Below, piece by piece: positions 1-51,736 of a DNA stretch of 51,736 nucleotides. Position numbers and translations under genes: made by a program. Numbering within the stretch: position 1 is the stretch's first letter; every line of letters starts with the position of its first letter. Under the pieces are notes generated by a model. The model ran no database searches and had not been told where the DNA came from. It was given only the letters and a program-made list of their open reading frames with translations. Origin of the DNA: a virus (Duplodnaviria > Caudoviricetes); IMG/VR virus record IMGVR_UViG_3300017913_000476, positions 1 to 51,736 of that record. One strand, 5' to 3'.

Positions 1-70
1 TATCGTTGCTGGAAATTGTCCTTGCATCACCTGTTCCGAGGTAGACTAATAACAAGAACACATGTTGCAC
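1..70 (-). CDS. partial small hypothetical protein (MQHVFLLLVYLGTGD..., runs off window)
   Basis: Hand translation; GTG at 70 overlaps the stop of the upstream ORF; hydrophobic N-terminus. Confidence 0.45.
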   Translation of the reverse strand, partial: MQHVFLLLVYLGTGDARTISSND

Positions 71-237
71 TAGCTTACGGTAAATTTACCGCCCTGTGTT
101 GCGGCACCCATACCACGGCAAGAGCCGCCATGCTTCATGCCTTTGGCCTTACCACCGTACTTCATGCCATATGGTTTCTTCTTTTTCATTGGTGGTTTAG
201 TAATCTGATTGTTCATGTTAACGCGACCAATAGTCAT
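70..237 (-). CDS. small basic Lys/Gly-rich protein, 55 aa (not in ORF track)
   Basis: Hand translation MTIGRVNMNNQITKPPMKKKKPYGMKYGGKAKGMKHGGSCRGMGAATQGGKFTVS; ATGA overlap with the 234..434 stop. Confidence 0.7.
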   Translation of the reverse strand: MTIGRVNMNNQITKPPMKKKKPYGMKYGGKAKGMKHGGSCRGMGAATQGGKFTVS

Positions 238-434
238 CTTACCCATCCTACAAATAAATGTGCGAGGGAACCAACGACTCCCCCAATAGCTACCATAAGC
301 CAGAAGGCACCCTTCCAGCGATTTGCCTGTGCCTTAAGGTCAGAGACCTCTTCATGCACATGACGAACCTCATCAGACAGCGTCTTGATGCGTTCCTCTA
401 ATCTCGCTAGGGTGACCTCCACAGACTCAGTCAT
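234..434 (-). CDS. small coiled-coil protein with C-terminal TM helix (possibly lysis-associated)
   Basis: Heptad N-terminus LARLEERIKTL plus hydrophobic C-terminus; coupled to neighbours. Confidence 0.7.
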   Translation of the reverse strand: MTESVEVTLARLEERIKTLSDEVRHVHEEVSDLKAQANRWKGAFWLMVAIGGVVGSLAHLFVGWVR

Positions 435-652
435 GACCGTGTAGCCCGTGTTTTTCCTGTTTGTGCCAAACCGTCAATGTTGGTTGGGCCACCATCTTTA
501 AGACCAATACCTTTTAGAAACGACTTGAGTTTGCCATCATCCATCTTTCCAGAGATGAGGCCATCGTCTTTATTTTCTTTCTTTTGCCTTTTAGTGCCGA
601 ATGTTTTTTGTAGAGACTTCATTACCTCATCGGCTTTTGCTTCGTTTGCCAT
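431..652 (-). CDS. hypothetical basic virion-module protein
   Basis: Translationally coupled; ends LKDGG...DGLAQTGKTRA, a motif typical of marine podovirus small proteins. Confidence 0.65.
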   Translation of the reverse strand: MANEAKADEVMKSLQKTFGTKRQKKENKDDGLISGKMDDGKLKSFLKGIGLKDGGPTNIDGLAQTGKTRATRS

Positions 653-990
653 TAGTACTTACCCTTCTTGCCTTTAGGTGGTGACTTCTTTGAGCCACCT
701 GAACCCGCCCAAAGTTGTCTGTTAGCCCAATAAGCGGCAGACATTTTACCCTTCTTGATGTTGGCACCATGCCTTGCTTTGAATGATTTTCGTGCGGCAG
801 AAGAGTAGTTATGACCATACCCCTTTGCTCCGAAGTGAATGAGTTTTACCTTATCCCCTTCTTTAGCAAGGACCATACCCTTCTTGCCCGGACGGTCAGA
901 ACGGCGGGGCTTATTGAACCCCGCAAACTTTTTGCCTCTATACTCTATCCCACCTGATGGCAGTCTTTTAACACCGGGGTACTTAGACAT
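652..990 (-). CDS. conserved basic phage protein (DUF5754-like)
   Basis: IHFGAKGY...RKSFKARH...KMSAAYWA motif. Confidence 0.7.
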   Translation of the reverse strand: MSKYPGVKRLPSGGIEYRGKKFAGFNKPRRSDRPGKKGMVLAKEGDKVKLIHFGAKGYGHNYSSAARKSFKARHGANIKKGKMSAAYWANRQLWAGSGGSKKSPPKGKKGKY

Positions 991-998
991 ACCCCGAC

Positions 999-1283
999 CT
1001 ATGCGTGGAAAAGAGTTACTGATGATACGTTTGTAACGTCAACGTACACGTTAGTGCCGAACTTAATGCCGTCACTAGGAATTGAAATCGACTGGCTTTC
1101 ATCTTCCCCAGACCCTGCGGCTGGAGTTGTGATGTTTAAGAGAATCGTTCCTGTAGAGCCACCGTCTCTCAGCTTAACTGAACCAGCAGTGGTAGCACGA
1201 ACAAAGTACATACCCTTTACTCTTGCAGGATGATTTACTGCTACACCATCAGCCGAAACTGTTGTTGCGGTGATATCAGACAT
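999..1283 (-). CDS. small beta-rich virion protein
   Basis: SD GGAGG upstream; lies downstream of the capsid terminator. Confidence 0.75.
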   Translation of the reverse strand: MSDITATTVSADGVAVNHPARVKGMYFVRATTAGSVKLRDGGSTGTILLNITTPAAGSGEDESQSISIPSDGIKFGTNVYVDVTNVSSVTLFHA

Positions 1284-1300
1284 TTATTCCTCCGAATAGC

Positions 1301-1332
1301 AAAAAAGAAGGGCGAGGTTTCCCCCGCCCCTC
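1301..1332 (-). terminator. intrinsic terminator after major capsid gene
   Basis: Minus strand AGGGCG-GGGGAAACCT-CGCCCT followed by TCTTTTTT. Confidence 0.85.
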
Positions 1333-1339
1333 TAGGTGT

Positions 1340-2269
1340 TTAGGCACCCGGCGAGCCGTAGTAGGCAAGCGGGTCTGAGTAGCCAAAGCTGTAACGCTCG
1401 CGACCTTTGTAGCGAACATTACCAGTTTCGAAGTCGCCTTCCATTGAAGTCTTCATTGGAACGCGGACGAAGTGCTTAAAGCCATTCGGGATGTCTGTAC
1501 CCAAGAACCATGCATCAACGTCAGTCAGGTAGTGATTAACCATGTAACCACCCGGAATTGCTGACATTGAACGAACTGCATTGATGTCGTTCTTAGCAAA
1601 CGTACCATCGCCAGTACCACCAGCAACAGTCGAGAGTTCGGACTTCATCAGGCGTTCTGCAACGAACTGAAGGTCAGACGGAATCACCAGCTTGGTAGGA
1701 CGGGCGGCAATCTTGAGGCCACGCTCGTCTGTCCATTTGCCGATGGCGATGATGCCAGCTTCCAGCGAAGTTTCGTTCAGGTCAACTGCTACTGACGGAC
1801 GGTTGCCGTTAGAGCCACCGTTTACCAGTGGGTGTGCAGTGTTGAACAAAGTCACGCCGTCCCCGCCAGTCTGACCAGTGAAGCCAGAGTTGAACAGGTC
1901 TGCGCCTTTTACTTCTTTAGTGTGCTGGAACGCACGAGCCAAGGCTTTGGTGTAACGTGCAGACAGAGAGTCGTACAGGTTATCTTCAACAGCTTCTTCA
2001 GTGATGCTGAAGCCCATTGCCATTGTTTCGTGTGTGTAGCGGCTTGTGTAGGCTTCTTGTGCGTCATCATAAGTGATGGCGGCACCTTCGTCCTTCACAG
2101 GAGCGGCTCCAAAGCCACTCAATTTAGTTTCCTCTTCAAAGGAACGCTCTGAGTTTTCTACCTCAAAGCATGACCGCCACTCTTCTGGGTAGCGGGCGTA
2201 CTCCATGCCGAACAGTGCATTCAGACCCGGCAGGAGTTCTTTCATTAGCTGTGCGCGTGCAATAGCCAT
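1340..2269 (-). CDS. major capsid protein
   Basis: MAIARAQLMKELLPGLNALFGMEY start and RERYSFGYSDP end typical of this marine podovirus capsid family; follows scaffold. Confidence 0.92.
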   Translation of the reverse strand: MAIARAQLMKELLPGLNALFGMEYARYPEEWRSCFEVENSERSFEEETKLSGFGAAPVKDEGAAITYDDAQEAYTSRYTHETMAMGFSITEEAVEDNLYDSLSARYTKALARAFQHTKEVKGADLFNSGFTGQTGGDGVTLFNTAHPLVNGGSNGNRPSVAVDLNETSLEAGIIAIGKWTDERGLKIAARPTKLVIPSDLQFVAERLMKSELSTVAGGTGDGTFAKNDINAVRSMSAIPGGYMVNHYLTDVDAWFLGTDIPNGFKHFVRVPMKTSMEGDFETGNVRYKGRERYSFGYSDPLAYYGSPGA

Positions 2270-2281
2270 TTTACAACTCCC

Positions 2282-2875
2282 TTATGTAATCGTGTCTGTA
2301 GTCAGCACGTTCTCAGCCATGTTCATCATCACAATGATGTCTGTGTAGGTGTCACCAACAGATGAACCAACACGGTCAACAAAGTCTACGATTTTGAACA
2401 GTTCACCACCGACAGATGCAGTTGATGCATCAGCCTGAAGACCAGAGTTACCAGTCGTGGTTGAACCAGCCTGAGTTTGTACAAGGTCGATGGTCAGGCC
2501 AAGTTTAGCTTGGTCCAGCGCACCGTCTGCTTGAACTTCGTACAGAGTGAATGGGTTAACTGCAACAACCGCATAGATGTCATCTTTTGCGATTGAACCG
2601 GGGTAGTACTGGCTGTGAGTCATTTGACCAGTGTTCGGGTCTGTGTAAGAACAGCCCAAGAAAACACCAATCGGATTCACTTCACCAGCGGCTGTTTCAC
2701 GAACGATGTGACCATCATCGGAACCAGTTGTGGCGGCGAGACCTACTACGTCACCATTGAAGATTGCCGTTGCATAGTTGTTCTTGATTTTCAGAGAACG
2801 TGTTGAGCCAGCAAACGGCATACCCCCAAGGAGACCAACAGGCTTCAGGCCGCGAGGGGCTGAAGTAGTAGACAT
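2282..2875 (-). CDS. capsid-associated (decoration/minor capsid) protein
   Basis: SD AGGAGG; conserved position immediately upstream of the capsid gene. Confidence 0.7.
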   Translation of the reverse strand: MSTTSAPRGLKPVGLLGGMPFAGSTRSLKIKNNYATAIFNGDVVGLAATTGSDDGHIVRETAAGEVNPIGVFLGCSYTDPNTGQMTHSQYYPGSIAKDDIYAVVAVNPFTLYEVQADGALDQAKLGLTIDLVQTQAGSTTTGNSGLQADASTASVGGELFKIVDFVDRVGSSVGDTYTDIIVMMNMAENVLTTDTIT

Positions 2876-2921
2876 TAAGTCCTCCTAGTCCAAAGGGTTT
2901 AACTTAGCCCCTAACCTCTTG

Positions 2922-3395
2922 TTAGGAGCCTTTTCCGAAAGATACCCGACTATTACGCTCTGGGGCGTTAATCGGCATCCGTGGGTTGGATTCCCTCATA
3001 AGCTGGTTATCAACGGAAGTAATCGCCTCAGTAGACTGACGCTGATAGTATTCGTTGCGTTGACTCGCCATGCCTTCGGGCATCCGGCAGAGAAGCAATC
3101 CACCAACTTCGATGTTACCTTTGAAGCGAGGGTTCGGGTCCAGAACAAGATGTTCCATCTCAGGTGCTTCCGCGATTGGAACTGCTTCCCACCCCTCACG
3201 GAGTTTCTTGGAATAGTTCATCGGGTCGTCTTGTCCCTGAGTACTAATGCGAACCCACTTAAATGCGTAACCATCTTTTGGAAGAGGGTCAGGTAGCATG
3301 TTAGGTGGAGACCAATTTTGTGGGCGTAATTCCTGTTCACGCTTCTCAACTGAACGAGGGGTACGAGATGCTTTTGCTGTATCAGACATTTCCAT
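2922..3395 (-). CDS. conserved head-module hypothetical protein
   Basis: WVRIS...KLREGWE...IEVGGLLLCRMP motif; between scaffold and capsid. Confidence 0.8.
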   Translation of the reverse strand: MEMSDTAKASRTPRSVEKREQELRPQNWSPPNMLPDPLPKDGYAFKWVRISTQGQDDPMNYSKKLREGWEAVPIAEAPEMEHLVLDPNPRFKGNIEVGGLLLCRMPEGMASQRNEYYQRQSTEAITSVDNQLMRESNPRMPINAPERNSRVSFGKGS

Positions 3396-3400
3396 GCCTC

Positions 3401-4270
3401 CTATTTATCAAGCGCAACAAACTGCTTTGCATATTCCTCAAGAGGAACACCCAAGCGTTTCGCTACGGCCACCTGTGAAGGTGAGAGTCGGACTTTCTTT
3501 GAACGGCCACTTTCGTTGCCACCCGGCGTAACTACAGTGTTACGATAAGAACCACCCGTGTCCTGCGGGTCATCCTTAAACTTGTGAGGGAACTCCTCTC
3601 GCATACGCTTGTCGATGGCTTCGTAGTAGGCATCACTACTAATCTCTACGCCACCCTTCACGACTTCATCGTGAATTGCATATGCCGCATTGGTCATGAC
3701 GGAATCATTGTTGAACCATGTATTCCGACTTGCCCATTCCACTGCCCGTTGGTCGGGTGGTGGTGCGATGGGTTCCATCTCTTTATAATTGTCAGGAGAG
3801 GCTTCCTGCTTCATCGCTTCCAGTCGAGAGGTCTGAGATGTTGCCTTGAACATCCGTTCCTGTGCTTCGACTAGTTCGTCAGAATTGCCTTCCTCATATG
3901 CTTTCTTATAGTCAGCCTTTGCCTTCTGGATGTCTGCCTCGATTCGGGCTTCCATCTCTGACACAGATGATGTTGAAAACTCTTGCGCTTTTTTGCGTAA
4001 GCTATTGTTTTCGTCCATCACCTTTTGGGCGACTTTGTAATATTCGTCTCGTTGACGTTCAGCTTCTCGCTGTTTGTGAACGAGGTCGTCTATTCGCTTT
4101 TGGAACTTTGACGGCTTCTTTGCGCTTCCTGATTCTTCAGTCTCCGCTCCTGCCGCATCCGCTTGAGTTTCTCCAGTTCCGTCTCGACCTTCGGTTCCGG
4201 TGTCTCCACCTTGTCCTTCTTCTTCGACTTCAACTTCCAACTCATCCTTAAACTCTTCTTCGTTTATCAT
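3401..4270 (-). CDS. capsid scaffolding protein
   Basis: Acidic coiled coil with C-terminal VRLSPSQVAVAKRLGVPLEEYAK; position between portal and capsid. Confidence 0.85.
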   Translation of the reverse strand: MINEEEFKDELEVEVEEEGQGGDTGTEGRDGTGETQADAAGAETEESGSAKKPSKFQKRIDDLVHKQREAERQRDEYYKVAQKVMDENNSLRKKAQEFSTSSVSEMEARIEADIQKAKADYKKAYEEGNSDELVEAQERMFKATSQTSRLEAMKQEASPDNYKEMEPIAPPPDQRAVEWASRNTWFNNDSVMTNAAYAIHDEVVKGGVEISSDAYYEAIDKRMREEFPHKFKDDPQDTGGSYRNTVVTPGGNESGRSKKVRLSPSQVAVAKRLGVPLEEYAKQFVALDK

Positions 4271-4644
4271 GCCGTAGCCCTCGAAACTTTGGTTGGGTCA
4301 TCTACAACAGCGAGGATAGCGTCATCATTCATGATACGCATCTCAGTGCCGTCATACTCAAAGCGATGTCCAGCGTACTTGCTGACCATCACCCAGTCTC
4401 CTTCTTGGCACCACGGGCCAGAAGCAAACCTAGCGTCTGTCTCAGGATAACAGGTATCCCCGACAGAAATAACTTTACCAACAATCGAAGCTACGTCTTC
4501 ACGACTTTTAACTTCTCCGGGTAGCAAAATGCCACCTTTGGTTTTTTCATCTACCTTTGGCATCACAATCAGAATGTGATAGCCCTTTGGCTTTGGCGGG
4601 TTGTCAGGTACAACAACCGCACCCGTACTATAGACGGATGTCAT
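4267..4644 (-). CDS. groES: co-chaperonin GroES (Cpn10)-like protein
   Basis: KTKGGILLP mobile loop, GKVISVG, KYAG, IMNDDAILAVV. Confidence 0.9.
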   Translation of the reverse strand: MTSVYSTGAVVVPDNPPKPKGYHILIVMPKVDEKTKGGILLPGEVKSREDVASIVGKVISVGDTCYPETDARFASGPWCQEGDWVMVSKYAGHRFEYDGTEMRIMNDDAILAVVDDPTKVSRATA

Positions 4645-4687
4645 GTCTTCTCCTTTAGCTTACTACAATAGCGGTCAAGCTAGGCCG

Positions 4688-4894
4688 TTAATCCTCTTCG
4701 CTGGAGAGGTTGAGAAGGTTCAAGAGTTCCCTCTCTGCGATAGCCAAACCTTCGATTTGGCCTACCGTTCTTTGGTATTCTTCAAAACTTTTTGCAGAAC
4801 CGAGTGCAACATTATCAGTTAACTCGTTCATGTAAACTCGGATAGTCTTGCGGCACTCGTCCGCAAAAGCATGAACAGATGCGTCCATGTACAA
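4688..4894 (-). CDS. hypothetical protein
   Basis: SD AGGAG; EEYQRTVGQIEGL motif, usual between portal and groES in such phages. Confidence 0.75.
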   Translation of the reverse strand: MYMDASVHAFADECRKTIRVYMNELTDNVALGSAKSFEEYQRTVGQIEGLAIAERELLNLLNLSSEED

Positions 4895-4946
4895 CTCCTT
4901 GTATTTTATTTATATCACACGTTAAGTGGTCAATGCGTCAAAATCT

Positions 4947-7286
4947 TTAACGACCCCTCTTAAGTAGGTCTGCTTCGATTTTTGCCGCCGCGATTTCACG
5001 CTGTTGCTGGAGTCGTTCTCTTTCGAGTTGTGTACGCATATTGGCCTTCTGAAGTTCTACCTGTGCATCTTGGTTAGCTTCTTGTGCCTTCTGCTGAATC
5101 TTGGCCTGTTCAATCTGGAGTTCGGCCTGTTGTTGTTGAATAACAGGGTCTTGTGCCGCTTGCATCTGCTTCTCCAGTACTGCTTGCTGTTGTGCCTTGC
5201 CAGTAATCTCAGCCGCCGCTTGTGCCGCTTGAGCCGCAATGTTCATCTCCTCTTGCTCTGACAAGCCCTCTGAGTCTGGAGTCAGGTCAGGCAAGTCCAT
5301 ACCGATGAGTTCTTGTGCCTCGTTGCGATACTTGTGCGCCATATGTTCCGAGATGTGTGCAGAGATAATCCCTTGAATTTGTTTAGCCATTGGGTTCTGC
5401 TGTAGGCTTGGGTCTTGCATTAATGCCATGTGTGCCGCAATGTGGCTGTCATGGTCTTGGTATGCGTACACCTTGACTGGTGCGCCAGCCATTGCCCGTG
5501 CATTCTCTGATACTGGGTCAAACGCAGGAACATCCGTTGGGTCAGGGATAATATCAGTTACGTTATCAATACCCACAGTACTGAGGAAAGACCTGTGAAG
5601 TTTACGAAGGTCATACAACTGCGGTGCCTGACCAGCGGTCTGCATAGCCGCTTGCTGTTGCATGATGCGCTGTGCAAAGCTAGTGGCATTCGGGTCAGAA
5701 ACTGGAATGATATCAACGCGGTCATCAAAGTCTGAACGTGCAATCAGCGGGTCTTCCCCCACCTCATATGGATATTCAGGCATTGACTCCTTAATGATAT
5801 TTGAAAGAAGTTTGAACTCACGCCGCAGGCTGTTATGTAGTCTAGCGTGTACCGCAGACATAACTTTCATAGAGCGTTCAATCAGTGCGATGGTAGTACC
5901 TACTGGTGCTTCTTGGTTACCCTCACCAATGTTCATGTCAGCGATTGACGCGATACGGCGGCCCTCGTCAACCAGCACACCCATAAGCTGGGCTAGTGTA
6001 GGAGAAGGCTCCTTGAATGGTAAGGGTAGGATGTTGTCCCTAATCGCACCGCCGGGCAAGTCAATATCTCTGAACTCGCCGGGTTCGATTGGCCTGTCGT
6101 CACCCTTAATCCGCAAGCCACGCGCCTTAAATCCAGCAGGAAGGTTGGCGAGTGTGCCAGCGTCAATAAGCTGGCGCAGGATTGACGTAGATGATTTGGC
6201 AATGGAACCAATGAGATGGATAAGACCAAACCCATAGAAGCCCAGACCGGGCTGGAACTTGTAGTGTACAAAGTGTTGGAACGGAGTGGCTAGTGGGTCA
6301 CTCTCTTCGTAATTACGCCGAATTGATAAAACGGTATCGCTTGACTGGTCGATTGTGACGACATAGGGGAGACTGAGTCCTGTTGGCTCTCCATCTTCTC
6401 CGAGGTGTTCAAATCCGGGGAGGTCGAGTTCAACGTGCATTTCGAGGAGAGTTCTGACATCTGTTTCTGAGACCTCCGTAACTCCTGTGAGTTCGTTGTA
6501 TTTGGTCTGGATGTCGTTTCCTTCATCAGATGGGTCTCCTATATCTACGTCACGGTAGAATCCATTGAGTTGCATCCTGCGTACAAAGTTATCACTCTTA
6601 CGCATTACATGAGTGTATCGGGGGGAAGACTTCAGGTCGTTAGTCTCATAGCTAACGACAAAGTCTTCAGCGGGAACAAAGATACTATCTGGTCTCTGGT
6701 GCTGTTGGTCATAGTAGACCTTTCGGAAACCAGAACCAGCCAACGCTGTCTTGAACAGAAGTTGTTCTGTAGATGGGCGGTATTCTTCAATCTCCTCTGT
6801 CAGGAGATAGTTCATGTAGTCCTGAACCCTGCGGGCTTGTTCTTCTCGTTCCTTGGTCTTGTTACCAATGACCGTTGTGCGGACAGGACCGTTAGGTGGG
6901 AAGATTTCCATCATTGCCTGTGAGACAAATCGAATAACTGCCTCACTAAGGATGGGATGTGATACGCCAGTGGCACCGTCAAAAGGAGTCGTCCGTTCTT
7001 CAATCTTGACCCCAAGTAGGTCTAAGCCATCAATGTAAGCCTCTTCCCATTCTCCACGGGAAGCACGGTCTTCATCGTATGCCGCCATAAGGTCTGAGGA
7101 AAGGAGAGAAAGTTCAGACTCTTCCATGTGTTCGGCTAAGTTGGCATTAAACGCTACCTGAGGCTCTTCTGACATGGGGGTGAAGTCCACTACGACACCA
7201 CCATCTTCGTCATTTATAATAACCGCATCTGGGTTAACGACACCTATCTCTAGGGTATTGTCCTGTTGGATATCATCTTCTTCCAT
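4947..7286 (-). CDS. portal protein
   Basis: 779 aa directly after terL; GFYGFGLIHLIG...RQLIDAGTLANLPAGFKARG; Gln-rich barrel C-terminus. Confidence 0.92.
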   Translation of the reverse strand: MEEDDIQQDNTLEIGVVNPDAVIINDEDGGVVVDFTPMSEEPQVAFNANLAEHMEESELSLLSSDLMAAYDEDRASRGEWEEAYIDGLDLLGVKIEERTTPFDGATGVSHPILSEAVIRFVSQAMMEIFPPNGPVRTTVIGNKTKEREEQARRVQDYMNYLLTEEIEEYRPSTEQLLFKTALAGSGFRKVYYDQQHQRPDSIFVPAEDFVVSYETNDLKSSPRYTHVMRKSDNFVRRMQLNGFYRDVDIGDPSDEGNDIQTKYNELTGVTEVSETDVRTLLEMHVELDLPGFEHLGEDGEPTGLSLPYVVTIDQSSDTVLSIRRNYEESDPLATPFQHFVHYKFQPGLGFYGFGLIHLIGSIAKSSTSILRQLIDAGTLANLPAGFKARGLRIKGDDRPIEPGEFRDIDLPGGAIRDNILPLPFKEPSPTLAQLMGVLVDEGRRIASIADMNIGEGNQEAPVGTTIALIERSMKVMSAVHARLHNSLRREFKLLSNIIKESMPEYPYEVGEDPLIARSDFDDRVDIIPVSDPNATSFAQRIMQQQAAMQTAGQAPQLYDLRKLHRSFLSTVGIDNVTDIIPDPTDVPAFDPVSENARAMAGAPVKVYAYQDHDSHIAAHMALMQDPSLQQNPMAKQIQGIISAHISEHMAHKYRNEAQELIGMDLPDLTPDSEGLSEQEEMNIAAQAAQAAAEITGKAQQQAVLEKQMQAAQDPVIQQQQAELQIEQAKIQQKAQEANQDAQVELQKANMRTQLERERLQQQREIAAAKIEADLLKRGR

Positions 7287-7295
7287 AGCTAATCC

Positions 7296-8807
7296 TTAAT
7301 AGTAAGGTGTTCGTCTTGGCGGTTGCCAATAGGTTTCTTCTTCTTCAAAGTCATTGTATAGACTGAGAAATCCTCCCTGCCTAAACCTCATCAACGCCAA
7401 GGTCGTGCAGTCCACAAGGTCGTCATGCGCTCCATTAGGGAACGCCGCGCATTGTTCAACCAACTCTTCAGCCCATCTAGTACATGGATGCCATACAATA
7501 CCGTTAGCGAAGATGTCAGTAATTGAGTTAACCCTCGACATTTTATCTTGACCGCGACTCGGAGTGTAATCAGTGACAGGAATGCCTGATGCTCTAAGTT
7601 CTTGTATAAGCGGTAAACCCGCCGCTTTTGCTTCGATAAGATATCCGTCAGGTTCATAAGCATAGTAAAGTTCCAATGCCCGGTTCTTGAGTTCCGGGAA
7701 CTCCAGTTTCTCATTGACTGCGTCAAGTAAGATTATGTTCGGGACTGTCTGCCCATCCTCGTTTGGATGATTGAAAACGCCCCACGTTGTGATAGCCGAA
7801 TAGTCAGACCTTGCATTCTTAGTGTGTGCTGTATCTATCGACTGAATAATGTAGTCACATTGTGGCGGACTGGATTGTCTCCACTCCTTCCAGTATTCCC
7901 TTTTGATTAGCGCACCCTCTTCGGAGGTGGGCTGTTGCTGATACTGCGCTGACCATTTGGATATAGGCAGTTCAGCTTTTAGGGCATCCAACTCCTCTTT
8001 ACTCCAGAAGTCAGGCCACAACGGTTCGCCATCTTCGTACATGGCTGGAAGTTCAATGACTTCCCATTTATCAGAACCCTTACGTTCTTCTGATGACTGT
8101 AGGATTTGACCAGTCAGGTCAAGTTGATGCCACCTAGTCATCACAATAATAATAGCACCTCCCGGCTGGAGACGCTGTCGAGGACCAGATGCATACCACT
8201 CGTACACGCTATCAAAGTAATCGATAGACGGACTGATACCAGCAGTTTCAGAATGTGGGTCGTCAATGATAAGCAAGTCAGCACCACGACCTGTCATGGC
8301 ACCGCCCACACCAACGGCGAAGTATTCTCCGCCACCAGATACGTCCCAACGCCCTGCGGCCTTTGAGTCAGCTCTCAGGGATACGTTTGGGAAAACCGAC
8401 TTGAATGTTTCTGTATCGATAAGGTTACGAACCTTTCGACCAAATCGCACGGAGAAATCAGCGGTGTGGGTTGCCGCGATTATCTTCTTGCTAGGGTCTT
8501 TGCCCAACATCCAAGCGGGAAGGAGCCATGAAGTCAATTCTGACTTACCGTGACGAGGAGCGATGTTGATGATTATTCGCTTCAACTCGCCATTTGCTAC
8601 CTTCTCAAACTTCTCCGCCATAATGCGGTGATGCGGACCTTCGATAAAAGAAGGCCACATAGACCTTACGAAGCCAAGGAAGTCATCCTTCGCACCTTCC
8701 AACTTCTTAGCTTCAGCCCATTTAGCTAGGGCTTGACTGACTGCTTCGTAGTGTTGAGGTGGAAGTTTATCTAGGTTTTCTAGTATATTGCGAGCAGACG
8801 CTTCCAT
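7296..8807 (-). CDS. terL: terminase large subunit
   Basis: Walker A APRHGKS, Walker B LIIDD, nuclease motifs SIDTA and HDDLVD. Confidence 0.96.
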   Translation of the reverse strand: MEASARNILENLDKLPPQHYEAVSQALAKWAEAKKLEGAKDDFLGFVRSMWPSFIEGPHHRIMAEKFEKVANGELKRIIINIAPRHGKSELTSWLLPAWMLGKDPSKKIIAATHTADFSVRFGRKVRNLIDTETFKSVFPNVSLRADSKAAGRWDVSGGGEYFAVGVGGAMTGRGADLLIIDDPHSETAGISPSIDYFDSVYEWYASGPRQRLQPGGAIIIVMTRWHQLDLTGQILQSSEERKGSDKWEVIELPAMYEDGEPLWPDFWSKEELDALKAELPISKWSAQYQQQPTSEEGALIKREYWKEWRQSSPPQCDYIIQSIDTAHTKNARSDYSAITTWGVFNHPNEDGQTVPNIILLDAVNEKLEFPELKNRALELYYAYEPDGYLIEAKAAGLPLIQELRASGIPVTDYTPSRGQDKMSRVNSITDIFANGIVWHPCTRWAEELVEQCAAFPNGAHDDLVDCTTLALMRFRQGGFLSLYNDFEEEETYWQPPRRTPYY

Positions 8808-8850
8808 ACATACAAAATAACACTAACTTGTGGCTCAATGCCTATATTTG

Positions 8851-9183
8851 TTAGCGGTTGTCTCCAGAGCCTGAAAGAGTACCCTTCTCCTTGCGGACTC
8901 GTAGCTTCTCTATGTTGGCGATTGCGATTGACTCCAGACCAATGTCAAGGTCTGAACAAATCTGTGAGATGTACCACAGTACGTCACCCAGTTCCTTACG
9001 GATTTCCAAACGGTCATGTTGTGAGAACTCTCCGCCCTTATCGCGGATAATCTTTTTAATCTTGTCTGCCACCTCTCCAGCTTCACCAGCCAGACCAAGT
9101 GTCGGGTATACCACGGCATACTCAGTTGGGTAGATTGCTGTCTCGCGAGACTTCTGCTGATACTTATTAAAGTCCATCATCAT
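8851..9183 (-). CDS. mazG: MazG-like nucleoside triphosphate pyrophosphohydrolase
   Basis: LGLAGEAGEVADKIKK...KELGDVLWY. Confidence 0.9.
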   Translation of the reverse strand: MMMDFNKYQQKSRETAIYPTEYAVVYPTLGLAGEAGEVADKIKKIIRDKGGEFSQHDRLEIRKELGDVLWYISQICSDLDIGLESIAIANIEKLRVRKEKGTLSGSGDNR

Positions 9184-9299
9184 GGCTTAAACTTCCTTCC
9201 TCTAAAGAATACTATTAGGTTCACCACAGTATTAATGGTAATCGCTACCAGAATCCACCATTGCCACCACAGTAAATCTAACCCACTACATTCTATCAT
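9180..9299 (-). CDS. 39-aa Trp-rich membrane peptide (not in ORF track)
   Basis: Hand translation MIECSGLDLLWWQWWILVAITINTVVNLIVFFRGRKFKP; ATGA overlaps at both ends. Confidence 0.75.
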   Translation of the reverse strand: MIECSGLDLLWWQWWILVAITINTVVNLIVFFRGRKFKP

Positions 9300-9649
9300 T
9301 GACTCGTAACTAGCTGACTCATATCTATTAATGCGCCAACGCTACGGTGTCCATCTCCGCCTTTGGCATATTTCTTCTTCTTCACCGCCTCATCGACTAA
9401 AGTCTTCAGGCGTTCTGTGGGGATGATTATGGTACAGATGTCGGTAATAAAAGCCCATAACTCCGCCTCGGTTGTGTAGATGCCAGAGGATTTACCGTTA
9501 CATTCAAACTCCACATAGACCCTATTGGTCTTGTGTGCTATGAAATCACGCTTCACCTCTATTGTATCGCCCTCAAGAAGTCCCCCCAACCACCTTTCAG
9601 CTTCCTGACCACGTTTCAAATCGTAACGAAAGTCAGTACAATAGTGCAT
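9296..9649 (-). CDS. PD-(D/E)xK-like nuclease-fold protein
   Basis: DL..G..AE...IEVKRD...VYVEF motif; start reassigned to the TAATG overlap at 9649. Confidence 0.65.
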   Translation of the reverse strand: MHYCTDFRYDLKRGQEAERWLGGLLEGDTIEVKRDFIAHKTNRVYVEFECNGKSSGIYTTEAELWAFITDICTIIIPTERLKTLVDEAVKKKKYAKGGDGHRSVGALIDMSQLVTSQ

Positions 9650-9897
9650 TACTTGTCCATCTCCTCTATAAGCCAGTCGAGGTAGACCCTGCACTTCTGC
9701 AAGTCCTGTACCCCGTTCTTATACCTGAACCTCCAGAGATACTTCATGGAGTTTCCTTGGCAGTAATAAGAAAAGCCCTCTGGACCGAGGGCGGCACGGA
9801 TGGCTTCGATGCATTCAATCCCTGCCTGATTATAGTGTGATGGCTTGTTGACCAAATCAGAAGAAGAAGTCTGCATCTTTTTTGCGTTCTGCTTCAT
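9649..9897 (-). CDS. DUF3310 (SaV/gp1.7-like) protein
   Basis: VNKPSHY...IECIEAI...GNSMKYLWR..YKNG..DLQK; start uncertain (9897 or 9930). Confidence 0.8.
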   Translation of the reverse strand: MKQNAKKMQTSSSDLVNKPSHYNQAGIECIEAIRAALGPEGFSYYCQGNSMKYLWRFRYKNGVQDLQKCRVYLDWLIEEMDK

Positions 9898-10153
9898 TAA
9901 CTCGTCCTGTTCCCTCAGGTCTCTTAACATCGCCTGATAATAGCCTTCTCTCTTCTTCGGCTCGGTTTTTTTCGATGACCAACTGACGGCACGAATCTTC
10001 CCACTTTCCACCGTGGTGGATGAATTGTCCTGAGGCGAGTGCGACCCAACTGTCGTCACAGGCTCTGAACCACTCTCCGCATCCATCGCATTGGATTGGT
10101 TGTGTGTTGGTACTTCTTTTGGATTGTTTGGCACTACGCTTCCCCCTGACCAC
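9857..10153 (-). CDS. hypothetical protein with CxxC
   Basis: CDGC...H...C potential Zn site; GGAG upstream. Confidence 0.55.
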   Translation of the reverse strand: MVRGKRSAKQSKRSTNTQPIQCDGCGEWFRACDDSWVALASGQFIHHGGKWEDSCRQLVIEKNRAEEERRLLSGDVKRPEGTGRVNEAERKKDADFFF

Positions 10154-10364
10154 TGACTTCTTCTCCCTTGTTTCCCCGTATGGCTGTCTCTGCCCCCATC
10201 AGGAACAGAACCCACGCCTGTTCCTCTTCGTCTATCTCGAAAGCGGCTAGGTTAGCAATCGCCATGCTGAACCATTTAATCATCTTCTCCTCATCGAAGT
10301 CGATTTCGCCGTCTTCATCTTCCCAGATAAGTCTGTTTGGAGTCTGCATAGGGGGTTGCCTCAT
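10134..10364 (-). CDS. hypothetical acidic protein
   Basis: ORF in the strand of the operon, overlapping the next gene. Confidence 0.6.
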   Translation of the reverse strand: MRQPPMQTPNRLIWEDEDGEIDFDEEKMIKWFSMAIANLAAFEIDEEEQAWVLFLMGAETAIRGNKGEEVSGQGEA

Positions 10365-10469
10365 CTCTAATAGGGAGGAAAAAAGGAATTAGAAAAAGAC
10401 AACCCCCTGTCTCCAGCTATGGCCTGTGACCACTACTTACCCTAACCCGTAAATGACTGAAGGGTCAAC

Positions 10470-10660
10470 GAAAAATTGCAAAAAAATTTTTGACGGCTAG
10501 GATTCCTTGGCGTTTCTGGGGTTTTTGGGGGTAACGGTCAGGGAAAGGGGTCGGCCTTTGTCACTTTTTGGGGATTATTGGTGTGTAATAGTATGTATAG
10601 TGCATGTGCGTGCGCGGCGGCACAGGGGGGGTGGGGGATGGACACCTTATAATTATATCG
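10470..10660. other. putative pac/genome-terminus region (A/T tracts and G tracts)
   Basis: Non-coding, strongly G-skewed, contains GGGGGGGTGGGGG at 10625-10637; immediately downstream of terS. Confidence 0.45.
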
Positions 10661-10728
10661 CGAGTAGGTACACCCCGATTTCTGCCCCATCTGAGACGGT
10701 AATCGCATTCGGCATGGGATGGAAATCG

Positions 10729-11214
10729 TTACTTTTCAAACAGTTGCACTACCGTGTCATCCTGCAATGCGTCCGCAATCGCTTGCTGGAGTTCAGTTTC
10801 AGCCTGTTTAGTGCTGATGGTCTGGGTTGTTTCCAGTTTTTCTGCCGCGAATGCATCCACGCCCTGCAATTTGCCTATCAACTCCCATGCCCTGACCCTT
10901 GCGGCTGGGCTTTCGGCTGTCTGAGCCTCTGCCAGCAGTCCATCTGTGACACGCTGGCGAAGCGAGACCCCCTGCAAGCGATGCTGTTGCACAATATCAG
11001 CGTTTAACTGGTCAATGCGCTGGGTGACGTTGAGGTTGTCCAACAATCGACATGCCTCTGCCCTGATGCTGGCTGGTTTCATCTTGTCTGTGTCATACGA
11101 AGCCCTGTATGCCGCGCTGGCATTGCCTTTACTGTCACCCTTCACATAAGCCTGACAGAATGCTTCCTGCTTTGCGGTCAGCCCGTGACCCGTTGTGTTC
11201 TTTTTACTTGCCAT
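10729..11214 (-). CDS. terS: terminase small subunit
   Basis: GLTAKQEAFCQAYV...NASAAYRASY...A.RLL HTH pattern; start set at MASKK after GAGG. Confidence 0.85.
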   Translation of the reverse strand: MASKKNTTGHGLTAKQEAFCQAYVKGDSKGNASAAYRASYDTDKMKPASIRAEACRLLDNLNVTQRIDQLNADIVQQHRLQGVSLRQRVTDGLLAEAQTAESPAARVRAWELIGKLQGVDAFAAEKLETTQTISTKQAETELQQAIADALQDDTVVQLFEK

Positions 11215-11303
11215 TGCCTCTATTCCCTTCCCCTGCATTGTATCATCCCCCTATAGGTCAGTGCGGCATTTTCCGCGCCCTTGCAGGGCTTTCACCCCTG
11301 TCT

Positions 11304-11365
11304 AAAATTTTTTTGACTTTTTTTGCATCTGCCCCTTGAAACCTGTCAAACAACTCACCATCTCA
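11304..11365 (+). promoter_or_regulatory. putative strong early sigma70-type promoter with UP-like tract
   Basis: AAAATTTTTTTGACTTTTTTTG upstream, TTGAAA at 11336-11341, weak -10 (CATCTC) at 17-nt spacing; sits at the strand switch. Confidence 0.5.
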
Positions 11366-11369
11366 GGGT

Positions 11370-12160
11370 TGAGGCCGAAGGTGGGTCTCGATTTTGTCCT
11401 ACGGGGCAACCGCTATTTGACATTGTGTATCGCGCAAGGCTTCGGCCTTCACTAGTCCGCCCTCTGGTCTGTTGGCAGTCGGTTCAGGATTGGCTTAAGG
11501 ATTGCTCTGGCAATCCACTCCCGTCCCCCGATACTCCGCATGACTGGTCAGGCGTTCTTAAAAGCGCGGCTGTTTCTCATTTGAATATTCTTTTTCGCTA
11601 GTTGGTTTCATCACCAGTTGACCCAGTGGACACTGTCCCTGTCGCCACAGATGCATTAGACCCCAGCGCGGACTAACAAACACCCGACAAGAGGTGCCGC
11701 GCCACGGGGCAGGAAAAAATCCAAGGTAAATGCTGACTAAATCGTCAGAGCCTTTCCCATCAACAGGATGCTATTGAGTACAGACACCCACAAAAAGCCC
11801 GAACTAGGGCAGGGCGTGTGATGACTGTCAGGGGCATAACCCCCTTTCAGAATTGTGTTTGCGTTGCACGGCACGGGTAATACCCCGACACAAACCAACA
11901 GAATGACCCACTCACGGGTTAGCCTTTCGAGGCTGGGCGGTGCTGACCGCCCTATTGCATCAAGTTGCCGCAGTTATCTGCCAGCAACATCAGCCAGTGA
12001 CCAGCCACCCTGATATGCCAGAGCCTATCACGCAGGGCAGTCACTGAGGAAAACAGTTTCGGCGGCAGGGTTAGTTGATGACCCTGCCACCTTGTAAGGG
12101 CAAGGTCTTCTCCCTGCCTTGTCCTTACACGGTGGACAATCCACCGCCTTGGAAACTGTC
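11370..12160 (+). ncRNA. candidate large structured non-coding RNA / structured early leader (about 800 nt)
   Basis: No credible ORF; more than 15 hairpins, two UUCG loops, long-range stems and multibranch domains (see findings). Confidence 0.55.
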
Positions 12161-12174
12161 AGAGAGGTAAGACA

Positions 12175-12468
12175 ATGACGCAAAGAACTATCAAAAACCC
12201 CGTCAATCTTGAACTTGCAACCATCATTCACGGTGCCGTGATTAAGGCGATGCAAGTCAGGAAAGACAATTTTGCGACTAACGCAACACCATACGCGCTG
12301 GCACATAGAATGGCTGGCGAACTTGGTCAGGCTCTATTCGGCCTGAACACTTGGGGCGATGATGAACTGGCTGACCAATGCCGTGAGGTTCATCGAATTG
12401 CCATGAACTTCCTTGAAACCGATATCAAATATGCCCAAAACTTCGGGCAGGAAAGAGGTGCGGCATGA
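12175..12468 (+). CDS. first early hypothetical protein
   Basis: SD GAGGT before ATG. Confidence 0.75.
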   Translation: MTQRTIKNPVNLELATIIHGAVIKAMQVRKDNFATNATPYALAHRMAGELGQALFGLNTWGDDELADQCREVHRIAMNFLETDIKYAQNFGQERGAA

Positions 12469-12653
12469 TGCTGTTAAAATCCCTGAGAGAAGGTGCGCTG
12501 GCTTGGCTGGCGTTCCTGCTTGTCCTTGAAATCGATGACATGTCTATGGTCATCACCTATGCGGCTGGGGCTGTTGGCCTCTTCTATACCGTGTCTGCCC
12601 TATATAGCCTTGAGGCTGTATTTGGTCTTCGTTCTCATAAGAGTGTGCGATAA
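12465..12653 (+). CDS. small membrane protein
   Basis: ATGA coupling, GAGG SD, two hydrophobic segments. Confidence 0.65.
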   Translation: MMLLKSLREGALAWLAFLLVLEIDDMSMVITYAAGAVGLFYTVSALYSLEAVFGLRSHKSVR

Positions 12654-12733
12654 GCCTCGCCACTCTGTGGCTTGATTATTTCTAATCAGCCATTATCTAG
12701 TCAATGTTAGTTAGTAGAAGGAATGCAATCACC

Positions 12734-13621
12734 ATGACTACAATCATCCAAAAATCTGCCGTTATCTGCCGCCTTAACATTCGTATGTGCGGCTTTGAAA
12801 AAACCGACAAGGGCGTGTCCAGCGAGGTTGCCGACAACAAGTCAGCCTCTGATGATGCTGGGCGGTACGTCAAACGCCTGTTTGCTGGTAACCCTATCCT
12901 GAAAGAAATCGCAAAGGTTCGAGGCAAGGCGCGTAACGTCAACAAAGCCCAAACCCTGCGCTATCTTGACGGGCAGGACTTGTTGCCAGTCGGTAACTTT
13001 GACCACCACAGTGAATTGATGACAGATTACAAAGACCTGTTTGACGCACTGTCTGAGGACTTCTTTGCTGAGTATGAGACGCACCGCGATGCCCAACAGG
13101 TGCGGCTGGGTGATATGTTCGATGCAAACGAATATCCGCCCGTCTCTGTTCTGCGTGGCAAGTTCCAGTTCAATATCTCTTATGAGCCTCTGTCTGACGG
13201 TAACACCTTCGACAAGATGTTCGGCAATGCTGAGATGGAACAGCAGATGATTGCTGACGCAGAAGCGCAGATGCAATCACGCATTGACGAGGCAATGCAC
13301 CAACTTTACACGCGACTGCTGAAGACGGTGGACTGCTTCAATACAGCGATGCGTAACTATCAGCCCAAAACAGCCAACAGCAAGGCACTGGGTACTTTCA
13401 AAGATAGCATCGTGGGCAACATGATTGACATCTGCGAGGTTCTGCCCCGTCTCAACCTGACAGGTGACGCTGACCTTGCCAATTACTGTGAAATGGTCAA
13501 ATCCAAACTGACCAACTACGATGCGGCTGACCTTCGCGAAGACGAAAGCCTTCGCAAAACAGCGGCTGACGAGGCACAGGCTATCCTTGACCAAATGGCA
13601 GGGTACGGGATGGCGGCATGA
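12734..13621 (+). CDS. DUF3150-like helical early protein
   Basis: Long ORF; LGDMFDANEYP...KF and LPRLNLTGD motifs seen in proteins preceding phage AAA/vWA pairs; start reassigned after AAGGA. Confidence 0.7.
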   Translation: MTTIIQKSAVICRLNIRMCGFEKTDKGVSSEVADNKSASDDAGRYVKRLFAGNPILKEIAKVRGKARNVNKAQTLRYLDGQDLLPVGNFDHHSELMTDYKDLFDALSEDFFAEYETHRDAQQVRLGDMFDANEYPPVSVLRGKFQFNISYEPLSDGNTFDKMFGNAEMEQQMIADAEAQMQSRIDEAMHQLYTRLLKTVDCFNTAMRNYQPKTANSKALGTFKDSIVGNMIDICEVLPRLNLTGDADLANYCEMVKSKLTNYDAADLREDESLRKTAADEAQAILDQMAGYGMAA

Positions 13622-13887
13622 ATGACTGCCAGTATGACCTTGAGGAGTGTATCAGGATGAAAACGCACGGCGACATCACTGAGTGGGCAACCATGCGTAA
13701 ACGCGCATGGGATGAACACAGACAAATATGCCGTAGGCAGGGGGTTCCGCCCCTGCCTTGGGAAACCTTCAAGCGTCTGGTCATGAGGCTGGACACTTTC
13801 CAAGAGATGGTGGACACGGGTGTGCTTCAAGCCAGACGCATCACCGCATCTGCCACCATCATCCCCCTTGTGTCTAACAATACTTGA
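13618..13887 (+). CDS. hypothetical protein
   Basis: ATGA-coupled. Confidence 0.6.
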   Translation: MNDCQYDLEECIRMKTHGDITEWATMRKRAWDEHRQICRRQGVPPLPWETFKRLVMRLDTFQEMVDTGVLQARRITASATIIPLVSNNT

Positions 13888-13912
13888 CATTGTGAGTTGT
13901 TAGACTTATCTA
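13872..13912 (+). promoter_or_regulatory. promoter (TTGACA-N17-TATCTA) inside an inverted repeat
   Basis: TTGACA 13884-13889; GTCTAACAA 13872-13880 / TTGTTAGAC 13897-13905 flank it. Confidence 0.6.
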
Positions 13913-13935
13913 TGTTTTGTCAGTAGGAGAAACAA

Positions 13936-14958
13936 ATGCAAAACAATGAAATGAACATCGCCACCGTGAAGCCTTCTGAGTGGAAGGACTTCATCAAAGT
14001 CTGCCTGTCGGCTGACCTTCCCACCATGACATGGGGTGCCTCTGGCATTGGCAAGTCTGACGGTCTTCGCCAGATTGCTGAAGAAGAGGGGTACACAGAT
14101 GTCATCGACATTCGACTGTCAGTGACTGACCCGACTGACCTGAAGGGCATCCCTGTCCCTGATGTTCAGGCTGGGTTTGTGCGCTGGCTTCGTGACCAGC
14201 GTCTGCCGACTGACCCAAAGGCAAAAGTGATTGTCCTGCTTGACGAGGTCAATTCAGGAACACCCATTGAACAGGCAATGGCTTATCAGTTCACCCTCGA
14301 CAAGGCTATTGGCGACTATGTCCTGCCAGAGAATTGCCGCATCGTGTGTGCTGGTAACCGTGTCTCTGACCGTGGCGTTGTCAACACCATGCCAGCCCCA
14401 CTGCGTAACCGTCTGGTTCATGTCGAGTTGGTGCCTGATGTCGATGACTGGACAACATGGGCAAGCAAGAATGATATCGTGCCTGAGTTGGTTGCGTTCA
14501 TTCGCTGGAAGCAAGACCAGTTGCACCACTTCGAGCCTGAGTTCACCGCCTTCCCGTCACCGCGTTCTATCGCGATGCTTTCCAGCATCCTGAAGAAACG
14601 CCCATCATCTTCACTCGAACATAAACTGGTCGAGGGCTGTTGTGGTCGTGGCTTCGCGATTGAGTTCACTGGGTTCCTCAAAGTGTTCCGCTCACTGCCT
14701 GATGTTCAGCGCATCAAGACTGACCCTGACAGTGTCGAGGTTCCATCTGACCCGTGTACTCTGTATGCGATGGCATCCAGCGTGGCGCGTATGGCTGACC
14801 AGTCCAACATGGACAACGTCATGAAGTACACCAAGCGTCTGGGTCGTGAGTTCCAGTTGCTGGTACTGGGTGACATCAGTGCGCGTGACACCAATCTGTG
14901 CAAGAACAAGTCCTTCATCGACATGAACTGCGACTTGAAGAAACTTGCCCAGTCATAA
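13936..14958 (+). CDS. MoxR-like AAA+ ATPase
   Basis: Walker A GASGIGKS, Walker B LLDEVN, AGNR..D, PLRNR arginine finger, PSPRS sensor. Confidence 0.9.
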   Translation: MQNNEMNIATVKPSEWKDFIKVCLSADLPTMTWGASGIGKSDGLRQIAEEEGYTDVIDIRLSVTDPTDLKGIPVPDVQAGFVRWLRDQRLPTDPKAKVIVLLDEVNSGTPIEQAMAYQFTLDKAIGDYVLPENCRIVCAGNRVSDRGVVNTMPAPLRNRLVHVELVPDVDDWTTWASKNDIVPELVAFIRWKQDQLHHFEPEFTAFPSPRSIAMLSSILKKRPSSSLEHKLVEGCCGRGFAIEFTGFLKVFRSLPDVQRIKTDPDSVEVPSDPCTLYAMASSVARMADQSNMDNVMKYTKRLGREFQLLVLGDISARDTNLCKNKSFIDMNCDLKKLAQS

Positions 14959-14967
14959 ATAAATTAT

Positions 14968-14995
14968 TGACGGGGGTGTCAACATGCCCCCGTCA
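14968..14995 (+). promoter_or_regulatory. intergenic GC hairpin followed by an extended -10-like TGTTACAAT
   Basis: TGACGGGGG...CCCCCGTCA stem; TACAAT at 15001-15006. Confidence 0.5.
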
Positions 14996-15023
14996 TCTGT
15001 TACAATCTAGTTGTGAGGTAGAA

Positions 15024-16268
15024 ATGCAAGACGATATTCAAAACATCATCGACAAGACAAAAGTCGTGACGCTTCTTCATCAGCCATTCTTTGGCACTGG
15101 TGCATCTAAACTTGAGTGGTCAATGGATAATGACATCACCAAGACTGCTTGCACAGATGGCACTTTCATCAAGTTCAATTCAGACTTTCTTCTATCCCTT
15201 GACCAGCCCAAGCGTATTGGCCTGACTGTTCATGAGGTGATGCATGTGTACGGCAAGCATCATCTGCGGCGTGGCAAGCGTGACCCCAAGTTGTGGAACA
15301 TTGCCTGTGACTATCAAATCAACCTGTGCATTCAAGATGCCATCGATGCTGAGAAGGCTAGGCGTGGCGGCGTGTCATGCATGGAGTTGCCTGAAGGTGC
15401 GTTGCTTGATGACAAGTATCGAGGTCTATCAGCAGAGGATATCTATTCCCTGCTTGAGGCAGAACAGCCACCCATCAATGTGAAGCCTACTGGTTCTGGT
15501 GATGGTGACGGTAACGATGACCAGCCATCTTCTGGCAACGACATCGGCACACCATCTGATATTGGTCAGTCATGGGGTGATGTTATCGACAGCCCTGCTG
15601 GCTCGCCATCTGAAATTGCTGATGCAGAGGCAGAGGTCGAAGTAATGGTCGAACAGGCACACAATCTTGCCAAGTCTCGCGGCAAGTCATTCGGTGCGGC
15701 AGAAGAGTTGGTCAAGTCATACAAGAAGCCAACCGTTGACTGGCGTTCAGTTATCCGCGCCATGATGCAGTCAATCAGCAAGGTGGACTATACATATCAG
15801 CGTCCGCACAAGTACGGTCATCACATCATGTCGTCTGTCGGTGCGTTCATCCCAGACTATCATCGTGAGAACGTGGGTGAGATTGTCTTAGCCATTGACA
15901 CATCAGCGTCTGTTACTTGGGACGAGGTGCAACAGTATTTGGGTGAGTGTCAGTCCATCATGGAAGAACTTCAGCCAGCCAAGGTTCACATCGTTCAGTG
16001 TGATGCCCGTGTCCAGCATGTCGATACATTCGAGATGGGTCAGCCCCTGTCTATCGACAAGGTGCATGGTCGTGGCGGTACAGATTTCCAGCCAGTGTTT
16101 GACTGGGTGGAAGAAGAGATGGACACCAAGCCAATGGCATTGGTGTACCTGACAGATGGGTATGCACCAGCACCATCTGTCCCTGACTATCCAGTGTACT
16201 GGGCAGTCACAAGCGAAGCACAGGGTCACCTGTTTGGTGAGGTTGTGTCGGTCAACATCGGTCAGTAG
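15024..16268 (+). CDS. DUF2201-type metallopeptidase + vWA domain protein
   Basis: TACTDG, HEVMH (HExxH), WNIACD; vWA MIDAS DTSAS, GRGGTDF, YLTDG; start after GAGG at 15024. Confidence 0.88.
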   Translation: MQDDIQNIIDKTKVVTLLHQPFFGTGASKLEWSMDNDITKTACTDGTFIKFNSDFLLSLDQPKRIGLTVHEVMHVYGKHHLRRGKRDPKLWNIACDYQINLCIQDAIDAEKARRGGVSCMELPEGALLDDKYRGLSAEDIYSLLEAEQPPINVKPTGSGDGDGNDDQPSSGNDIGTPSDIGQSWGDVIDSPAGSPSEIADAEAEVEVMVEQAHNLAKSRGKSFGAAEELVKSYKKPTVDWRSVIRAMMQSISKVDYTYQRPHKYGHHIMSSVGAFIPDYHRENVGEIVLAIDTSASVTWDEVQQYLGECQSIMEELQPAKVHIVQCDARVQHVDTFEMGQPLSIDKVHGRGGTDFQPVFDWVEEEMDTKPMALVYLTDGYAPAPSVPDYPVYWAVTSEAQGHLFGEVVSVNIGQ

Positions 16269-16277
16269 GCGAAGGGG

Positions 16278-16526
16278 GTGATTACCATATCCTACACCAT
16301 TGAGAAAGGCATCCCTTTTGAGGATGTCCAGTCGCATCGCAAGCCATACAAGCGTAAGTCACGCTATGATGTCTTGAACAAGATGGACAAGGGTGACAGC
16401 ATCGTTGTCTCATCTAAGCGTGAGGCTGGCCTTGCCCGTGCGTTTGCAACACGCAACGGCTTCAAGGTCAAGACTAAGCGCATCGATACGCGCAAGTATC
16501 GTGTCTGGAAATCAGACGTAGTGTAA
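16278..16526 (+). CDS. small basic protein, possible DNA-binding
   Basis: IEKGIP...SRY...M..GDS...YRVW pattern. Confidence 0.65.
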   Translation: MITISYTIEKGIPFEDVQSHRKPYKRKSRYDVLNKMDKGDSIVVSSKREAGLARAFATRNGFKVKTKRIDTRKYRVWKSDVV

Positions 16527-16587
16527 CCATACCACGGGGGCAGGGATGTCCTGCCCCCTTCCTTCAACCCCTGTCAGAGGTGACAAA

Positions 16588-17388
16588 ATGCTTACATCAA
16601 AATCAATCATATCCCTTCTTCAATCAGACAATCGAAAGGTAAGGGAGTACACGCAGTATCTGCTTCACAAACAAAGCGCAGAGGCTGGCAAAGAGTTCTT
16701 CTCTCAGTTTGGTATTGACTGGTCATACGCAGACGTATTCGAGAAGCGATACTACGACATGCCCAATATTGTTCGAGAGTTCGATAGGCAGTGGGCTTCT
16801 CTTATCGATAGCATCGATGACATTCAAACCGCTCGAAAGGAACTGCAAGAACCTGTCGAGGAGATGGGATTGCAATCCATCATTGCCAAGGCAAGACGGG
16901 CAAACAAGTGGGGTCTTGATGGTGAGTACTGGCTCAGTCAACTTGATGCAAACATTCGACCAAACCTGAGTTGGATGATGGACAGTGGTGTGCAAGACGG
17001 TAAACAATACATGCGTCTCACCGCAAACGTCACGGTTGACAGGGATACTGGTAAGATTACCAACACCCATCCCTATGAAGTAAAGACCGTGTCTCTGGAC
17101 ATCCCACTCATGTGGCACAAACATCTTTCATTGATTGGTCAGGCTGTGATTGACAACAAGATTGTCCTGTCTGTCAGGCCGCTTGGGATGTTTGGTGATG
17201 TCGAGGGCTTTGCCGCCAAGGTTGCGGTCAAGGGTCTCAAAGCATACGACTGGCGTACTGAAGATGTTTACATTGGCAAGTTCACAGACACCGTGCAGAT
17301 TTGTAAGTCCCGTATGCACATCAAATCTGTTGCCAAGCGTAAAGCATCTGCTGAATTTACGGATGAACTGCTGGCGAGTTTTGACTAA
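16588..17388 (+). CDS. hypothetical protein
   Basis: SD GAGG, preceded by hairpin GGGGCAGG-GATGT-CCTGCCCC. Confidence 0.75.
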   Translation: MLTSKSIISLLQSDNRKVREYTQYLLHKQSAEAGKEFFSQFGIDWSYADVFEKRYYDMPNIVREFDRQWASLIDSIDDIQTARKELQEPVEEMGLQSIIAKARRANKWGLDGEYWLSQLDANIRPNLSWMMDSGVQDGKQYMRLTANVTVDRDTGKITNTHPYEVKTVSLDIPLMWHKHLSLIGQAVIDNKIVLSVRPLGMFGDVEGFAAKVAVKGLKAYDWRTEDVYIGKFTDTVQICKSRMHIKSVAKRKASAEFTDELLASFD

Positions 17389-17648
17389 TGGACAAGCGCA
17401 TGCGTGACATCAGGAAACTTATCAAACGTGAGGGTCTTGATGTCCTTAACATAACCACAGGCAAACACATAAACATCACTGTCACTGACGGGTCAGTGGT
17501 GTTCAGTGTGGTAGCATCTATAACACCGTCCTGTCACAGGGCAAGTCGCAACCTACGTTCACACCTGAGGAGAGGTATCCGTGAGGCACAAGAGAAATCC
17601 AATGGCTCAACGTCTAGCCAACCCCCTCTTCAGGAAGAGGGTAGTTAA
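17388..17648 (+). CDS. HicA-like (dsRBD-fold) putative mRNA interferase
   Basis: Helix-G-strands pattern with TGKH, then SITPSCHRASRNLRSHLRR C-terminal helix; TAATG coupling. Confidence 0.55.
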   Translation: MDKRMRDIRKLIKREGLDVLNITTGKHINITVTDGSVVFSVVASITPSCHRASRNLRSHLRRGIREAQEKSNGSTSSQPPLQEEGS

Positions 17649-17745
17649 ACAACAGAAGGGGAAGGGTAGTTATGCAAGAAAAGGAAAGCATCCAAAACCT
17701 TATCGACTTTCATCAGAGGATGATGAACGAAGCCGCGATGGCTGA
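17581..17745 (+). CDS. arfA: ArfA-like alternative ribosome rescue factor, 54 aa (not in ORF track)
   Basis: Hand translation MRHKRNPMAQRLANPLFRKRVVKQQKGKGSYARKGKHPKPYRLSSEDDERSRDG; SD GAGGAGAGG before GTG; ArfA core PLFRxRVxKxxKGKGSYxRKGKH. Confidence 0.8.
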   Translation: MRHKRNPMAQRLANPLFRKRVVKQQKGKGSYARKGKHPKPYRLSSEDDERSRDG

Positions 17746-17845
17746 CAGCAAACACCTCTATGATATACATCGTGAAGCACTGGTCAAACTTCAGGATGAA
17801 TTAGACAACATTCATGACCCATTTATGGAAGGATATCCAGTATGA
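17672..17845 (+). CDS. 57-aa helical hypothetical protein (not in ORF track)
   Basis: MQEKESIQNLIDFHQRMMNEAAMADSKHLYDIHREALVKLQDELDNIHDPFMEGYPV; ATGA-coupled to the sirtuin. Confidence 0.65.
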   Translation: MQEKESIQNLIDFHQRMMNEAAMADSKHLYDIHREALVKLQDELDNIHDPFMEGYPV

Positions 17846-18516
17846 AGTATAAAAATGTAACTGTATTCACTGGGGCTGGAGTGTCAGCCGACAGTGGATT
17901 ACCCACGTTCCGTGACCCCAAGGGATTATGGGACAACCACAACCCTGACATTGTCTCGTCAGTCGGTGGCTTTGAACGTAACCGTGAGGAGTTCATGGAC
18001 TTCTGGGACACAGCCCGTGGCTATTTTCAGGGCGATAACTTCAAACCAAACAAGGCACATGAAATTCTTGCGATGTGGGAACGCTTGCAACATGAACATG
18101 GTGGCGAGTTCAATCTGATTACCACCAACGTGGACAACTTGCATGACCTTGCTGGTTCAAGTGACCCTATCAAAATCCACGGCGACATCTTGGTCAATGG
18201 TCGTGAGTATGAGTATGAAGTCGAAGGCAAGGTGTTTAGTTGGCACATGCCTGACGTTGTTCTGTTCGGTGACAGTAAGCACAGGGCAGATGATATGTGG
18301 AGAGCCGTTGCCAAGGCTGACTTGTTTGTGTGCGTTGGTTCGTCACTGTCCATCGGTGGTGACGATGCCATCATATACAATGCCAAAGACCAAGGTGCTG
18401 TCACAGTTGAGATTAATCCAAACCCAACAGGACACGCTGGCTTTGACGTTGTGATACCTAAGTCCGCAAGCGAAGGTCTTGAAGACCTGACAACCTTACT
18501 GTGGGGAAAGGGATGA
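17842..18516 (+). CDS. Sir2/CobB-family NAD-dependent deacylase
   Basis: TGAGVSADSGLPTFR, TNVDNLH..AG, IHG, PDVVLFG, VGSSL, EINP. Confidence 0.92.
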   Translation: MKYKNVTVFTGAGVSADSGLPTFRDPKGLWDNHNPDIVSSVGGFERNREEFMDFWDTARGYFQGDNFKPNKAHEILAMWERLQHEHGGEFNLITTNVDNLHDLAGSSDPIKIHGDILVNGREYEYEVEGKVFSWHMPDVVLFGDSKHRADDMWRAVAKADLFVCVGSSLSIGGDDAIIYNAKDQGAVTVEINPNPTGHAGFDVVIPKSASEGLEDLTTLLWGKG

Positions 18517-18821
18517 AAAGTAAAATGCATGAACGCTATTTAACCGCACGGCACAAATACAGGAACAAGTATGGTCGTGTAACCTCAGGTGACTTTCTTA
18601 AGAGGTGTAATGAAAATGATACGTTACTCAAAGACACAGTCGAGATTGCCTACTTACTCGGTGAGTGGCGCAGTCAGCACAGGCGCAACATCAAAAGCAG
18701 GAAGTACCAGTCGGTATACCGCGTCAAGAACCGCGACAAAGTCAGAACATACCAACGTGACTACAAGCGGAAGCTACGCGGAAGCAAGGCCTTTGTGTAT
18801 TCAATGCCAAAGCAAAGCTGA
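18513..18821 (+). CDS. basic hypothetical protein
   Basis: ATGA-coupled to the sirtuin. Confidence 0.6.
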   Translation: MKSKMHERYLTARHKYRNKYGRVTSGDFLKRCNENDTLLKDTVEIAYLLGEWRSQHRRNIKSRKYQSVYRVKNRDKVRTYQRDYKRKLRGSKAFVYSMPKQS

Positions 18822-18885
18822 TGCTGTGATTGGTGATGTGTATTATTGTGCGTACCACGCACTTAGGAAACAGAAAGGCGGGTAA
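18793..18885 (+). CDS. possible tiny Zn-finger peptide (CIQC...YYCAYH)
   Basis: C-terminal part of the 18589 ORF has CxxC...CxxH; start uncertain. Confidence 0.35.
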   Translation: MCIQCQSKADAVIGDVYYCAYHALRKQKGG

Positions 18886-18900
18886 CACCGCCTTTCTTTT
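18872..18900 (+). terminator. intrinsic terminator
   Basis: AGAAAGGCGG-GTAACA-CCGCCTTTCT followed by TTT. Confidence 0.8.
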
Positions 18901-18928
18901 ACCATTGTCTCGTCAGTAGGAGAATGTA

Positions 18929-19147
18929 ATGAGTATTTGCAAGCAATGCATGAAGCGCAAGAGTGAAATCAACTGGCGTAACTATCCATACATACGTCCT
19001 CACCTTCTCTGGGTAGATACCAAAGGTATATACCATTTCTATCCAGACTATGAGGACATTACATATTGCAGAGAGGAAGTGTTCCATGAAGCGAGTTCTG
19101 TACATCATAACTGTGGCTACATTCCTTCTGATATTCCTGTGAGGTAA
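18929..19147 (+). CDS. hypothetical protein
   Basis: SD AGGAG. Confidence 0.6.
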   Translation: MSICKQCMKRKSEINWRNYPYIRPHLLWVDTKGIYHFYPDYEDITYCREEVFHEASSVHHNCGYIPSDIPVR

Positions 19148-19149
19148 TC

Positions 19150-19980
19150 ATGAAAATAATTTCAAGGGACGATGCAATTAAGCTAGGCCTGAAGAATTAT
19201 TTTACAGGCAAGCCTTGCAAGCATGGACACATATCGGAACGACAGGTTGCCAATCATGTTTGTGTAACCTGTAGAAACAAAAGACAACGTGAACGTGCTA
19301 GACTGGTCAGGGTGTGGAGTGTCGATGGACAGCGCAGGAAACAGGCTAGACAAGCCGCAATGGAAAGCGGTGCATCCACATATTTTCACGGCATACCATG
19401 TAAGAATGGTCACGTTGCACCAAGGCAAACGTCAAACGGTGCGTGTACTGAATGCACATATCAGAGAAACAAGACTGATAAGGTTAAGCAGTACAAGAAA
19501 CAACACAAGAAAGATAACAGAGACAAGTATCTGCAACACCAAAGGAGAAGACGCGCAGAAAACTTGGAAGAAATGCGTGAGTATCATCGCAACTATTTTC
19601 AGCAAAACAAAGAACGTCTCGTTGCACAAAGCAGAAGGAGACACCTTGAGAGGTTGAAAGAAGAAGATGGATACCGCGATAAGGTAAAGGCACAAAGAAA
19701 AAAATGGCGCGTTAATAACCGTGCCTACATGTGTCAGTACTCAAGCATGAGAAGCAAGAGGGTGGCACAAGCGACACCGTCTTGGGTAAATGTTGAAAGC
19801 CTTATCCTTAAATATAAGGAAAGGGAAACTATGTCGCGGCTAACTGGCGTGACACACCACGTTGACCATCGCGTTCCCATAAAGGGTAAAAATGTATGTG
19901 GTCTTCATGTGCCGTGGAACTTAAGGGTTATCACGGCTGAACACAACCTATCAAAACATAACAAGTGGAGTAGTAAATGA
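19150..19980 (+). CDS. free-standing HNH endonuclease
   Basis: Two YF.G.PCK.GH...R......C..C repeats and C-terminal HVDHRVP...VCGLHVPWNL...N..K. Confidence 0.88.
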   Translation: MKIISRDDAIKLGLKNYFTGKPCKHGHISERQVANHVCVTCRNKRQRERARLVRVWSVDGQRRKQARQAAMESGASTYFHGIPCKNGHVAPRQTSNGACTECTYQRNKTDKVKQYKKQHKKDNRDKYLQHQRRRRAENLEEMREYHRNYFQQNKERLVAQSRRRHLERLKEEDGYRDKVKAQRKKWRVNNRAYMCQYSSMRSKRVAQATPSWVNVESLILKYKERETMSRLTGVTHHVDHRVPIKGKNVCGLHVPWNLRVITAEHNLSKHNKWSSK

Positions 19981-20366
19981 CTTATGAAGAGGTCGTAGTG
20001 CAAGTGTCAGGAAACTACCTGACTGATTTTCTTCCAGCAAACTGGAACAAAATGGAAGAGAAGGAACTTGATGAGTTCCTTGAGAGCCATTCATGGGAAC
20101 CCTTGGAATATTGGGACACCAATGATGTGTGGGAACTAATCATGAATGCGGCAGACACCGCATGGAAAATGATTAACAGACTGCACCGTGATGAGATTGC
20201 AGTGAAGTGGAATATCGATGACATCAAGTCTCGTGATAACTCGTTAACTGATGATGAATGCAGGAACGTACTTGTGTCACTGAAGTCAGACCACGATGCA
20301 ACGATTGGCATCAACTGGGATGTCATTGATGAAACCATTTACTGGGAGAAAAGAAAAAATGTCTAA
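19977..20366 (+). CDS. hypothetical protein
   Basis: Coupled; HDATIGINWDVI motif. Confidence 0.7.
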   Translation: MTYEEVVVQVSGNYLTDFLPANWNKMEEKELDEFLESHSWEPLEYWDTNDVWELIMNAADTAWKMINRLHRDEIAVKWNIDDIKSRDNSLTDDECRNVLVSLKSDHDATIGINWDVIDETIYWEKRKNV

Positions 20367-20553
20367 TGATTATCAAACTCAAGAACAGATAGATGCATGT
20401 GACTACGTCACTACCATACGATGGGGCATCGAAGAACCCTTCAAGGAAGTTACTTATGGCTTCAAAACAAAGGGTGAATATTGGGCATTCATGATGGGTG
20501 TCGAACAGTCCAACGGATGGATGGAATACGAAGAGGTTCAGGAAGATGAATAA
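20359..20553 (+). CDS. hypothetical protein
   Basis: Start at MSNDY after GGAG. Confidence 0.6.
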   Translation: MSNDYQTQEQIDACDYVTTIRWGIEEPFKEVTYGFKTKGEYWAFMMGVEQSNGWMEYEEVQEDE

Positions 20554-20689
20554 GTACAAAGTGACGTTTACTATAGAGGTGAACACTGAAGCATCAGATG
20601 AGAGTGAAGCGATGAATATTGCCCTAGACTGTGCAGATTGGGGCAATGCTGATGTTGACGTAGAGGAGTTGGACGAAGATGTTAGCTGA
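20546..20689 (+). CDS. small acidic hypothetical protein
   Basis: MNKYKVTF..EV..EA....EA pattern common in phage early regions. Confidence 0.6.
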   Translation: MNKYKVTFTIEVNTEASDESEAMNIALDCADWGNADVDVEELDEDVS

Positions 20690-21101
20690 AGCAATCGTGT
20701 GTTTAGCACTCAATGTATATCATGAAGCAAGAGACCAGCCTTTCAAAGGTCAGATTGCTGTGGCACAGGTTGTAATGAACCGTGTCCATGATGACAGATA
20801 TCCCGATGATGTTTGTTCTGTAGTAAAGCAAGGACAGACATACTCTTGGAAGCCAGACTTCCCCATTCGAGACAGGTGTCAGTTTAGTTGGTACTGTGAT
20901 GGCAAGTCAGACAAGGCGCGTGACAAGATTGCTTGGCAACAGGCAGTGATGATTGCACACGGCGTTTACTACAGTAATGTCTATGACTTGGTTGACGGTG
21001 CCACACATTATCATGCCACCTATGTCCTGCCCGACTGGGCTGAGACAAAGACCAAGGTCTCTGAGATTGGAGACCATGTGTTCTATCGTTGGGAACAGTA
21101 A
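20679..21101 (+). CDS. SleB-like cell wall hydrolase (Hydrolase_2)
   Basis: CLALNVYHEAR...AVAQVVMNRV...CQFSWYC...GATHYHA...IGDHVFY. Confidence 0.92.
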   Translation: MLAEAIVCLALNVYHEARDQPFKGQIAVAQVVMNRVHDDRYPDDVCSVVKQGQTYSWKPDFPIRDRCQFSWYCDGKSDKARDKIAWQQAVMIAHGVYYSNVYDLVDGATHYHATYVLPDWAETKTKVSEIGDHVFYRWEQ

Positions 21102-21111
21102 AGGAGAATGT

Positions 21112-21333
21112 ATGACTGACTGGTTCAGCGTAGATGAAAGAATGCCTGAGGTTGGGCAAAGGGTAGAATACTACTTCGCGCCTAGCCCAGACTTTGTAAT
21201 CCAGAGTACGGGTAAGTTCGATGGGTATTATGTAGATGAAGATGGTAACGAGTACCGTGCCATGCATATCTTTGTCGGAGACCAAGGGGGATGGCTGACT
21301 GGTGACGTTACCCACTGGAGACCAGTCGAGTAA
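21112..21333 (+). CDS. DUF551-like protein
   Basis: W.SV.ERMPE...VTHW.P; SD AAGGAG. Confidence 0.75.
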   Translation: MTDWFSVDERMPEVGQRVEYYFAPSPDFVIQSTGKFDGYYVDEDGNEYRAMHIFVGDQGGWLTGDVTHWRPVE

Positions 21334-21365
21334 AAGAAAAGGGCGACCCGTGAGCCGCCCCTTTC
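21334..21365. terminator. hairpin between convergent transcription units
   Basis: AAAAGAAAAGGGCG...CGCCCCTTT. Confidence 0.55.
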
Positions 21366-21458
21366 CCGTCAGTAGGTAGTATGGGTAATGCAAAACCCAT
21401 GCCACTAATATACTACCCGACTTCCCCCAACTCAAGCCCCACACCAAAAGCGAGTACG

Positions 21459-21953
21459 CTAAATGTATCTGGCGTACTTGCCCATTATTTTATCTAGTTC
21501 ATCCAACGCATCGCGCAACATAGACATGCCGTGCTTCCTAACATTGCCGCCGTACTTACGCTGTTGTTCCCTCATGCTTTCGTCAAACACAACTACGTTA
21601 CGCATGATTGATAGACTGTCAGCCGATGCCTTACACTTAACAAACTCTTCCACCTTACCCAAGATGATACGAGCCTCTGCTTGTTTGTTAGTAATGACAG
21701 GCTTGCCAGTGCCAACCTTCATCTTTCCAATCTGACTTACAACATGGGGAGTTGCTTGAGCCAAACTTGCTAGACTGAAATACCAGTTAGCCGCTTGGTG
21801 CTGGCTGTGGTTTATCTTTCCATCTAATATATACCTGTCAATCTGTCTTTGGTCTATGCGTCTCATGCGGGTTTTGTTTTTATCTGCCCACTCAAGGCGC
21901 ATGACCCCAGTATCTGTCTTTAATATTTTGTCTTTAGACTTCTTCGTACTCAT
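21459..21953 (-). CDS. putative late-gene regulator (DUF6456/Q-like)
   Basis: Last gene of the replication operon; G.I...Q.QAA..Y...LR.ALDEL pattern. Confidence 0.5.
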   Translation of the reverse strand: MSTKKSKDKILKTDTGVMRLEWADKNKTRMRRIDQRQIDRYILDGKINHSQHQAANWYFSLASLAQATPHVVSQIGKMKVGTGKPVITNKQAEARIILGKVEEFVKCKASADSLSIMRNVVVFDESMREQQRKYGGNVRKHGMSMLRDALDELDKIMGKYARYI

Positions 21954-23430
21954 GGAAATGCGCTGTGTCCTCATCGTATGTATATAGCACCTGACCACGC
22001 TTACCAATGATGTCCTCATATCTGGACTTGGCTATACGCGCCGCCGTAATGCTGTTGTTCCTATGCACAATCATGCCAAGGTCTGCTTTATTATACCACA
22101 TAGCAGACTGTTCGATGTCATAGAGTGTAGGTATCTCTACGTTACCGTCTTTATCCTTATTGATTTTGCGAGGGTGTGCAACAACAACCACATGTACATT
22201 GTGCTTTGCCGCGAACCTCTTAAGGTTCTTGATAAACCACCCGATGTAGATGGTCATACTTTCACCTTCGGTGTTGTGTTCCATCTCATTAAACGGGTCA
22301 ATGATAATTACATCACAGTCTTGTTGCACAACTGCCACTGACATCTTTTCAAGAAGCCAGTTGATATCCACACTGTCTTCCCAACTTGGATAGATAACCC
22401 TGAAGTGTCTGTCCAGCCAATGGCTAAACTCAGTTGCATCCTTCTCTTCCATATACTTGGCGTGAGTAGGTGAGATGCGCTTCTTATATTCCCAGAACCA
22501 CCACTTGCGTAACGCCCTGAGATGGTCAGTCTGTGGTGCTTGCTCGAATGATGCAAAGCACACACGCATGTCATGGTTCTTCACCAAGTTACACATCATG
22601 TGATTGAGGAAGGTTGACTTGCCCGATGATGGGACACCAGTCACAACGGTGAAGTCACCGCGTCTTAACTTGAAGTGATGGTCAAGCGACCCCATACCAA
22701 GATTGTAGACGGGACGCTCGTCAATATCAGGCAGTTCATCAAAAGAGTACACACCGTCAACTGGGAACCACTTCGCCCGTGCTATCGTTTCGGTTACGCC
22801 CTTCTCTCCGTATGACTTAAGCGCATCATTGAGGTCTTTGCAACCCTTGGGATACGATACGAACTTGCATCTTGTCTTGCCCAGCCTGACAGCAAGGTCT
22901 TCCCTGAGTACCTGACCGTTGGTATCTCCGTCAGTACACAGTATAATCTCTGTACAATTCTCCAGTAACCCGATGATGTCTCGCACATAAGAATACTTAT
23001 GTGATACACCGTCACGTTCTGGCTCAATGTTCTTTGAAGGCGCACCGTCAGGTACAGATATAGACCTGATGAAACCACACTGTACTGCGGCGATGCAATC
23101 CCACTCGCCCTCTGTGATAATGACTGGTAAATGGTTAATGCTTTCATCCAGAAGTACCTCTCTGTTCCAGACTACTTTCTCACCGCCCTTGTCCTGAGAC
23201 CAAGGCGGCAACCCATCGACCCCCCGATAGTTCTTGTACTTATGATTTACAACCTCGCCATCCTTGTAATAAGGCAGGGCAATAACATCAGTACCACGCT
23301 GACTTAAGCCGTAGACCCCCATTTTTAGGGCGATTTCTACGTCCAGTCCCCGTTGAATTATGTAATCCGTTGCTTCGCTGGTTAGCGGTGTCGAATCCTG
23401 AACGCCAACCGCAGTTGTGGCAGATGACAT
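21934..23430 (-). CDS. TOPRIM primase + SF4 helicase (T7 gp4/Twinkle-like) lacking its Zn-binding domain
   Basis: ITEGEWD, SVPDGA, DGDTNG, KDLND; Walker A GVPSSGKST, IIDP, VAHP. Confidence 0.92.
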   Translation of the reverse strand: MSSATTAVGVQDSTPLTSEATDYIIQRGLDVEIALKMGVYGLSQRGTDVIALPYYKDGEVVNHKYKNYRGVDGLPPWSQDKGGEKVVWNREVLLDESINHLPVIITEGEWDCIAAVQCGFIRSISVPDGAPSKNIEPERDGVSHKYSYVRDIIGLLENCTEIILCTDGDTNGQVLREDLAVRLGKTRCKFVSYPKGCKDLNDALKSYGEKGVTETIARAKWFPVDGVYSFDELPDIDERPVYNLGMGSLDHHFKLRRGDFTVVTGVPSSGKSTFLNHMMCNLVKNHDMRVCFASFEQAPQTDHLRALRKWWFWEYKKRISPTHAKYMEEKDATEFSHWLDRHFRVIYPSWEDSVDINWLLEKMSVAVVQQDCDVIIIDPFNEMEHNTEGESMTIYIGWFIKNLKRFAAKHNVHVVVVAHPRKINKDKDGNVEIPTLYDIEQSAMWYNKADLGMIVHRNNSITAARIAKSRYEDIIGKRGQVLYTYDEDTAHFHEYEEV

Positions 23431-23611
23431 ATATGTCTCCTTCCTCTGGATGCTTTACACCCAGACACCTATCTGACTTTTTTCTTCTACTGTCCGAACA
23501 CTTGGGGCATCTGCATCTGCGCCAACCGCTGAACGTACCACTACTTAGGACGGAGTCTAACTCGCTACCAAATGCACCGTGTCTGTCGAGAAACTTATCT
23601 ACCGTAGACAT
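23288..23611 (-). CDS. stand-alone primase zinc-binding domain
   Basis: CPKCS..R.K...CL.V.......CHNCGW.G; TAATG-coupled to the upstream initiator gene. Confidence 0.75.
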   Translation of the reverse strand: MSTVDKFLDRHGAFGSELDSVLSSGTFSGWRRCRCPKCSDSRRKKSDRCLGVKHPEEGDIYVICHNCGWRSGFDTANQRSNGLHNSTGTGRRNRPKNGGLRLKSAWY

Positions 23612-24321
23612 TAGAAACTATCCCACTGCTTGTTAAACACGGCAGTGTCCGATGTGTCCTTAACCTCAAGCCATCCTTCCCAGTGTCCCTCGTTCAGGAA
23701 TTTCTTGGGATTGTAAACGAACTGTCCGTCAGACTTCTCTGCCGCGTAATTCTTTGCCGCCAATATTAACTGGTCAATGGTTGCCCCAGCTTTGACAGCA
23801 GAAGTAAATGCACCGTGCGCTGAGTTCCTTCCAGTGCGAGGCCATCGCCTTGGCTTTCCGTTCTCAAGAGTTCCGCAAGGGTAGGCTGAATGAAACTCAT
23901 CCCACCCCTTGGTGCTTATATTTCTTTCTTCTTTATTATTATTTTCTTCTTTATGTGTCAACTTATGGACGGATGCTGTGTCATTCTTGTGACCGTTGGA
24001 TTGATATTGTTCGTAATTACAAACAGTTATGCGTGTCAATCCTGTTGTCACATCTGTGACAATCATGTGGCACTCTTCAAGCCTCTTCAGGAAGCGAGAT
24101 ACCTTCTTCACATCCCACTTGACGTAGTCACACAGGTTCCTGAGGCTAGTGAAAAACTGCCCCCTCTTGACGCTTTGATAATGTCCGTTGATTGTAGTGT
24201 GAGTGTCCTGCCAAGCGGCTCTCTCTATAATATGGAGCCATACGATGCGGTCATCGTTATCCTTGAGGACTGGGTTGTCCATCCAACCCCTGTGCATTTT
24301 ATAGTAACCTACTGACTTCAC
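23611..24321 (-). CDS. replication initiator (lambda O/DnaD-like)
   Basis: GYYKMHRGW N-terminus, wHTH-like RGQFFTSLRNL...ITVCNYEQYQ, C-terminal FHSAYP...P..FLN..W; GTG start after GGGGG. Confidence 0.8.
   Translation of the reverse strand: MKSVGYYKMHRGWMDNPVLKDNDDRIVWLHIIERAAWQDTHTTINGHYQSVKRGQFFTSLRNLCDYVKWDVKKVSRFLKRLEECHMIVTDVTTGLTRITVCNYEQYQSNGHKNDTASVHKLTHKEENNNKEERNISTKGWDEFHSAYPCGTLENGKPRRWPRTGRNSAHGAFTSAVKAGATIDQLILAAKNYAAEKSDGQFVYNPKKFLNEGHWEGWLEVKDTSDTAVFNKQWDSF
23930..24062. other. candidate replication origin within the initiator gene
   Basis: AT-rich tract, four hexamer repeats spaced 11-12 bp, palindrome TTGTCACA-TC-TGTGACAA. Confidence 0.45.
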
Positions 24322-24342
24322 ATTACTACCCCCTTTAGTCGA

Positions 24343-24383
24343 GGTATAGAAGAAGGGCGAGGCACTGTCAAGCACCTCGCCCC
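24343..24383 (-). promoter_or_regulatory. promoter TTGACA-N17-TATACC embedded in a hairpin downstream of the RNR gene
   Basis: TTGACA 24371-24366, TATACC 24348-24343; stem GGGCGAGG/CCTCGCCC. Confidence 0.6.
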
Positions 24384-24388
24384 TGATT

Positions 24389-26068
24389 TTACACGCCGCA
24401 ACTGCCGCCGTGCTGAGTGATGTCGCAGATATCGTGGGTCTCCACGGCCTCTTCAAACTCTGTCCCCAGCTTCTCGACTGCCTCTTTATAAGGCACAGAT
24501 GTCAGCGGCTGACCGCCTCTCGCCCCATCTGGATAGCAAGTAAAGCCACGAAGACCGTGCGCGTACTTTGCCAGTGTGCCAGCAAACTGTTCGACAGTGT
24601 CCTCGTTGTTAAGGGGTGAACCCCACGAAGGCAGATTGATTGTAGAGGATATTGACATGTCAACGTAAGACTGAACATCGAACTGGAACTTCATCCGCCG
24701 CTCATAGTCTTCAGCCAAGTCGATGGCGGACTCAATCTTGTTTGGGTCTGCACCATACACATCAATCATTTCCTGTGCCGCCGCATCAACAACATACTGA
24801 TAGTGCCACCTGTTGTTCTTGAGGTAGCGTCTCTTATAAGCAACAGCGAAGATTGGCTCGACACCAGTCGTGGTTCCAGCGATGATACCGATGGTTCCAG
24901 TCGGTGCTACTGCACGTTTGGCAACAGGACGGGAGATACCAAGTTCATCAGCAAACTTATCTGCCGTACCGTTTGAGACATCCTGATACACCCTGAGCCA
25001 CCGATGCAACTCATCAGTCACCTCGTACTTTTCGTTACGGGCAATCAACCACTCATGAAGACCCATCAGACCCAGACCGAGGCGGCGGTTCTTCTCCCGT
25101 GTCTCATAAATCTTCTCGTATGGAAGCTGTGCCACGATAGTTCCACACACGAGGAACTTGGTGACCAAGTATACAATACTATTTAACTGGTCAATGTCAT
25201 CGATACGGGCGAAGTTCAGGCTTGCAAGGTTACACAAGTCGGAGTCATCCGCGCTTGTCACTTCTGTGCATGCGTTACGAAGTGTCTCGTTCTCTTTGTC
25301 AAAGAAGTTGAAAGAGAAGCCCGGCTCCGCAGTCTGCATTGCCTGACGACAGTTCTTCATAAAGACATCGCCAACCTCACCAGTCTTCCAGTAATTAAGA
25401 AGCCACTCCGTGTCGTAGTTGACAGAGATGTTGGTCATGTCAAGGGGTGCAGGGAAGTTGAAGTCGTCCTGCTTTGCATCGAACAGTGTGTAACCTGAGT
25501 TACCGATTGGCATGTCGTGCCAGTTCTTTGCGTTGAGGAAATCCTGAATATCGCCATGCTTCCAGTTAAGTGATGCGTAGATAGCAGAACGGCGTGAGCC
25601 ACCCTGCATTACAGACCGACCAATCTCGTTAATCATACGCATCTTGGTGACCGCACCTGACGCAGTTCCGCCTGTACCACCGAGTGCTGACCCTGCTGGA
25701 CGGTACACTGAGTAGTCAATACCTATTCCACCACCAGTCATCAGGCAACTCTCTGCCTTCCAAGAAAGGTTCGCCCAATCTTCACGGGTATCCTCTTCGG
25801 CACGGAGAAGGAAACAGTTATTAAAGAATTTATTTTTGCGACCAGCGTAGTAGAGGTAGCGTCCGCCAGCTACCCAACGAAGATGTGTCAGGTGGTCAAC
25901 CAACTCATCCTTCTCATCCTGAGGCATCATGTCACGACACACATCCTCAACCAGAGTTCTTGACAACTCTGCCCACGTTGTTGCGTTCTCATGTGCGTAT
26001 TTTGTATTGAAGATGTCCTCAGAAAATTTCGTCCGAAACATCGGATTCTTGTTCGACTTCCATGTCAT
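24389..26068 (-). CDS. nrdJ: class II (B12-dependent) ribonucleotide reductase
   Basis: NNC, GGG.G, RRSA, NACTE, APTGT, C-terminal Cys pair; no beta subunit gene nearby. Confidence 0.88.
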   Translation of the reverse strand: MTWKSNKNPMFRTKFSEDIFNTKYAHENATTWAELSRTLVEDVCRDMMPQDEKDELVDHLTHLRWVAGGRYLYYAGRKNKFFNNCFLLRAEEDTREDWANLSWKAESCLMTGGGIGIDYSVYRPAGSALGGTGGTASGAVTKMRMINEIGRSVMQGGSRRSAIYASLNWKHGDIQDFLNAKNWHDMPIGNSGYTLFDAKQDDFNFPAPLDMTNISVNYDTEWLLNYWKTGEVGDVFMKNCRQAMQTAEPGFSFNFFDKENETLRNACTEVTSADDSDLCNLASLNFARIDDIDQLNSIVYLVTKFLVCGTIVAQLPYEKIYETREKNRRLGLGLMGLHEWLIARNEKYEVTDELHRWLRVYQDVSNGTADKFADELGISRPVAKRAVAPTGTIGIIAGTTTGVEPIFAVAYKRRYLKNNRWHYQYVVDAAAQEMIDVYGADPNKIESAIDLAEDYERRMKFQFDVQSYVDMSISSTINLPSWGSPLNNEDTVEQFAGTLAKYAHGLRGFTCYPDGARGGQPLTSVPYKEAVEKLGTEFEEAVETHDICDITQHGGSCGV

Positions 26069-26384
26069 CAGTCAGTTTCCTTCCTTGCTTGGCGAATGTA
26101 TCTCGCCATTCGATTAGAGATTTCTTTGCTTCTGTGTCGCCCTTGGTAAGGCGTTTGGCAAAGATAACTATTGCATCCTCTGGTATGGTTGCGGCTTCAC
26201 AAACTTCACGGAAGTCAGTCCCCCCTCCGAGAAGCCACTCAGTCGCTTCCCGTTTTATTTGTTCGTGTTTCCACTCAGGCCATGAGGGATTTATGGAACG
26301 TCCGAGTCCTGCGGCATCAAGCAACGCTTGCAGTACTACGGCTCTCCACATTCTGTTTATGCTTTCTAGCGAGACCCCAGTCAA
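26019..26384 (-). CDS. hypothetical protein
   Basis: WRAVVLQALLDA...DFREVC..A motif; start uncertain. Confidence 0.65.
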   Translation of the reverse strand: MTGVSLESINRMWRAVVLQALLDAAGLGRSINPSWPEWKHEQIKREATEWLLGGGTDFREVCEAATIPEDAIVIFAKRLTKGDTEAKKSLIEWRDTFAKQGRKLTDDMEVEQESDVSDEIF

Positions 26385-26745
26385 CTATAATCTCCAGTGC
26401 GTCAGAGACTGAACGGGCAACAGCAACAGAACAACCGTCATCCGTCAGTCTCTTATGTAAATCTATTTGCGCTGGAGAAAGCCTTCCTGTTGTAGTCTTT
26501 ATCTCAAGGCCGTAGTAAGCCCCCTGATAAATAAGCTGGATGTCAGGCCACCCAGCCTGAAGTCCAGCTTTTTTTAGTTTAGCACCTCTGACCCTGCCAC
26601 CGCCACCAGCAGGAAAGGCTGTGAACAAAACTTTTTTCTTCAGCTTCTTGCGAAGCATCTCTACAATCTCGACTTGAAGAGTGTGTTCAGGCTCACGCCT
26701 GACCGTTCTTCTACGAGGTTTGTTCACTTTACGTTCTGTCGCCAT
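26317..26745 (-). CDS. VRR-NUC nuclease (putative resolvase)
   Basis: EH.LQ...GL.AGWPD...LEIKT..GRLSPAQ. Confidence 0.85.
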   Translation of the reverse strand: MATERKVNKPRRRTVRREPEHTLQVEIVEMLRKKLKKKVLFTAFPAGGGGRVRGAKLKKAGLQAGWPDIQLIYQGAYYGLEIKTTTGRLSPAQIDLHKRLTDDGCSVAVARSVSDALEIIVDWGLARKHKQNVESRSTASVA

Positions 26746-26786
26746 GTTAAAAATGTTAATATAATTATGTTAATTTGTGAATCGTG

Positions 26787-26815
26787 TTGACAGAAGCGGC
26801 TACCTGTGGCACATT
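26787..26815 (+). promoter_or_regulatory. promoter TTGACA-N17-CACATT, likely leaderless transcript
   Basis: ATG at 26822 lies 7 nt after the -10 and has no SD. Confidence 0.55.
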
Positions 26816-26821
26816 CTTGGT

Positions 26822-27679
26822 ATGAAACTTAGTAAAGAAGTATTACCCGAATCCGTCAGGCGGTATCTTCAGTCAGAGAATTATGACGCTGGCTCAATAC
26901 CAACCGACATCAGTGCAACCAGACTTAAGGACAGTCCGAGGGTCAATAGGTTGCAGAAAATGCACTACAAAGAAATCAAGCCTGACTACCTCAAGCGTGG
27001 CTTTGCCAAGCTGGGTGAGGCGTGGCATGGGTACATGGAACAGTACGCCCCAGAGGATTGGGTGTGTGAACAAAGGTTCTATGCATCGGCTGGTGACAAG
27101 TTAATCTCTGGTGCAATCGATGCCCTTGAGCCACACGATGGTGGCTACAACATCTGGGACTACAAGGTGATGACATCTTACAAAGCCCAGACAGAACTAA
27201 AAGAGTTTGAGGCACAGCTTAACATATATGCGTACATCCTCAGGCAGAATGACATGGAACCCAAGGGACTCTATATTAGTGGACTGATAAGGGACTGGTC
27301 TGACAAGCGTGTCACTGGCACATACCCAGACACAATGTTCCCTGTATTTGAGTTGCCCTTGTGGTCAAAAGCACAAGCGGAGAACTACGTCCATGAAAGA
27401 ATACAACATCACTTTACCGAAGACCTTCCCCTCTGCACAGACGAAGAACGCTGGATGTCGAGTCCAAAATTTGCAGTCGTATCTCAGAAAACTGGGAAGG
27501 CCTTACGAGTTTTTGACACCGAAGAACAAGCCCTTGAGTTCCAAACCAAGGCACCCGTCAGTATAGAAAAGAGGAAGGCAGAACCTATTAGGTGTCAGAG
27601 GTTCTGTGAAGTGGCTGAGTTCTGTGACCAGTACCAGTCTGAACTATTTACTGAAGAGGTGCTAGGCGATGGGAAGTAA
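26822..27679 (+). CDS. PD-(D/E)xK (Cas4/RecB-like) exonuclease
   Basis: G...H, E.R, ISGAID, DYK, QLNIY, C..FC.V..FC. Confidence 0.85.
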   Translation: MKLSKEVLPESVRRYLQSENYDAGSIPTDISATRLKDSPRVNRLQKMHYKEIKPDYLKRGFAKLGEAWHGYMEQYAPEDWVCEQRFYASAGDKLISGAIDALEPHDGGYNIWDYKVMTSYKAQTELKEFEAQLNIYAYILRQNDMEPKGLYISGLIRDWSDKRVTGTYPDTMFPVFELPLWSKAQAENYVHERIQHHFTEDLPLCTDEERWMSSPKFAVVSQKTGKALRVFDTEEQALEFQTKAPVSIEKRKAEPIRCQRFCEVAEFCDQYQSELFTEEVLGDGK

Positions 27680-28319
27680 GATTGAAGATATCCAGAAAAA
27701 GATATCGAAGGCAACTGAAGGCAAGGTAGATATTCGCGGCAAGGATTATTCTACCGTTCCCTTGCGTGTAGAACTGTTCCGCCGTGACATGGAAGCAACA
27801 GACATTGAGTCGTTAGCCTCTGTGTTTACCAAGGTTCAGTTCCTTAAAGATAAGGTTGTGACACGGGCTTACCTCGCAGAAGAAATAGATGTCATCTTTA
27901 CTGAAGAAGGTAAAGAGATTGTGCAGATGAAGAATGTAAAGTCTGTCGGCACATCAGAAGAAAACCGTGACGCACACCGCATTAATCAGACAAGCGCAGT
28001 AGAGAATAGTGAGACGAGTGCGATTGGGCGTATGCTTGCCGTACTTGGACTGCATGGTGGGCAGATGGCATCTGTCGAAGAGATTGAGAATGCCGTTAAC
28101 ACCGAAAAGGTAGTGGATTTACTGCCAAAAAATATGAACACAGATAAGTTTCTGCGACTTGCTAGTGAATGCAATTCCGTGGGGGCTATCAACAAACTTC
28201 TTGTAACCCACTCAAAGTTTTTTGATAGGTTGCAAGACGAAGACGAGACAGCATTCAAACAACTGAAAGAAGCTGTCTCTGAAATGAGGAAGAGTCTGCC
28301 AAAAACAGGAGAAATCTAA
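27669..28319 (+). CDS. putative single-strand annealing protein (Rad52/Sak-like)
   Basis: GKDY..V..RV..F...INQTSAVENSETSAIGR.LA.LG; between exonuclease and SSB. Confidence 0.7.
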   Translation: MGSKIEDIQKKISKATEGKVDIRGKDYSTVPLRVELFRRDMEATDIESLASVFTKVQFLKDKVVTRAYLAEEIDVIFTEEGKEIVQMKNVKSVGTSEENRDAHRINQTSAVENSETSAIGRMLAVLGLHGGQMASVEEIENAVNTEKVVDLLPKNMNTDKFLRLASECNSVGAINKLLVTHSKFFDRLQDEDETAFKQLKEAVSEMRKSLPKTGEI

Positions 28320-28576
28320 TGGCTGAGTATGACAATAACTTGCGTGGTGCCTTGTTCCGCAACGAGAAGAAGGAAAAAGAAACCCAGCCAGACTACACTG
28401 GCAACGTAGAGGTTGAGGGTACTAAATATAATATGGCTGGATGGATGCGTGATGCTAAATCTGGCAAGAAGTATATGAGTATCTCACTCTCTATTCCTGA
28501 ACCAAAGCATTCTGCGGCACCAGTATCTGCACCATCGCAGACTAGCCAGTCAATGGATGATGAGATTCCGTTCTAG
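28319..28576 (+). CDS. ssDNA-binding protein (DUF736-like)
   Basis: PDYTG...AGW...GKKY.S.S; acidic tail DDEIPF. Confidence 0.8.
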   Translation: MAEYDNNLRGALFRNEKKEKETQPDYTGNVEVEGTKYNMAGWMRDAKSGKKYMSISLSIPEPKHSAAPVSAPSQTSQSMDDEIPF

Positions 28577-28871
28577 CAAGGTTCGTTCCCCGAAGCATCT
28601 GAACAGGGTAAGGCAACTTCCCTGTTTGGTTTGCTCTTCACCACCCCCGTGTCATGCACATCACATACAGTTTGCAGAACACAGAGGGGTTGGCCAGAAG
28701 GTTGGAGACCAGTGGGTTGTTCCCCTTTGCGGTGGGTGCCATCACACACTTCATACAACGAAGGAAGGTGAACGATTGTTCTGGGTGTTCGAGGGGATTG
28801 ACAGCATAAAGGTTGCTGAAGATTTGTGGAGACAAACAGGTGAAGCAAGTAGCGAACACAAAGACGTATAA
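28557..28871 (+). CDS. DUF968-like HNH-related Zn protein
   Basis: LPCLVC...HAHH...D...VPLCGGCH. Confidence 0.75.
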   Translation: MMRFRSSKVRSPKHLNRVRQLPCLVCSSPPPCHAHHIQFAEHRGVGQKVGDQWVVPLCGGCHHTLHTTKEGERLFWVFEGIDSIKVAEDLWRQTGEASSEHKDV

Positions 28872-29016
28872 TCTCAGACTGCCACATCATGAGTATCAGG
28901 TCTTGGCGAAGATATCCCATGACCAGACAAAACAGCAGGGCAAGTTTATCTCTGTCGCGGAACTTATACGGGATGCGTACAGGGCGCAATACTACGAGGA
29001 ACTTGATGAGGCCTGA
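28840..29016 (+). CDS. ribbon-helix-helix-like DNA-binding protein
   Basis: YNLRLP...SVAELIRDA; GTG after GGAG. Confidence 0.6.
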   Translation: MKQVANTKTYNLRLPHHEYQVLAKISHDQTKQQGKFISVAELIRDAYRAQYYEELDEA

Positions 29017-29266
29017 TGGTTCTTACATAAAGCAGACCTACCCAGACAATGCATTCTATCTGGTTAAGATGCTTATTGATGAGATGAATAACCAGCAGAT
29101 TACAGCAAGGGATATGTGTAAGAGAGTTGGTATCACTGACCCGTCAATGATTACCAAGTGGAAACACAAACGTAGGCCAAACTTAGATAACCTCAGGGCA
29201 TGCTTTAATGTTCTGGGTCTAGACCTTACAGTTAAGAGGATTAAGGATGAAGCCAGTACCCCGTGA
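29006..29266 (+). CDS. XRE-family HTH transcription regulator
   Basis: QITARDMCKRVGI...ITKW....RPNL..L...LGL. Confidence 0.7.
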   Translation: MRPDGSYIKQTYPDNAFYLVKMLIDEMNNQQITARDMCKRVGITDPSMITKWKHKRRPNLDNLRACFNVLGLDLTVKRIKDEASTP

Positions 29267-29735
29267 AGCGTACACAACTGTCAGTGGTTTCGAGGCAAAG
29301 AAGCATGCCATCCGTCAAACGACAGATGGTTTGTGGCAACTTACCCTGACAGTTCATGAGTTTGGAAACGCGGACTGGCTGGTCTTTGCACCTATGGGTA
29401 CTCCTCTTGCTGTTGGGTTAAAAGCTATGGATTATGACAATCCAGAACAGCCGACAGAAGAAGACCCCAGAAAGAAATACATACAGCGTTCAGTGATGAT
29501 GTGTAAGAACGAGAAGTTTCAAAGGTACTTTGAACAACGCGCATCAGAGGAAGGCTTCTATGATTGGGGTGTAGGTGAAGCAGAAGTGGAGACTACCAAT
29601 GCCCTTAGAACTTTTCTTGGTATCAGTTCTCGCAGTGAGTTGGCTCATGTGGACAGGGACGATGTAAGGTTCCAAATGGACGAACTCGTCAAGGACTTTA
29701 AGAGTTGGATAGCACAAACCGGGAACACCGGATAA
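29247..29735 (+). CDS. hypothetical protein
   Basis: FEAKK.AIRQ..DG...LR..LGI.SRSEL. Confidence 0.7.
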   Translation: MKPVPREAYTTVSGFEAKKHAIRQTTDGLWQLTLTVHEFGNADWLVFAPMGTPLAVGLKAMDYDNPEQPTEEDPRKKYIQRSVMMCKNEKFQRYFEQRASEEGFYDWGVGEAEVETTNALRTFLGISSRSELAHVDRDDVRFQMDELVKDFKSWIAQTGNTG

Positions 29736-29770
29736 AAAACTTTCAACATTAACTAGTCAGTGGTAATAAA

Positions 29771-30607
29771 ATGCAAGTGTCAGAAGTGTTGCATGAGTAT
29801 ACAAAGGAACTCATGCACAGAAAAACATCCCCCAGCAACATGATGAAACACTACAGTGTAGTTAGAACCATTCTAAACTACATGGGTGACATCAGCCATG
29901 AACGAGTCAATCGGGTCTCTGTGAGGGAGTATATGAACAATCGCCGTGTCAAACCACAGACAGCTTCGCGAGAGATGGCTGTTTTGAGGGCGGCATTGCA
30001 CTTCTGTAGCGATGAGGAGTTGATTGACTGGAAGCCATTCAAGTTTGATGTGGTCAAGGCAAAGCCAAGAGAAAGGTTTCTGTCTCAGGAAGAGATAGCC
30101 TCGCTGTTGTCTAACTGCAACGGACACCTGAAGCTATGGACAATGATAGCCCTGTCAACTGCGGCAAGAAGCGGCGCAATACTTGGGCTGAAGTGTGACC
30201 GTGTCAACTTCAATGATAATATCATAGACTTCAGGGATGTTGACGTAGAGGGAAGGCAGAAACCTCGCTCTGTTATACGCATGCCCGAACAATTAAGACC
30301 ACACCTTGAATGTGCGGTGTCTAAGTCTGTGTCTGGTTACGTCATTGAGAAGAATGGACAGCCATTGACCAGCATATATAAAGAGTTTAAGTCAGCAGGT
30401 GCGCGTGCGGGCTTGCAAGATGTATCTCCGCACACACTCAGGCATACATGTGCAGTGCATATGGTGAAGAATGGGGTGCCTATTTACGAGGTGTCTAAGT
30501 ATCTTGGACATGAATCCGTACAGACAACAGAGACACACTACGCAAAGTTCGCACCAGACTTTATGCAGAAGTCATCTGCAATAGGGTCAATGCTTATACA
30601 GGAATAG
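29771..30607 (+). CDS. tyrosine recombinase/integrase
   Basis: TAARSG (catalytic R), HTLRHT, LGH, catalytic Y in TETHY. Confidence 0.92.
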   Translation: MQVSEVLHEYTKELMHRKTSPSNMMKHYSVVRTILNYMGDISHERVNRVSVREYMNNRRVKPQTASREMAVLRAALHFCSDEELIDWKPFKFDVVKAKPRERFLSQEEIASLLSNCNGHLKLWTMIALSTAARSGAILGLKCDRVNFNDNIIDFRDVDVEGRQKPRSVIRMPEQLRPHLECAVSKSVSGYVIEKNGQPLTSIYKEFKSAGARAGLQDVSPHTLRHTCAVHMVKNGVPIYEVSKYLGHESVQTTETHYAKFAPDFMQKSSAIGSMLIQE

Positions 30608-31046
30608 ACAGCTTAAGGAAGCGGTCAGATATTCTCTGTGCGCGATTGGGTGTCTGCTTCGCCCATCTGGAGTCCAAAATTTCTGTGGCTACGGAGTCCC
30701 ATGCCCCGTCTTCCGCAAACGCAATCGTCTTTTTGAACTGACTCAATCTTGGCCTCCCAAGTTGAAAGCACATGTTCGCAAAACACCTCTGCGCTTCTTC
30801 TGGATAGTTCTCCCACCCTTTGAATATAAGTGTGCAATCTGCAATGCATGTCGCTACGTCCTGTTCAAATACTTCTTTAACACGGGCAAATGATACGGTT
30901 GTCCCCAAGTCTTTTCCAAACTCAGGGTCACCCCTCACTATAAGATGTCCGATGCCGAATGTTGGATGACCTTCCGAACAAAGGTAAATCTCTTCCTTGC
31001 ATCCTTCGTCAATGGTTAACTCTTCCATGAGTAATTCGATGTTCAT
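30594..31046 (-). CDS. endolysin, GH24/T4-like lysozyme
   Basis: DEG....YLCSEGHPTFGIGH...DSRWAKQTPNRA; start after AAGGAG. Confidence 0.9.
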   Translation of the reverse strand: MNIELLMEELTIDEGCKEEIYLCSEGHPTFGIGHLIVRGDPEFGKDLGTTVSFARVKEVFEQDVATCIADCTLIFKGWENYPEEAQRCFANMCFQLGRPRLSQFKKTIAFAEDGAWDSVATEILDSRWAKQTPNRAQRISDRFLKLSIPV

Positions 31047-31134
31047 TGTCTGTCTCCTTACGACAGGTGATTTGTAGGGTAATTTTCTAGGCCTGTTTCT
31101 GAGCCGATTAAAATCAAAATATCTTTTCTTTATA

Positions 31135-31344
31135 CTATTTTCCCCTAGCTTCACGACCCAAGTAAAGTCCGTATATACCAGTCATGACACCCATAATAAC
31201 AGATACAAACGCTGACTGTGCAGTTGTCGGGTCTTCAAGCCCCATAAACCACTCAGCACATCTCCAACTCATAGCAACAGATGCAACCATAGTCAGCTTT
31301 GCAGTGACGTTTATCTTTAGATATTTATTAAACCAATCAGTCAT
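31135..31344 (-). CDS. small 2-TM holin-like protein
   Basis: Two hydrophobic helices; next to lysozyme. Confidence 0.6.
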   Translation of the reverse strand: MTDWFNKYLKINVTAKLTMVASVAMSWRCAEWFMGLEDPTTAQSAFVSVIMGVMTGIYGLYLGREARGK

Positions 31345-31730
31345 CTCTTCTTACCAAAGAACTTTGTAGCTGACCGAACCGCAAATGACGCCGATACAAT
31401 AACTCCCAAGGTATACTGATAATACTCAGGCATGGCTTCCAACGCGGCAAACCCGTTAGCTACTATCTCTCTACCCCAGTCGCCGCAGAAGGCCAATATA
31501 AGTGGAATACTAAAAAGTACGGTAAGCCATTCGTCCTTCCATGAATTGACTGAACCTTGTGCCATAACCTTTTCCCAGCTTGCCTCGCTGGTGGCGGCTA
31601 CCTTCATAATCTCTGCTTCGGCTTCGGCCTTTGCAATCTTTGTCTTGGCAACAGCGGCTTTCTCTTCGGCCTTTCCCTTTAGCCAAGAGCCAGCTAGGTC
31701 ACCTACTATAGGTAATATAGCCTGTATCAT
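31341..31730 (-). CDS. holin-like protein (GTA 3TM-type)
   Basis: SWKDEW plus TM helices; lysis cluster. Confidence 0.65.
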   Translation of the reverse strand: MIQAILPIVGDLAGSWLKGKAEEKAAVAKTKIAKAEAEAEIMKVAATSEASWEKVMAQGSVNSWKDEWLTVLFSIPLILAFCGDWGREIVANGFAALEAMPEYYQYTLGVIVSASFAVRSATKFFGKKR

Positions 31731-31927
31731 TTTTCTATTAACTCCAATATATTTCCGTCTTCCATTCTAACCTTCATCTCTTTGCACGACCATTTTTCGT
31801 CAGAGCCAGTATGTCGTTTGATTTTTCTTCTTGTGGACAGGCATGAAGATAAGGACTCATAGGGTGTGTATTCTATTTTTTCCCCACTAACTGTCAGAAG
31901 TAAAACAAATGTTAACTCAACCACCAT
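31727..31927 (-). CDS. hypothetical protein
   Basis: Coupled ORF. Confidence 0.6.
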   Translation of the reverse strand: MVVELTFVLLLTVSGEKIEYTPYESLSSCLSTRRKIKRHTGSDEKWSCKEMKVRMEDGNILELIEK

Positions 31928-32321
31928 TTCTCATCTTCTCTATATTTTCTTCTATGGTTGTTATGCGCTTTTCAAAAAAGTCTAGCGTCAACTTTTGCTG
32001 TTGGTCGTATGGTGCTTGACCATTTTCTATTTGGCTCTGTAATTTTTCCAACTCACCAGCCAAGTGTTCTATCAACATGAACTGTTCAGAGTCCGCTGGC
32101 AGACTACCCATCTCACCGCGAGGCCACTTTATTCTAAAATCTGTGTTTTGTTCTAAGTCAGACTTCATCATGGTCTGATTTGTTTCTAGTGTGTTTAGTC
32201 TTTCTATAAGACCAAAGTAAGCCCACGTTGCTAGGCTTGCCGCCGCTACCATACTGACAATGTTTCTAAGTGGTAATGCTACCTCTGTATTCTCACTTAT
32301 CTTGGCTGGCCTTGGACTCAT
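31917..32321 (-). CDS. membrane-anchored coiled-coil protein
   Basis: N-terminal TM; FRIKWPRGEMGSLPAD..Q.MLIE. Confidence 0.65.
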   Translation of the reverse strand: MSPRPAKISENTEVALPLRNIVSMVAAASLATWAYFGLIERLNTLETNQTMMKSDLEQNTDFRIKWPRGEMGSLPADSEQFMLIEHLAGELEKLQSQIENGQAPYDQQQKLTLDFFEKRITTIEENIEKMRNGG

Positions 32322-32524
32322 GTAAACTCACCGTTACTACCTCTGCCACACCTTGAACCCCGTATTTTTGATAACGGTATCTCCCTAACAATATGACTAG
32401 ACATTTCTTCTATGCGCCTTTGACAGGCTTCCACACTTTTATATGGGCCGTATGTATCTTCAGCGACTAAACACTGTGGTCCAGTGACCGACATCCAACA
32501 GAACAAAAGGGATGCGTAAAACAT
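32318..32524 (-). CDS. small Cys-containing hypothetical protein
   Basis: TAATG/ATGA coupling. Confidence 0.6.
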   Translation of the reverse strand: MFYASLLFCWMSVTGPQCLVAEDTYGPYKSVEACQRRIEEMSSHIVREIPLSKIRGSRCGRGSNGEFT

Positions 32525-35500
32525 TATCCATCCCTCCGTATTCTCTTTTTCAGCCTACCCATGTCAGCAACGACACGATTGCGTTGTTTGATAAGTCTAT
32601 TAATAAGAGTTCGCTTTTCTGTAGGGGTTCTGCCGCTTGAACGAACACCAGATATTTGGTCGTTAATGGTGTTTAGTATTTCATACTTAGCATTTAGCTG
32701 AGAACGAACAGAGACAAGGTTCATGTTGTCTCTTTCTAAATCCCTAGCCTCCTCATAGTTGCCTTCCTCGCGCAGTCTGTTAATACCGCGAACAACCTCA
32801 TCAGCCTCACGCTTCATCTCGTAGAAGTCAGTCATGTACTGATTGGCTGGGTCTACATCCTGTGGTTTCACAAATCTTTGTAAGCCCAAGAAGTTTGCAA
32901 AGTCTGCTGGAAGGCTGTCGCCAAAGATGCCAGCGGGTTTCTCTGGGACTGTTCCAAACATGCCAAGGATGGAATCCATGCCAGCATAGAGGTATGAACC
33001 CATTGAACCAATGTAACCATTGATAAGCTGTTCAACCTCAATAGGACTGATGCCAACATACTTACTAATCTGACCAATCATCTTGGCAAACTCTGATGTA
33101 TTAGAGTATGCCCGTTGTCCCGTAGGCAATCCGCGAACACCCATGCTTTCAACCTCACGACCACGGAAGAAGTCGTAGTTAGTTCCCACCTCAATGATTG
33201 GTTTGATAGCCTGAGGAATTGGGTTGAATGAAAAAGTATTCAGAAGAGTTTGCGTAACACCTTCCGCAACGTACTCGCCATCTTTCTTCCTTATCCCGTC
33301 AATGATAAGTTCTGGAATAGTGGAGAAGATTGCACCAATCTCAAACGGCTTTGGAAGCAGGAACTTCTTATCTCCAATGTAGAAGATGTAGTAGTTCAAC
33401 TTCCTGTGTATCGGTTCCTTATCCCACTCATCATGCTGAGATGCCGCCGCATAGTATGCCATAGACAATGCAAACATACCCATGCCCTTACGGATGGTAC
33501 TCTTTGCATCTGCTTCAACACCGAAGGCCGCGCCTGTTCTATACAAACCTTGAAGCCTTGCATTAAGGAAGGGAACAAGAGGCACAAGTGTGGCAAGTGT
33601 CATGCCAAGCGCATCGTTAGGGTTACCCTTGCGGCTATAGTTAATAAGGTTCAGTGCTTCATATGCCGCGTCAGCCTTAGACATTCCAGAGTCACGGAGT
33701 CTTCTGTAGATACCTTCCCTTGTCGCATTCTCAGTGGCCTCACCACCAGTGTTTACTGCATCAATAAGGTTGGCACCCTTGTCCAACGCATACTGCATCA
33801 TCGCCTCTAGCTTTCTGTCAGAGTCAATGATGTCGTAGCCTTGATGGCGGCGATAGAAACGCTTCATCTTCTTGGAGAAGTCTTTGTTATCCCCAAAGCT
33901 ATAACCACCGAAGCCAGCAAGCGTCTTCATTTCTTGTACTGTTTCGGTATCCTTTAGTGCATTCTTCAGGCCGATAGCACTGTCCACCATAGGGCGGAGA
34001 GGCGCATCGACAGTCACATATCCAGCCATGTCGCCACGAAGGAAGTTGGCAATCATGAACGGCGGTGTCATTGTGATGGCACTTCTAAAGAAGCGACCCA
34101 TTCCCTGCATGCCAGCGAAGATACCTTGCATCTGAACAGGTGTGAATGAACGCATGGCCTGAAGCAGTTCACCATCACTGCCGACATCGTAGAACATGGT
34201 CTTGCCGTTCTTGCGATATGTAATGTGGTTGTTGTTGTTTACCGCCTCGGATGATGTGATGTGTTTTGGCTGGTCAACCTCATCGTACATGCCGTTGCGC
34301 TTCATGTCTTCAGTCAGACTCACGATGCGCTGTGTTGCAAGGTTCTGATATCCAGCATTGACCAGTGCATTTACGTTCTTGTAGACGTTCTCATACAAGT
34401 CACCGATGTTCTGGTCACCGCCCTTGAGTTCAGAGATGGCAGACTTAATCTGTGCGTCTGGGTTATCGAAGGCAGATGTGGTTCCGTATGTACCTTTCTT
34501 GGCAGTCTTTAGCTGACCGAAGAAACCTTCAGTGTACAACTCGTCCTCAATAATTCTGTAGAACGGGACGTAGTCCGCAGTGCCTGTTAGCTTACGCTTT
34601 GTCTGTGCATCGATGGCACCAGTATCCACCATGAACTGCATGACCTTGTCATTAAAGGCCTTGTAGTTATTGAACACTCTTTCAAACTCAGGGTTCTGTG
34701 CGCCGTAGCTAAGACCCTCTTGTATGTCAGCCTCAGACATAAGGTTCTCTCTGCCCTCTGCCTTGAGTCTTCTTGCCCTCTGTGCATACACATACATCTG
34801 GAACTTGGCATACTTCTCACCAGTACCGATGGGTTCAAATATAGTGCGAAGTCCACCTATTGAGTTGTCAATGGTTATTTCACCTTCAGCACCCAGAACA
34901 GGCGGGCCATGTTCGATGAATTGTTGCATGCGTCCAGAACGCTGTTGTGCAAACTCAGATATCTTCATGGCACCTTCAGCAAATGGAAGATATCTTGCTA
35001 CACCATACTTAATTTTTGATAGCCGCCTCTCTCTTTCACCGAGGGGGCGAAGGCCGTGAACCGCTGAGTCAATAAACCTATTGAACTGCTGTTTACGTCC
35101 CTCTTTTGTAGTGAACGGGCGCAACACGTTAAAGAACTTGCGACCAGCATTATCCCGTGCTGGGTCAGCAAGTACACGCTTCATGCCTTCTGTTGTTCTG
35201 TAGTCCCTTCCGAGTCTAATTGACGCTTCCTGTCCGCCAGTTCGACCAGTGCCTTGACGAGATTGTCTGTCTGCTTGTCGGATAGATTCTCTGACAGAGT
35301 TAAATCTGCGTCCTCCGTCCACGGAGCGTATCCCTGTTTCGCCATTAATCAGTTCTCCATAACTGTCTTCATAAGATTGGTTGAGGCGTTCAGCCCCGTC
35401 ACCCATCTTCATCACCTTGTCATACAGGTCTTTCTCTGGATACCAGATAATAGCCTGAAGGTCTGCCGATGTGATATCTATTCCCTGTTCTTGAAGTATC

Positions 35501-38500
35501 TCTCTTGCGCGATTTACAACAGAACGAATCCACTGACGCTGTGTGCCTGATGTAGGGGACTCATTTGTCTTTGCGCTGTTAACGATAGCGGCTTCTGCAC
35601 TACGCATAGCCTTGCTTTTTTTCATTTCGCCAGCGTCAATAGCATCCCTGTTCTCTTTGAAGAACTGGTTACTCATCCTTGCTACGCGACTGATGGTATT
35701 GAATGTATACTGTTCATCAGTTCCAAACAGTTCTGGGTCAAATTCAATGCCCTCTTCTGTCATGGCTTGACGCAAGTCGGTTATGTTCTTTTCAAAGGCT
35801 GGCTTACCCATAAGCGTACCAGTCATGCGACCCCATGTACGCATGAACCACTTATCGATTGTCACTGGGTCAAAGTTACCCATCAGGTTTTGATAAAAGC
35901 CCTGACCAATCTTAGGTCCAAACACAAACGAACCATATAGCTTGGCATCCATGTTCTCGCCACTGAGTGACACAGCGTCTGGACCTTTTGTATCTATGCC
36001 AGCTTGGTCTAGTGCTTCAATCAACTCACGCTTTGTATACTGACTAGCCAAGAAGTCAGCGAAGCGGAAGTTGCGACCCGGTGCATTGAAAGCCTTCATC
36101 AGCTTGTTAGCTGTCCTGAAGTTGGCCTTGATGGCACCAGCGGCCTCGCCCTCACCAAACTCAGGGAACCTACCGTTCTCTCTCCAGAACTCGTAAGCAC
36201 CAAGACCCAAAGCGGAGTTACGGTCAACGGTTATACCTTGGGATGTGATTGCTAGTGCTGTACTAAACGCAGAACGGTGTTCACTGTCCGACTTAATCTC
36301 TGGGTACATCTGTGCAACCGCATCGATTGCACGTTCAACGCTTCTCGTATACCAGTCTGATGCATTAGTGTCTGGATTGTTTTGCATAGCGGCAATAACT
36401 TCAGCCGCCATAATCTTAGATATTGACTCGTCAGTCTCAGGACTTGACTGAGTAATTGGCTTACCCAGAAGCGCAAGTGCCTTTCTGTGTAGCCCAAGGC
36501 CAACCTCAGGAACGAGTCGACCCTTAGGACGCTTTTTGCCATCACCCTGAACTTCAGTATCTCGTTCAGGAATGTCCACTGCAAACTCAGGGTTGTACAA
36601 GATGTCTAGTGCGGACAGTGCGCGTTCCCTGTCTGTAAGCCCAACAGAGTCAGCAATCCTGTCATTCTGCCTGTTTGGCTGTACCTGTGTCAGGTCAGGC
36701 ACACGGTCAAGGCGGATAGATGCCTCGCCAATGATGTCAAACTCGGCATCAACTATCATGCTATCATCGTTGAACAGGGAAAGCTGTTCTTCCATACGCC
36801 TTTGTGCGCGGTTAGCAACATCTTCCTGTGTTGCCTTCTTCTTGTTCTTGACCATGTATGAGATGGCACGGGTCTGGAGAATATCCTGTGAAAGTTCAGG
36901 AAACTCTTTCCCAAACATCTTCATCTTGGCAAGGCGATTGTATATTCTTTGCTTTTGATTTTGGGCTACAACGTCTGCCTTATTGTCTCTACTAGACTCG
37001 TTGCCAGCAAACTTAATGCCGTCAACCTTTCTCCCGTTAGCCTTTGCATCGTCAAGTGCTTTCCTAATGCCAGCGATGACAGAGCCATACAGCTTACTCA
37101 TACCCTCTCTATTGATTGGAACCTCAGACGCATCGTAGGAACCATCAACTTGGAAGTCGATGTTAAGTAAGGACACCATGCCACCCGGTTCACCAATACG
37201 AACAGCTTTTCCATCTATAAGGTTTGTTGTGTCAAAGATGTCATCAGAGTAGTCTGTTTCAATCCTTGATATAACATCCACATCCCTCTTAAATTTCCTT
37301 GTTTTCTTGTCAAGGTCTTTAAGGAATACGCTGTTCATTTGCTTGACTTGGTTGTCAAACGGAACATATGTCATCTCTATGTTCGTGCCAGTATCATCAC
37401 GATATATCAACTGGTCTAGCGCATCTTCTTTATTAACTTCCAAGGTTGTTGTCTTGGGGTCACCGTCAGTACCCAATCTAACCATAGTAAAGTTAACCTT
37501 GTTATCACCCCTTTCGTTTACCTCGGTGAGTGTCTCACCGATAACAAAGGCATGTTCTTCAAGGCCAGCGGCTAGTGTGGTATCGTTGGAGAAGTCGCCG
37601 TAATATTTAATTGGATGATACCCCAACTCCTCCATAAACTTAGATTTACTTTGGCTCATATTGTTTGCCGCATCCAGAAGTCTTTGGGGAATCTTACCCT
37701 TCAGTTCTGGCAAGTTCATATCCAGCATATTTTTTATGAACACTAAAGCATCAGTGTCTATACCACCGCCACGAAGTGCAGATACTGGTGGCGTGTCCAT
37801 TTCATACTCAATAGTACCAGAAACATCACCAGTGGACTCATTAAGAACCATACCGTCATCAGCCATCTGTGCTTGATAAGCGGCAAAGATATCTCTTTCA
37901 CTAGCCTCTTCTGCGGCTTGACGGAATGGTGCTTGTTCTCTTGGTGTCAGCTTGCGACCCTTGAGTTGTTGACCAGTCTTACCCTTGCCAGCACGGGCAA
38001 ACACATCCTGCGCGGTCTGGAAGCCCATGCCATTAAGAGAGTTCTTGAGGCGCGGCAGGAACTGGCTAACAAAATTAAAGTAGCCACCCATAGGGCCAGC
38101 CAATGGGTTAGCTTCACCAGCGGCTTGTGCCTTCTTGTAGTACTCATAGGTCATCGCCTGAAACTCAGACGGGCTTTTCATGATGCTGTCTGGAAGCTGA
38201 CCGTTTAGCGCAAGGTTATGGTATCCTTCACGACCATATTTCTTCCACAATCTCTTAACAGAACCCGGCAGTGCCTTGTAGTTAACCTTGCCGTCCTTAT
38301 CCAGCTTGTAAAAGGAGTCGAGAACCTTCTTATCTTTAGGACTTTCTGATGCGTAGAAGTCCTGAAGAACGTGAAATGCTTCGTGTGCCGCTGTACCACG
38401 GACACCTTCTACATTATCGCCCTGTAGTGCTAGTTCGATTACAGCCTTTGACTTGCCATCGACTGTGTCCTCATACATCTTAAAACCGTATGCATCATTA

Positions 38501-40599
38501 CGCTGTGTCAAACGGTCAAAGAAGCGGATGTCCACACCATTCTGTGCGCCTTGCCCACCCAGTGTATCTACGATTGCATCAGCCGCTAGGAACGCACCAA
38601 CAATCTCGTTAGATGTAACCTTCTTATTATTAAGAACCTGTGTCTTGATTGCGTTGGCCGCCCTTGCACCTTGGTCGCCACGCTTGGACATAGCATCAAG
38701 CCGTGCCATCAGGTAGTTTGTAGCACCTTCGTAGCGCGCCTCGGCCCGGTTGGTTGCTTCTTCATCCATTAACCCGTCAGGGGTCATTCTTGCAGAAGCC
38801 TCACCTCCACGAATTTTGAGTGCGTCAAGCAATCCACGGGTGACGATGGGGCCAATCTCCTTACGGAGTTGCTTGCCCTCTTCGGTGTCAGTCCTGCGTA
38901 CCATACGCGGCTGTGTGGCAACGTCAGTTTCCTGAACTGTGTCGGGCGTTGCGGTTAGCCTAATCTTACCATCTTCGTCAACGGCAGATGTTTTACGCAG
39001 AATGGGGTCTCCGACCTGTTGGTCTTGTTCCAGTGATGTTGTCGGGGATACATTCTTGTCAGAAAGGCGGCGGCGAATAAGCCTTGCCTTTGCTGGTATA
39101 GGTATATCCTTGGTGGTGATGTCAGAAAGGATGGGGTCGTTATCAGCATTCTGTTCCGCAAACTCAATGAGTTCACGGTTGTTCATGCGAGATACGTTTT
39201 GTTCAGCTTGAGAGACAGGGGTGGGTGCCAGAACGACATCAGACTCTTGTTCGTTCTGTATATTCTTTATGATTTGCTGTTCAAGTGCAGGGTCAGACAA
39301 TGCGATAAGAGGGTCTTCGCCACGTTCAATCGCCTTGCGAGTGACATCCATAACCATTGACTGGTTAGTTTGCCTTGCACGTTCATCGGGTGTAAGAGTA
39401 GGTTGTTCTGGCTGTGTTTGCAGGATGGGTTCCTGCTGACCAGTTAATACCTGTTGTTGTACATTGCCTTCCCGGTCAACAACTGGTTCAACTCTTTGGG
39501 GTTGTACAGGGGGCGTGTCAGGTTTTGCTTCAATCTGCGGCACGGCCTGTGGACCAGCTATAGCTTCTGCTTCTGGCTCACGACCAGCAACAAATCCTTC
39601 TGCCGCCGCTTTTAGGTCTGCGTCAGGGTCAGAACGGTCAACGCCAAAAACACCACTAGCCGTACCGACACCGCCACCGATAGCACCACCAGCCAGCGCG
39701 GCCTCCTTAATCCTATAAATACCTTCAGGACTTGTTAGGGCATCAGCAACGTCCTCGTAATTATTGGCCTGTGCTATAGTCAGGGCTTCTTGGAACGACT
39801 CTGTAAGTGCCTCCGCACCAGTGCCTTGAAGGCCTTTGCGAAGCATGTTGCCAGTAATTGTTCTGCCAGAACCCTTTGCAAAAAGAAGTTTTGACAAAAC
39901 TGTATTTGCGGCTGACTGAATTGTAGATGTGAGGAGAATATCAACCTGTTCATCAAAGGTAGGGTCTCTTCCTTGAACTTGCTTAAATTCGTCTACATTT
40001 CTACCAGCGAAAGCGAGAAGGGCCGCGCCTGTACCAGCGGCAATAGAGCCGATTCCTGCACCAATGGCTGTCCCAATACCGGGGGCAAACGCCGTACCTA
40101 CAGCCGCACCAGCCTTGCCCCCACCATAGAACGCGGCGGATACTGCGGCTAGTTCAGGCAGTGACTGGGCAAGGTAAGATGCACCAGAAGAAATTACATC
40201 CCCAATACCTTCTGCCTCTTGAATGGCTTGGATACCGGGCATGTCCGCAACAACATCTCGTTGCCGTTGTGCAAAGGCCTTTAGAGAATCCTCTGTATCG
40301 TCAGTGTTGTCACCGCCAATCATATCGGTGACCATAGCTATGCCTTCAGCAGACTGACCAACAAGATTTCTTCCACCCATCTCTATAAGGTCAGCGGCAC
40401 GACCAAAGAAGCCTTGTTCTTCCAACTCGCGTTGACGGCGGCGTTCCTCTTCGCGTTCAAGTTTTTGGGCGTAAGAGTTTTCTAGGTCTGCAACAGACTT
40501 GTTTGGATGATACTTGCTACGATACGCTTCGATAAGGACATCGTCTTCCTTATCATCGTACATAGGAAACTGCTGGCGCAGTGCATCAATAAATTCCAT
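32524..40599 (-). CDS. giant internal virion / large polyvalent protein (2691 aa), LPD38-like C-terminus
   Basis: Last of the internal-protein genes; HEAFH zincin motif; INYSRKG...PFLNARLQG C-terminal domain. Confidence 0.8.
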   Translation of the reverse strand: MEFIDALRQQFPMYDDKEDDVLIEAYRSKYHPNKSVADLENSYAQKLEREEERRRQRELEEQGFFGRAADLIEMGGRNLVGQSAEGIAMVTDMIGGDNTDDTEDSLKAFAQRQRDVVADMPGIQAIQEAEGIGDVISSGASYLAQSLPELAAVSAAFYGGGKAGAAVGTAFAPGIGTAIGAGIGSIAAGTGAALLAFAGRNVDEFKQVQGRDPTFDEQVDILLTSTIQSAANTVLSKLLFAKGSGRTITGNMLRKGLQGTGAEALTESFQEALTIAQANNYEDVADALTSPEGIYRIKEAALAGGAIGGGVGTASGVFGVDRSDPDADLKAAAEGFVAGREPEAEAIAGPQAVPQIEAKPDTPPVQPQRVEPVVDREGNVQQQVLTGQQEPILQTQPEQPTLTPDERARQTNQSMVMDVTRKAIERGEDPLIALSDPALEQQIIKNIQNEQESDVVLAPTPVSQAEQNVSRMNNRELIEFAEQNADNDPILSDITTKDIPIPAKARLIRRRLSDKNVSPTTSLEQDQQVGDPILRKTSAVDEDGKIRLTATPDTVQETDVATQPRMVRRTDTEEGKQLRKEIGPIVTRGLLDALKIRGGEASARMTPDGLMDEEATNRAEARYEGATNYLMARLDAMSKRGDQGARAANAIKTQVLNNKKVTSNEIVGAFLAADAIVDTLGGQGAQNGVDIRFFDRLTQRNDAYGFKMYEDTVDGKSKAVIELALQGDNVEGVRGTAAHEAFHVLQDFYASESPKDKKVLDSFYKLDKDGKVNYKALPGSVKRLWKKYGREGYHNLALNGQLPDSIMKSPSEFQAMTYEYYKKAQAAGEANPLAGPMGGYFNFVSQFLPRLKNSLNGMGFQTAQDVFARAGKGKTGQQLKGRKLTPREQAPFRQAAEEASERDIFAAYQAQMADDGMVLNESTGDVSGTIEYEMDTPPVSALRGGGIDTDALVFIKNMLDMNLPELKGKIPQRLLDAANNMSQSKSKFMEELGYHPIKYYGDFSNDTTLAAGLEEHAFVIGETLTEVNERGDNKVNFTMVRLGTDGDPKTTTLEVNKEDALDQLIYRDDTGTNIEMTYVPFDNQVKQMNSVFLKDLDKKTRKFKRDVDVISRIETDYSDDIFDTTNLIDGKAVRIGEPGGMVSLLNIDFQVDGSYDASEVPINREGMSKLYGSVIAGIRKALDDAKANGRKVDGIKFAGNESSRDNKADVVAQNQKQRIYNRLAKMKMFGKEFPELSQDILQTRAISYMVKNKKKATQEDVANRAQRRMEEQLSLFNDDSMIVDAEFDIIGEASIRLDRVPDLTQVQPNRQNDRIADSVGLTDRERALSALDILYNPEFAVDIPERDTEVQGDGKKRPKGRLVPEVGLGLHRKALALLGKPITQSSPETDESISKIMAAEVIAAMQNNPDTNASDWYTRSVERAIDAVAQMYPEIKSDSEHRSAFSTALAITSQGITVDRNSALGLGAYEFWRENGRFPEFGEGEAAGAIKANFRTANKLMKAFNAPGRNFRFADFLASQYTKRELIEALDQAGIDTKGPDAVSLSGENMDAKLYGSFVFGPKIGQGFYQNLMGNFDPVTIDKWFMRTWGRMTGTLMGKPAFEKNITDLRQAMTEEGIEFDPELFGTDEQYTFNTISRVARMSNQFFKENRDAIDAGEMKKSKAMRSAEAAIVNSAKTNESPTSGTQRQWIRSVVNRAREILQEQGIDITSADLQAIIWYPEKDLYDKVMKMGDGAERLNQSYEDSYGELINGETGIRSVDGGRRFNSVRESIRQADRQSRQGTGRTGGQEASIRLGRDYRTTEGMKRVLADPARDNAGRKFFNVLRPFTTKEGRKQQFNRFIDSAVHGLRPLGERERRLSKIKYGVARYLPFAEGAMKISEFAQQRSGRMQQFIEHGPPVLGAEGEITIDNSIGGLRTIFEPIGTGEKYAKFQMYVYAQRARRLKAEGRENLMSEADIQEGLSYGAQNPEFERVFNNYKAFNDKVMQFMVDTGAIDAQTKRKLTGTADYVPFYRIIEDELYTEGFFGQLKTAKKGTYGTTSAFDNPDAQIKSAISELKGGDQNIGDLYENVYKNVNALVNAGYQNLATQRIVSLTEDMKRNGMYDEVDQPKHITSSEAVNNNNHITYRKNGKTMFYDVGSDGELLQAMRSFTPVQMQGIFAGMQGMGRFFRSAITMTPPFMIANFLRGDMAGYVTVDAPLRPMVDSAIGLKNALKDTETVQEMKTLAGFGGYSFGDNKDFSKKMKRFYRRHQGYDIIDSDRKLEAMMQYALDKGANLIDAVNTGGEATENATREGIYRRLRDSGMSKADAAYEALNLINYSRKGNPNDALGMTLATLVPLVPFLNARLQGLYRTGAAFGVEADAKSTIRKGMGMFALSMAYYAAASQHDEWDKEPIHRKLNYYIFYIGDKKFLLPKPFEIGAIFSTIPELIIDGIRKKDGEYVAEGVTQTLLNTFSFNPIPQAIKPIIEVGTNYDFFRGREVESMGVRGLPTGQRAYSNTSEFAKMIGQISKYVGISPIEVEQLINGYIGSMGSYLYAGMDSILGMFGTVPEKPAGIFGDSLPADFANFLGLQRFVKPQDVDPANQYMTDFYEMKREADEVVRGINRLREEGNYEEARDLERDNMNLVSVRSQLNAKYEILNTINDQISGVRSSGRTPTEKRTLINRLIKQRNRVVADMGRLKKRIRRDG

Positions 40600-40611
40600 T
40601 TCAAAGTCCTA

Positions 40612-42552
40612 TTAGTTAAGGCCTAATGGGTCAGCGTCAGCGGCATCTCCACCAGTCAAGCCAAGCAGTCCTCTGTGGTAAGCAAGGTATTGTGCAGAAG
40701 AGTACCTCTCTCCATCCGCTGGTTCTACACCCGGAATCGGGGTCTGCCTATCAATGTCCTTGACGGCAAGCGCACGGGCAGTGGCCTCAAGTGTCCTATT
40801 GTAAGAGTCGCTACCCTTGCCAGTACCAAGGATAAAGTTTTTAATGTCTTGGTCATCAAGGCCAAGTTCATCTTTCATGCCAATGATGCGGTCAAGGTAA
40901 GCAACAGAAGCAGGGTCTTTGTTGGCTGTAATCTCAGCGATGCGGATTCTCTCCTGTTCGTTTTGATTAGAGAGATAGCTGTTGAGTGACTGCAACTCCA
41001 GACCCTTAATCTTAATCTGGTTGCCTTCGCCTACACGAACATCAGACTGATTGGCGATATCTGTTCTATTTTCAAGTTGCGCCTCTGTAGTGGCAACTGT
41101 AGTAGCGCGGTTAGCATCACCCTCCGCCTGCTTTGCGGCAATATTTGAACCAGCAATCGCTTCGCCAGATTTAATCTGGCTGTCGCCCTGTGCAATTCTT
41201 GCGATAGTCTCAGCCGCCCCAATGTTCTGACCGCGTTCTGTGAGTGCAAGGCCAGTACCCTTGAGGCTAAAGTCCTTATCCTGTGCGCCAGCGGCGATGA
41301 TTCCCTGACGGTCTTCCATGCGACCACCAAGAATTGTATTGAGTGCGTTCACATCTCCAGCATCAATAGCGTTTGATGCATCCACAATGCGACCCTTTAG
41401 GTCAGCACGGGTCTTGGCGAGGTTAACAGTAGCTGTGTATTTCTTAAGGACATTATCCTTTGCTTCTTTGTTAAGGGTTTCCCAAGTAGCAACACCCGTT
41501 TTACCAGCCTTTCCAAGTGCTTGCATAAAGTTGGCCTCAGGACTTGACAACAGGTCAAGGCCCATGTCAGTCATGGCTTTGAAGAACCTGTTCTCAGGTG
41601 TGGTGGAGTTCTTATCATACACCTTTGCTAGGTCTTCCATAGCTTGTGTCACGCCGTCAAACTCAGTTTCAAGGCTCTTGAGGCGTTCACGTTGATTGGC
41701 GGATAGTGCCTCTTGCGCCTTGGCGATAGATACTCTGTCAGCCTCATTTGCCTCAAACACTTCCTTAAACAGGGATGTTTGAGTTTGACCAGTGTCTGTT
41801 GGGATAACACTACTCCTCATTTCATTCTCTAAAACAGATGTGTCTGTGTCAGGGCTTGTGTTTGGTCTTGCAACTTTTGTTGACTTGATACCAGACTTAT
41901 CAATATCTGGTGCTTCTACCTTGTTGTCATCGCCTGACTTAATACCAGCCTTTGTAGTAGCGAGGTCATCATCAAAAGCACCGTATGCGTCATCAACAAC
42001 TTGCTTGGTTGTTGGTGGTCCAGAATCAATGTTAGTCATCGCAGTATCGTCCATTGCAATCTGTTCTGCTGGGGACAAAGCGGTTTGATTAGATGCTGAC
42101 GAGTTATTGGTTGATGCAAGCAACATCTTTGCAGACGGCAGGCCTTCAAGTCCCTTGTAATCTCCCGGAATATAGGGAAGGTTCTTCCTTAGTCCACTCA
42201 AGTCCATGTTGGACATGTCCATGCTTGGTGTTCGGTCAACACCATCTTGCATGTAAGGACGCATCCTAGCCAGTGCAGACAATGGCTGACCACCGATACG
42301 CATACCCGCTGGACGCTGTTGCATCTGCCCTTGAGGTGGCATCTGTTGCGGTGCTTGTTGCATTACAGACTGTTGTTGCATGCCTGCCGCTTTGCGCTGT
42401 TCAGCTTGTGCGGCCTGACGCATTGCCTGACGGCGGTTAATCTCAGCTACGATGAACTGCGATGGGATTTTGTCAGGACGCTTCAGCATAGCCATAAGCT
42501 GTTCGTCTGATGCGCCTTGCAGTACTTTGGTATATTGTGCTGGATTAATCAT
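40612..42552 (-). CDS. internal virion (ejection) protein
   Basis: Ala/Gln-rich helical protein; position before the giant protein. Confidence 0.65.
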   Translation of the reverse strand: MINPAQYTKVLQGASDEQLMAMLKRPDKIPSQFIVAEINRRQAMRQAAQAEQRKAAGMQQQSVMQQAPQQMPPQGQMQQRPAGMRIGGQPLSALARMRPYMQDGVDRTPSMDMSNMDLSGLRKNLPYIPGDYKGLEGLPSAKMLLASTNNSSASNQTALSPAEQIAMDDTAMTNIDSGPPTTKQVVDDAYGAFDDDLATTKAGIKSGDDNKVEAPDIDKSGIKSTKVARPNTSPDTDTSVLENEMRSSVIPTDTGQTQTSLFKEVFEANEADRVSIAKAQEALSANQRERLKSLETEFDGVTQAMEDLAKVYDKNSTTPENRFFKAMTDMGLDLLSSPEANFMQALGKAGKTGVATWETLNKEAKDNVLKKYTATVNLAKTRADLKGRIVDASNAIDAGDVNALNTILGGRMEDRQGIIAAGAQDKDFSLKGTGLALTERGQNIGAAETIARIAQGDSQIKSGEAIAGSNIAAKQAEGDANRATTVATTEAQLENRTDIANQSDVRVGEGNQIKIKGLELQSLNSYLSNQNEQERIRIAEITANKDPASVAYLDRIIGMKDELGLDDQDIKNFILGTGKGSDSYNRTLEATARALAVKDIDRQTPIPGVEPADGERYSSAQYLAYHRGLLGLTGGDAADADPLGLN

Positions 42553-42560
42553 GTCGTTCT

Positions 42561-43547
42561 CTACTGTCCGAATAGGTTGCCCATTGAGAAACCGCCAGCA
42601 CCAAAACCGCCGCCCTGTCCGTAGATGCCGAGGCCAGTTAGACCAAGACCTACGGCGGACTGGAATGGGGATGGGGTAGGCTGTGTCATGGTGGTGATTG
42701 TACCCATAGGCGCACCTTGAAGTAGGTCAGCCATGAAGCCAATCTGTTGGTAAGGATATGCTTGTTGCTGTTGGAAGTCAGAGTACGCAAGGTCGAGTCC
42801 TGCTTGACCAAGGTTCTGTTGCTGACCACCAATCTGCATCAGGGCGTTTGCTTGGTCGAAGGTTAGACCCTGACCTTGGTTTGCTAGAGAGGCAATGCCC
42901 TGTGCCGCACCAAGTGCTTGCTGTGTGTTAAGCTGGCTTTCTTGTAGACCAGCCCGTTGGTTTGCAAGTTGACCCTGCATATCAAGGGTCGCATCAGTCT
43001 TGTACGCTTGCTGTGCCGCGCCGTATGCTTTAGCAAGCTGGTCTGCTTCCATAGCGGCAAGACGGTCCTGCATGTTTGACCGTGCTTCGGCGTTCTCTAC
43101 AAATCTACGAGAGTTGTCACCAAAGGCACCAGCCGCAACCTGATTAGCGGCACGTTTCTGAGACGCAATGTCCTCTGCATCAAACGCACGTTGCCTCGCC
43201 ACATCCAAGACACGTTCTGTGTATGGGTTCATATAGTCTTGGGCTGTCTGCGAGTCGAATTTTGACGCTTGTACTTGCTGTGCTTGCGCTGGGGAAAGCG
43301 ACTTAATGCCAGCCATAGCGGCTTGTAGGTCAGCTTGACCCTGACCCGCTTGGTTTCTAATCTGTTGGAACGCATCAAGTTGGTCTTGACTGAACCCTTC
43401 GATACGCTGACCGCCGTACTGTTGATATGGTTGCTTGACTAACTGTGACGCTTTATCAAGGTTTTCCTTGAGTGGCGTTTTGATATAGTCAGGTATATCC
43501 ATAGTTTGTGTGGTGGATTTGCTTCCAGACTTACAAAATGAACCCAT
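42561..43547 (-). CDS. DNA ejection/transfer protein
   Basis: Gln/Ala-rich, AGAFG.SR, Gly-rich hydrophobic C-terminus. Confidence 0.7.
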   Translation of the reverse strand: MGSFCKSGSKSTTQTMDIPDYIKTPLKENLDKASQLVKQPYQQYGGQRIEGFSQDQLDAFQQIRNQAGQGQADLQAAMAGIKSLSPAQAQQVQASKFDSQTAQDYMNPYTERVLDVARQRAFDAEDIASQKRAANQVAAGAFGDNSRRFVENAEARSNMQDRLAAMEADQLAKAYGAAQQAYKTDATLDMQGQLANQRAGLQESQLNTQQALGAAQGIASLANQGQGLTFDQANALMQIGGQQQNLGQAGLDLAYSDFQQQQAYPYQQIGFMADLLQGAPMGTITTMTQPTPSPFQSAVGLGLTGLGIYGQGGGFGAGGFSMGNLFGQ

Positions 43548-43550
43548 TAT

Positions 43551-44012
43551 TTATCTCCACAAGAAGTGACTTGTTTCCCCTGTTATTACTGTTACACCAA
43601 GTTCTTTTCCAAAAGTCTTGTAAAGCCTTGATTTTGCTTTGGTATCTATTACTCCAAAGTTAGCTATGACAAGCGGGATACCAGCCTTCTTTGCCATATC
43701 TCTTGCGGCATCTACCAGCTTGAAGATTGCCTTTGTCTTCCTCGCCTCTGGTGCTACATATGTAAACTGGTCAAACAACCCAAAGTCGTCAGACCACCAG
43801 AAACGGTCAGGGCGTAATCCCAAGACTGCCTTTGGCACTCCTTGTACCTCTGCAATCAGTATACACCCTAACTCACGGCAGTGCCGTATTGCTTTGTTTA
43901 CCCTGTCTTTATTCAGGGAACCCAAACCAGATTCTTTATGCATGTCTATCAGCAAAGATAAGACAACCTCATCATCACGCTCGCTGGCGTTCCTCAGATT
44001 TAACTCTGTCAC
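43551..44012 (-). CDS. GNAT-fold acetyltransferase-like protein
   Basis: LR.A...D, TYVAPEARK, LY..FG pattern. Confidence 0.65.
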   Translation of the reverse strand: MTELNLRNASERDDEVVLSLLIDMHKESGLGSLNKDRVNKAIRHCRELGCILIAEVQGVPKAVLGLRPDRFWWSDDFGLFDQFTYVAPEARKTKAIFKLVDAARDMAKKAGIPLVIANFGVIDTKAKSRLYKTFGKELGVTVITGETSHFLWR

Positions 44013-45069
44013 TGTATTTCCTTAGTGCCTTCATACGCTTCTTCTCAAGAACCTTGATACCCCTCTCGTAACTGCCGTTACCTTCGTCAAGCACACGCTC
44101 GTAAGGTTCTACATACTCTTGACTTGATAGCATAAATGGACCCACTAAGTCATCTTTGGGTCCGCCAGCACCTTTAATCTCACCGTGTGGTCCACGGGGG
44201 ATTCCATCCTTTGCCTTAATTATACCGGGCATCTCGTTAAAGAACTTATATTCACCACCAACCTGACCGTAGTTACTTAAGTCAGCAGGGAACTGTGTGT
44301 TTCGTACAAACTCAGTACCCATTGTCTGGTTAGTGGCTGATGTTGCAACTGGCTCGCACGCATTGGTGGCTGAGTTGAACTTAAATCCTGACGGACATGG
44401 GTCTAGTGGTGTCTGAGGTCTTTGCTGTTGATTGTTGTCATCACCACCATCGTTCTTGGGCGGGTTAACCAGTTCGGAAAAGGGACCATCGTAGTCTGGG
44501 TTTTGAGTTCCAGAGTATGTGGTAAAACCACTCTTACCCACATTGAGAGTTCCGCTACCAGTGTCGATTGACAGGCTGAGTCCGTCATCGCCGAGCGTCA
44601 CAGCATTTGGATTTGCCTCTGCATAGTTAAGAATGTTGTCGATGTTAGGTCTGGCTGGTTTGCTATCCATAAGCCCCATAGCCTTGAGTCCCATGCTGAC
44701 TGGACCCATACCCATGATACTCTTAATGCCACTGCCTATCTTTGAACCAACAGAGTTGACACGGTTCTCCATGAACTTGTCATAGTTCTCCATAGAACCA
44801 AAGATGTTATCCACACCGGGCAACATGCTTTTATTATTGTTGCCGCTAAACGGAGTGTTATTATTATTGTTATTATTATCATTGTTGCCAATTACTACAT
44901 TAGAGTAGTTTTCCGGCAGGCTTCTTGCCCTGTCTTCGCTTCTCAGGGCTGTGGTAACATCGCCGCCGTCATAATCAGCGCGACCTCTTGGACCTCCACG
45001 GGCTTCATTTTGTGCCGCAAAGTTTTCTGCCGCTTCAGCGGTGCTTGATGGTGAAGAACCCCTACACAT
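43975..45069 (-). CDS. virion protein (Asn/Gly-rich)
   Basis: C-terminal GAGGPKDDLV..MLS..EYV motif. Confidence 0.65.
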   Translation of the reverse strand: MCRGSSPSSTAEAAENFAAQNEARGGPRGRADYDGGDVTTALRSEDRARSLPENYSNVVIGNNDNNNNNNNTPFSGNNNKSMLPGVDNIFGSMENYDKFMENRVNSVGSKIGSGIKSIMGMGPVSMGLKAMGLMDSKPARPNIDNILNYAEANPNAVTLGDDGLSLSIDTGSGTLNVGKSGFTTYSGTQNPDYDGPFSELVNPPKNDGGDDNNQQQRPQTPLDPCPSGFKFNSATNACEPVATSATNQTMGTEFVRNTQFPADLSNYGQVGGEYKFFNEMPGIIKAKDGIPRGPHGEIKGAGGPKDDLVGPFMLSSQEYVEPYERVLDEGNGSYERGIKVLEKKRMKALRKYSDRVKSEERQRA

Positions 45070-45314
45070 TACGCTAATATCCCTTTGTTTCTTAGTGCCT
45101 CTATGACTGTTCCTAAAACATTACGCACATCGTCAAGCGTTGCCGTGTCTGTGTCCAAGTCCTTGTCAATGGTTAGGTTGGTTACTGCAAAGCTAACGTC
45201 AGGGTCTCCTGTGTTAGCCGCTTGATTAATTCTTTCAATCTCGTTCTCAAGTTCATCGATGAGAACATCGCCCCAATATTTAAGGTCTTCACCGGGTCGC
45301 GGAAGCGTTGCCAT
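45069..45314 (-). CDS. small tail-associated protein
   Basis: Coupled to the nozzle gene. Confidence 0.65.
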   Translation of the reverse strand: MATLPRPGEDLKYWGDVLIDELENEIERINQAANTGDPDVSFAVTNLTIDKDLDTDTATLDDVRNVLGTVIEALRNKGILA

Positions 45315-47095
45315 TATCTCTCACCATCTGGTTGCATATCCACCCGTGTGTGTCCCAAACGCCATCCTGTTCCGACTGCATCGCTTTCGACCTTGATAGA
45401 CATCTGCCTTCCACGCACCCTTGGATTAATTCTTTTCGTAGACGAGGAGACTGGAAATGGTCCTTTACTTGTAAAACTGGACATAGCGTCTTTTCTTGAC
45501 TTGAAGGTAACGTCAACGGTTCCGCTTGTTTCGATGTCTGGAAGCGCACGGGTGATGAACATGATTTCGTTACCGTCTGCAATGTCCATGTCTGCGGATT
45601 CGATAAACGATTCCATAGCCAAGCCATCCGCGTCTTCACCGATTTCATGAGAGTAAAGGTAGCCGTTGGTTGCGGCACCTGTGTTGTTCGGGAATGTGGA
45701 TGCATCTGTCCATGCGGTCCTATCCATTGTCCCGACATCCCATACATTCTCACGATAATTATACTTAACATACTTGTCGTTCTCGTTACTCGAACCGCTT
45801 GGATAAAACCAGAACACCTCGTTGTGTTCCTTGTCCAACCCTGCGGCAACCTTCTCCACCTGTACTGAGTTCAGGTCTTCAAATACAAAGTTATTAACAG
45901 GACCAATCAGGGGCCTGACAGAACCGTCAAAAGCGAAGAACTGATTGATGCCCATCCAATAAACAATACCGCCGACTTCAACTGCCGCCAGTGGCCCACC
46001 AAGGCCACAGCCAGTAGCTAGTTCACGGAAGCCAAAGGTGTAAGGCGGTCCACGGAATGTCATTGAGTGCAAGCTAACGTCAGTCCATATCAGAATCTGA
46101 CCGCGAGTTCGCCTCGCCCCAACAATGCGAGAACCACCAGAAAGTCTTTGAGAGCCAGCGGTATTTGTTGCGGCTGTTGTCCAAGTGCTTGTAGTTTCTT
46201 GGTCAGCAAACTTAACTGTCAGCGGGTCATCAGCACCCAATGCAATTAAATGTCTATCTGGGTTAGATACGATGACACCCCGTGTGGTGTCAGGTGTCTG
46301 GCTGTCACTGGTGTATGTGTCATCAATTAGGAATGCACGGTTACCAACCCCTGCGGAAGCATCCCACTGTACTAGCGGTTGACCAATAACAGAGGCAACC
46401 AAGTCCTCACCGAAGATGTCAAATGACCAAGTCCTTGCGTCAACCTCAATACCAGCGGTATTTGCTGGTACATTCCAGCCGCCACCGTTTCTAGCTGTGT
46501 TCCATGTGCCAACGCCGTAACCATAGTCAAACACAGAGTCAGACTGACCGGGGTTTAACAGGTACTCAAACGCTACTGTGCCGCCGACAGCAGAACCTGT
46601 TGACGTTGCGTTACCCGATGCAGTGATGCTGAATGAGTTCGTATTAATAAAGGTAATAGTAAACTCTGTGTCAGCCGCCCAAGAGATGCCGTTGAAACTA
46701 GCGGCACCCAAGATAATCCTGTTGCCATCAACCATGCCATGCGCGGCAGAGGTAACTGTTACAGTTGGTGAACCGTTAGTTACGCTGAACGCATTACTTA
46801 GGTTACCAGACGAGATAACTGGGGTGACATCATATAGAACACCGCCCTTTAGAATATACAGGTGCGTGTGTGTACCCACTGCCATCAAGGCGTTGTCATC
46901 ATTGTCACGCCACTGAATAAGCCCACGGCAGGAACCAGAGAACTGGTTCTGCGTTAGCTTCTGCCAGCCTTTTAGCTTTTCAGGCTTACCGTTCCAGAAT
47001 CTAATCTTGTCAGAGTTTACCCATCGACCTTCAGCAGAGTAGCTTGTGTCATCCTTCACAATGCCGGGGGCAAATTTCAAAGTTGCTAATGGCAT
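45314..47095 (-). CDS. tail nozzle / DNA stabilization protein (P22 gp10-like)
   Basis: PGIVKD.T.Y..EG.W...RF..G.PEK..GW start, beta-propeller-like, ...R.RGRQ...WRLG..R.D..PDG.R end. Confidence 0.8.
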   Translation of the reverse strand: MPLATLKFAPGIVKDDTSYSAEGRWVNSDKIRFWNGKPEKLKGWQKLTQNQFSGSCRGLIQWRDNDDNALMAVGTHTHLYILKGGVLYDVTPVISSGNLSNAFSVTNGSPTVTVTSAAHGMVDGNRIILGAASFNGISWAADTEFTITFINTNSFSITASGNATSTGSAVGGTVAFEYLLNPGQSDSVFDYGYGVGTWNTARNGGGWNVPANTAGIEVDARTWSFDIFGEDLVASVIGQPLVQWDASAGVGNRAFLIDDTYTSDSQTPDTTRGVIVSNPDRHLIALGADDPLTVKFADQETTSTWTTAATNTAGSQRLSGGSRIVGARRTRGQILIWTDVSLHSMTFRGPPYTFGFRELATGCGLGGPLAAVEVGGIVYWMGINQFFAFDGSVRPLIGPVNNFVFEDLNSVQVEKVAAGLDKEHNEVFWFYPSGSSNENDKYVKYNYRENVWDVGTMDRTAWTDASTFPNNTGAATNGYLYSHEIGEDADGLAMESFIESADMDIADGNEIMFITRALPDIETSGTVDVTFKSRKDAMSSFTSKGPFPVSSSTKRINPRVRGRQMSIKVESDAVGTGWRLGHTRVDMQPDGER

Positions 47096-47097
47096 AA

Positions 47098-48165
47098 CTA
47101 CCCCGTTGTTAAAGACGGCCCGCTGATAGAGAACGTCCCGGTTGAGTGGTTACCAGTCAATGTTTGAATTAGACTTGACCTAACGCTGTTAGATGTACTC
47201 AAGCTGTTAGATGTAAATCCAGACTGTGAGTAGCTGGTAGCCCCACTATTGATGTTCGTAGGCCAAGTTCTCTTGTTGTTTGTACAAAACCAAAAATGCC
47301 TTTGCCCACTGATTACGCGAGATGCCGCCGCAAAGTCTCTTGAGTCACGCCCTGCCGCGCCTGTTCCACCGTTGTATACATAAGTGTTAGTGTTCGTATC
47401 GTCATAGTTCCCGTTGGAGTCTAGCGGAATAATACTAGCCGCCGCTGTTTGGAAATTTTCAGTTCCGCCACCAAGGTTGGCATAGTCACATTCGTTGTAT
47501 GTCCACTCAAAGCGGAACGTGTTTGTCGCAGAACGCCTTAGAAGAAAGTGAAAGTTGGCGTTTCCAGCAACACTGCTATGCCTAACCTTTGAACCAGACG
47601 CGCCGCCAAAGCCGCCAGCACTAAACGATAGACCAAGAGTTCCGTTCACACTCTGAAGCGCAGACACAAGTGCATCCTTGTTGTTCTTTCTAATGGAACC
47701 AGTTCCGTTTACGGTAATGCTTTGAGAACTCTGGTTCCGCAAACAGTAGCCACTGTAGCTACGAAGAGTTCCATTGACTGTGACGGTTGTGGTTCCGTCC
47801 CAGCTAGAAGAGAAGTTAAGTGCAACACCATTTGCGTTGTTGTTTGTAATCGTAGAGGAGATTACAAGTTCCTTCGGGTAATCAACAGAAGAGTCCGTGC
47901 CAAAGTAGTCTGTCGCTTCTTTGTTTGTTCTGTTAGTTGACTCTGTGTACTTCCACGCACGCTTCTGGCTATAGAAGTCATTAAGCGCAATGGCACCCGA
48001 TGTAGGCACACTTGCAGAAAGATTAGTCGCATTGTTATTAGAGGCGTTACCGCGAACAGCAGTACCGCCTCTGTAATAGTTACCCATTGAAATGGGGCCA
48101 CTGGACTGTGCATACTCAGTTCGTATGTCATCGAAGCTGATAGCCCCACTAGCTTGCAGTGTCAT
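47098..48165 (-). CDS. tail fibre/adhesin-like protein
   Basis: MTLQASGAISF..I..E...ISM..YYRGG...VPTSGAI....FY N-terminus; Ser/Thr/Asn-rich. Confidence 0.7.
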   Translation of the reverse strand: MTLQASGAISFDDIRTEYAQSSGPISMGNYYRGGTAVRGNASNNNATNLSASVPTSGAIALNDFYSQKRAWKYTESTNRTNKEATDYFGTDSSVDYPKELVISSTITNNNANGVALNFSSSWDGTTTVTVNGTLRSYSGYCLRNQSSQSITVNGTGSIRKNNKDALVSALQSVNGTLGLSFSAGGFGGASGSKVRHSSVAGNANFHFLLRRSATNTFRFEWTYNECDYANLGGGTENFQTAAASIIPLDSNGNYDDTNTNTYVYNGGTGAAGRDSRDFAAASRVISGQRHFWFCTNNKRTWPTNINSGATSYSQSGFTSNSLSTSNSVRSSLIQTLTGNHSTGTFSISGPSLTTG

Positions 48166-48911
48166 TAGGCACTCCCGTAAGCTGTGATGTTATCCTCTAC
48201 AGTTAGCGCACCAGCGGATGTCAGTTTGAAACGGTCTGTTCCGTTGTAAGCAAACTTAAGGTCTGTGCCGTCTTGTGTGATAGTCCATCCGTTTGTGCCG
48301 AGGCTGATTGTTCCAGCGTTAAGTGTAGCTGTTGTGGTGATGTTGTTTGCGCCAGCATTAACCGCACCAGACGCGGTGAATGTACCAGTAATAGTTCCTG
48401 TGACATCAAGGTCGCCGGAAACATCAAGGTCACCAGTTACATCAACGCCGTCAGTTACAGCCTCTGCTTTTGTTACGCCGTTGTATCGAAGCTGATTGGC
48501 AGAACCCTCCGACAGAGAATACACGCTATTAGAACCGTCAGAGTGAATAATGCCCGATGAGTTTGCATATACGGTTGCAGTTTTGGTGCCTGAACCAACT
48601 TGGAAGGTGATGTTCTGAGAGTACTCGTTCAGGATGTTGATAATCTTCTTGACCGAAGACGGGAGTGTTACCGTAACCGCACCTGTTGGTGAACCAGTAT
48701 ATCGGTATGTAGCATACCGTTCTTCTTGACCAGACGTACCATCGGTTGGTGCAGATACAGTTTGCGATGTCGAGCTAGAGGAAATGGTGTAAAGTTCAGC
48801 CATTGCCTCGTCAATGATGTCGAAGTTTGTGTTGGTAATCGTACCCCAAGAGTTGGCGTTCTCACCAGACCCCTGCTTTTCGATTCCCAAATTGGTATAG
48901 GTTGACGGCAT
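48165..48911 (-). CDS. tail fibre-related protein
   Basis: MPSTY..LG......GEN...WG..TN.N N-terminus. Confidence 0.7.
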   Translation of the reverse strand: MPSTYTNLGIEKQGSGENANSWGTITNTNFDIIDEAMAELYTISSSSTSQTVSAPTDGTSGQEERYATYRYTGSPTGAVTVTLPSSVKKIINILNEYSQNITFQVGSGTKTATVYANSSGIIHSDGSNSVYSLSEGSANQLRYNGVTKAEAVTDGVDVTGDLDVSGDLDVTGTITGTFTASGAVNAGANNITTTATLNAGTISLGTNGWTITQDGTDLKFAYNGTDRFKLTSAGALTVEDNITAYGSA

Positions 48912-48967
48912 TTTATCCTCTTTCTCGACTTACCTTAATATATCATACCCTTAGCCGGAGGGCTGAA

Positions 48968-49693
48968 CTATCTTACTGGCGTTGTCCAAGTTGCGTTTGA
49001 TACTGTAGAACGTGGTGTCCAAATACCAGTCCCTCTGGCTGTTACACTCCATACCTCTGTCGCCGTAGGCACAAGGTCAGCCCAGTCCTCGAACAAGTTC
49101 TCGCCAAATGTATCTTGTTCGAAGGTAATTGTTAGTTCCCCAAGCACACCAAGTTTAAGCCTTACACCCTCTGAGTCCTGAACGAAGGTGAATGACATAT
49201 CGCTGTCACCATGTCTCTGCACAGATGTTGGCGTAGTCTGGACAGAGTCAGTTCTCTGAGTAGAAAAGCCGCTTGCTGTTTTGGCGGCTGTGGTTGTTTG
49301 GTCAAACTGAAACGTGGGGTTGTATTCCCCACTTGCAGTAAAGTTAGGCGCAACGGACTGTACAAAGTTTGCCGAAACATCTGCATCGCCAGACGCAATC
49401 CTGTTCGGGTCAGCGGTTTGCGTGAACTCTGATGTGTAATCTACGCCAGTTATATTGATTAGCGTAGGGTCTGTGGTCTGCGTAAAGTTAAAGCTGACGT
49501 TAGGCACTTCGCCGGGAACAACGCCGTTAGCGGCGGCAGACTGTCTAAAGTTTCCGCTTAACTCGTTAATGGCTGATGTTATTTTAATGGGCTGTGAAGT
49601 TTGAAAAAAATCTCCTGACATCTCTTGCGATGCCACTTTGACAAAACCCTGTGTTGCATGTGGTTGCTGTGAAAGGGCGTGAACTCCAAACAT
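48968..49693 (-). CDS. tail-associated protein
   Basis: Start MFG..ALS..P at the TGATG overlap; Thr-rich repeats; W-rich end. Confidence 0.65.
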   Translation of the reverse strand: MFGVHALSQQPHATQGFVKVASQEMSGDFFQTSQPIKITSAINELSGNFRQSAAANGVVPGEVPNVSFNFTQTTDPTLINITGVDYTSEFTQTADPNRIASGDADVSANFVQSVAPNFTASGEYNPTFQFDQTTTAAKTASGFSTQRTDSVQTTPTSVQRHGDSDMSFTFVQDSEGVRLKLGVLGELTITFEQDTFGENLFEDWADLVPTATEVWSVTARGTGIWTPRSTVSNATWTTPVR

Positions 49694-50292
49694 CAGCCCG
49701 CGATTTCCATAGCTGTCAGCGTTGTAATAGGGAACGTATTCCACCAAGTATTTTGTGCCGCCGTAATGCCGTGGTAATGGGCAGAGTTAACTGTAAAAGC
49801 ATAGCCACTTATAGACGAAGTTCTAGCACCCGCACTAATTTTATATGTAAGTTGAGATGTTGTCGCGGGTTCATCCAAGAAAAACCCTGCCGAGTTAGTT
49901 TGCATATATGTTGCGCCAGTTACTTCGCCCGTTGAACAAGCATACCATGCGCCCTCTCTGGACGCTTCTGATGAATTATCCCCATATGCAATCTGACTAT
50001 AGCTTCCAGAGCCAATTTTTCTGTATAGCTTTATATGATGATATCTCGTAATGCTTGATACTTGCGCGTGAGACATAAGATAAATTTTGTTACTGGTTGA
50101 GGAAGGTGTGATTGTAAGGGTTAAAACATCTTCCTCTGTGCCAGTTGTATTTGTAAGGTCATCGTCAAACTCACCAAACTTAACTTGCAAAACAGAACCC
50201 GTAGGCATGTCAGATGTGCCAAGAGATAGCTTTGAAGAAGGAACGGTGGTACTTGTTCCCATCAAGTCAGCAAGTATTCTAGCATTACTCAT
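49693..50292 (-). CDS. small tail-fibre-like jelly-roll protein
   Basis: GSVLQV...ITPSSTSNKI...P.TTSQLTYK...TAMEIA. Confidence 0.7.
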   Translation of the reverse strand: MSNARILADLMGTSTTVPSSKLSLGTSDMPTGSVLQVKFGEFDDDLTNTTGTEEDVLTLTITPSSTSNKIYLMSHAQVSSITRYHHIKLYRKIGSGSYSQIAYGDNSSEASREGAWYACSTGEVTGATYMQTNSAGFFLDEPATTSQLTYKISAGARTSSISGYAFTVNSAHYHGITAAQNTWWNTFPITTLTAMEIAG

Positions 50293-50295
50293 GTC

Positions 50296-50688
50296 TTACT
50301 CCGGCTTCTCAGGCCACACTACAGTGTCCAGTGACTGATAGGTGTCCGTAATATCACGCAAGGCTTGACGATAGTCTAAACGGTCTTGCGGCGTTGGCTG
50401 ATGGTCGTACAAAGTCCACCAGTCTGTCTCTGCTAAACGCCTGTTACGTTCCTCGCGTAGTTTAGCAAGTGGCTCTGCGGCCTCAAGTTCAGCCTTTTTT
50501 GTTTGAATCTGAGGCCATGTAATACCCCAGTTATCAGGGTTGTCAGACTCGATTGCTGTGCCGTTGTCGTCCCTACCAATCACACGGCGGAACATAGAGG
50601 TGAACTCATCCTCTGTGGTGGGTTCTCCGCGAAGAACCCACTCTTCATCAGGTATTAATGCTATGATTGCGTCTGCTACTGTTGCCAT
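50296..50688 (-). CDS. tail fibre assembly chaperone-like protein
   Basis: LREERNRRLAETDWW...YRQALRDIT...WP.KP. Confidence 0.75.
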   Translation of the reverse strand: MATVADAIIALIPDEEWVLRGEPTTEDEFTSMFRRVIGRDDNGTAIESDNPDNWGITWPQIQTKKAELEAAEPLAKLREERNRRLAETDWWTLYDHQPTPQDRLDYRQALRDITDTYQSLDTVVWPEKPE

Positions 50689-50692
50689 GTTT

Positions 50693-51226
50693 TTACCCTA
50701 GTCGCGCCAATTCAAACCCAAACTCATCAAAAGGAAGTCCGGGATTTCTGCCAAATTTAAGAGTATCGTTTTGGGAAAGTTTTAATATTCTTGTAGTTGA
50801 TACATCGTCATATTGACCATACGCTTCCACCCATTCGCCCCAATACACATCGTTTATCCAAAGGTTTCCTATATTTCTTTGAACAGTGCCAGAAGTTGAG
50901 GTGTAATGTCCTGTAAGTAACCAAACCCCGTCAGCAGGTATTGTTACGATACCTGTGGAAGTAGCTAAGATATTATAGTCATTATTATATTGTATCTTTT
51001 TTGCACCAGAAGCAAAAGCGTGGTCAGAGGTTTCATAAGCTGTAAACATATCGTAACCAGCAAAATAGCTACTTGTGCTAGAACCGTCCCATGCGGCACT
51101 GCAAAGATAAATTTTATTTTGATTTACAAAACCAGAAGTCGTTATATTACCACTGCTATCAATCTCTAGCGCGGTGTTTGAGTTTGTTGGGTCTTGAATC
51201 TCGGAGACTTTTAATATGCTGGTCAT
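50693..51226 (-). CDS. small tail-fibre-like protein (C1q-like head)
   Basis: MTSILKV..IQ N-terminus; T.PADGVW...L.QND pattern. Confidence 0.65.
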   Translation of the reverse strand: MTSILKVSEIQDPTNSNTALEIDSSGNITTSGFVNQNKIYLCSAAWDGSSTSSYFAGYDMFTAYETSDHAFASGAKKIQYNNDYNILATSTGIVTIPADGVWLLTGHYTSTSGTVQRNIGNLWINDVYWGEWVEAYGQYDDVSTTRILKLSQNDTLKFGRNPGLPFDEFGFELARLG

Positions 51227-51736
51227 TGTGCAATCTCCATAATAACCATTCCAGAATCCTGCCCTGTCGGGTAAGTTTCATTAAATACAATAACGGATGA
51301 ACCCGTGTTGTCGCCCTGTGCTATTTGTATTTTAATAGTTTTTGCAGTAGTCCCCCAAGAATCATGTAGGTATTGAACAGAAGGATGAGTATAAGCGTAA
51401 ATTCCAGTTAAACCAGAAACTTGAACATCAAATCTCCACAAATTTGTTCCACTTGCAGGACCAATTACTGTAGAATCTGTATTGTTATATACCCTAGCTA
51501 AAAATCTAGAAGCGTTATTTGTATATCCATATGCCGGGATGTTAACGGAAACATCATAAGTTATTAACAATTTACTGTTTGCATACTTAGGTGTGAAACT
51601 TATCTCAATTCCAGTGTCTTGAAAACTCCCACTGTTGGTGCTTATTCTTGTAGTAGTACGATTACTTTGAACCTGAACCACATGACCCGGAATCTGCACC
51701 CCGTTGCCGCTGGTCTTCTCATTTATTGTATCTACA
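51223..51736 (-). CDS. small tail-fibre-like protein, paralog of 49693..50292 (5' end off window)
   Basis: GHVVQV...FTPKYANSKLL...IMEIAQ; frame stays open to the window end. Confidence 0.65.
   Translation of the reverse strand, partial: VDTINEKTSGNGVQIPGHVVQVQSNRTTTRISTNSGSFQDTGIEISFTPKYANSKLLITYDVSVNIPAYGYTNNASRFLARVYNNTDSTVIGPASGTNLWRFDVQVSGLTGIYAYTHPSVQYLHDSWGTTAKTIKIQIAQGDNTGSSVIVFNETYPTGQDSGMVIMEIAQ

Follow-up and report, generated by a model that had tools for sequence, protein, structure and literature searches.

The question raised by this locus is whether a gene-free gap in the genome of a marine phage encodes a large RNA and, if so, what such an RNA would do at the head of the early region. 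The window analysed here is the whole stretch of 51,736 nt (a 51.7-kb virus record), which encodes a terminase, portal, capsid, GroES and primase/helicase as well as a ribonucleotide reductase, an integrase and a 2691-aa LPD38 protein; the closest named TerL proteins, those of DSL-LC04, 023Pt_psg01, HTVC027P and HTVC023P, are 51-58% identical. The gap, positions 11370-12165, separates terS on the minus strand from the first early ORF, which begins at 12175 on the plus strand (Table 1). A preliminary description had called this region ORF-free, and in substance it is: a 92-codon TTG ORF (11323-11601) has no PHROG match, and no reading frame is conserved, the longest open frames being differently placed among 20 copies. 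The start of terS is likely 11214 (the listed ORF extends to 11238), as the second Met is the start in homologues. An inverted pair of A/T-tract palindromic sites surrounds terS (10471-10494 and 11300-11323), and the site at 11300 is kept in relatives and adjoins the promoter; both are possible operator or packaging-related sites. A Sir2-family gene lies in the early region (17842-18516).

From the boxA match described below, a DUF736 gene, whose taxonomic range we take to point to such a host, and an MmgR/suhB-like RNA in two relatives, we infer that the host is an alphaproteobacterium. This small RNA, which has a terminator, occupies the strand opposite to terS a short way downstream of the gene (L065:2326-2394 and L068:2580-2649, both minus strand), scores 33 and 32 bits against a gathering score of 41, and was not found on that strand in six other relatives checked.

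Table 1. Positions of the predicted features of the element and of its neighbours in the window
Feature	Position	Strand	Remarks
terS, terminase small subunit	10729..11214	-	phrog_51, E 7.6e-21; divergent neighbour of the element
Predicted promoter, CTTGAA-17 nt-CCATCT	11335..11363	+	RNA start predicted near 11370
Two variable 5' hairpins	11367..11409	+	second (11394-11409) directly 5' of boxA copy 1
boxA copy 1, CGCTRTTTGACATYGT	11411..11426	+	followed by phage-specific GTKYATA; 40 nt after the predicted start
Domain I, UUCG hairpin and internal-loop rod	11436..11554	+	nearly invariant core; apical kissing loop 11505-11511
Hairpin and boxA copy 2, GGCTGTTTCTCAT	11552..11580	+	copy 2 itself at 11568-11580
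Domain II, nested rod with side hairpins, built from repeated internal-loop modules	11601..11899	+	
Domain III, three hairpins, pseudoknot and stem with apical loop 12017-12023	11905..12046	+	loop predicted to pair with domain I
Domain IV, three terminal hairpins	12061..12146	+	no U-tract after them
Long-range kissing interaction (predicted)	11505-11511 with 12017-12023	+	7 bp across 510 nt
Ribosome-binding site GAGG	12164-12167	+	before the first early ORF
First early ORF	12175-12468	+	not the same ORF among relatives
Conserved promoter-like palindrome 2	12670..12704	.	5' of DUF3150-like, ATPase and vWA genes

Conservation, folding and covariation

Searches with terS returned 13, 31, 15 and 1 loci, and 32 upstream regions were examined. 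An element profile made from 13 of these sequences matched all 24 upstream regions of relatives whose terS is 62-89% identical and none of the 8 of relatives whose terS is <=47% identical; the set examined excludes some duplicates and loci whose upstream DNA was short. Scanned for a motif of the element, the viral collection yielded 17 matches, all 17 on contigs of terS relatives that carry the element, and a scan with a 3' motif gave 12, all within family contigs; one further true copy (L221) was gained through the motif scans, while L204, L206, L214 and L230-L232 were rejected, being unrelated sequence or coincidental matches within coding DNA. Pairwise identity among the copies is 52-100%, and their length is steady at 840-957 nt (promoter included) although the genes directly after them vary between relatives. 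No similarity was found in cultured phages, queried with the window and one long-type copy, or in plasmids, and the core motif is absent from the 185,579 genomes scanned. The single terS match among those genomes (L080) is a contig of a phage that carries the element; it sits in an archaeon-labelled MAG, where it was likely mis-binned. Against the terL regions of DSL-LC04, HTVC027P and a relative with 47% identical terS, the domain I model reached at best 9.6 bits, which is the chance level. In that relative (L060:400-850, minus strand), a shorter, hairpin-rich, gene-free leader occupies the same position upstream of terS; it is unrelated in sequence and has no match to the domain I model of the family. 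A 14.9-kb contig of a distant terL relative (run X6) matches the element only at the 30-nt hairpin 11935-11964 and may hold a more diverged copy.

The region had also been described as densely folded. For the 791 nt as a whole this stands, with z -5.3 on the plus strand and -4.3 on the minus strand against 20 dinucleotide shuffles; by thirds (40 shuffles), z is -8.5 for 11900-12165 and -2.3 for 11595-11900, but 0.05 for 11371-11600, so that the 5' third does not bear the claim out. Of 126 windows of 200 nt taken from the rest of the genome, 10 likewise have z < -3 (12 shuffles), so that the decisive evidence is covariation and not folding energy alone. Among coding stretches, 12171-12370 (z -4.2) and 13601-13800 (z -4.9) fold better than shuffles.

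The final alignment, from which partial copies and near-duplicates were removed, comprises 19 relatives besides the window, and compensatory changes are found across these 20 aligned copies in all domains. Both sides of the pair change in 8 of 26 domain I pairs (18 sequences), in 25 of the 89 pairs of the short middle (7 copies), in 43 of the 110 pairs of the long middle (11 copies) and in 24 of the 50 pairs of the 3' part (19 sequences). In the three alignments tested, neither any of 500 shuffles nor any slid control reaches the observed number of double-change cells; for domain I, two of five shuffle measures are non-significant (134/500 and 450/500). Counted on trees, compensatory events number 14 for domain I (null maximum 5) and 26, 43 and 45 for the other alignments (null maxima 4, 6 and 9), although this null is lenient because the structures were predicted from the same alignments. 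The window alone contributes four compensatory changes on the domain II rod, 140-175 columns apart. The five hairpins and the CAGTGAC/GTCACTG stem of the preliminary description all lie where it placed them and are conserved with compensatory changes. Its long-range stem, 11453-11460 with 11668-11675, is abandoned: all 8 pairs form in the window, only 0-6 of 8 form in 21 relatives, and both arms have other conserved partners nearby. Judged by sequence comparison, the locus is thus a conserved, covarying, folded RNA element of about 800 nt on the plus strand. To the idea that the hairpins cluster by chance or that an unannotated gene is encoded here we give almost no credence; the 5' third folds no better than shuffles and other windows have similar z-scores, as such a reading would have it, but the compensatory changes in all domains surpass shuffle, slide and tree-aware controls and no frame is conserved, and covariation largely refutes it.

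The assignment to the plus strand, which had been proposed from UUCG loops and G-U pairs, is upheld by wider counts. Over the 20 copies, there are 87 C(UNCG)G motifs on the plus strand and 11 on the minus strand, where 0.57 are expected per 850 nt of genome, the counts pooling related and non-independent copies. Among 3'-domain pairs predicted on both strands, there are 19 G-U cells against 2 A-C cells on the plus strand, and the other two domains are uninformative (3 against 0 and 3 against 4). The UNCG bias together with the 3'-domain G-U excess favours an RNA of the plus strand over a DNA element.

In the predicted fold, domain II is a rod in which AGACCC..GG..GGT units of the 5' strand pair across the rod with AGACC-CCC..GGGC units of the 3' strand, and there is one full module in the window and three in long-type relatives. 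Two relatives, L032 and L034, have a near-identical domain I and different middle types, so the middle appears to have been swapped as a unit, which suggests recombination. The complementarity of the domain I apex and the downstream loop was first spotted by eye and then tested: all 7 positions are Watson-Crick in 20 of 20 copies and 3 positions covary, and none of 60 column permutations yields a 7-bp helix with two covarying pairs. Similarly, a second pseudoknot (11942-11946/11990-11994) is paired in every one of the 20 copies, with two positions covarying. A covarying contact across 510 nt implies that the element either folds as a single whole or pairs, as a unit, with other copies; intramolecular and intermolecular kissing are indistinguishable by sequence. 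It has been reported, in the available text of PMC12286853, that some covarying kissing loops in ROOL and GOLLD are bridges between chains. Two further pairings were dropped: a closing stem 12054-12060/12153-12159 is not kept in the alignment, and a pairing of 12061-12065 with 12143-12147, with a closing stem of domain IV, is unsupported in the register tested.

Predicted promoter, boxA copies and 3' end

The promoter-like sequence noted earlier upstream of the element is conserved, since CTTG/GTTG followed after 17-19 nt by CATAT/TATAT/ATTATT occurs in 21 of 21 relatives, but it was not flagged by a sigma-70 scanner. The pattern has 2 matches in the window against 0.43 expected by chance, and it presumably resembles alphaproteobacterial promoters. 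At the other end, neither a U-tract or terminator nor a conserved closing stem was found at the 3' ends of 22 copies. A ribosome-binding site adjoins the element in all copies and a start codon follows about 15-30 nt on, though the first ORF varies. Further downstream, 12100-22000 contains 17 terminator-like sites against 7.6 +/- 3.3 in shuffles, 8 of them on the plus strand with mostly poor U-tracts. The palindrome at 12670-12704, an inverted repeat with TTGAY at either end, is kept as a TTGAY...TAGTCAA-type arrangement in most relatives and has a promoter-like match on its minus strand; it is possibly a second promoter, perhaps bidirectional, or an operator.

Five RNA runs contain part of the stretch, as assembled contigs that give no level, strand or ends. 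Contigs from four of them, all of one study, cover the element together with genes and spacers on either side at similar depth, for which reason DNA carry-over is possible. The remaining run yielded a single 184-nt contig of depth 3 in the element and nothing else across 12 kb, and two RNA runs from samples of element holders gave no contig on the element.

Two copies of a boxA-like motif stand in the 5' part. For the 16-mer of copy 1, a scan of 185,579 genomes gave 120 loci, 80 of them among the matches listed, and Rfam was run on 40 of the listed loci (31 alphaproteobacteria-labelled and 9 others). In 5 of these 40 loci, the 5' end of 16S rRNA lies 209-274 nt downstream on the same strand, and 3 more have the same rrn leaders but stop at a contig edge; most alphaproteobacterial matches are in contexts other than rRNA. 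The occurrence before 16S in the 5 loci indicates that the copy 1 motif is the alphaproteobacterial rrn-leader boxA. The invariant portion in the phage family is the first 8 nt, CGCTDTTT (20 of 20 copies); the gammaproteobacterial consensus is GYTCTTTAANA in the available text of PMC5725501. NusB-NusE is described as reading an 8-nt length of boxA, of which position 5 is C in E. coli and important there (PMC3177189, as far as its accessible text goes), whereas position 5 here is A, G or T.

A hairpin precedes boxA at both copies, and at copy 1 the hairpins, which are unrelated in sequence, stop 1-2 nt short of the motif in 22 of 22 copies folded; hairpin then boxA is the rrn order and the opposite of the lambda order (PMC8632103, available portion). 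The two copies are 156-160 nt apart in 21 of 22 copies (157 in the window) and 133 nt apart in the remaining one, which has a deletion. Copy 2 has two differences from the rrn 16-mer and taken alone is not above chance, with 11 matches at 2 mismatches against 14.7 expected. In 3 of 5 records, a pattern covering both copies is matched exactly twice and both times within the element; the other 2 have no such match at zero mismatches. It has been reported that boxA is found ahead of long untranslated RNAs, namely rRNA and CRISPR (PMC13753749), and, in the accessible parts of PMC5725501 and PMC12360218, that it can also promote termination.

A proposed rRNA-style leader and competing explanations

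Taken together, these features make it likely that the phage borrows the host's rRNA transcription machinery to make and fold this RNA and to sustain early transcription. The reading that we prefer, which is plausible though somewhat short of probable, is that the element is the 5' leader of the first early transcript, loaded with Nus factors in the manner of rRNA and acting in cis. Host polymerase would initiate near 11370; NusB-NusE would bind boxA after the boxB-like hairpin, and an rRNA-type Nus antitermination complex would load, which would shield the untranslated RNA from Rho, aid its folding and carry polymerase into the early genes. The complex may also keep domain I at the exit channel until the partner loop emerges 510 nt later, much as the rrn complex holds the 5' end of rRNA. 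The compact fold would then stay on the transcript as a large element for processivity and protection in cis, comparable to put, EAR and conAn2, with the host Nus complex replacing a phage N protein in antitermination; the role assigned to the modular rod is the weakest step. According to the available text of PMC13753749 and PMC8632103, the rrn complex keeps Rho from acting on RNA that is not translated, holds the 5' end of the RNA in place and assists folding as a chaperone. With a pair of boxA copies, a short, fixed distance to the start codon and a 3' end that has no terminator, the balance tilts towards a cis leader of the antitermination type, which is preferred because there is no terminator, a ribosome-binding site always adjoins, and large cis-acting RNA antiterminators exist (PMC8191782 and PMC12360218, in their accessible portions), conAn2 being one that heads long operons (PMC8191782, likewise). 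Other points weigh against it. Since boxA alone is reported to be sufficient for the rrn complex (PMC13753749), about 750 nt of further conserved structure is left unexplained by antitermination, and the conserved early genes have a promoter-like site of their own, also conserved, about 500 nt downstream of the element, which reduces the need for read-through. The rod has no obvious role, and the poor U-tracts of most plus-strand terminator-like sites, the divergence of boxA copy 2, the variable position 5, the many alphaproteobacterial matches away from rRNA and the reported ability of boxA to promote termination count on the same side.

The excess structure is better explained by a free ornate RNA or by a protein decoy, but the missing 3' end is not. 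As a free-standing RNA like GOLLD or ROOL, the element would be transcribed rRNA-style under boxA, cut from the early transcript and act in trans, its covarying kissing loops assembling a compact monomer or an RNA-only multimer. This is possible, although we doubt it. The size of 800-900 nt, the modular rod, the conserved ends around a variable middle and two covarying pseudoknots, one spanning 510 nt, all fit, such kissing loops are interchain bridges in ROOL and GOLLD (PMC12286853, as far as the available text shows), and boxA would have a complete job in making and folding the RNA; against this stand the absence of a terminator or closing stem, the ribosome-binding site adjoining in all copies, the lack of any tRNA in the genome, whereas GOLLD and ROOL are often near tRNAs, and the lack of any Rfam similarity at E <= 1. 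A protein sponge, in which the modules and the two boxA sites withdraw a host protein (Nus factors, Rho, a nuclease or a defence sensor), is distinctly unlikely: the modules do keep sequence and pairing while their copy number varies from one to three, the middle is exchanged as a unit between L032 and L034, and the element is predicted to be the first RNA made, yet a molecule with two boxA copies and at most three modules offers few sites for a sponge, and its GGA trinucleotides are predicted to be paired. In sites of the CsrB type GGA is unpaired, unlike in the element, and type III antitoxin repeats pair within each repeat, whereas the repeats here pair across the rod; for this last reason, a CsrB-like sponge and type III antitoxin repeats were set aside. 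More improbable still is an element that works as DNA beside terS (a packaging start, injection stop or origin), with inverted repeats acting as single-stranded DNA or cruciforms, for although the locus lies directly beside terS at a border of divergent transcription and has short repeats and flanking operator-like palindromes, the UNCG strand bias and the 3'-domain G-U excess on the plus strand argue for RNA, boxA acts as RNA, and the loop-loop pairing spans 510 nt. Parts of these explanations could be combined: the first transcript might be disguised as an rRNA operon, in which a chaperone ring of host Nus factors folds an ornate RNA of 800-900 nt, copies are linked through complementary loops into a ring or cage made only of RNA, and a telescoping rod of 1-3 symmetric modules offers tunable binding sites for host protein. 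This combination is rather unlikely.

Relation to known RNAs

The preliminary description had taken the element for a large structured RNA outside the known families, and the covariation, kissing loops and UNCG loops agree with that, as does Rfam: no known family, GOLLD and ROOL included, is matched at gathering score in the window, and none at E <= 1 inside the element at nine loci. On these model searches it may be counted a new RNA family, with a 5' end like an rrn leader and a body like an ornate RNA. With GOLLD (about 800 nt) and ROOL it has in common the size class, phage origin, covarying helices, long-range kissing loops and a variable middle. It differs in having no tRNA neighbourhood or terminator, in beginning with boxA and in its telescoping rod of repeated modules; abundance and multimers are features of GOLLD and ROOL, whereas the element is known here from its sequence. 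Group I and group II introns, RNase P and tmRNA have no Rfam or ARAGORN match, and no joints are seen in the RNA-run contigs. No description of the family was found in the literature searched, and its motifs are absent from four supplementary tables of Fremin et al. 2023 (PMC10690425), although part of the element RNA may be among the 10,000 candidates of that study, of which the source is available in part.

Among RNA antiterminators, put (HK022), EAR (Bacillus) and conAn2 (Gram-positive conjugative elements) are likewise structured RNAs near the start of long operons, as the element is predicted to be one acting in cis. The element has boxA, the use of which is not described for put, EAR or conAn2 in the accessible sources, and has no conserved partner gene, whereas conAn2 has ConAn1 beside it; it has no Rfam match in the window or in the nine loci. 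Both put and EAR are far shorter than the element. The lambda-type nut site is also part of a phage early transcript with boxA, and the element is predicted to recruit host Nus factors as well, but its hairpin comes before boxA, and nut sites measure tens of bases against 800 here. The early transcript of phage T7 also carries a boxA. No fixed N-like gene is evident among the ORFs after the element, which vary (profiles searched: Pfam and PHROGs). Like the pRNA of phi29, the element lies beside a packaging gene and is predicted to be an early phage RNA whose two complementary loops could link copies hand in hand; the phage studied here has terS and terL, and its element is five times longer and has no Rfam match. 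Nus-dependent non-lambdoid coliphages have nut sites together with an N-like protein (PMC11893012, available text). If the preferred reading of a cis-acting, Nus-loaded leader is true, a phage would employ, with no N protein, the complex that serves rRNA in antitermination and folding.

To our knowledge, very few large ornate RNAs of bacteria or phages are known, and almost none has a function. The element offers handles that are missing from the GOLLD and ROOL descriptions in the sources available, namely a host rRNA boxA pair and a fixed position at the head of the early operon, as well as a kissing loop across 510 nt for which compensatory variants occur in nature, as do versions with one and with three modules; it is a good target for cryo-EM.

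The rrn leader itself (boxB-boxA-boxC, with the NusA/B/E/G-SuhB-S4 complex) likewise has a promoter-proximal hairpin and then boxA, and in several alphaproteobacterial 16S leaders the boxA is letter for letter that of copy 1. Leader and spacer of rrn likewise give two boxA copies in one long untranslated transcript; in the element, by difference, no rRNA follows, the copies are 157 nt apart and the downstream fold is unrelated, and the domain I model matches an rrn leader through boxA only (20 bits). The sequence CAGGCGGC occurs about 20 nt after boxA in the rrn leaders L088, L115, L146 and L155 and also at the start of domain IV (12061-12068 in the window) in most phage copies, which may be chance. 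In soil-type alphaproteobacterial genomes, the boxA 16-mer often stands after REP-like hairpin repeats, far from rRNA (L098, L100, L118-L120, L124, L130, L138, L142, L145, L147 and L150), hinting at a wider use of boxA or at a mobile repeat that carries it.

Follow-up and report, generated by a model that had tools for sequence, protein, structure and literature searches.

A short, stop-ended gene of the ArfA family in a phage genome and its N-P-x-A17 subtype in phages and alphaproteobacteria

ArfA is regarded in reviews as limited to some beta- and gammaproteobacteria, where it is a back-up made only when tmRNA fails. A 54-codon gene in a phage whose host is likely a marine alphaproteobacterium would not fit this picture, and raises the question of whether it encodes a rescue factor, an inhibitor of the ribosome or something else. 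The window, that is the whole stretch of 51,736 nucleotides analysed here, is a whole linear virus record that is 84% complete. Its genes include those for terminase, portal, capsid, primase/helicase, ribonucleotide reductase and integrase; neither tRNAs nor a tmRNA are encoded in it. The initial annotation took the phage for an alphaproteobacterial one, and this is plausible from the ribonucleotide reductase, which shares 74% identity with its counterparts in Roseobacter phages CRP-3 and CRP-212, and from the cell wall hydrolase, whose nearest relative is in CRP-345; the terminase, however, points partly to a gammaproteobacterial phage, being nearest to that of DSL-LC04 (58%; host given as Gammaproteobacteria) and then to that of pelagiphage HTVC027P (51%). 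The phage is indeed a mosaic, with HTVC023P/027P-like terminase and tail genes next to a Roseobacter-phage-like reductase. A DnaD-like loader, an integrase, an ATPase and VWA pair, a Sir2 gene and a 2691-aa protein encoded at 32524-40599 were also observed.

The open frame and the core sequence that had drawn attention to this locus are present at positions 17581 to 17745 of the plus strand, from a GTG start to a TGA stop (54 aa). The GTG is preceded by a ribosome-binding-site-like element (17567 to 17580, plus strand), made of a Shine-Dalgarno-like GAGGAG (17567-17572) and a spacer of eight bases, and the 15 letters running up to the GTG are identical in the syntenic contigs L320 and L321 described below. 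The protein matched the Pfam ArfA profile PF03889 with 42.9 bits (cut-off 25.5) and the PHROG family phrog_20887, of function unknown; a search of NCBIfam gave no family match. Its phmmer matches in the PDB were six sequences, all of E. coli ArfA (E 7e-8 to 1e-7), and the alignment is ungapped, residue n of the phage protein pairing with E. coli residue n+8, so that it spans E. coli positions 9-62. Aligned to these chains, the 23-residue core showed the 18 identities, KGKGS among them, that the initial annotation had given. The conserved core extends over residues 4-37 (E. coli 12-45; 17590 to 17691, plus strand) and comprises a short helix, PLF, a putative RF2-pairing beta-strand, KGKGSY and a KH channel-binding segment, with roles assigned from passages of PMC8012679 and PMC5378476. 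A word search with the single sequence gave no homologue, and the one candidate from a single-sequence viral scan (L001) was spurious, its frame lacking the motif. AlphaFold modelled the lone peptide as a helix at residues 7-12 and an otherwise extended chain (mean pLDDT 70.7, pTM 0.27); the best Foldseek match of this model was ArfA 5MDW with an E value of 0.86, and the fold is thus uninformative. Judged by its sequence, the protein is a true member of the ArfA family that lies outside the canonical tmRNA-controlled subtype.

Several differences from E. coli ArfA lie at the N-terminus. Residues 1-8 are absent, as had been noticed at the outset, position 11 is His, Leu19 is replaced by Arg, and Gln10 of the phage protein does pair with E. 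coli Ala18. In the RF2-binding patch L24 and F25 are kept, and L19 and E30 are changed into Arg and Val; these two positions are also variable among 60 gamma/beta cores. The KGKGSY and KH segment is retained and reaches past E. coli Asn47, and the calculated pI is 11.3.

Two syntenic viral contigs (L320 and L321) were found by searching with the ORF upstream of arfA; a search with the 280-aa neighbour protein found no relatives. Gene order is the same in both, and each has an arfA orthologue at the same locus (911-1075 in L320, 2694-2843 in L321), identical to the phage protein at 24 and 25 of 37 residues, respectively. The frame is conserved at the codon level in these relatives: over codons 2-30, comparison with L320 gave a pN/pS of 0.18 and comparison with L321 one of 0.19, synonymous sites being near saturation, and values ranged from 0.18 to 0.23 among the three phages. 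Four sequencing runs revealed five strain differences within arfA, four of them synonymous and one changing Arg2 into Lys, and none touched the stop codon. Among other viral copies an uncorrected pN/pS of 0.13 was obtained (19 non-overlapping pairs from 55 distinct cores). These data show that arfA is a real gene under purifying selection.

The 3' part of the gene behaves differently. The C-terminal tail (17692 to 17742, plus strand) is charged, its last 15 residues having a GRAVY of -2.2, and an ordinary stop codon ends the frame, as first described. This tail is unconserved as protein: over codons 32-54, pN/pS against L320 was 1.94 in the ArfA frame versus 0.22 in the frame of a downstream ORF, and in L321, where this ORF was not found, ArfA has 49 residues and an unrelated, shorter tail. 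The charged tail is therefore a by-product of the overlapping gene. The downstream ORF (17672 to 17845, plus strand; 57 aa, no family match) begins within the arfA core and is itself under purifying selection; a later start at 17738 was dropped because conservation with L320 begins at 17672. On the other side, an 86-aa ORF (17388 to 17648, plus strand) overlaps the start of arfA. Its relatives have 73 residues, its last 13 or so codons form a dispensable extension across arfA, and most strain differences within the overlapping stretch change the residue encoded in its frame. It matched PHROG families of unknown function, and Pfam and the Atlas gave no family; it has a conserved GKH motif and a size that, we presume, recalls HicA-type folds. 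Downstream of arfA lies a Sir2-family NAD-dependent deacylase gene (17842 to 18516, plus strand), present at the same locus in both relatives. The arfA gene sits among small genes, on the strand opposite to that of the virion genes.

Control of arfA in E. coli rests on a stem-loop from which a non-stop mRNA results and on a hydrophobic tail (passages of PMC8012679 and PMC3989581). The initial annotation pointed to a hairpin within the phage frame, and a 7-bp stem, CCCTCTT-CAGG-AAGAGGG, does exist where it was placed (17624 to 17641, plus strand); we judge it a product of chance, with a z of -1.13, an equally long perfect stem in 147 of 2000 synonymous recodings, an equivalent in one of 37 viral homologues and different letters in both syntenic relatives. 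A second, weak hairpin in the tail (TTCATCA/TGATGAA) was rejected as regulatory (z -0.94; 90 of 300 recodings fold equally well). No terminator or long stem before the stop was found in the 3' part of the gene in the window, L320 or L321; the terminator scan among these analyses is a strict rule of our own that has no shuffle control and is blind to RNase III-type hairpins spanning the stop. Since the gene has neither a terminator hairpin nor a hydrophobic tail, it is likely free of tmRNA control and likely expressed independently of tmRNA; the idea of a tmRNA-independent version thus stands as likely at the sequence level. The only RNA evidence for arfA is one metatranscriptome contig, which by itself is no sign of transcription, and the RNA runs, being contigs that cover small shares of the window, are silent on expression and mRNA ends.

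How unusual is this form of ArfA? When viral contigs were scanned by pattern, 262 of 513 stretches were confirmed, and in a second scan 342 of at least 600; of 8000 candidates in a profile search, 7256 scored at E<=0.001, and canonical ArfA may be among these. The phage protein reads N14-P15-x-A17 with Q18, versus N14-A15-x-x-A18 in canonical ArfA. Among 60 distinct gamma/beta cores, all have A18, mostly in the context D13-N14-A15. The 48 distinct viral cores (80 loci), which were ranked by likeness to the phage protein and are not a random sample, all have A17, mostly with P15 and with Lys or Arg at position 18 (Ala in two). A17 was also found in 11 of 12 alphaproteobacterial cores (a count that omits four genome loci of other or doubtful taxa) and in 115 of 116 new database proteins, whose median start corresponds to E. 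coli position 10 and of which 103 end within 10 residues past the motif. In a tree of 125 rows and 31 columns, the gamma/beta rows and one viral row formed a branch (100/96) that leaves the phage protein outside; with so few columns the bootstrap is unsettled and the support rough, and we claim no donor or direction of transfer. With its N14-P15-x-A17 register, its start near E. coli position 9-10 and its place outside the gamma/beta branch, the phage protein belongs to this short subtype.

Two of the initial inferences are affected. The hydrophobic tail is indeed absent, yet this is not peculiar to the phage: the tail-less, N-terminally short protein is the common phage form, 31 of the 48 distinct viral cores stopping within 10 residues past the motif, and the view of an E. 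coli-type ArfA that lost its tail is rejected in favour of membership in a widespread subtype. Likewise, Gln in place of Ala18 had been taken as a hint of an inhibitor; because the subtype fixes Ala17 instead of Ala18, Gln18 is normal for it, which weakens the idea. A terminator-like hairpin within the frame was scored, by an uncontrolled rule, in up to seven of 49 viral copies (two of these calls, L046 and L055, are weak) and in the two Denitrobaculum copies (L092 and L093), against 22 of 75 cellular rows overall. The in-frame terminators of these two and of the viral copies indicate that the non-stop arrangement of a back-up rescue factor has been retained in part of the subtype.

We found no fixed neighbour gene around the viral copies; indeed the immediate neighbours seen in the window recur around none of 80 other copies, and of its genes only the ATPase and VWA ones do, in five loci. 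Several further observations were made on these sequences. The ArfA core is found within longer ORFs of marine phages (L027:2429-2809, L029, L033, L046, L050, L055, L062, L065 and P0033), where it is often flanked by GG-ending motifs that may be processing sites. Unannotated ArfA-like ORFs are present in Caulobacter phage Cr30 and in Roseobacter phage CRP-212, the latter (L004, about 2992-3117; 41 aa) in another frame at the 3' end of gp38. Acinetobacter phage Ac42 has a 39-aa ArfA-like gene without KGKG two genes upstream of rIIA (L009:1001-1120), and 63 Acinetobacter phage records, many of them T4-like, match weakly. Many ArfA ORFs of Halomonadaceae and Vibrionaceae (L113, L115, L116, L135-L171) have short tails ending in Ala-Ala, which we take to resemble the end of the SsrA degradation tag; such ends are a possible built-in degron of gammaproteobacterial ArfA.

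The subtype is also chromosomal. Short ArfA genes were found in Denitrobaculum (L092, L093) and in a Hyphomicrobiaceae genome (L107), the last adjoining housekeeping genes, one of them recJ-like. Across the class Alphaproteobacteria, sampled evenly, PF03889 matched in 10 of 401 genomes and our own profile in 25, seven of which had helped to build it. The order to which genome G277 belongs stands out, with 100 of 151 genomes matching the profile, 61 of them at E<=1.7e-10; three of the matching genomes are in the profile, and one of them (G511), which is unpublished, weighs one count. These genomes measure 0.7-1.5 Mb, with 25-30% G+C at the examined loci, and we infer that the order is SAR11-like, a reading backed by a close protein in NCBI that is named ArfA and comes from a Pelagibacteraceae bacterium (P0142). 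The chromosomal loci observed in it are L184, L185, L189, L209-L221 and L312-L319. All 16 strong loci examined end at a normal stop 2-9 residues past the motif, and in 12 of 16 a PfkB kinase gene adjoins arfA. The copies have about 33-45 residues, often without the KH motif, and many end at position 44. For the 39 weaker matches in the order, ribosomal protein L34 was considered and rejected, since the eight that were examined are ArfA-like peptides, seven of these without KGKGS. A third release-factor-domain gene (ArfB-like) was present in one of the 148 genomes with a release-factor-domain match, so that ArfB is essentially not found in this order by a first look, which may miss copies. A published survey (PMC11633108) counted arfA in none of 2376 Alphaproteobacteria by nhmmer at the DNA level; the short alphaproteobacterial ArfA, which databases do name, was missed by it.

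What could such a short protein do? In structural studies of E. coli ArfA, the empty mRNA channel is occupied by basic residues 31-48, RF2 gains a strand from residues 27-30, and its V198, F217 and W319 are bound by L19, L24 and F25 (PMC5378476, PMC8012679, PMC8874680, PMC4245945). An E. coli ArfA truncated at Asn47 still works (PMC5378476). RF2 is opened by an ordered N-terminal minidomain in which Ala18 packs between Ile11 and C1914, and the A18T protein binds without being able to activate RF2 (PMC5378476, PMC8012679). Residues V198, F217 and W319 were invariant in seven of seven alphaproteobacterial RF2 sequences. We consider it rather probable that the phage protein is an RF2-dependent rescue peptide made without tmRNA control. 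On host ribosomes that are stuck at broken messages it would bind in the vacant mRNA channel, then recruit and activate host RF2 so that the trapped chain is released, with the invariant Ala17 of the subtype taking over the packing role of Ala18. Made during infection from an ordinary stop-ended message without tmRNA control, it would prevent ribosomes from being tied up while mRNA decay or RNA-cutting defences overload host trans-translation. Rescue is favoured by the profile match, the shared core, the reach past Asn47, the retained L24 and F25 with their invariant RF2 partners and the purifying selection, and also by the N-P-x-A17 type being found on alphaproteobacterial chromosomes, in some cases with an in-frame terminator. 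Against it, residues 1-8, Ile11, Ala18 and Leu19 of E. coli ArfA are missing, and many SAR11-like copies are shorter than the shortest active E. coli form, others lacking KGKGS, which makes them putative rescue factors themselves.

These same losses, set against the E. coli protein of PMC5378476, can be read as those of a channel blocker or RF2 trap that binds like ArfA(A18T), the known bind-but-not-activate state, leaves RF2 closed, excludes tmRNA-SmpB and slows host quality control or translation. The phage gene has no self-limiting control, and there are variants without KGKGS in phages and hosts and many SAR11-like copies that end at position 44, all of which would suit a blocker. Nevertheless, we regard it as unlikely. 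The same changes occur in chromosomal copies, some with an in-frame terminator, and position 18 varies freely while Ala17 is fixed, in all 48 viral cores and in 115 of 116 database proteins, a pattern that suggests a shift of register more than a knock-out. Because the chromosomal copies share the changes and fix Ala17, we read the missing residues 1-8, Ile11, Ala18 and Leu19 in this way. Moreover, in the SAR11-like order, where an ArfB-like gene was seen in one of 148 genomes, the gene has a conserved place on the chromosome, at which a host would hardly maintain an inhibitor of its ribosomes.

The residues with which ArfA acts at the ribosome and at RF2 are the focus of the conservation, and this makes it quite improbable, in our view, that the phage gene encodes an ArfA-derived basic peptide with another role, for instance nucleic-acid binding in packaging or as a piece carried in the virion. 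The high pI, the cores fused to longer marine-phage ORFs (L027, L033, P0033) and the HTVC027P homologue gp30, which is encoded directly upstream of the small terminase gene and is listed as late in Table S3, would agree with such a role, but the window gene is surrounded by small genes and is read from the other strand than the virion genes, and the peptide is also retained by hosts. Least probable of all, and very much so, is that arfA is a passenger, or a host gene in decay, that plays no part in infection. Although the immediate neighbours in the window are absent around 80 other viral copies and RNA of the HTVC027P homologue is low (0-6 raw fragments early, 30-66 late), the signs of selection go most of the way to refuting this reading: pN/pS is 0.18-0.23 in the comparison of the three syntenic phages, which conserve the start signal, and 0.13 over 19 viral pairs.

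A wider proposal may tentatively be made, although we would not put it at even chances: the short Ala17 type would be a second widespread class of ArfA, free of tmRNA control and with a different RF2-opening geometry, that serves as the main back-up of SAR11 and by which phages take over non-stop ribosomes, either releasing them with no SsrA tag added or, in certain lineages, blocking them. Were the short subtype active, the range of ArfA would be widened, its core of 31-40 residues would set the lower size limit for a peptide that switches RF2 on, and phages would have a direct means of acting on the quality control of host translation. The window gene is one of hundreds; what makes it interesting is the subtype it stands for and the choice between rescue and inhibition, which is directly testable since the peptide is small enough to synthesise. 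Searches of the open-licence literature in PubMed Central and bioRxiv yielded neither a functional test of ArfA from a phage or an alphaproteobacterium nor an account of the Ala17 register or of a stop-ended form.

Compared with known systems, the phage protein shares with E. coli ArfA (YhdL; PF03889; PDB 5H5U, 5MDV, 5MGP, 5U4I and 7OJ0) the PLF..KGKGSY..KH core (18/23), and its span (E. coli 9-62) resembles that of the active truncated E. coli form; it differs in lacking residues 1-8, the hydrophobic tail and the RNase III/terminator hairpin, and in its normal stop. Unlike canonical gamma/beta ArfA, it has Gln18, His11 and Ala17 and lacks the minidomain in which Ala18 packs on Ile11. The short chromosomal ArfA of alphaproteobacteria has the same register and short N-terminus, most copies stopping soon after the motif, but differs in being chromosomal and in some cases carrying an in-frame terminator, the SAR11-like copies being shorter and often without KH. 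BrfA of Bacillus subtilis (PDB 6SZS) is also an RF2-dependent rescue factor with a KH motif, and its N-terminus, as described in passages of PMC6881298 and PMC8012679, is unlike that of ArfA, which means that other N-terminal designs can open RF2; BrfA is made from a non-stop mRNA, gave no sequence match to the phage protein among the PDB matches, and factors of its type work poorly across species (PMC6881298). Also comparable are the annotated phage ArfAs of Citromicrobium phage RXM (g10), Pelagibacter phage HTVC027P (gp30), Brevundimonas phages Domovoi and Bambus and Ochrobactrum phage OC (p093), which are of the same short N-P-x-A17 type and 50-57% identical to the window protein, with different gene neighbourhoods and tails. 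Two of them are named as ArfA by annotation in PMC8953757 (g10) and PMC12753301 (gp30), the latter calling gp30 highly expressed early and late, with 0-6 raw fragments early and 30-66 late in its row of Table S3. The initial annotation of a phage-encoded ArfA homologue thus holds as to family, although phage ArfA was already known by name.
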